The notes: generated from the sequence alone by a model not told the origin. A stretch of 32,000 nucleotides of DNA from Nitrosospira lacus (GCF_000355765.4 NZ_CP021106.3:559137-591136), one strand, 5' to 3'; numbered from the stretch's first letter, positions 1 through 32,000 are shown. Program-made: numbers and translations.

Positions 1-354
1 GCCGAGAAGCGTATCGCCAGGCTTCAGGGCGGTTAAATATACCGCAGCGTTGGCCTGGGAGCCGGAATGCGGCTGGACATTGACATACTCGGCATCAAAC
101 AGCGCTTTCAGCCGATCGATCGCAAGCTGCTCCACGATGTCGACATATTCGCAGCCCCCATAATAGCGCTTGCCGGGATAACCCTCGGCGTATTTGTTGG
201 TGAGTACCGACCCCTGTGCCTGCATTACCGCCGGGCTTGCGTAATTTTCGGATGCGATCAACTCGATATATTCTTCCTGGCGTCGTACTTCGCCCTTGAT
301 CGCTTTCCATACTTCGGGGTCAACATTTTCCAGGGTCAGGCTCGGGGACAACAT
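1..354 (-). CDS. glyA: Serine hydroxymethyltransferase, N-terminal 118 codons (gene continues beyond the window start)
   Basis: Reverse-strand translation from ATG at 354 gives [86 protein letters not shown]..., a typical SHMT N-terminus. It is absent from the ORF track because it has no stop codon in the window. The listed 67..375 + ORF is its antisense shadow. Confidence 0.9.
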
Positions 355-441
355 GGCGGTTTATCCTCTGAATAATAGTCAATAAATTGTGCATTCTACC
401 ATCATCAGCAGGGCTCGCAGCGCGATACAAATGACCGGGTT

Positions 442-636
442 TCAGCAGCCACAGCCGTCGATGAAGATCGAACCGCCCTCAAGTAAAATTTTAAGCATCC
501 ACCAGTCTCTGTAAGATTTTCGAGAAATAGTCATCAGAGTCTGGCCATGGATGACTCGACGGCCCAAGACTCCTCTGAGTATAGCGCTCCAGGGCAGGTG
601 AAACGTCTTCTGGGGTGGCCTTCCATAGGGATCCAC
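442..636 (-). CDS. Hypothetical 64-aa ORF abutting the gyrB stop codon
   Basis: GTG at 636 directly follows the gyrB TAG (637-639). No recognisable motif; ends ...SIFIDGCGC. No clear SD. Confidence 0.15.
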   Translation of the reverse strand: MDPYGRPPQKTFHLPWSAILRGVLGRRVIHGQTLMTISRKSYRDWWMLKILLEGGSIFIDGCGC

Positions 637-3093
<2,457 letters not shown>

Positions 3094-3182
3094 GGGATTT
3101 ATCGAAAAATCATACTATGTCCCCCGACACTGCTTGTCCGGACGAAATAATATTCAGTGGTTTTATGTTTGGTGCGGTGCTT

Positions 3183-4292
3183 TCATATTCTCATGGGCAT
3201 CACGACATATTTGAAATCATCATTTCCGGGAATGGTGATGAGTGCACTGCTGTTTGCATCACCAAAGGAACAGCGTACTGTTTCGTTGGTCAGATTGTTC
3301 AAAACATCCAGCAGATAGGTAACATTGAAGCCTATATCAAGCGCTTCGCCGTCATACTGAACTTCCACTTCCTCCTCGGCTTCTTCCTGCTCCGCGTTGT
3401 TGCAAACGATACGCAAGTTCCCCGTAGTCAGAATCAGGCGGACACCACGGAATTTTTCGTTTGAAAGGATTGAAGCGCGCTGAAGCGTTTGCAAAAGCAA
3501 TAGGCGATTTACATCAATCTGCTTTTGATGGTCGACCGGGATCACACGGTTGTAATCAGGAAACTTGCCATCCACGACCTTGGATATCAGTATGACGTTT
3601 GAAAAGGTAAAACGTACCTGATTTTGTAGAATTTCCACGGTTACCAGTTCGTCGCTGTCATTCAATTGCTTTGCCAGTTCGAGTACCACCTTGCGGGGTA
3701 AAATAACTTCCCTTTTCTCCTGTGGTACTTGCAGCATCAGCAGGGCGAATGCCAGGCGATGGCCATCGGTAGCCACAGCTTTCAGGTGGCTTTCTTCCAT
3801 CAGTAAAAGCAGGCCGTTCAGGTAATAGCGGATGTCCTGCTGCGCCATGGCGTATTGCACCATGAATAATAGATGCTTCAGTTCTTTTTGTTTTACCGTT
3901 ATTTTTGCCTGGGATTCTGTATTTTCAGGAAATTTGGGAAAGTCTTCGACAGGAAGCGTCTGTAAACTGAAGCGGCTTTTTCCGGCTTTTCCCTGAAGCC
4001 GGCTGTCCGTGGTTTCCAGCGTTACCTCGGTTTTATCAGGCAATGCGCGCAAGATGTCCTGAAGTTTTTTTGCCGCTACAGTGACTGAATGTCCTTCAGA
4101 TGCTGTATTGCCATCCTGAGCGGAAGTCGTTATCTGAATTTCCAGATCGGTCGCAATGAATGAAATTTTGTCATTCTTTCGCTCTATAAGAACATTGGAA
4201 AGTATAGGCAAGGTATGGCGGCGCTCAACAATTCCGGTAACTGTTTGCAACGGTTTAAGCAATATATCCTTATCAGCCTGTATTAGTTTCAT
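3183..4292 (-). CDS. dnaN: DNA polymerase III beta sliding clamp
   Basis: 369-aa ORF with a typical clamp N-terminus (MKLIQADKDILLKPLQTVTGIVERRHTLPILSNVLIE) and conserved dnaA-dnaN-gyrB synteny. Confidence 0.97.
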   Translation of the reverse strand: MKLIQADKDILLKPLQTVTGIVERRHTLPILSNVLIERKNDKISFIATDLEIQITTSAQDGNTASEGHSVTVAAKKLQDILRALPDKTEVTLETTDSRLQGKAGKSRFSLQTLPVEDFPKFPENTESQAKITVKQKELKHLLFMVQYAMAQQDIRYYLNGLLLLMEESHLKAVATDGHRLAFALLMLQVPQEKREVILPRKVVLELAKQLNDSDELVTVEILQNQVRFTFSNVILISKVVDGKFPDYNRVIPVDHQKQIDVNRLLLLQTLQRASILSNEKFRGVRLILTTGNLRIVCNNAEQEEAEEEVEVQYDGEALDIGFNVTYLLDVLNNLTNETVRCSFGDANSSALITIPGNDDFKYVVMPMRI

Positions 4293-4492
4293 TTATTTAG
4301 AATCCAGATAATCGTTAATAGAAGTAGGGTAAGTCCGGTATAAATAAAAAAATACAAATAATATGCGTGAGTTAATTATTATTTCTTATCTGTATCGAGG
4401 GCGTATTGTCTGTGGATAGTTTGTGGACACAAATCCGAGTCAGGTGTAAACCGCAAGTTATCCCCAAATCATCCTGTTGTTGTTCGTGTTGT
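4293..4492. other. oriC: Candidate oriC / DnaA-box cluster with AT-rich tract (dnaA-dnaN intergenic)
   Basis: 200-bp non-coding spacer. A very AT-rich stretch (about 4293-4400) is followed by TGTGGATAG (4411-4419; 1 mismatch to TGTGGATAA), TGTGGACAC (4422-4430; 2 mismatches) and TTATCCCCA (4458-4466; 1 mismatch to TTATCCACA). Confidence 0.4.
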
Positions 4493-5866
4493 TCAGCCGC
4501 GGAGAATATGCAATAAGGTATTGAAGTCCCGGTTGATCGACGGATCGGAAGCCCGCAGCTCGGCAATTTTTCGATAACCGTGCAGTACCGTCGTATGGTC
4601 TCTGCCTCCAAAAGCTTCACCGATATCGGGCAAACTCAGAGGAGTGAGTTCTTTGGATATGGCCATTGCCATCTGCCGGGGTCTTGCGACGATGCGCGAA
4701 CGTTTTTTGGAATACATTTCGGCAACCTTGATTTTATAGTAGTCCGCCACAGTTTTCTGAATATTTTCAATGGAAATCTGGCGGTTTTGCACCGCCAGTA
4801 AATCCTTCAGCGCTTCCCGCGCCAAATCCAGCGACAAGGAATGGCCCGTGAAGCGGGAATAAGCAAGGACTCGCTTCAGTGCACCTTCCAGTTCACGTAC
4901 ATTGGATCGAATATGCTTGGCTATGAAGAAAGCGACATTTTCGTCCAGGACGATTTTTTCCATCAGGGCTTTTTTCAGCAGGATGGCAACACGCATTTCC
5001 AGTTCTGGGGGTTCAACCGCTACGGTCAAGCCCCAGCCAAAACGGGAAATTAACCGCTCTTCCATGCCAGAGATTTCCTTGGGGTAGGAATCACATGTGA
5101 TGATGACTTGTTTATGCGCTTCGATCAGCGCATTAAAAGCATAAAAAAATTCTTCCTGCGTCCGGTTCTTGCCGCCAAAAAACTGGATATCGTCTATCAG
5201 CAGGAGATCCAGGGAGTGGTAGTACCGCTTGAAATCATCAAATGCCTTATGTTGGTAAGCCCTTACTACATCGGAAACGTATTGTTCGGCGTGAATGTAT
5301 CTAACCTTGGCAGTGCTGTTGTGCTCCAGCACGGAATTACCGATTGCCTGAATCAGATGGGTTTTTCCTAATCCCACGCCACCGTAGATAAAAAACGGGT
5401 TGTAGGCGACACCCGGACGTTCGGCAACCTGGATAGCGCCTGCACGTGCCAGTTGATTGGCTTTGCCTGTGACAAAACTATTGAAGGTGAAAGAAGGATT
5501 GAGGCGGCTCGGGTTTTTTTCCTTTGCGGTTTTTGGGGGTAAGCGCACGGGCGCATGGGTAGTAGCCGGGCTCGGCGTGATGACGGTGTTATTCACTGCT
5601 GGTGCGGTTTCCTTCGTGGAATTCTGGCTAGCGAGTTTTAATTGAAAATGTATACGGCGCGAAAAATGCTTTTCGGCCATTTCTTCAATGCGCGATAGAA
5701 AATTATCTTTGATCCATTGCATGACGAACCGGTTGGGAGCGACGAGAATCGGCTCGTCGGCACTATTCGACAAGTCCAGGTAAAGAGGTTTGATCCAAGT
5801 ATTGAATTGCTGGGCACTCAGTTCTTTCTCAAAATATCCGAGACAGGAAAGCCAAAAATTGTGCAT
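4493..5866 (-). CDS. dnaA: Chromosomal replication initiator protein DnaA
   Basis: 457-aa ORF with Walker [20 protein letters not shown], sensor/arginine-finger region and a domain IV HTH ([15 protein letters not shown]). Confidence 0.98.
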
Positions 5867-5955
5867 TGCCGATGTGATCTAAGGATACGTAAAACGGGAA
5901 AAAAAGGAATTCGGGAGTGGTGTTGAGTACCCTATTCTAGACCCTTCCTACCCAG

Positions 5956-5964
5956 TTATCCACA
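5956..5964 (+). promoter_or_regulatory. Perfect DnaA box TTATCCACA in the dnaA/rpmH divergent promoter region
   Basis: Exact 9-mer consensus, read directly, about 90 bp upstream of the dnaA start. This position is consistent with dnaA autoregulation. Confidence 0.7.
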
Positions 5965-5984
5965 GGGGGGGGAAAAAATATAGG

Positions 5985-6014
5985 TTGACACCAGCATCCG
6001 TAAAGAGTTGTAAT
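5985..6014 (+). promoter_or_regulatory. Candidate sigma70 promoter for rpmH-rnpA
   Basis: TTGACA (5985-5990), 18-nt spacer, TGTAAT (6009-6014), about 40 nt upstream of the rpmH ATG. Confidence 0.45.
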
Positions 6015-6055
6015 GCGAGGTTTTATTTACCAGTCTCAAGGGAAAAGGGAAAACG

Positions 6056-6190
6056 ATGAAACGCACTTACCAACCGTCCGTGACGCGAAGAAAGCGAACA
6101 CATGGCTTTCGGGTTCGCATGAAAACCACGGGTGGCGCAGCCGTTATCCGGGCGCGTCGTGCCAAGGGGCGTGTCCGCTTGGGAGTTTAG
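6056..6190 (+). CDS. rpmH: 50S ribosomal protein L34
   Basis: 44-aa [47 protein letters not shown], preceded by GGGAAAAGGGAAAACG. Too short for the ORF track; found by reading the sequence. Confidence 0.97.
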
Positions 6191-6231
6191 ATTTAGCCAA
6201 TCGCAGAAATCCGCTATCGAGGAGCTGTATC

Positions 6232-6576
6232 ATTCGCTTTCCGAAAAGTCACCGGTTGCATCAGGCGGATGAGTTTTCGTCGGTAATCCGGTTCCGCTGT
6301 TCAGCCAGCGGCGAATTTCTTCAGGTTTTTGCTAAGCCCAATAATCTCGTACATTCAAGATTGGGATTGATAATCGCCGGTAAGGTGGAGCGGCTGGCGG
6401 TAAACCGCAATCGGGCAAAACGTCTGTTACGGGAGATATTTCGCGCACGGCAGCAAGAATTGGCCGGGCTCGATCTGGTGGTGCGCTTGCGTTGCCGCGT
6501 GTCGCCAGGCAACGCGGCGCGAATGACGGGAGAAGCGGAAATGCTAATGATTCAATTACAGCGATGTCGCGGATAA
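6232..6576 (+). CDS. rnpA: RNase P protein component (start uncertain, apparently non-AUG)
   Basis: The C-terminal part of track ORF 6013..6576 reads ...RFPKSHRLHQADEFSSVIRF...RLGLIIAGKVERLAVNRNRAKRLLREIFR, a typical RnpA. No ATG/GTG/TTG lies in frame between the rpmH stop and the conserved FPKSHRL. A strong SD GAGGAG (6219-6224) precedes ATC (6229) and ATT (6232). Confidence 0.85.
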   Translation: MRFPKSHRLHQADEFSSVIRFRCSASGEFLQVFAKPNNLVHSRLGLIIAGKVERLAVNRNRAKRLLREIFRARQQELAGLDLVVRLRCRVSPGNAARMTGEAEMLMIQLQRCRG

Positions 6577-6773
6577 TTATTGGTTTTATCAAGCTCTATC
6601 AATATTGCCTGAGTCCTTTCCTTGGGCCGTCGTGCCGGTTCAGCCCATCCTGTTCACATTATGCATGTGAGGCGCTGGCCCGGCATGGAGTGTTGCGCGG
6701 GATGCGGCTCAGCGTATGGAGAATATTGCGCTGCAATCCGTGGGGTCGCGGCGGCTATGACCCGGTTCCATAG
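6564..6773 (+). CDS. yidD: Membrane protein insertion efficiency factor YidD
   Basis: Internal ATG at 6564 gives the 69-aa MSRIIIGFIKLYQYCLSPFLGPSCRFSPSCSHYACEALARHG..., the conserved YidD signature. It overlaps the rnpA 3' end by 13 nt. Confidence 0.9.
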   Translation: MSRIIIGFIKLYQYCLSPFLGPSCRFSPSCSHYACEALARHGVLRGMRLSVWRILRCNPWGRGGYDPVP

Positions 6774-6849
6774 GAATGAATGGACCCGGCCTGAATTATT
6801 CCCGGTACAGTTTATGCGTATCATAAAAAAATAAAATTGCGAAGCAAAG

Positions 6850-8559
6850 ATGGACACACAAAAATTTGTACTTTTCCTGATTTTCTCTACATCGATGTTG
6901 TTCCTCTGGGACGCATGGCAGAAAGAACAGAATCCGTCCCCCCCGGCAGCAGTTGAGACCCAGGAAGCGGCGGGCGAGTCATCGTCTGTCCGCCGCCAGG
7001 AAGGCACTCCGGTCCCGGGAGAAAAGCTTGTTTCGACACAGCCTGGCAAGGGCGAACCTTCTGCCGAGAATGCTGCCCCGGTGAGAGCTTCCGGCAAACT
7101 GGAGTCGGGAGAAAAAGTTGTCGTCAAGACCGATCTGGTAGTAGCGGAAATCGATACCGCCGGCGGTGATCTACGTCAACTCGAGCTATTGAATCATCCG
7201 GACAAGGAAGACAAGAACAAGCCTTTTGCATTGTTGCAAAGCCAATATGACCATGTTTATGTGGCGCAATCAGGTCTGATCGGGGAGGGTTTACCCAGCC
7301 ACAAGACGCGCTATACGGTTGAGTCACGCACTTATAACCTGGCGGAAGGCCAGGACAAAATCGAGGTGCGGCTGGTGGCGCCTGCGGCGGACGGCATGCA
7401 GGTAGCCAAGATTTATACGTTTCATCGCGGCAGCTATCTCATCGACGTAAGTTTTGAAGTTGCCAATCAGGGAACGGCGGCAATCCAGCCGTTCTCGTAT
7501 TTCCAGATGCTGCGTGACAGCAAACCCCCGGTCGGCTCGGTTTTCATGATTCCGACCTATACCGGTGCGGCGCTCTACACCGAGGAGGAGAAATTCAAGA
7601 AAATCGAATTTTCCGCTCTGGACAAGGGTAACGCGAGCTACCCTAAAAACGCCGATAATGGCTGGATTGCAATGCTCCAGCACTATTTTCTCACCGCGTG
7701 GCTGCCAAAAGACAAGTTGCCGCGCGAATATTATGCGAAGCGCCTGGGAGAAAACGAATACACCGCCGGGGTGATCGTGCCTGTGGGGCAGATTGAACCA
7801 GGAAACACAAAGACCGTCACCGTACCCCTTTATGCGGGTCCGGAGGAACAGAGCAAACTCGCGGCTGTCGCACCGGGGCTGGATCTTACGGTGGATTATG
7901 GCTGGTTGACCGTGATTGGGGCTCCCCTTTTCTGGTTGCTGTCGTTTTATCATTCCTGGACCGGAAACTGGGGAGTCGCGATTATTCTTCTGACCATGTC
8001 GGTCAAGCTGGCATTCTTTCCCTTGTCGGCGGCAGGTTATCGATCAATGGCGAAGTTGCGGGTGGTGACACCCAAGTTGCAACGCTTGCGCGAACAGCAT
8101 GGGAACGACCGAGAGCGCATGCACCAGGCGATGATGGATTTTTACAAGACGGAAAAAATCAACCCGATGGGTGGCTGTTTGCCGATTGTGGTTCAGATCC
8201 CGGTATTTATCTCGCTTTACTGGGTATTGCTCGCCAGCGTCGAGCTGCGTTACGCGCCGTTTGCGCTGTGGATAGAAGATATGTCCTCGCCTGATCCCTA
8301 CTACGTGCTGCCGGTCATCATGGGAATTTCCATGTATGTCCAATCAAAACTCAGTCCGCCGGCGACGGACCCGATCCAGGCCAAGGTGATGCAGATCATG
8401 CCCTTTGCTTTCAGTATTTTCTTTTTCTTCTTCCCCGCCGGCCTGGTGTTGTACTCGCTGGTGAATAACGTGCTTTCCATTGCGCAGCAATGGCAAATCA
8501 CGCGCATGATCGAACGTTCCGCGGCTAAATCCAACACGCCAGCAACCAAGAAAAAATGA
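6850..8559 (+). CDS. yidC: Membrane protein insertase YidC
   Basis: 569-aa ORF with N-terminal MDTQKFVLFLIFSTSMLFLWDAWQ, a large periplasmic domain and the C-terminal 60-kDa insertase core (GCLPIVVQIPVFISLYWVL). Conserved rnpA-yidD-yidC order. Confidence 0.97.
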   Translation: MDTQKFVLFLIFSTSMLFLWDAWQKEQNPSPPAAVETQEAAGESSSVRRQEGTPVPGEKLVSTQPGKGEPSAENAAPVRASGKLESGEKVVVKTDLVVAEIDTAGGDLRQLELLNHPDKEDKNKPFALLQSQYDHVYVAQSGLIGEGLPSHKTRYTVESRTYNLAEGQDKIEVRLVAPAADGMQVAKIYTFHRGSYLIDVSFEVANQGTAAIQPFSYFQMLRDSKPPVGSVFMIPTYTGAALYTEEEKFKKIEFSALDKGNASYPKNADNGWIAMLQHYFLTAWLPKDKLPREYYAKRLGENEYTAGVIVPVGQIEPGNTKTVTVPLYAGPEEQSKLAAVAPGLDLTVDYGWLTVIGAPLFWLLSFYHSWTGNWGVAIILLTMSVKLAFFPLSAAGYRSMAKLRVVTPKLQRLREQHGNDRERMHQAMMDFYKTEKINPMGGCLPIVVQIPVFISLYWVLLASVELRYAPFALWIEDMSSPDPYYVLPVIMGISMYVQSKLSPPATDPIQAKVMQIMPFAFSIFFFFFPAGLVLYSLVNNVLSIAQQWQITRMIERSAAKSNTPATKKK

Positions 8560-8653
8560 TTCGCCGGGAAATGCGGTAATTAGACCGGCCGCTCAAGCCT
8601 AACCCCCCGGCTATTTGCGAGTGACTGACCTTTTTTCGGTGCAATTTGTCTGA

Positions 8654-10003
8654 ATGGGAAGTACGGACCTCATTGCGGCCATTGCCACACCCCCCGGGCG
8701 GGGTGGCATTGGTGTAGTGCGGGTTTCCGGTAAGAATCTATCTCCCCTGATAATAAAGATTATCAATCATATTCCGATGCCGCGGTATGCCAGTCTCAGC
8801 AGGTTTCTGGATGAAGATGGATCGATCATAGATCAGGGCATTGCGCTCTATTTTCCGTCCCCACACTCGTATACGGGAGAAGACGTCCTGGAGTTGCAGG
8901 GTCACGGCGGGCCTGCGGTAATGAATTTATTGCTCTCCCGTTGTTTGTCCGCGGGCGCCCGGCTGGCGCAGCCGGGCGAGTTTACCTTGCGCGCGTTTCT
9001 TAATGGAAAACTGGACCTCGCACAGGCAGAAAGCGTCGCCGACGTTATAGATGCCAGTACTGGCGAGGCCGCGCGCTGTGCCATGCGTTCGCTGCAAGGG
9101 GAGTTTTCCCGGGTCATAGATGATCTGGTGCAAGCGCTTACTGACCTGCGGATGGTGGTGGAGGCCACGCTGGATTTCCCGGAGGAAGAGACGGTTGTTC
9201 TGCCGCAGGCGGATGTTTGCAGCAAGCTGGCGGCGATTCAATCCCAGCTTGACGATGTGCTGACAGCCGCCAGGCAAGGCAGCCTGCTGCGCGAAGGCGT
9301 AGGCGTGGTTCTGGTCGGGCAGCCCAATGTCGGCAAATCCAGCTTGATGAACCAGTTGGCCGGGGAGGAAACTGCGATTGTCACCGAAATCCCGGGCACC
9401 ACTCGCGATGCTATCCATGAAATGGTTGAAATAGAGGGTGTTCCGTTTCATCTGATCGATACCGCCGGATTGCGGGAAACTGATGATCCGGTCGAGAAAG
9501 CAGGCATCGCCCGTACGCGCGCAGCGATAGGAAAAGCGGATCTGGCATTATTGCTGGTTGACTGCCGGTGGGGAGTTGTGCCGGAAGATCGAGCGATAGT
9601 CGACAGCCTTCCGCCCAAATTGCCGTTGATCCTGGTGAGTAACAAAATAGATTTGCTGGCGAAGGTCCCGCAAATCGAGAGCGGCGAAGACGGACCGTTG
9701 ATTTACCTCTCGGCTAAAACCGGTGCCGGAATTGATTTGCTTCGCCGAAAACTGCTGGAAATGGCTGGCTGGCATTCGGAGGCGGAAGGCATATTCATGG
9801 CGCGTCACCGCCATGTTGAGGCGCTGAGGGAATCAGGGGAATATCTGCGGAATGCATTGGAGCTGTCCAGACAGGAGGCCCAACTGGATTTGCTGGCGGA
9901 AGAGCTGAGGGCTGCGCAGCAGATGTTGTCGTCCATCACCGGCGAATTCAGTGCCGATGACTTGCTGGGAGAAATATTTTCCCGCTTTTGTATAGGTAAA
10001 TAG
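8654..10003 (+). CDS. mnmE: tRNA modification GTPase MnmE (TrmE)
   Basis: 449-aa ORF with G-domain motifs GQPNVGKSSLMN, DTAGLR and NKIDL, and the C-terminal CIGK tetrapeptide. Confidence 0.97.
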   Translation: MGSTDLIAAIATPPGRGGIGVVRVSGKNLSPLIIKIINHIPMPRYASLSRFLDEDGSIIDQGIALYFPSPHSYTGEDVLELQGHGGPAVMNLLLSRCLSAGARLAQPGEFTLRAFLNGKLDLAQAESVADVIDASTGEAARCAMRSLQGEFSRVIDDLVQALTDLRMVVEATLDFPEEETVVLPQADVCSKLAAIQSQLDDVLTAARQGSLLREGVGVVLVGQPNVGKSSLMNQLAGEETAIVTEIPGTTRDAIHEMVEIEGVPFHLIDTAGLRETDDPVEKAGIARTRAAIGKADLALLLVDCRWGVVPEDRAIVDSLPPKLPLILVSNKIDLLAKVPQIESGEDGPLIYLSAKTGAGIDLLRRKLLEMAGWHSEAEGIFMARHRHVEALRESGEYLRNALELSRQEAQLDLLAEELRAAQQMLSSITGEFSADDLLGEIFSRFCIGK

Positions 10004-10095
10004 ACACGGTTCGAGCGTTGGGGGTGTGCATTCCGGTCATCCACTCGCTTAACTTGGTTCGCTCCGCTGTATTGGATATTGAACATCCGCTGCAT

Positions 10096-10111
10096 TGTTT
10101 CACGTGAAACA
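10096..10111. promoter_or_regulatory. parS: Perfect consensus parS site TGTTTCACGTGAAACA
   Basis: Exact 16-bp palindromic ParB-binding consensus in the mnmE-mnmG intergenic region. A cognate parAB pair lies 3 kb downstream. Confidence 0.85.
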
Positions 10112-10180
10112 TTCCCGTCTTCCGCGCCGGACCATGAAAGCATTATCGAGGCTTTATCTGAGATGGATGGGTGCGCGCCC

Positions 10181-10209
10181 TTACACAACCCTTCGTTTTG
10201 CCGTAGAAT
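10181..10209 (+). promoter_or_regulatory. Candidate sigma70 promoter for mnmG-rsmG
   Basis: TTACAC (10181-10186), 17-nt spacer, TAGAAT (10204-10209). The leader contains an 8-bp-stem hairpin TTGCCACC-tgcgt-GGTGGCAA (10232-10252). Confidence 0.4.
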
Positions 10210-10272
10210 GACTTTAGTGCTTTTTCCCATGTTGCCACCTGCGTGGTGGCAAGCGCAACAAGGCGATTTCAA

Positions 10273-12183
10273 ATGATTTTTTCCGAGAGCTTCGATGTAA
10301 TCGTGGTGGGTGGCGGCCATGCTGGGACCGAGGCGGCGCTTGCGGCCGCACGCATGGGGCAAAAAACGCTGCTGCTTTCGCATAATATCGAAACACTGGG
10401 GCAAATGTCATGCAATCCCTCCATTGGAGGCATCGGCAAGGGGCACCTCGTAAAGGAGGTGGACGCATTGGGCGGCGCAATGGCCGCAGCCGCCGACGAG
10501 GCCGGCATCCAGTTCCGTATCCTTAATTCAAGCAAGGGGCCGGCGGTACGTGCAACACGTGCCCAGGCTGATCGCGTTCTCTATCGCCAGGCGATTCGAC
10601 GACGGCTGGAAAATCAACCCAACCTTTGGCTGTTTCAGCAAGCCGTGGACGATCTCATGCTCGAGGGTGAGCGGATCACCGGAGTGGTTACTCAGCTGGG
10701 AATAAAATTTTCCGCGCGGGCCGTGGTGCTCACCGCCGGCACGTTTCTCGGCGGGTTGGCACACGTCGGCTCATCCAATTTTCAGGCAGGTAGAGCGGGC
10801 GATCCACCGGCTATCAGCCTTGCTATCCGCTTGCGTGAAATGAAGCTGCCAGCCGGGCGGTTAAAGACCGGTACGCCTCCGCGCATAGACGGGCGCACTG
10901 TCGATTATTCGGTCATGACCGAGCAACTCAGCGATGCTCCCATGCCTGTTTTTTCGTTCATGGGCAGCGCCGCACAGCATCCACGCCAATTGCCGTGCTG
11001 GATCACGCACACGAATAGCCGCACGCATGACATTATTCGTGGCGGCCTGGATCGTTCGCCGCTGTTTACAGGAGTTATCGAAGGTGTGGGGCCCCGTTAT
11101 TGCCCTTCCATCGAGGATAAGGTGGTCCGGTTTTCCGCCAAGGAGTCGCATCAGATCTTTCTGGAACCGGAAGGTCTCAGTACCCACGAGATCTATCCTA
11201 ATGGGATATCAACAAGCTTGCCATTCGATCTGCAGATTGAATTGGTGCGTTCTATCAAGGGGATGGAAAAAGCTCACATTACGCGTCCCGGATATGCCAT
11301 CGAATATGACTACTTTGATCCGCGCGGATTGAAAAGCTCGCTTGAAACCAAGATGATCGAGGGACTGTTTTTCGCCGGTCAAATCAATGGTACTACCGGT
11401 TACGAAGAAGCCGCAGCGCAGGGGTTGCTGGCGGGCATCAATGCGGCGCTCAAAACGCTGGACCGGGATGCATGGTGCCCTCGGCGCGATGAAGCTTATC
11501 TTGGGGTTCTGGTGGATGATCTCATCACTCGCGGTGTCACCGAACCTTATCGCATGTTCACCAGCCGTGCCGAATATCGCTTGCAGTTACGTGAAGATAA
11601 TGCGGATTTGCGCCTGACGGAGATGGGGCGCAGGCTCGGTGTAGTGGACGACGCGCGCTGGTCCGTATTCGAAACCAAACGAGAGGCCATTGTTCGCGAG
11701 CAGGGTAGATTGAAGGCCATCTGGCTGGGCCCGAAAACGAATTCAAGTGCGCTGTCAGAAGCAGATATCCTGCGAGTGCTGGGGAAAACGATCGAGCGGG
11801 ATTATTCGCTGAGCGAGCTGCTACGCCGTCCCGGCGTATCCTACGCGAACCTCATGAGCTTGCCGGGCGCGGGTGACGCTGTCGCAGATCCGCTGGTGGC
11901 GGAGCAGGTTGAAATCCAGGCCCGGTATCACGGGTATATCGAGCGCCAGAAGGATGAAGTTGCGCGCACCGCGCACTATGAGGAAATTCGTTTGCCGCAA
12001 GATCTTGATTATGCCACTGTGCGCGGTCTTTCCACCGAGGCGCAGCAAAAATTGAATCAGCACAAGCCGGAAACCGCGGGACAGGCCGCGCGGATTTCCG
12101 GCATCACGCCAGCGACAATTTCGTTACTGCTGGTACACGTGAAGCGTGGTTTTTCCAGTCAGAAAAAAAAGAAAAGCGCGTGA
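10273..12183 (+). CDS. mnmG: tRNA uridine 5-carboxymethylaminomethyl modification enzyme MnmG (GidA)
   Basis: Track ORF 10243..12183. The conserved N-terminus [22 protein letters not shown] (FAD fold) begins at the internal ATG 10273. Confidence 0.97.
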
Positions 12184-12809
12184 ATCTGACGACGCAGCTT
12201 GCTGACGGACTCGCAGCATTGGGAATGGCGCTCCCGGATGAAACCCAGGCTCGCTTGTTGCAATACCTTGCATTAATCCGGAAGTGGAACCGGGTGCATA
12301 ATCTGACGGCGATGCACGAACCTGAAATGATATTGATCCGTCATTTGCTTGACAGCCTTGCGATCCTGTCGCACGTTCCTGGATTCCGCATTGCGGATGT
12401 GGGCAGCGGCGCCGGTTTACCGGGTATTCCCCTGGCTTTGGCACGCCCTGAATGGCATGTGGTATTGCTTGAAAGCAATCATAAGAAAGCGGTATTTCTG
12501 CAACAGGCGCGTATTGAATTGGAGTTGAAGAACGTCGAGATAGTCGCCGAACGGGTTGAAAATTTTCGCCCGGCGAGCGGGTTCGACACGGTGATCTCAC
12601 GCGCTTTTTCGGACTTGGCCGACTTTGTCAAACTGGCAGGGCATCTGGTCAGGGAGGATGGAGGCACGCTCGCTGCGATGAAAGGCGTTTACCCGCACGA
12701 GGAGTTGGCGCAATTGCCGCGTCCGTTTGTTGTTGAGAATGTATTCACGGTTGCGGTTCCCGGACTTGAGGCGGAACGGCATCTGGTGATGATTAAGCAT
12801 GAGGGATAA
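12180..12809 (+). CDS. rsmG: 16S rRNA (guanine527-N7)-methyltransferase RsmG (GidB)
   Basis: 209-aa ORF with a GTG start overlapping the mnmG stop (GTGA). SAM-binding motif [14 protein letters not shown]. Confidence 0.95.
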
Positions 12810-13004
12810 GCAATCGCTGAACAGGCCATGTAGAAGTATTCCGGCGATATGGGTTATCACCAGGCGCTTGTAGGTGAGCGCTCACTTTTGTGCATCTTGT
12901 TTCGTGGAGCGGTGGTCACTCCATTGCGGGCATATCAGGGACAGGGTCTGAGGTTACCTAAAAGACATCTTGTATCATTTATTTGAATACCCGGGGGTAG
13001 CGCG

Positions 13005-13787
13005 GTGGTGAAAATTCTGGCGATAACCAACCAAAAAGGCGGGGTGGGGAAAACCACTACCAGCGTTAATCTGGCCGCGAGCCTCGCAGCGGCAAAGCAA
13101 CGGGTATTGTTGATTGATCTGGACCCGCAGGGTAACGCTACCATGGGAAGCGGCGTGGATAAACGTACCCTGCAGTACACGGTTTATCAAGTTTTGCTGG
13201 GTAGCCAACGTATCGCGGACGTGCGCGTGGTTGCCACCAGCGGCAAATATGATTTGATTCCCGCCAACCGTGATCTGGCCGGAGCTGAAATCGAGATGGT
13301 GAATCTGCCGCAGCGGGAAACACGCTTAAAAGAAGCGTTGCGGGAGGTGGAAGGCGAATATGATTTTATCCTCATCGATTGCCCGCCGGCGCTCAACCTG
13401 CTTACGCTCAACGGACTGTGCGCAGCCTATGCGGTGATGATTCCGATGCAATGCGAATATTACGCCCTTGAGGGTCTGAGCGATCTGGTCAATACCATAA
13501 AAAAAGTGCGTGCCAACTTGAATCCGGTGTTGGAGATCGAAGGGTTGCTGCGCACCATGTTTGATCCGCGCAACATCTTGGCGCAACAGGTGTCGGAACA
13601 ATTACAGCAGCATTTTGGCGACAAGGTTTACCGTACCGTGATTCCACGTAACGTGCGGTTGGCCGAAGCCCCGAGCTTTGGTATACCGGCGCTCTATCAC
13701 GACAAATTATCCAAGGGTACACAAGCTTATCTGGCGCTGGCGGGGGAAATGCTTAGCAGAGATCCACGCAACGCCACGCCTGTCTGA
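13005..13787 (+). CDS. parA: Chromosome partitioning ATPase ParA/Soj
   Basis: 260-aa ORF with deviant Walker A NQKGGVGKTTT and IDCPP. Start is GTG at 13005 or 13008. Confidence 0.95.
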   Translation: MVKILAITNQKGGVGKTTTSVNLAASLAAAKQRVLLIDLDPQGNATMGSGVDKRTLQYTVYQVLLGSQRIADVRVVATSGKYDLIPANRDLAGAEIEMVNLPQRETRLKEALREVEGEYDFILIDCPPALNLLTLNGLCAAYAVMIPMQCEYYALEGLSDLVNTIKKVRANLNPVLEIEGLLRTMFDPRNILAQQVSEQLQQHFGDKVYRTVIPRNVRLAEAPSFGIPALYHDKLSKGTQAYLALAGEMLSRDPRNATPV

Positions 13788-13835
13788 ACAGATGGAGACC
13801 AGCAGAATGGAAGATATGCAGCGGAACGGAACGCT

Positions 13836-14675
13836 ATGAAATCAAGGAGATTGGGAAGAGGATTGGATGCGCTCCTGGCAGGAAACGACGATAGCGCCAG
13901 GATCGGCGAGTCGCTGCGGAATTTGAAAATAACGCAGCTGCAACCCGGCAAGTATCAGCCGCGTACCCACATGGATCAGGAATCCTTGGCCGAGCTTGCC
14001 GAATCCATTAAAGCGCAGGGCGTGATGCAGCCGGTGCTGGTGCGGCCCGTTTCTCCCGAAGGCTACGAAATCATAGCCGGCGAGCGGCGCTGGCGGGCAG
14101 CGCAAATAGCGGGGCTTGCGGAAGTCCCCGCACTGATCCGCGAAGTGCCGGATGAGGCCGCGCTGGCCATGTCGCTGATCGAGAACATTCAGCGCGAGAA
14201 TCTGAATCCATTGGAAGAAGCGATGGGTATTCAGCGGCTCATCAAGGAGTTCGGCATGACTCACCAGGCCGCCAGCCAGGCATTGGGTAGTTCACGCAGC
14301 GCTGTTTCCAATCTTCTGCGGTTACTTAACCTGCCCCCGCCTGTGCAGGAATTGTTGATGCAGGGGAAAATCGATATGGGTCATGGCCGCGCGCTACTCG
14401 CTCTTCCTCCAGCCAAGCAGATACAAACCGCAAATCTCGTGGTGCACAAGCAGCTTTCGGTACGTGAGACGGAAAAGTTGGTGCATCGGATGGAACGCCC
14501 GGTAGCAAAACCGCAGCATCCCAAATACGACCGGGATTTGTTGCGCCTGCAGGAAAATATATCGGCCAAACTGGGTACGCAGGTGATCATAAATCCAGGA
14601 AAAAAAGGCACCGGGAAAGTAATAATCCAGTACAACAGCCTTGAACAACTGGACGGAATATTGTCCCGCTGGTGA
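13836..14675 (+). CDS. parB: Chromosome partitioning protein ParB/Spo0J
   Basis: 279-aa ORF with MKSRRLGRGLDALL, the ParB-box GERRWRAA and an HTH region (MTHQAASQALGSSRSAVSNLLRLL). Confidence 0.95.
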   Translation: MKSRRLGRGLDALLAGNDDSARIGESLRNLKITQLQPGKYQPRTHMDQESLAELAESIKAQGVMQPVLVRPVSPEGYEIIAGERRWRAAQIAGLAEVPALIREVPDEAALAMSLIENIQRENLNPLEEAMGIQRLIKEFGMTHQAASQALGSSRSAVSNLLRLLNLPPPVQELLMQGKIDMGHGRALLALPPAKQIQTANLVVHKQLSVRETEKLVHRMERPVAKPQHPKYDRDLLRLQENISAKLGTQVIINPGKKGTGKVIIQYNSLEQLDGILSRW

Positions 14676-14981
14676 GTTGAATCAAGTGATTTCGGGCGGT
14701 CCTAACGGGTGTGGAAATGAACCCAATGCGCTTTTGAAAAAGGGCATCCAAAAGTTCATTTGCCCCCTACATTATGTAATATATATCTGATAGATACGAT
14801 TCCTCAGCGTCTCTATCCACCATCCCTCCCGAGCGTCTTTCAAGACCATTTCATCCCGGCGGTTTTTCGGTGTCAAGAGCCTGAGCGGATACTCGCCGCT
14901 GGCGAATTCAGGGCACTTCGGAGGGTATGCGCATTAGTGTAACGCATTCGTTTTTGCACTATTGTTTTACCGACAAACTGC

Positions 14982-15010
14982 TTGACTTGGCGCATCTTCG
15001 GGGATAGTCT
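14982..15010 (+). promoter_or_regulatory. Candidate sigma70 promoter upstream of amoC
   Basis: TTGACT (14982-14987), 17-nt spacer, TAGTCT (15005-15010). An alternative lies just downstream: TTGTGG (15019-15024), 16 nt, TAATAT (15041-15046). amoC has a strong SD, AGAGGAG. Confidence 0.3.
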
Positions 15011-15111
15011 TTACAGGGTTGTGGGTATGTAATGGTTTAGTAATATAGCGGCGGCGCATTCTGTCTGCGGGAAGGAGGGAGGCGGGAGTAGCTGCCGGCG
15101 CGCAAGCATAG

Positions 15112-15966
<855 letters not shown>

Positions 15967-15979
15967 CGGCTGATCCTGA

Positions 15980-18057
<2,078 letters not shown>

Positions 18058-18071
18058 GCAACCCAGGCATG

Positions 18072-18120
18072 ACACCGGTCCGCCCCCGTCGCCAGACGGA
18101 AAGGTGGATCGGTGTTTTTT
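18072..18120 (+). terminator. Rho-independent terminator after amoB
   Basis: 10-bp stem ACACCGGTCC / GGATCGGTGT (one G-U pair) enclosing an inner CCGTC-gcca-GACGG hairpin, followed by a T-tract (18115-18120). Confidence 0.6.
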
Positions 18121-18325
18121 AATGTGCCGCAACAACCCATCCCCTCGCATCGAAGGGACGCAGATGGACCTGAATTTGCTCGCTGACCGTTTGTTTTTTA
18201 TATTAGCACCATGATTCGCAAAGACTTATTGCATCACTTGAGCTTCAGCTTGATAGTAAGTTCGCTCGCTACCGGATTAGGTTGAACAGTGAACCCTCGT
18301 AATATCCAGACGGGAGGACCCGTTC

Positions 18326-18901
18326 GTGGTTAGGCAAATGAGACAGGCGTGCGCCGCGGTTCTCATCCTGGCTGCGGCGCTTCACGCCGGCGCGGTGGCG
18401 GCGCATGGTAAAGTCTCGATGGAAGAAGACAGCTGCGTGCGCCGGATTGGTGACAGCATGGTGCATCTGAGCGCCTACCAGCCCCAATTTGAACCCAGCG
18501 CGCAATACTGCACAGAAATTCCCAAGGGCGGGGACACCTACCTGGTAGTGGACCTGGTGGACCTGGCGCTGCGCGACATGCCGATCGGCCTGCGGGTAAT
18601 AAAAGGCACCAACGAAACCGAAGATGAAACCGTGACCTACCTGCGCCCGAGCTACCACCCGGATGGCGTGATCAAGGGCGAGGCCAGCCTGGATCAGGGG
18701 CTGTACACGGTCATCATTACCGCCGAAGGACAGCCTCCGCTGCGCTACCAGTATCCCCTGCGGGTGCAGATGATCAACTATGCACACATATTCCGCACCG
18801 CGGTGGGACCCCTGATAGCCCTGCTGGTACTGACCCTGTTTGGCTACAAGCTCATGAAATCCAAGCGCATGCAGCGCTGGCGAGCCTCCCGCCGCTCCTA
18901 G
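18326..18901 (+). CDS. amoE: AmoE (orf4), PmoD/AmoD-family periplasmic copper protein with C-terminal TM anchor
   Basis: 191-aa ORF with SD GGGAGG 8 nt before the GTG. Signal peptide ends VAA|HGKVS, two conserved Cys, C-terminal hydrophobic helix. It is a paralogue of the next gene, and its position after amoCAB matches the known amoCABED arrangement. Confidence 0.85.
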   Translation: MVRQMRQACAAVLILAAALHAGAVAAHGKVSMEEDSCVRRIGDSMVHLSAYQPQFEPSAQYCTEIPKGGDTYLVVDLVDLALRDMPIGLRVIKGTNETEDETVTYLRPSYHPDGVIKGEASLDQGLYTVIITAEGQPPLRYQYPLRVQMINYAHIFRTAVGPLIALLVLTLFGYKLMKSKRMQRWRASRRS

Positions 18902-18965
18902 GCGCAAGGTGCGGACTCACGGCAAGAATGCACGATTCAACATTCCTTTATAGGTGATCTTGATA

Positions 18966-19541
18966 ATGTCCTTACACACACTGAAACCTGCCTTGATAGG
19001 TTTAATGCTCACGATCGGCCTGCCCTTTTCCGCGCAGGTACAGGCGCACGGCGGCCTCTCCCTCGCGGACGACATCTGCAAACTCACGATCGGCCCGTAC
19101 ACCATGCACTTTACCGGCTACCAGCCGGAAGCCACGCAGGAGAAGGAATTCTGCGAAGACATTCCGGCCACGGGCCGCACCGTGGTCGCGCTCGATTACA
19201 TCGAAGAAGCGCTGCGCCCCCTGCCCACGGAAGTGCGCATCATCCGCGACACCGGCGCGCAGGCGGGCGCCGAAGGCAACCTGGACGAAATCACCATCCT
19301 GCACATACCGGCCAAGGTTTACCCCAATGGCTCCATCAACTTTGAATACGACTTCATGCAGCCCGGCAAATTCGTCGGTCTCGTGACCGTGGGCGAAAAA
19401 TCGGAATATGTCTCGCGCTTCCCCTTCTCGGTAGGCGAGCCCAAGGGCACCTCGCCCTACCTGATCGTCGCCATCGCGGCCATCATCGGCGCGGCGGCGG
19501 TCTTCCTCCTGCGCGGGCGGCGCAAATCCGCCCCCGCCTGA
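18966..19541 (+). CDS. amoD: AmoD (orf5), PmoD/AmoD-family periplasmic copper protein with C-terminal TM anchor
   Basis: ATG at 18966 (alternative GTG at 18954). MSLHTLKPALIGLMLTIGLPFSAQVQA|HGGLSLADDICKLTIGPYTMHFTGYQPE… aligns by eye with AmoE (HG…C…H..YQP…C.(E/D)IP). C-terminal TM helix. Confidence 0.85.
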   Translation: MSLHTLKPALIGLMLTIGLPFSAQVQAHGGLSLADDICKLTIGPYTMHFTGYQPEATQEKEFCEDIPATGRTVVALDYIEEALRPLPTEVRIIRDTGAQAGAEGNLDEITILHIPAKVYPNGSINFEYDFMQPGKFVGLVTVGEKSEYVSRFPFSVGEPKGTSPYLIVAIAAIIGAAAVFLLRGRRKSAPA

Positions 19542-19611
19542 GCCCGCGGCCAGGCCGGAGGGCTGCCGGTCAAGCCGAACCATACGCAAGCAATACAGTC
19601 AAATAGACACC

Positions 19612-19630
19612 CCGCCCCGCTTTGGGGCGG
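19612..19630 (+). other. GC-rich hairpin between amoD and copC (no T-tract)
   Basis: CCGCCCC-gcttt-GGGGCGG, a 7-bp G/C stem, 22 nt upstream of the copC ATG. It is not followed by a U-run, so it is not a canonical terminator. Confidence 0.3.
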
Positions 19631-19651
19631 CGGACTGAACGAGGAGTCAGA

Positions 19652-20059
19652 ATGGAATCATGGATGGCCTCCGCCCTCAAGCGGATCATGGCGGGCAGCA
19701 TGCTGATCATGGCGATGGCGAGCCTGCACAGCGCGCCCGCCCTGGCGCATGCGATGCTGGTCAAGGCGGAACCGCCGCGCCGCGCGGTGCTCACCGTCAC
19801 ACCGGGGCAGGTACGGCTCTGGTTCAATGAAGAAATCGAAAAGGATTACGCGGCGCTGACCGTACTCAACGCCGGCAAGACCCCTGTCACCGACGCCAAG
19901 CCCACGATTGCGCCTGACGACCCCAGAGCCATCGTTCTGCCCCTGCCGGAACTGGCCGCTGGCAAGTACACGGTAAAGTTCCGGGTATTATCGGTGGACG
20001 GCCACGTGGTTGACTCGTCCTATGACTTTACCGTAAAGAGCAAAGCGCAAGAGAAATGA
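19652..20059 (+). CDS. copC: Periplasmic copper-binding protein CopC
   Basis: ATG at 19652 is preceded by SD GAGGAG (19641-19646). The signal peptide ends ALA|HAMLVKAEP (mature N-terminal His), and the C-terminal …SVDGHVV… motif is typical of the CopC fold. Confidence 0.9.
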   Translation: MESWMASALKRIMAGSMLIMAMASLHSAPALAHAMLVKAEPPRRAVLTVTPGQVRLWFNEEIEKDYAALTVLNAGKTPVTDAKPTIAPDDPRAIVLPLPELAAGKYTVKFRVLSVDGHVVDSSYDFTVKSKAQEK

Positions 20060-22146
20060 TCGAGGTCATCGCGACGCTCCTGCGCTGGTTACAGCTTGCG
20101 TCCAACATGATCCTGGTCGGCAGTTGCGTCTTTCTGGCCATTGCCGGATCGTTCCACTCCCCCTGGGTTACCCGACTGCAGCGCGCCCTGCCGTGGCTGG
20201 GCCTGCTGCTGCTGGTGGGCCTGCTGGGCATCCTCATCACCACCACGGCGCAGGCCACCGGCGTGGCCGAAAACGCCTGGCGGCCGCAGGCCTGGCTCGC
20301 CCTCATGCAAAATACCCGCATGGGACACATCTGGGCGGGGCGCGCGCTCCTGGCCCTCCTGGTCGCCGGCATCGCCCTCTACATCCGCTATGCCCCCGCG
20401 GCGCGCTGGCGCTACCTCCTGTGCGCGACGGTCGCCTCCCTCACACTGGTGGTGGGCTCGCTCGCGAGCCATTCCGCAGCCGAAGAACTCTCGGTGGCCT
20501 CGATCCTGCCCTACGCCCTGCACATCATCCTGGCCAGCGTCTGGTTCGGCGCACTGCCGGCTTTCCTCGTCGTCTGCTTCGCCTGCACCACTCCCGTGCA
20601 TGCGGCCCCCCACCCCGGCATCCAGACCGGTGCCATCACCCGCATCCACGAACTGTTCCAGGCGCGCGAAGAAGCGGTGCAGGCCGGCGCCCAGGCGCTC
20701 AAGCGCTTCTCGGTCATGGCCCTGCCGGTCATGCTGGCCGTCATCGCCACCGGCATCATCATCACCGACCGCATGGTCGACACCACCTACGCCGCCATGG
20801 TATCCACCCAGTACGGCTGGCTGCTCAATGCCAAGATCGGCCTGCTGGCCGTAGTCCTGGTCATCGCCGCGCGTGCGCGCGCCACCTGGCTGCCGCTGCT
20901 CTCCCAGATCTCGCCGCAGAACGCGGACAAGGCCCTGGCGGCGGGACAGCGGCTGCGCAAGTGGGTCAGCGTCGAATTCATCCTCGGACTGGGGATCGTA
21001 CTCCTGGCCACCATCGTGGCCAACACCGTCCCGGCCAAGCACGCCATCATCCAGACCTGGCCCTACTCATTCCGCTTCTCCCTGGCCGCCACCTGGGGAG
21101 AAGAGAGCGTCATGCTGCGCGCCTGGACAGGAATCGCCCTCTTGGTCCTGGCCGCCGGCGCGATCGCCTACGGGCGCGCCCGGCACTGGGACAGGAAGCG
21201 GCGCATCGGCATCCCGGCGCTGGTCGCGGTGCTTGCCTTGGCGGTGGGCCTGCCGCCGCTGGCCATCGATGCCTACCCGGAAACCTATCGCAAGACCCCG
21301 GTGCCGTTCGACACCATCTCCATTGCCAACGGCTCCACCCTGTTCGCCGAGAACTGCGTGGCCTGCCATGGCCTCCAGGGCAAGGGCAACGGCGTGCTGG
21401 CCAAGACCTTTGCCAAGCCCCCGGTGGACATGCTGACCGAACCGCACACCGCCAAGCATACCGCGGGCGACTTCTTCCACTGGCTGACCTTCGGCATTCC
21501 CGATACCGGCATGCCGGTATTTGCCGACAAACTCTCGGAAGAAGAGCGCTGGGACGTGGTCAACTTCCTGCACGCCATGTCGCGCGGCTACCAGGCACGC
21601 CTGATGAGCCCGCGCGTCGTGCCCGACCAGCCCCAGCCGTCCCTGGGCCCGCCCAACTTCTCCTATACCGCGCACGACGGCTCAAGCGGCACCCTCAAAG
21701 ACTTCCGCAACCAGAAGAACGTGCTGCTGGTCCTGTTCTCCTGGCCGGCCTCGCGCGAGCGGCTGGAGCAGCTGAGCACGCTCCATGCCCAGCTTGGGGC
21801 TGCCAGCACGGTGCTGCTGGCGGTGCCGGAGGATGACCCGGATTCGCAGGAAATCGCGCAAATCATCGCCCAGGTTCCCTTCCCGGTGATCACCCAGGGG
21901 GCCCCCGAGATCGTGCGCAGCTACACCCTGTTCCGGCGCACGCTCAACAAGCCCGACCTGCTGGGCGAGGGCACCCTGCCCAGGCACATGGAATTCCTGG
22001 TCGACCGCTTCGGCTACCTGCGCGCGCGCTGGATCCCCGAAGCCGATGGCCCGGGATGGGACAATACCGGCATGCTCATGCAGCAGCTCGCCCAGCTCAA
22101 CCGCGAAAAGGAAATCCTCCCTCCACCCGGCGATCATGTGCATTGA
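20056..22146 (+). CDS. copD: CopD-family inner-membrane copper protein fused to a c-type cytochrome domain and a thioredoxin-fold domain lacking Cys
   Basis: 696-aa ORF whose start overlaps the copC stop (ATGA). The N-terminal ~390 aa are polytopic and hydrophobic (CopD). CVACH heme-c motif at residues 434-438, with a downstream GIPDTGMPVF Met-ligand region. The C-terminal ~170 aa resemble AhpC/TlpA redoxins (KDFRNQKNVLLVLFSWPASRERL…), but the CxxC position reads WPAS. Confidence 0.9.
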   Translation: MIEVIATLLRWLQLASNMILVGSCVFLAIAGSFHSPWVTRLQRALPWLGLLLLVGLLGILITTTAQATGVAENAWRPQAWLALMQNTRMGHIWAGRALLALLVAGIALYIRYAPAARWRYLLCATVASLTLVVGSLASHSAAEELSVASILPYALHIILASVWFGALPAFLVVCFACTTPVHAAPHPGIQTGAITRIHELFQAREEAVQAGAQALKRFSVMALPVMLAVIATGIIITDRMVDTTYAAMVSTQYGWLLNAKIGLLAVVLVIAARARATWLPLLSQISPQNADKALAAGQRLRKWVSVEFILGLGIVLLATIVANTVPAKHAIIQTWPYSFRFSLAATWGEESVMLRAWTGIALLVLAAGAIAYGRARHWDRKRRIGIPALVAVLALAVGLPPLAIDAYPETYRKTPVPFDTISIANGSTLFAENCVACHGLQGKGNGVLAKTFAKPPVDMLTEPHTAKHTAGDFFHWLTFGIPDTGMPVFADKLSEEERWDVVNFLHAMSRGYQARLMSPRVVPDQPQPSLGPPNFSYTAHDGSSGTLKDFRNQKNVLLVLFSWPASRERLEQLSTLHAQLGAASTVLLAVPEDDPDSQEIAQIIAQVPFPVITQGAPEIVRSYTLFRRTLNKPDLLGEGTLPRHMEFLVDRFGYLRARWIPEADGPGWDNTGMLMQQLAQLNREKEILPPPGDHVH

Positions 22147-22243
22147 GGCTCACCAAAGAATATAAACGGCAATATTTTGCTTCCGTAAATCAAGTGTTCC
22201 TGTTTCACAAATTGGTCAACAGTCAGTCAAGGAGAGTTAAAAA

Positions 22244-22744
22244 ATGAACAAATCGATGGCCGCCGTTTTCATTAGCGCTACGTTGGCCGTTTCATCACTT
22301 GCCGGAGCGCATACCGAAGCATATTTCGATTCCATCACTGCGCCGCATGGCGGCCAGATGCGCATGGCGGGACCCTATCACCTGGAGCTTGTCACCCAGC
22401 AAAACGAAATCATGCTCTATGTCACGGATCATGCCGATAGAAAGATCAGCACCAACGGCGGCGTAGGCAAGGCAGCTTTTCAAGTTGGAAAGGCGAAGCC
22501 TAAAATCTCGATCAAGCTGGAGCCAGGAGAGGACAATACACTCAAGGGCGCGGGAGACTTCTCCGTTACTCCGGAAACAGTAATCATCGTATTCATCAAG
22601 CTGCCGGACCAGGAGGCGCAGTCCGCCCGCTTTACGCCGCTCAAGCCAAAGCCGAAGGCGCAATCGAAGAAACCCGCGAAAAAAACCGAAACCGGCGGAG
22701 AATCAGCGGGTGAGCACGGTGGGCACCACCATCACGATCATTGA
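22244..22744 (+). CDS. Secreted protein with predicted N-terminal His and C-terminal His-rich tail (putative periplasmic metal-binding protein)
   Basis: 166-aa ORF with SD AAGGAGAG. The signal peptide ends LAGA|HTEAYFD, followed by an APHGGQ motif, a Lys/Pro-rich linker and the tail GEHGGHHHHDH. Confidence 0.75.
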   Translation: MNKSMAAVFISATLAVSSLAGAHTEAYFDSITAPHGGQMRMAGPYHLELVTQQNEIMLYVTDHADRKISTNGGVGKAAFQVGKAKPKISIKLEPGEDNTLKGAGDFSVTPETVIIVFIKLPDQEAQSARFTPLKPKPKAQSKKPAKKTETGGESAGEHGGHHHHDH

Positions 22745-22813
22745 AAGGGACATCGTAGCCCGGAAGGGATAAAAGCCGGCAGGTACTAGGCATAACATCG
22801 AAACCGATATCCA

Positions 22814-24133
22814 TTATCCTTCCGGAATTGCTTCGCCTTGCAGCGCGGCTCGACGTCCCCGCTGTACGTCTACACCCATGAGTATCATCAGCCCAATAAC
22901 AAAATAGATGCCGGTGATCAGCATGGCAAGACGATGATCGCCTCGTGAAATCCAACTTACCAGACCGTATGTCACGGGGCCCAATATCGACGACAGCTTT
23001 ACCGCGAGTCCCCATAACCCGAAAAATTCCGCGCGGCGTGGGCGAGGGCTGAAGTATCCCACCAGCGCCCTTCCCGCTGACTGAGAGGCGCCAAGGCATA
23101 TGCCTGCGATGTTGGCAGCCAGCCAGAACATGGCGCTGCTATCCGCCATCCATGCTACCAGCACCATGATGATCCAGCCGACGAGAGTTAGTGCAATGGT
23201 GGGAATATGGCCCATCCGGTCCTGCAGGTTACCAAACGCAAATGCCCCTGCGGCGGCGGTGATATTGACAACCAGAACCAGAAGCATGGTGTCGCTCGTG
23301 CTAAAGCCCATTACCTGCTGAGCGTATATCGCCGCCAGCGTAATGACCGCCTGGATTCCTGCCTGGTAAAATACGAGGCAGGCGAGAAATCTTCCCAAGT
23401 CACGATAATCCTGCATATGGCTGAATGTTTCGCCCAGCCGGGAAAATGCTTCACGTACGACACTGCGACCGGCAAGATGTGCCTGAGGCAGCGCCCTCTC
23501 CTTCAGATAAAGAAAGGTGGGGACGCTGGAGACCACAAACAACCCAGCGGTGATCAGCATGGTTATCGGTACAAACTGTGCAGCTTGCATTCCCTCCCCC
23601 TGTGCCCAGGTCACATACGCAAGCGAACAACCCAAGCTTACCAGCCCACCGACATAGCCGAGACTCCATCCCCAGCCGGACACCTTCCCCAGCGCTTCGC
23701 CCTGCGCGAGCTCGGGCAGAAATGCGGCAATCAAATTCTCGCCGCAGCCGAAGAAAAAATTGGTAAGAATGATCAGCACCACCGCCAGCCATAAATCCCC
23801 CGGTCCGACCAGCGAAAGCATTGCGGTGAAGATGACACAGCCTATGGTCGTAAGAAGAAGCAGGCGTTTTTTTGCGGCATACGCGTCAGCATAGGCGCCC
23901 AACGCCGGCCCCGTTAGCATGATCAGCGCATACGAAACCGCCAGCGCCGCCGTCCAGGCAAATGTTCCCCATTCCTGGTTACCTGCTACGACCGCAACAA
24001 AATAAGCATTGAAAATCGCGGTGATGACCACCGTTGTATAGCCAGAGTTGGCAAAATCGAACATCGCCCACGACCAAACCTCACGTCGGCTGACGCCCGT
24101 CGTGAGGTGCGATGATGAATCACTTGGAGACAT
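22814..24133 (-). CDS. MFS transporter, UMF1 (Atg22-like) family
   Basis: 439-aa polytopic ORF. The N-terminal WAMFDFANSGYTTVV motif is characteristic of UMF1-type MFS proteins. Confidence 0.9.
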   Translation of the reverse strand: MSPSDSSSHLTTGVSRREVWSWAMFDFANSGYTTVVITAIFNAYFVAVVAGNQEWGTFAWTAALAVSYALIMLTGPALGAYADAYAAKKRLLLLTTIGCVIFTAMLSLVGPGDLWLAVVLIILTNFFFGCGENLIAAFLPELAQGEALGKVSGWGWSLGYVGGLVSLGCSLAYVTWAQGEGMQAAQFVPITMLITAGLFVVSSVPTFLYLKERALPQAHLAGRSVVREAFSRLGETFSHMQDYRDLGRFLACLVFYQAGIQAVITLAAIYAQQVMGFSTSDTMLLVLVVNITAAAGAFAFGNLQDRMGHIPTIALTLVGWIIMVLVAWMADSSAMFWLAANIAGICLGASQSAGRALVGYFSPRPRRAEFFGLWGLAVKLSSILGPVTYGLVSWISRGDHRLAMLITGIYFVIGLMILMGVDVQRGRRAALQGEAIPEG

Positions 24134-24625
24134 GATCCCCCTATCTCACCGGCACTATGACACAACAATACAATGAGAAAATTTCCTAGTACCTCAGTCC
24201 AATAGGCAAAGCCCACAAAATCCGTAAGATGAAACCATGGCGTAAACCTATCTCAGGCAAGAACGTTAGTATCGCAGGATAGCTTGATTCTTCCCTGGTT
24301 TTTTAACCGGTTGGCTGGTGCAGCAACCACTTAAAAGGAAGCCCCATCATGCATACAAATCTCGACCCGGTGGTTTCACATATACTCAGCTTTCTGACCC
24401 GTTGCATCGATATGATAGTGATGTGCTTCTGGCGGGAGCGGCGCCTGTCGGCGGCAGCAACGCAACGCAAGGAAAATCCCTTCGTGTAAGCTTTGCCGGA
24501 TTATCGCTCGCCCACGCCGAAGTCAGAAGGCAACAATTCCACCCCGCATTCCTGTACCTGATTGAATAGGGTGAAGCCTCCATACCACAGCCATTAGCGC
24601 GGGCGGCCACAGGCATGTCGCGGCT

Positions 24626-24991
24626 TCATAGCCGTTTATCGCGGCGAAGCCTGCGATTGACCTGCCAATGGTAAAACCGGCTCAGCAAAGGCCGAACGAG
24701 AGGCAACCCGATAAGCCAGGCCAGCGGCTTCAATACCGACACCTTGCTCATGAGGATAATATAGGCATCCAGCTCTGAAAGAATTCCCCGGTGCTCATCT
24801 TTGACGTGCAGCTCGGTCAATGCCTTGCGAGGATCGATGCCGCATGCACGCAGCTCGTCGTCTCTGCCGGTAATGTCGACCCAGACCACATCATTATTCT
24901 TTCCGCCCGCGAGCCGCTCATAGTTGCGCCTGTCCTTGACACAACTCGGGCAGGCGCCATCGTAATAAACAGTAACCTTATTTCGCTCCAT
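24626..24991 (-). CDS. DCC1-like thiol-disulfide oxidoreductase family protein (DUF393)
   Basis: 121-aa ORF with N-terminal VYYDGACPSCVKD (YDGxCxxC), as in the DCC family. Confidence 0.85.
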   Translation of the reverse strand: MERNKVTVYYDGACPSCVKDRRNYERLAGGKNNDVVWVDITGRDDELRACGIDPRKALTELHVKDEHRGILSELDAYIILMSKVSVLKPLAWLIGLPLVRPLLSRFYHWQVNRRLRRDKRL

Positions 24992-25147
24992 CCTTATACG
25001 GATAGCTTCTCAGATATATGGTGAACGCTTTAGAGATTTCGATCCTCAACTGCTTCAGCTAAGTGGAGGTTTCCGGTTCCTCGCCGCGATACATTTTCCC
25101 AGACCGGCTCCAACCATAAACGAAAAGAACTTATTGGTGCTGCTGTC

Positions 25148-26370
25148 ATGTCTACACCAGTCTCAGCACTCCCCGTTAGGATAACAAAATCCGTTGTGGA
25201 TAGGTTGCACGCTCCAGCAGCAGGGCAAGTTTTTACCCGCGACTCCGAACTAAAAGGTTTTGCGGTCCGCATTACTGCCTCTGGTGCCAAGTCGTTCATT
25301 TTGGAAAAACGTATCGACGGCAAAGTAAAGCGGCTTACTCTTGGTCGCTATCCTGAACTGACGGTCGAGCAAGCCCGAAAAGAAGCGCATAGGCTCTTGG
25401 GACATATCGCTACCGGGCGCAATCCTACTGCCGAGAAAAAGCAAAAAGCGCTGCAAGGCACAACCCTGCAACAAGCCTTCGATGATTTCTTGACCGCCAG
25501 AAAGACCCTTAAACCTCGCACGCTCTATGACTATAAGCGACTAATGAAAATCCCGTTTCCCGATTGGCAAAATAAAGCGCTGGTTGAAATCAACAAAGAA
25601 ATGGTTGCCAAGCGTCACACCAAAGTGGGTACGGAACATGGCGAAGCTTACGCCAATCTATCCATGCGTTTTTGCGCGCATTATTCAATTTCTCTATTGC
25701 ACAGTATGAAGACGGCAGCGGCGATGCCATTTTGCGGGAAAACCCAGTGGTGCGGCTTACGCAGACCCGCGCATGGTATCGGGTAGAACGCCGCCAGACC
25801 GTCATTAAGTCACACCAGGTCGCACCGTGGTATCAAGGGGTCATGCTGCTCAAGCATGACAAAACTTCTCAACAGTCGGGCTTGGTAGCCGATTATCTGC
25901 TCTTCCTGCTGTTTACCGGGCTACGCCGTCAAGAAGCTGCAACTCTAAAATGGTCCGATATCGATTTACACGGCCGGTCATTTACCGTCAGTGACACCAA
26001 GAATCGGGAACCGCTCACATTGCCGCTTACAGATTTTGTTTGCAGCTTATTGGAAAGCCGAAAAGCTGCCGCAGATTCTGAGTATGTTTTTGCCGGAAAC
26101 GGAAAGGCCGGGTATTTGATCGAGCCTCGTCATCAGGTTCAGCAGGTGAGAGATGCGTCCGGCGTTTCCTTTACGCTGCATGATCTACGCCGTAGTTATA
26201 TTACCACTGCCGAAAGTATCGACATCTCGGCTTATGCCTTGAAGCGTCTGGTGAATCATAAAATGAGCAATGACGTGACAGCGGGCTATATCGTTAATGA
26301 TGTGGAACGGCTGCGAGAGCCGATGCAAAGAATAACCAATTATATACTTAGAATCATTAGTCCCGAATAG
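25148..26370 (+). pseudogene. int: P4/CP4-57-type tyrosine integrase split by a frameshift in a T5 run
   Basis: Track ORF 25148..25786 carries the DUF4102-like arm-binding N-terminus (…LKGFAVRITASGAKSFILEKRIDGKVKRLTLGRYPELTVEQARKEA…). ORF 25672..26370 carries the catalytic domain (LLFTGLRRQEA, HDLRRSY, LVNH, AGYI). The frames meet at TTTTT 25669-25673, and one extra T would give the continuous …SMRFLRALFNFSIAQ… of about 407 aa. Confidence 0.85.
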
Positions 26371-26526
26371 CTTTAACTAATCGTCGAGCGAATCCGGCAA
26401 ACGATCGTAAGTTACTGCTTTCGACCCCGAACGGACGGCTGACCTTCTTCAGAACAGTCGATTAACATCCAGTCTCAGAGGCCGGAGCGTCGCTCCGTGT
26501 CCTAACGGCGATCATTGCCCCCACGG

Positions 26527-26542
26527 TTGCTATCGATAGCAA
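26527..26542. promoter_or_regulatory. Perfect 16-bp palindrome TTGCTATCGATAGCAA upstream of the MPE gene (candidate operator)
   Basis: Read directly. It lies about 135 bp upstream of ATG 26676. A second palindrome, CGGAGCG-t-CGCTCCG, is at 26483-26497. Confidence 0.35.
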
Positions 26543-26675
26543 AAGAGTCATCGGTTGGGGAATCGGGTGACTTGCACGTATGCACGATTGGCGACCGGGA
26601 ATAATATGTACTATATTGAATTTGCAACACTTAAAACCAAGCCAAGGTTCGTCAAACGATAAAAGGTTCGCCGCT

Positions 26676-28805
26676 ATGAGCAAAGACAATAACGTAATCC
26701 GCATAGCACATATCAGCGACTTACATTTTGGTGCTACCAGTTCCGAGGAAGAAACAAGGATTTGGGATAGACTGGTAACTTACTTTACCGACAGTCTGCA
26801 GCCACATTTCGTTCTTGTAACTGGCGATATTGTAAATACCCCAAATAAAGATTTATACACCCGATCCAAGAGGCACTTGGACAGACTAGTTCTAGATGGA
26901 GGGTATCGCGTATGTCCAGGCAATCATGATCGCTTCACCTTAGGTAATAAACTTTTCGCCAGCACCGAGTATGTATTTAGCATAAAGGATGCGCCATTTT
27001 TTGACCAAACGTTTAGTGGCAAGGTATTAGTACCCCATTCTTCATATACCAAGACATTTAGGGAACCGGGCAACGAATGGCGCTGCAGGTTTCTCGGCTG
27101 CGATACCTCAGACAACGACAAAAAAAAATATTTTGCACAAGGAGCTGTAGATGGGGGAACCATCGATGCATTGCGCAAGAGTGCTCTCGATCAGGATGAA
27201 GAAGGAAAAAAGATCGACATCGTTTTTCTCTTACTTCATCACCATTTATTACCAATACCAGCTCTTGAGACAACAGTCACCAATCTGAGTTCGCTGGTGA
27301 ATTTCACGGGTCTACTCAACTCCGGGAGATTACTAAACTCTTTGGCCGAATCTCACGTCAACATCGCATTGCACGGTCACGAACACCATAGCAGCGTGGC
27401 CCGTTTTGGAACCCTTAGCGGTTTACAAGGACAAGTAGTGGTCGTTGCCGCAGGTTCTGCGACAGGCACCGAAACAGGTATAGGATGGGACATCAAGAGA
27501 ACTCGTTTCAACGTCATAGAATTACACCCGGACCGGACCGTAAAACTCAAGAAAATCACATACGACAGCACATCTGAGCGGCTCGTCGACCATGCCGAGG
27601 AGGTGCCGATTGCCTTGCTGAGCGCCGAAGATGTGCGGCGCGCGAGTTTTTTACGCCAATGTGCCAGAGAAAGGAGTACAAGCCTGGATACCCCGAGGAG
27701 CCGAATAAGCAAGTTTTTCGATTTTCGAGACAATCGCGATATCTTGATTACTGAGACTCGCACAGAATGTATCGTTGAAAACACGTATGTGACGCATACT
27801 TGCAATCGTTCCGGTTTCCTGACCGATGCGGCCATGGACATCGAATGGTACACGGGCGCCTCCACCGAACAGTCCAGCGAATTTAAACGGACTAACGACG
27901 GCAACAACAGTTACGAAGCCGTGTTCGCAAACCTCACTGGAGACGACCGTATTCATGGTGTTCGCCGTTTGAGTAAGCAATGGAAATGGAACTGCGGCGC
28001 GGTCTTTTCTGTTGAAGAGATTAAGTCAATCCCTGATTCAGGAGAGTTCAGGAAGGAAAATCGTGAATTTGTGGCCGCGTTTGTCGATATTGATTTGGAA
28101 GAACTCAACATTTTGGTGAAGCTTCCCGAACAATTCGCTCCTGATGTTGATGAAATTTGTGTTTTCACGCAACTAGATAACGATAAAGCACAGCCTCATG
28201 AATCACTAAGAAAGCATGTTAATAAATATGGAAACGGCATCTTTAATTTAAGAATACCGTACCCATACAAAAGATATAAATATATTTTATCATGGCCAGT
28301 TGTAACAAAATTACCCGTCGATAAAAGAGATTCTGCTATAGCAAAAAATATTCGCGATGCAAGCTCACAGATACTGACTGATATAATGCGAATATTGGGC
28401 GAATGGAAAATCCCAGAAACCAGTAATGTTGCGCTTTATTTGCCATTACAGAACAAAATAAAGATTAATGTACTAGAATGCGTGACGCCAAGAAACCTTT
28501 CACCGGAAACGCTTTCCCTCCAAGCCGTTGATTCTTTAGCCAGGGCAGCGTGGTGGGGAAGATTGCGTATTTGGGCGCCTGAAGACTCGGATTCCCAGAT
28601 AACTTCTGTCCATGGCGAGACTCTAATCGCACTGGTTCCTATCGGATTTGGAAGAACCCTTGGCGGCTCCGCCGCTGCTTTGCTCAGAATTGGACTACAG
28701 ACAGCAACTTCGGATATTGAGGAGCAGGCCCAGGCTTTGGAGTCTACCCTTGAACACGTGTCAGCACATGTATTAGAACGATGCTTCAACCGTAATAGAA
28801 CGTAA
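26676..28805 (+). CDS. Calcineurin-like metallophosphoesterase fused to an uncharacterised ~380-aa C-terminal region
   Basis: Likely start is ATG 26676 (the track ORF starts at 26580), giving 709 aa. All five MPE motifs occur in order: ISDLHFG, VTGDIVN, PGNHDRF, LLLHHHLLP, ALHGHEHH. I cannot place the rest of the protein in any family. It is AT-richer than the core genes. Confidence 0.85.
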   Translation: MSKDNNVIRIAHISDLHFGATSSEEETRIWDRLVTYFTDSLQPHFVLVTGDIVNTPNKDLYTRSKRHLDRLVLDGGYRVCPGNHDRFTLGNKLFASTEYVFSIKDAPFFDQTFSGKVLVPHSSYTKTFREPGNEWRCRFLGCDTSDNDKKKYFAQGAVDGGTIDALRKSALDQDEEGKKIDIVFLLLHHHLLPIPALETTVTNLSSLVNFTGLLNSGRLLNSLAESHVNIALHGHEHHSSVARFGTLSGLQGQVVVVAAGSATGTETGIGWDIKRTRFNVIELHPDRTVKLKKITYDSTSERLVDHAEEVPIALLSAEDVRRASFLRQCARERSTSLDTPRSRISKFFDFRDNRDILITETRTECIVENTYVTHTCNRSGFLTDAAMDIEWYTGASTEQSSEFKRTNDGNNSYEAVFANLTGDDRIHGVRRLSKQWKWNCGAVFSVEEIKSIPDSGEFRKENREFVAAFVDIDLEELNILVKLPEQFAPDVDEICVFTQLDNDKAQPHESLRKHVNKYGNGIFNLRIPYPYKRYKYILSWPVVTKLPVDKRDSAIAKNIRDASSQILTDIMRILGEWKIPETSNVALYLPLQNKIKINVLECVTPRNLSPETLSLQAVDSLARAAWWGRLRIWAPEDSDSQITSVHGETLIALVPIGFGRTLGGSAAALLRIGLQTATSDIEEQAQALESTLEHVSAHVLERCFNRNRT

Positions 28806-28874
28806 AAGTGTTAGAATCTTTTTTCCACTTTTGGTGTCCAATTTAAATTAGATTATATTTTGTGAAGGTGCCAT

Positions 28875-29093
28875 ATGAAGATTTTTTACTCAAGAATGAC
28901 CAAAGACGGCATAAGGATTGCTAATATTAGCACCGTTCCCGATAAGACTTCTGTATCAGAAGAGTTTTGCCGCGTGACTCCAGGGAGCGGAATCCCCTTG
29001 TCGACGCTTTCCCCTCGCCATCAGGTTAAACTGATGCGCGGCGAATCTATCGGTTCAGATCAATTGTGGGCTGACGTAGGTTTAAAAGCTTAA
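28875..29093 (+). CDS. Hypothetical 72-aa protein downstream of the MPE gene
   Basis: ATG preceded by AAGGTG, with a promoter-like TTGGTG (28831-28836), 17 nt, TATATT (28854-28859). No recognisable motif. Confidence 0.4.
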   Translation: MKIFYSRMTKDGIRIANISTVPDKTSVSEEFCRVTPGSGIPLSTLSPRHQVKLMRGESIGSDQLWADVGLKA

Positions 29094-29129
29094 GATTTGT
29101 AGCGCGAATTAACGCATAGCTGGATGTCC

Positions 29130-29371
29130 CTTCGCGATTCGAACGGCCGTTTCCTTGTGAGTGGAATTTCGAGGTGGAGCAGTACGATTGCATGAAATGG
29201 ATGGCCTCACGGTTCCCGAAGCGGCCATCGCTGCCGTAGGGAACGCTGAAGAGTTGGGTTTATGCCGCCCGCAAAGGTAACATGGGCGAAGTAGGTAAGG
29301 GGCAGAGGCCGTTGATCGAGTTGGAAATGGAACGGGCACGGGCTTGTCCCATTTGTGAACCCCATCAATAG
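29130..29371 (+). pseudogene. IS3-family transposase OrfA (HTH) remnant with frameshifts
   Basis: Frame from 29161: VEFRGGAVRLHEMDGLTVPEAAIAAVGNAEELG. Frame from 29240: GTLKSWVYAARKGNMGEVGKGQRPLIELEMERARA. Together these resemble IS3/IS911 OrfA (EFK.EAV.L….TV.EAA..…TL..WV…R……E.E..R). At least two frame changes are needed and no orfB follows. Confidence 0.45.
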
Positions 29372-29730
29372 GAAATTTTCTGCGGTGCAAGCTTGAAGTA
29401 TAAACATCAATCCCATCTGTTGCACATTTCATACAGCTTTTTCTAAAAAATATTAATTTTTTTGCTCCGATGTGCCATAGCAATAACGTAAGGCACGAGT
29501 TTAATTATCAAATGCTGGCTCGGCACCTTAACTGCGTGACGCTAGCCCAAGCGCAGAATTGCAAACAACGCCAATTCAAACGCTTATCTGTTATCTTTCC
29601 ACCGGCTCGTGGAAGTATTTAACGCCCCTCCAAGCTTTTAGGTTGTCAATCGTCTGCAATAGGACGTTCCATCTTATTTCCAATTCTTGCATTCTGCCTT
29701 CAACAATTAACAATCCATGGGGACAGAAAC

Positions 29731-30031
29731 ATGAAAGGAAATTTACTTACAACGAAAGAAGCTGCTCTATGCCTGGGCGCCGTCATCCTGATTGTTTAGC
29801 CATACCCATGCATGAAGAATATGTGCGCCTATATAACGCTCATGGGAAGAAAAAGCCGAAGCCTTTCTTCATGAGATTAGCAACCAGCTCACAAGTAAAA
29901 CATTAAGTCTTGGTGCAACCGATGAGGAAATCAACGCCTTTGCCCGCAAGCTTGCAGATCAATTTTTTCGCCTGCAACGCTGGTTCGCGAATTCTGCCGT
30001 TGCAGGCCCGATTCTCTGCCATATCGCTTAG
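29731..30031 (+). pseudogene. AlpA/MerR-type HTH (excisionase-like regulator) pseudogene with a frameshift and three in-frame stops
   Basis: MKGNLLTTKEAALCLG (ATG 29731) stops after 22 codons. The shifted frame continues APSS*LFSHTHA*RICAPI*RSWEEKAEAFLHE…, matching the usual LG.S..TLY…….P.PI….RW.E.D.E.WL pattern except for the TGA, TGA and TAA stops. Confidence 0.4.
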
Positions 30032-30163
30032 ACGAAATATGACGTTACCCCACCAGGGATGAACAAAGCCAGCGGTAAGGTATCTCCATCTGTATGTAAG
30101 CGTGATGACATTACAGCCTTTCTCGGCGACAGTGCTTGTAGCAAGCCCCGGCTATTTCTATTT

Positions 30164-30362
30164 CCTGTAACCGTATCCGATACGGAAGAATCGGCATCTT
30201 TAGCGAGTTCATTGGAAGAGAAGCCTGTAACAGGTACAGGAAAAAGCGGTGGGCAAAGTTCCATAGCGGCATCCGTTACAGACAGACAGGCTCCTGTAAC
30301 GGTAACAGGGAATCTAATCCTTCTTTTCCTGTAACCGTAATGGGAAAATCCGGTCCTGTAAC
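30164..30362. repeat. Iteron-like array of the 8-mer CCTGTAAC (5 perfect direct copies plus inverted variants)
   Basis: Direct copies at 30164, 30224, 30293, 30328 and 30355, each followed by a loose nGTAnnnGG extension. Inverted near-copies at 30233-30240, 30275-30281 and 30302-30309. Confidence 0.75.
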
Positions 30363-30653
30363 TGATACTGGTGCAGGAGTTGCCGACATGGGAATTCTAA
30401 CGCGTCTCGCGGATGAATACTGGTGGCGACAGGTATTGCGTACGGTTCATGTCCCGCACTTTGAACATAGCGCAATCCGCTTTGGATTGGTACATCGCCG
30501 CAAAGGCAAGTACGTCAGTGATGAGACTTTAAAGACGCCAGAAGCGAGACCAGTCAACGCGAGCTAGCGCTAAAATTCGGTCTAACTGAGCGGCAGATCC
30601 GCAACATCCTCGGAGCTAATGGAACGGACAAGATGCAAGCCGACTTGTTCTAG
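30340..30653 (+). pseudogene. Truncated, frameshifted replication-protein-like gene remnant
   Basis: ORF 30340..30567 contains ADEYWWRQVLRTVHVPHFEHSAIRFGLVHRRKGKYVSDETL. From memory this resembles a conserved N-terminal block of P2 GpA-type replication endonucleases. After its stop, another frame continues SQRELALKFGLTERQIRNILG…* (to 30653). The total is far shorter than a functional Rep. Confidence 0.3.
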
Positions 30654-30816
30654 GATGGTGTAATTCTCTATTTTATTCAGCGCTGCTGCAATAGAGAAGT
30701 TATTATACCGACGCCAAAAATCAGAAAATTGTGCATAAATAAAATATGATGCCCATATAAAAATATCGGGATGGAGAAATTCCTCCATGTATTTATATCA
30801 ACAACGGAGATATTTG

Positions 30817-32000
30817 AATGCGACTAACAAAGGCACGGATACAAAAATATCGCAGCATACGCGACACAGGATTCTTCGATGTTGAGTCCGATAAGACAAT
30901 ATTGGTGGGGCCAAACGAAGCTGGGAAGACTGCGGTGCTTCGGGCACTTCAGCAGTTGAATCCGCCCGATGACGTGCGAGCGTTCGACATCTTACGTGAT
31001 TACCCGCGCTCCGAGTACAACGATATAACCCTGGGGAAAGTGGATCCGGCGAAAGTAACTATTGTGGAAGGACATTTTACTCTTGAGCCAGAAGATCAGG
31101 CCTTACTTGCAGATGATTTTAAGGGCTGTACTTATATTCGTGGAAGAACTCTTGATAACCGGCGATGGCACCGGCTCATCGGAGCGCCCGAAATTCATAA
31201 ATATGGGGATATCGATAAAGATCTAGCACGACTTTGCGCCCACGTCGATTCTAGCGTGTCATCGGTAGAGGGCATCGATTTGCCGCAGACAAAGCCCAGT
31301 TCGACTCTAGAGGTGATAACGAATAATTGGACTAGCACGACACTGATTAGCGGTGAACTCGCAAAGAAACTGAAGCAATGGCTCTCAAGTATTTTTCAGT
31401 ATATAGAGGAAGGCAACTCAAAAGAGGAGGCGCGTCATCAGCGACTTCTCGATGCATGTATCGTATCTGAAGCAAGACAGAATACTATTGCGATTCTAGA
31501 CGATCGTGTGCCCGTCTTCGTTTTGTTCAGTAATTATTTCCGTGTGCGCCCTGTCATCCATTTGGAGCATCTCGCATCTCGTCTTGAAACGGGAGTTATG
31601 GATGACGAACAATACGACTATGGCAATCAGTGTTTGTTAAAGCTTTTAGGATTCACTGCTCGTGAATTGTCGAATCTTGGAAAGGCGCCCGAACCCCCCG
31701 CCCACGATCCGGCGGCTCTGCTAGCTTACCGAGATCAGCTTGATAAACGGTCATATCAGCTGAATGGGGCTGAAGTTCGCCTTACGAATGACATACGAGC
31801 TGTTTGGCTACCAGACACAAGTCGTGGGGAGGCAGACCGCCTACGTGTGGTTGCCGACGGTCAATATCTAAAAGTTGTCGTCGAAGACTCCTTGGGAGTA
31901 AATATCGAATTAGACCAGCGATCTGAGGGCTTCCAGTGGCTTGTCTCGTTCTTTGTAGTCTTTTTTGCGGAAGCCGTTGACAAACATGAGAATGCGGTCC
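30817..32000 (+). CDS. ABC/OLD-like (AAA_15/AAA_21-type) ATPase, 5' partial (continues beyond the window)
   Basis: ATG 30817 after ACGGAGA. MRLTKARIQKYRSIRDTGFFDVESDKTILVGPNEAGKTAVLRAL (Walker A) … a long helical insert … LDQRSEGFQWLVSFFVVFFAE (ABC-signature-like SxGxQ). Open to the last base, and missing from the ORF track because there is no stop. Confidence 0.85.

Follow-up and report, generated by a model that had tools for sequence, protein, structure and literature searches.

The locus considered here raises the question of what is done by a 709-aa metallophosphoesterase protein and the short open reading frame behind it, both lying next to an integrase gene in Nitrosospira lacus. The window, that is the whole stretch of DNA analysed, comprises 32,000 nucleotides (GCF_000355765.4, NZ_CP021106.3:559137-591136). 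A preliminary description had proposed the pair as a candidate defence or signalling module. We give an even chance to the reading that the two genes form a nucleotide-degrading conflict module of the sensor-effector kind, in which the micro-protein serves as regulatory subunit. The features on which the analysis draws are collected in the table.

Table. Positions, counted from the first nucleotide of the window, of the phosphoesterase pair and of the features around it.
Feature	Position	Strand	Basis
P4-type tyrosine integrase, frameshifted pseudogene, left part of the low-GC island	25148..26370	+	ORFs, Pfam
Promoter-like TTGGCG-18-TATATT upstream of the phosphoesterase gene	26588..26617	+	9/12 consensus matches, not above shuffled expectation
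Phosphoesterase / beta-sandwich / GAF gene, 709 aa	26676..28805, stop codon included	+	ORF call, Pfam, homologues
Calcineurin-like metallophosphoesterase domain, residues ~1-300, predicted effector	26676..27575	+	PF00149, NCBIfam, motif conservation
Linker helix, residues ~317-331, with invariant R321 and R327	27624..27668	+	AF2 helix 13-27 of fragment 305-709
Beta-sandwich domain, residues ~343-541	27702..28298	+	AF2 (pLDDT 90.4), Foldseek
C-terminal GAF-fold domain, residues ~550-708, predicted allosteric/sensor	28323..28799	+	Domain-only AF2, Foldseek
Intergenic signals ahead of the small ORF	28831..28870	+	Sequence
72-aa partner micro-protein gene	28875..29093	+	Homologues in place, leave-one-out HMM, dN/dS, reciprocal search
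P2-type replication gene A (GPA) remnant	30340..30567	+	Phage_GPA E 1e-5, below cutoff, 47 residues
OLD-family ATPase-TOPRIM nuclease, 5' part of a 673-aa gene running past the window end	30818..32000	+	PADLOC, Pfam

The open frame that contains the large protein extends from 26580 to 28805 on the plus strand, and the protein itself begins at the ATG at 26676 (MSKDNN...), with AAAGG about 10 nt ahead of it, and matches, at 100% identity, a Nitrosospira lacus protein whose annotation reads 'metallophosphoesterase family protein'. A 741-aa ORF starting at 26580 was considered and dismissed, since the homologues and the NCBI record start at the Met at 26676; the promoter-like site falls within the extension, which also favours the later start. 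Promoter and terminator scans of the region gave no sites above the shuffled expectation, and tRNA and Rfam scans over the window returned no RNA genes.

Next, we examined the N-terminal domain, in which the preliminary description had seen five calcineurin-like motifs and a probably competent enzyme. The motifs ISDLHFG, VTGDIVN, PGNHDRF, LLLHHHLLP and ALHGHEHH are indeed present in this order in the translation, and Pfam Metallophos (PF00149) matches residues 8-238 (E 7e-12, 46.5 bits against a cutoff of 21.5), which places the domain in the superfamily as defined by DxH, GD, GNH[D/E], H and GHxH in order together with a score above the gathering threshold. We observe that in 27 homologues D15, H17, D51, N83, H84, H188-190, H233 and H235 either never vary or are conserved to at least 90%, and the enzyme looks catalytically competent, because the motifs are kept family-wide. 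Among 18,950 NCBIfam models the best match is DS9_1, 'anti-phage phosphoesterase' (NF053862; E 4e-19, over the whole catalytic domain), followed by DS8 (NF053861; E 8e-10), both scoring far better than LpxG, SbcD and the remaining housekeeping phosphoesterase models. Neither reaches its equivalog cutoff, with DS9_1 at 68.7 against 420 bits (profile positions 195-476 of 486) and DS8 at 37.1 against 790 bits (residues 12-85 only). DS9_1 is the best of all NCBIfam models and yet below its cutoff, so that the domain is related whereas the protein is no equivalog; judged by these profiles, the domain is closest to the validated anti-phage DS-9A (PUA-Calcineurin-CE-HAD) and DS-8 and is a member of neither. 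The best sequence match among solved structures is GpdQ (E 5e-7, residues 6-84 only), and the cyclic-nucleotide phosphodiesterase-like Lmo2642 (E 1.5e-4) and, weakly, Thermotoga SbcD/Mre11 (E 6e-6, first ~85 residues) are also matched, while the TIGR00619 sbcd model scores E 0.02 (14.6 bits against a cutoff of 77.65). In PADLOC-DB v2 the large protein matches only the candidate PDC-S60 (E 3e-8, residues 8-106, profile positions 1-108 of 1027), and neither of the two proteins has a significant full-length match there to any known or candidate defence system.

The C-terminal half had been left without a family, apart from a vague resemblance of its extreme end to a GAF-like fold. When Foldseek was run on AF2 models, this half resolved confidently (pLDDT 88-90) into a beta-sandwich and a GAF-fold domain, and the earlier guess proved right at the fold level. 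The beta-sandwich carries the invariant residues G380, R459, E464, P530, Y536 and W540 and resembles the N-terminal domain of M1/M61 aminopeptidases (Foldseek against PDB: 3kd4, 3cia, 8j9c and ERAP1/2; E 3e-6 to 1e-3). For the GAF domain modelled on its own (pLDDT 88, pTM 0.85), the best 50 PDB matches are all GAF domains (TM 0.39-0.61, mostly ~0.5; probability mostly 0.9-1.0), those of cAMP-bound Lcd1, PDE6C and PDE10A being among the top ones. By these matches the model belongs to the GAF fold, which is defined by an antiparallel sheet with N- and C-terminal helices on its flanks, and as modelled the assignment is unambiguous. Pfam GAF, GAF_2 and GAF_3 give no match at E up to 0.1, and homologues are likewise labelled Metallophos only in Pfam, so that ligand binding by this domain is proposed from its fold only. 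Its conserved residues lie in LYxP (the Y), AWWG, GE, P and R(I/V)G; the Y, WW, E, P(R) and R are suggestive of a ligand pocket and not diagnostic of cAMP or cGMP binding. A search of viral folds in BFVD gave low TM scores and nothing informative.

We find that 'orphan', as the protein had been called, was an overstatement, as it belongs to a small family of 272 clusters among 1.84 billion representatives, scattered patchily over Proteobacteria, Planctomycetota, Acidobacteriota and Binatota. The phosphoesterase domain is present in all 75 of 75 relatives of at least 600 aa, and the linkage of phosphoesterase, beta-sandwich and GAF domain is shown to be obligatory in the family. An N-terminal TIR domain is added in one cluster and a caspase-like domain with a His/Cys dyad in three. 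The contig that carries the TIR fusion also codes for patatin-TPR-S, a second TIR protein, PP2C and a kinase. A tBLASTn search with the large protein against catalogued plasmid and phage collections returned no match. Many homologues carry the label 'CpdA' in their source annotations.

Downstream, the 72-aa ORF begins 69 nt past the stop codon of the phosphoesterase gene, and the suggestion that it belongs with the enzyme is borne out: it is a real, conserved partner gene under purifying selection. At least 10 independent loci have a homologue in this place, each family member ranks first against 7844 background ORFs in a leave-one-out HMM test, and dN/dS is 0.097 in the comparison of loci L006 and L009. 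Searched in the reciprocal direction, the micro-protein retrieves only ~20 clusters, and the three new ones that were inspected (3/3) lie directly downstream of a family enzyme. The protein consists of an N-terminal strand (MKIFYSR), a middle rich in P, S, T, A and G, and a C-terminal G-I-P-L-S-T-L-S-P-x-x-Q-x-x-L; it matches nothing in Pfam, NCBIfam or PADLOC, and no DNA-binding domain was detected in it with Pfam or NCBIfam. Co-occurrence of the two genes stands at these loci; at roughly half of the loci, a small ORF sits at the downstream position but shows no detectable homology to the 72-aa protein. A single family for all downstream small ORFs was tried and rejected, as the HMM recovers the seed group only, and a second group (L007, L013 and L014) is unrelated to the 72-aa group by hhalign. 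Two enzyme forms lacking the GAF domain (L022, L040) have no small ORF, and neither does L018, whose C-terminus is GAF-like. Regarding expression, a Shine-Dalgarno-like GAAGGTG lies at 28864-28870 ahead of the small ORF, and the internal promoter proposed earlier is present as hexamers and spacer (TTGGTG at 28831-28836, 17 nt, TATATT at 28854-28859), but the pair falls below the promoter-scan threshold and is not statistically supported. Co-translation is suggested by several other loci, where the small ORF starts right beside the stop codon of the gene before it or overlaps that codon.

When examining the surroundings, we observe a GC content of 0.42-0.49 over 26-32 kb compared with 0.53-0.60 in most of the window, in agreement with the AT-richness ascribed earlier to the gene. 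A frameshift divides the integrase into two ORFs, one with Arm-DNA-bind_3 and the other with Phage_integrase, and two independent metagenome copies (L001, L002) show this division too; the DNA from 29100 to 30800 is non-coding or decayed apart from the GPA remnant. Thus, of the earlier picture of cargo beside an integrase, the intact pair within an integrase-bearing island stands, but the integrase itself is broken; the phosphoesterase pair is probably intact cargo of a decayed mobile island that has outlived the mobility genes. No tRNA was found near the island by tRNA scan, and no att-like direct repeats bounding it were detected within the available 9 kb, its right end lying beyond the window. 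The gene at the window's right end, called on L001, matches Old (PADLOC, E 6e-26), GajA and AriA as well as AAA_15, AAA_21 and OLD-like_TOPRIM, and represents a defence gene in its own right that is no partner of the pair. Satellite and prophage hotspots carry defence genes at such integrase-side positions, and the locus resembles OLD/Gabija-type cargo of P2/P4-like islands in context only, namely in having intact defence cargo by a P4-type integrase and P2-type remnants, whereas the pair shows no sequence relationship to OLD and does not co-occur with it elsewhere.

Across ~20 homologous loci, there is no conserved neighbour beyond the enzyme and the small ORF. Recognisable defence or mobile-element neighbours occur at only ~4 of the ~20 loci, and many loci lie among housekeeping genes. 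The Bradyrhizobium copy is flanked by an integrase on one side and by a type I R-M plus SIR2 locus on the other, and the Rubrivivax copy adjoins a Zorya system, whereas most genomic copies are isolated two-gene cassettes amid ordinary genes (QueF, ABC transporter, Pirin, amidase, ArsC); EAL, PAS and response-regulator genes also occur among the neighbours. A HAD search gave 2 matches among 130 neighbours within 6 kb, and the ten nearest mid-sized neighbours, scanned singly, are housekeeping proteins, none of them HAD.

We then compared the pair with known systems. DS-8 and DS-9 are experimentally validated anti-phage systems in which catalytic mutants abolish defence (PMC13092281), and DS-9 corresponds to PUA-Cal-HAD of E. 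coli ECOR28 (PMC12871103, PMC13092281), in which ligand sensing by a fused domain turns on nucleotide depletion by Calcineurin-CE (PMC12871103). Like PUA-Cal-HAD, the N. lacus pair has a calcineurin-type effector fused to a small-molecule sensor-type domain in one polypeptide, has one partner gene, and is proposed to keep its enzyme inactive as long as no cue is present. The marks of PUA-Cal-HAD are a PUA-like sensor at the N-terminus of the enzyme and a HAD phosphatase encoded next to it (PMC12871103); here the order is reversed, with the enzyme N-terminal and the sensor C-terminal. A PUA domain is absent, as the enzyme domain begins at residue 1, and in its stead there is a beta-sandwich and a GAF fold, while the adjoining gene has no HAD match in Pfam or NCBIfam and encodes a 72-aa disordered micro-protein. 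Hexamer or filament formation and dNDP/NAD+ hydrolysis belong to the PUA-Cal-HAD side of the comparison, the N. lacus protein being known from sequence and models. DS-8 is a single-gene metallophosphatase-NACHT system (PMC13092281) and shares with the N. lacus protein an N-terminal metallophosphatase (E 8e-10) and, in the same chain, a large regulatory region at the C-terminus, whereas here no NACHT or P-loop NTPase is found with Pfam, the C-terminus is beta-sandwich plus GAF, and a partner micro-protein is present. The bacterial class III phosphodiesterases CpdA and Rv0805 and the glycerophosphodiesterase GpdQ share the superfamily and the motif set, but they are stand-alone, widespread proteins of ~250-320 aa without beta-sandwich, GAF domain or micro-protein partner, and the GpdQ match spans motifs I and II only.

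As for the enzymatic activity, substrate, trigger, role of the micro-protein and phage phenotype, we infer the following. The surviving cargo of the decayed P4/P2-like island would act most likely against phages, via abortive infection, with the 709-aa protein combining sensor and effector in a single chain. Its N-terminal calcineurin 'conflict effector' phosphoesterase would hydrolyse phosphoanhydride or phosphodiester bonds in free nucleotides, the candidate substrates being (d)NDP/(d)NTP, NAD+ or a cyclic or linear signalling nucleotide. The beta-sandwich and GAF module may block the enzyme and release it on sensing a cue derived from the infection, most plausibly a small nucleotide-like ligand given the GAF fold. 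The co-expressed, largely disordered 72-aa protein would be a stoichiometric regulatory subunit, acting as an inhibitor (antitoxin-like) or as bait and docking via its N-terminal strand and G-x-P-x-S-x-L-P motif. Most probably the cassette represents a so far undescribed variant among anti-phage systems that degrade nucleotides, although its architecture may already figure in Nicastro et al. 2023, which is said to define Calcineurin-CE. The kinship of the catalytic domain to DS9_1/DS8, the conserved metal ligands, the sensor-type C-terminus, the rarity and fixed architecture of the family, the TIR and caspase-like fusions, a partner gene that is conserved, under purifying selection and confined to this setting, and an island shared with an intact OLD nuclease all speak for the conflict module. 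Against it, the DS9_1 and DS8 scores lie far below cutoff, the defining partners PUA, HAD and NACHT are absent from the pair, PDC-S60 is matched weakly and N-terminally only, plasmid and phage homologues were not found, and the neighbours are mostly ordinary; furthermore, GAF-regulated phosphodiesterases also serve as ordinary signalling enzymes.

This last consideration leads to an unlikely competitor, in which the pair is a horizontally mobile, non-immune signalling system, that is a GAF-regulated class-III-type phosphodiesterase for cAMP, cGMP or another second messenger with a modulatory small protein. Its models are CpdA, GpdQ and the eukaryotic GAF-PDEs, and it accommodates the fold matches to Lcd1, PDE6C and PDE10A, the GpdQ and Lmo2642 sequence matches, the 'CpdA' annotations and the placement of most loci amid housekeeping and regulatory genes. 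What it leaves unexplained is the extreme rarity and patchiness of the family, its position here in a low-GC decayed island beside an OLD nuclease, the TIR and caspase-like fusions, and a catalytic domain for which every housekeeping model is a more distant match than the validated anti-phage phosphoesterases; in addition, GpdQ is matched in the first 84 residues only, and the neighbourhoods hold no conserved cyclase or signalling partner. Slightly less probable still is a toxin-antitoxin-like addiction module, in which the phosphoesterase would be a nucleotide-depleting or nuclease toxin and the small protein a labile antitoxin, together stabilising the island without phage sensing. A large enzyme paired with a small, fast-diverging, disorder-prone partner, left intact where integrase and replication genes have decayed and found elsewhere as an isolated mobile cassette in varied contexts, is consistent with such a module, and of the traits of type II modules, in which a small labile antitoxin neutralises the toxin next to it and usually autoregulates by way of a DNA-binding domain, adjacency, small size and fast divergence are present. 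However, the toxin-first order and a small protein with no detected DNA-binding domain are atypical for type II, the elaborate beta-sandwich and GAF module is not accounted for, and plasmid homologues were not found. This alternative also overlaps with the conflict module, because many toxin-antitoxin modules work as abortive-infection systems.

The preliminary description had further noted an 'SbcCD logic' in the ABC-type ATPase gene 1.7 kb downstream, by which the protein would be an Mre11/SbcD-type nuclease working with that ATPase. Beyond this proximity, the weak SbcD/Mre11 and TIGR00619 matches are in its favour, but they are confined to motifs I and II, which are common to the whole superfamily, and the beta-sandwich and GAF domain stand in place of the Mre11 capping and DNA-binding domains. 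The ATPase is a self-sufficient OLD-family nuclease separated from the pair by decayed DNA, and the analogy fails because that nuclease is independent; mainly through the missing co-occurrence, with the ATPase not a conserved neighbour at any of the ~20 homologous loci, the SbcCD reading is largely refuted and we regard it as highly improbable.

Protection of bacteria by calcineurin-type conflict effectors, with collapse of nucleotide pools after a fused sensor has bound a nucleotide derived from the infection, has only recently been shown (DS-9 / PUA-Cal-HAD and DS-8). If the conflict-module reading is true, this nucleotide-depletion effector class would be paired with a different type of sensor, the GAF fold, and its partner, a conserved ~70-residue micro-protein, would also be of a new kind. 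The combination would widen the known input logic of nucleotide-depletion immunity, offer a compact two-gene system for finding which small molecule signals infection, and add a clear case of a functional micro-protein for which annotation pipelines say only 'hypothetical'. The locus is also a probable example of defence-type cargo surviving its mobile element in an ammonia-oxidising soil/lake bacterium. Should the pair prove to serve signalling, it would still rank as the first phosphodiesterase of calcineurin fold to be controlled by a GAF domain.

A more specific version of the conflict module draws on PDE6, a GAF-regulated phosphodiesterase with a small inhibitory gamma subunit. By this analogy, which we put forward as a speculative and rather doubtful proposal, the pair would be a two-gene abortive-infection system in which the GAF domain reads a nucleotide-derived alarm and the fast-evolving, disordered micro-protein is a releasable, PDE6-gamma-like inhibitor of a calcineurin-type nucleotide-depleting enzyme. 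The likeness is functional only and consists of a GAF fold and a phosphodiesterase-type enzyme in one chain, with PDE6C among the top fold matches, and of a partner protein that is small (~70-90 aa) and for the most part disordered. PDE6 has an HD-type catalytic fold, unrelated to the calcineurin-like one of this enzyme, and there is no sequence similarity; the GAF domain here is C-terminal and single, and inhibition by the micro-protein is suggested by analogy. Were this proposal true, the pair would be a bacterial counterpart of GAF/gamma-subunit phosphodiesterase control recruited to immunity, and its sensor chassis would also be the one employed by the relatives with TIR or caspase-like fusions.

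We found that the 709-aa enzyme is 100% identical to a Nitrosospira lacus 'metallophosphoesterase family protein', and that the five calcineurin-like motifs read in the preliminary description do occur in order, all inside the first 240 residues of the translation. Pfam Metallophos matches it (E 7e-12), and because the metal-ligand residues of this domain are all invariant or nearly so in the homologue alignment, the phosphoesterase is probably active. The top two NCBIfam matches were DS9_1, 'anti-phage phosphoesterase' (E 4e-19), which spans the entire catalytic domain, and DS8, 'anti-phage protein' (E 8e-10), with both scores far under the equivalog cutoffs; housekeeping models were much weaker (acc_ester, 8e-5; LpxG, 2e-3; SbcD, 2e-2). 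Solved structures were matched weakly and over motifs I and II only (GpdQ, 5e-7; Thermotoga SbcD, 6e-6; Lmo2642, 1.5e-4), and PADLOC returned a single weak N-terminal match, to the candidate PDC-S60. DS-8, a metallophosphatase-NACHT protein, and DS-9 are experimentally validated defence systems of E. coli, where protection is lost when the metallophosphatase is catalytically mutated (PMC13092281). DS-9 is PUA-Cal-HAD, a filament-forming complex in which HAD takes dNTP to dNDP and Calcineurin-CE takes dNDP on to dNMP; NAD+ is also cleaved by the enzyme in vitro (PMC12871103).

The C-terminal half, residues 305-709, was modelled from an alignment of 26 homologues (mean pLDDT 90.4, pTM 0.88), and the model comprises a linker helix, where two arginines are invariant, together with a beta-sandwich and an alpha/beta domain spanning about 200 and about 160 residues respectively. 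In Foldseek comparisons with the PDB, the beta-sandwich resembles the N-terminal domains of M1 and M61 aminopeptidases, as well as 3kd4, and the last domain resembles phytochrome GAF modules. When residues 545-709 were modelled alone (pLDDT 88), GAF-fold domains made up all 50 of the best 50 Foldseek matches, with TM mostly around 0.5 and probability mostly 0.9-1.0; cAMP-bound Lcd1 is among them, as are GAFs from sensor kinases, from PDE6C and from PDE10A, and free methionine-sulfoxide reductase. Since these best matches are uniformly GAF, the earlier tentative remark about the C-terminus is correct at the level of the fold. No GAF sequence model matches the enzyme in the Pfam scan, and the domain has a conserved signature of its own (LYxP, AWWG, GE, PxR, R(I/V)G).

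A word-indexed search recovered relatives that are nearly full length, about 33 in all and with 27-63% identity, most of them from metagenomes of soil and freshwater. A profile built on the beta-sandwich-GAF region only, run against 1.84 billion cluster representatives (E up to 1e-3), gave 272 clusters, and the family is thus very rare. The phosphoesterase domain is present in 75 of the 75 matches of at least 600 aa, so the three-part architecture is obligatory, and genome matches extend across several phyla, with Burkholderiales, Nitrosospira, Bradyrhizobium, Methylobacter, Planctomycetota, Acidobacteriota and Binatota among them. Immune-type domains have been added in some members: one cluster (P0174) carries an N-terminal TIR domain, and three (P0167 at L038:1421-4411, P0187 and P0192) share a caspase-like N-terminal domain with His and Cys dyad motifs (YVGHG, LDCCYAG). 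Another cluster has a duplicated phosphoesterase domain, and some relatives, about 550 aa long, have no GAF domain. The caspase-fused gene at locus L038 keeps the conserved micro-protein downstream (L038:4389-4586) and has a 117-aa gene just upstream. In an Isosphaeraceae MAG (L020:9959-12354) the homologue is split into two overlapping ORFs of 216 and 599 aa and is therefore probably frameshifted; a downstream small ORF is not evident at this locus.

The 72-aa ORF proposed as a companion gene lies 69 nt past the stop codon of the enzyme gene, as described, and we conclude that it is a real, conserved partner gene, on the grounds of leave-one-out profiles, purifying selection and a reciprocal search. 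In the leave-one-out HMM test every omitted micro-protein came out top against a background of 7844 ORFs taken from all the loci fetched, and a comparison of two related loci gave 14 synonymous against 5 non-synonymous differences (dN/dS 0.097). Upon searching 5.8 billion proteins with the micro-protein profile, only 20 clusters were found, all of 65-93 aa, all unannotated and none with a Pfam domain (0/20); the three newly found micro-proteins that were inspected are all encoded 9-66 nt past a gene of the phosphoesterase, beta-sandwich and GAF architecture. Homologues from a Burkholderiales MAG, Bradyrhizobium, Comamonadaceae, Rubrivivax and a caspase-fused member occupy the same position beside enzymes 29-40% identical to that of the window, and they share an N-terminal strand, MK[IV][FL]S, and a C-terminal motif, G-x-P-x-S-x-L-P-x-x-x-Q-x-x-L. 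P, S, T, A and G are abundant in the micro-proteins, whose charge is inconsistent, and at several loci the start of the small ORF touches or overlaps the stop codon of the gene before it. An all-against-all comparison of about 20 loci revealed no conserved neighbour beyond this small same-strand ORF directly downstream, and in about half of the loci it is kept by position with no recognisable sequence relationship. Within these, a subgroup with an 'IRYPAPPGG' motif forms a separate family, from three beta-/proteobacterial MAGs and unrelated in sequence to the 72-aa protein. Of the signals read before the ORF, the GAAGGTG and TTGGTG-17-TATATT strings are present, but the promoter string fails a consensus scan, and promoter-like sites in the region are no commoner than in shuffled sequence.

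The lower GC content of the region was confirmed, falling from about 0.53-0.60 to 0.42-0.49. A P4-type integrase does lie immediately upstream of the pair, but a frameshift splits it into two ORFs; because independent metagenome contigs of the same locus share the split, the integrase is a genuine pseudogene and not a sequencing error. The ATPase gene noted 1.7 kb downstream is also there, although it is of the OLD family rather than simply ABC-type; it matches the GajA and AriA models of PADLOC as well, and adds to the decayed island a second defence-type gene, independent of the pair. The intact pair is flanked by the frameshifted integrase on one side and, on the other, by decayed DNA (1.7 kb, containing a remnant of P2 gene A) and the intact OLD-family nuclease, which indicates that the cargo outlived the mobility functions. 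Neither tRNA nor Rfam elements were found in a scan of the window. Just upstream of the gene-A remnant, at about 30161-30339 (L001:8044-8222), there are three copies of the 15-mer TTTCCTGTAACCGTA, two exact and one at 80%, accompanied by an inverted partner, ACAGGTACAGGAAAA; these may be origin or operator repeats left over from the element.

Features of the enzyme locus and of related loci (window coordinates unless a locus is named; L001 is a metagenome copy of the window locus)
Feature	Position	Details
P4-type integrase pseudogene	25148-26370	frameshift near 25670-25790; Arm-DNA-bind_3 ORF 212 aa, Phage_integrase ORF 232 aa
Enzyme gene	26676-28805 (+)	709 aa
Micro-protein gene	28875-29093 (+)	72 aa
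P2 replication gene A remnant	30340-30567	75 aa
OLD-family ATPase-TOPRIM nuclease, intact	30818-32000; complete on L001:8701-10722	673 aa; PADLOC Old E 6e-26
Second small-ORF family (consensus xIR[YF]PAPPGGLARS...)	L007:12175-12378; L013:12134-12355; L014 about 12150-12383	directly downstream of enzyme gene

We consider a sensor-effector conflict module to be the best-supported reading, with the case for it about evenly poised. The Calcineurin-CE-like phosphoesterase would be the effector, directed at nucleotides, with allosteric control or sensing falling to the beta-sandwich-GAF module, and the micro-protein would be a stoichiometric regulatory subunit, inhibitor or bait; we infer the substrate, the trigger, the micro-protein's role and the phenotype. 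The main rival, a GAF-regulated phosphodiesterase outside immunity, would suit the cNMP-type GAF matches and the many housekeeping contexts, but the family's rarity, the kinship with known effectors, the fusions to TIR and caspase-like domains and the island setting make it unlikely. In other genomes, many copies are isolated two-gene insertions amid ordinary genes, and no homologue of the enzyme was found in the plasmid and phage collections. The Bradyrhizobium copy has an integrase and an SLFN/AlbA_2 gene on one side, and a resolvase and a type I R-M system with SIR2 on the other; the TIR-fused copy has patatin-TPR-S, TIR, PP2C and kinase genes as neighbours. A Rubrivivax MAG copy abuts a Zorya-type system of ZorA, ZorB and ZorD (L010:12461-18214), in which the ZorD/DpdE-like SNF2 protein is confirmed (L010:12461-15124) and ZorA (E 5e-202) and ZorB (E 1e-102) were placed by ORF size rather than by individual scan. 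In Bradyrhizobium sp. SSUT77 a SIR2_2 gene lies inside a type I R-M operon (HsdR, SIR2_2, HsdS, HsdM; L034:9351-16041), at a distance of 3 kb from the pair.

A pure addiction (toxin-antitoxin) role, which overlaps the conflict-module reading, seems a little less probable than the phosphodiesterase, and the SbcCD-like idea raised by the downstream ATPase is essentially excluded. Calcineurin-CE effectors with varied sensors are a paradigm already established according to PMC12871103, citing Nicastro et al. 2023. The literature search turned up no description of a metallophosphoesterase-GAF defence module, Nicastro et al. 2023 being represented here only through the citing paper, and we found no models for the C-terminal module or the micro-protein in Pfam, NCBIfam or PADLOC.

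Elsewhere in the window, GC content reaches 0.64-0.68 at 19000-22150, against about 0.55 in the remainder. This stretch holds a 696-aa ORF (20056-22146) that has a CxxCH cytochrome-c motif and many segments of transmembrane appearance. It is followed by a 166-aa ORF (22244-22744) with no Pfam match, an N-terminus that resembles a signal peptide and a tail rich in histidine (HGGHHHHDH); its product may bind metal in the periplasm and may be linked to the gene upstream.
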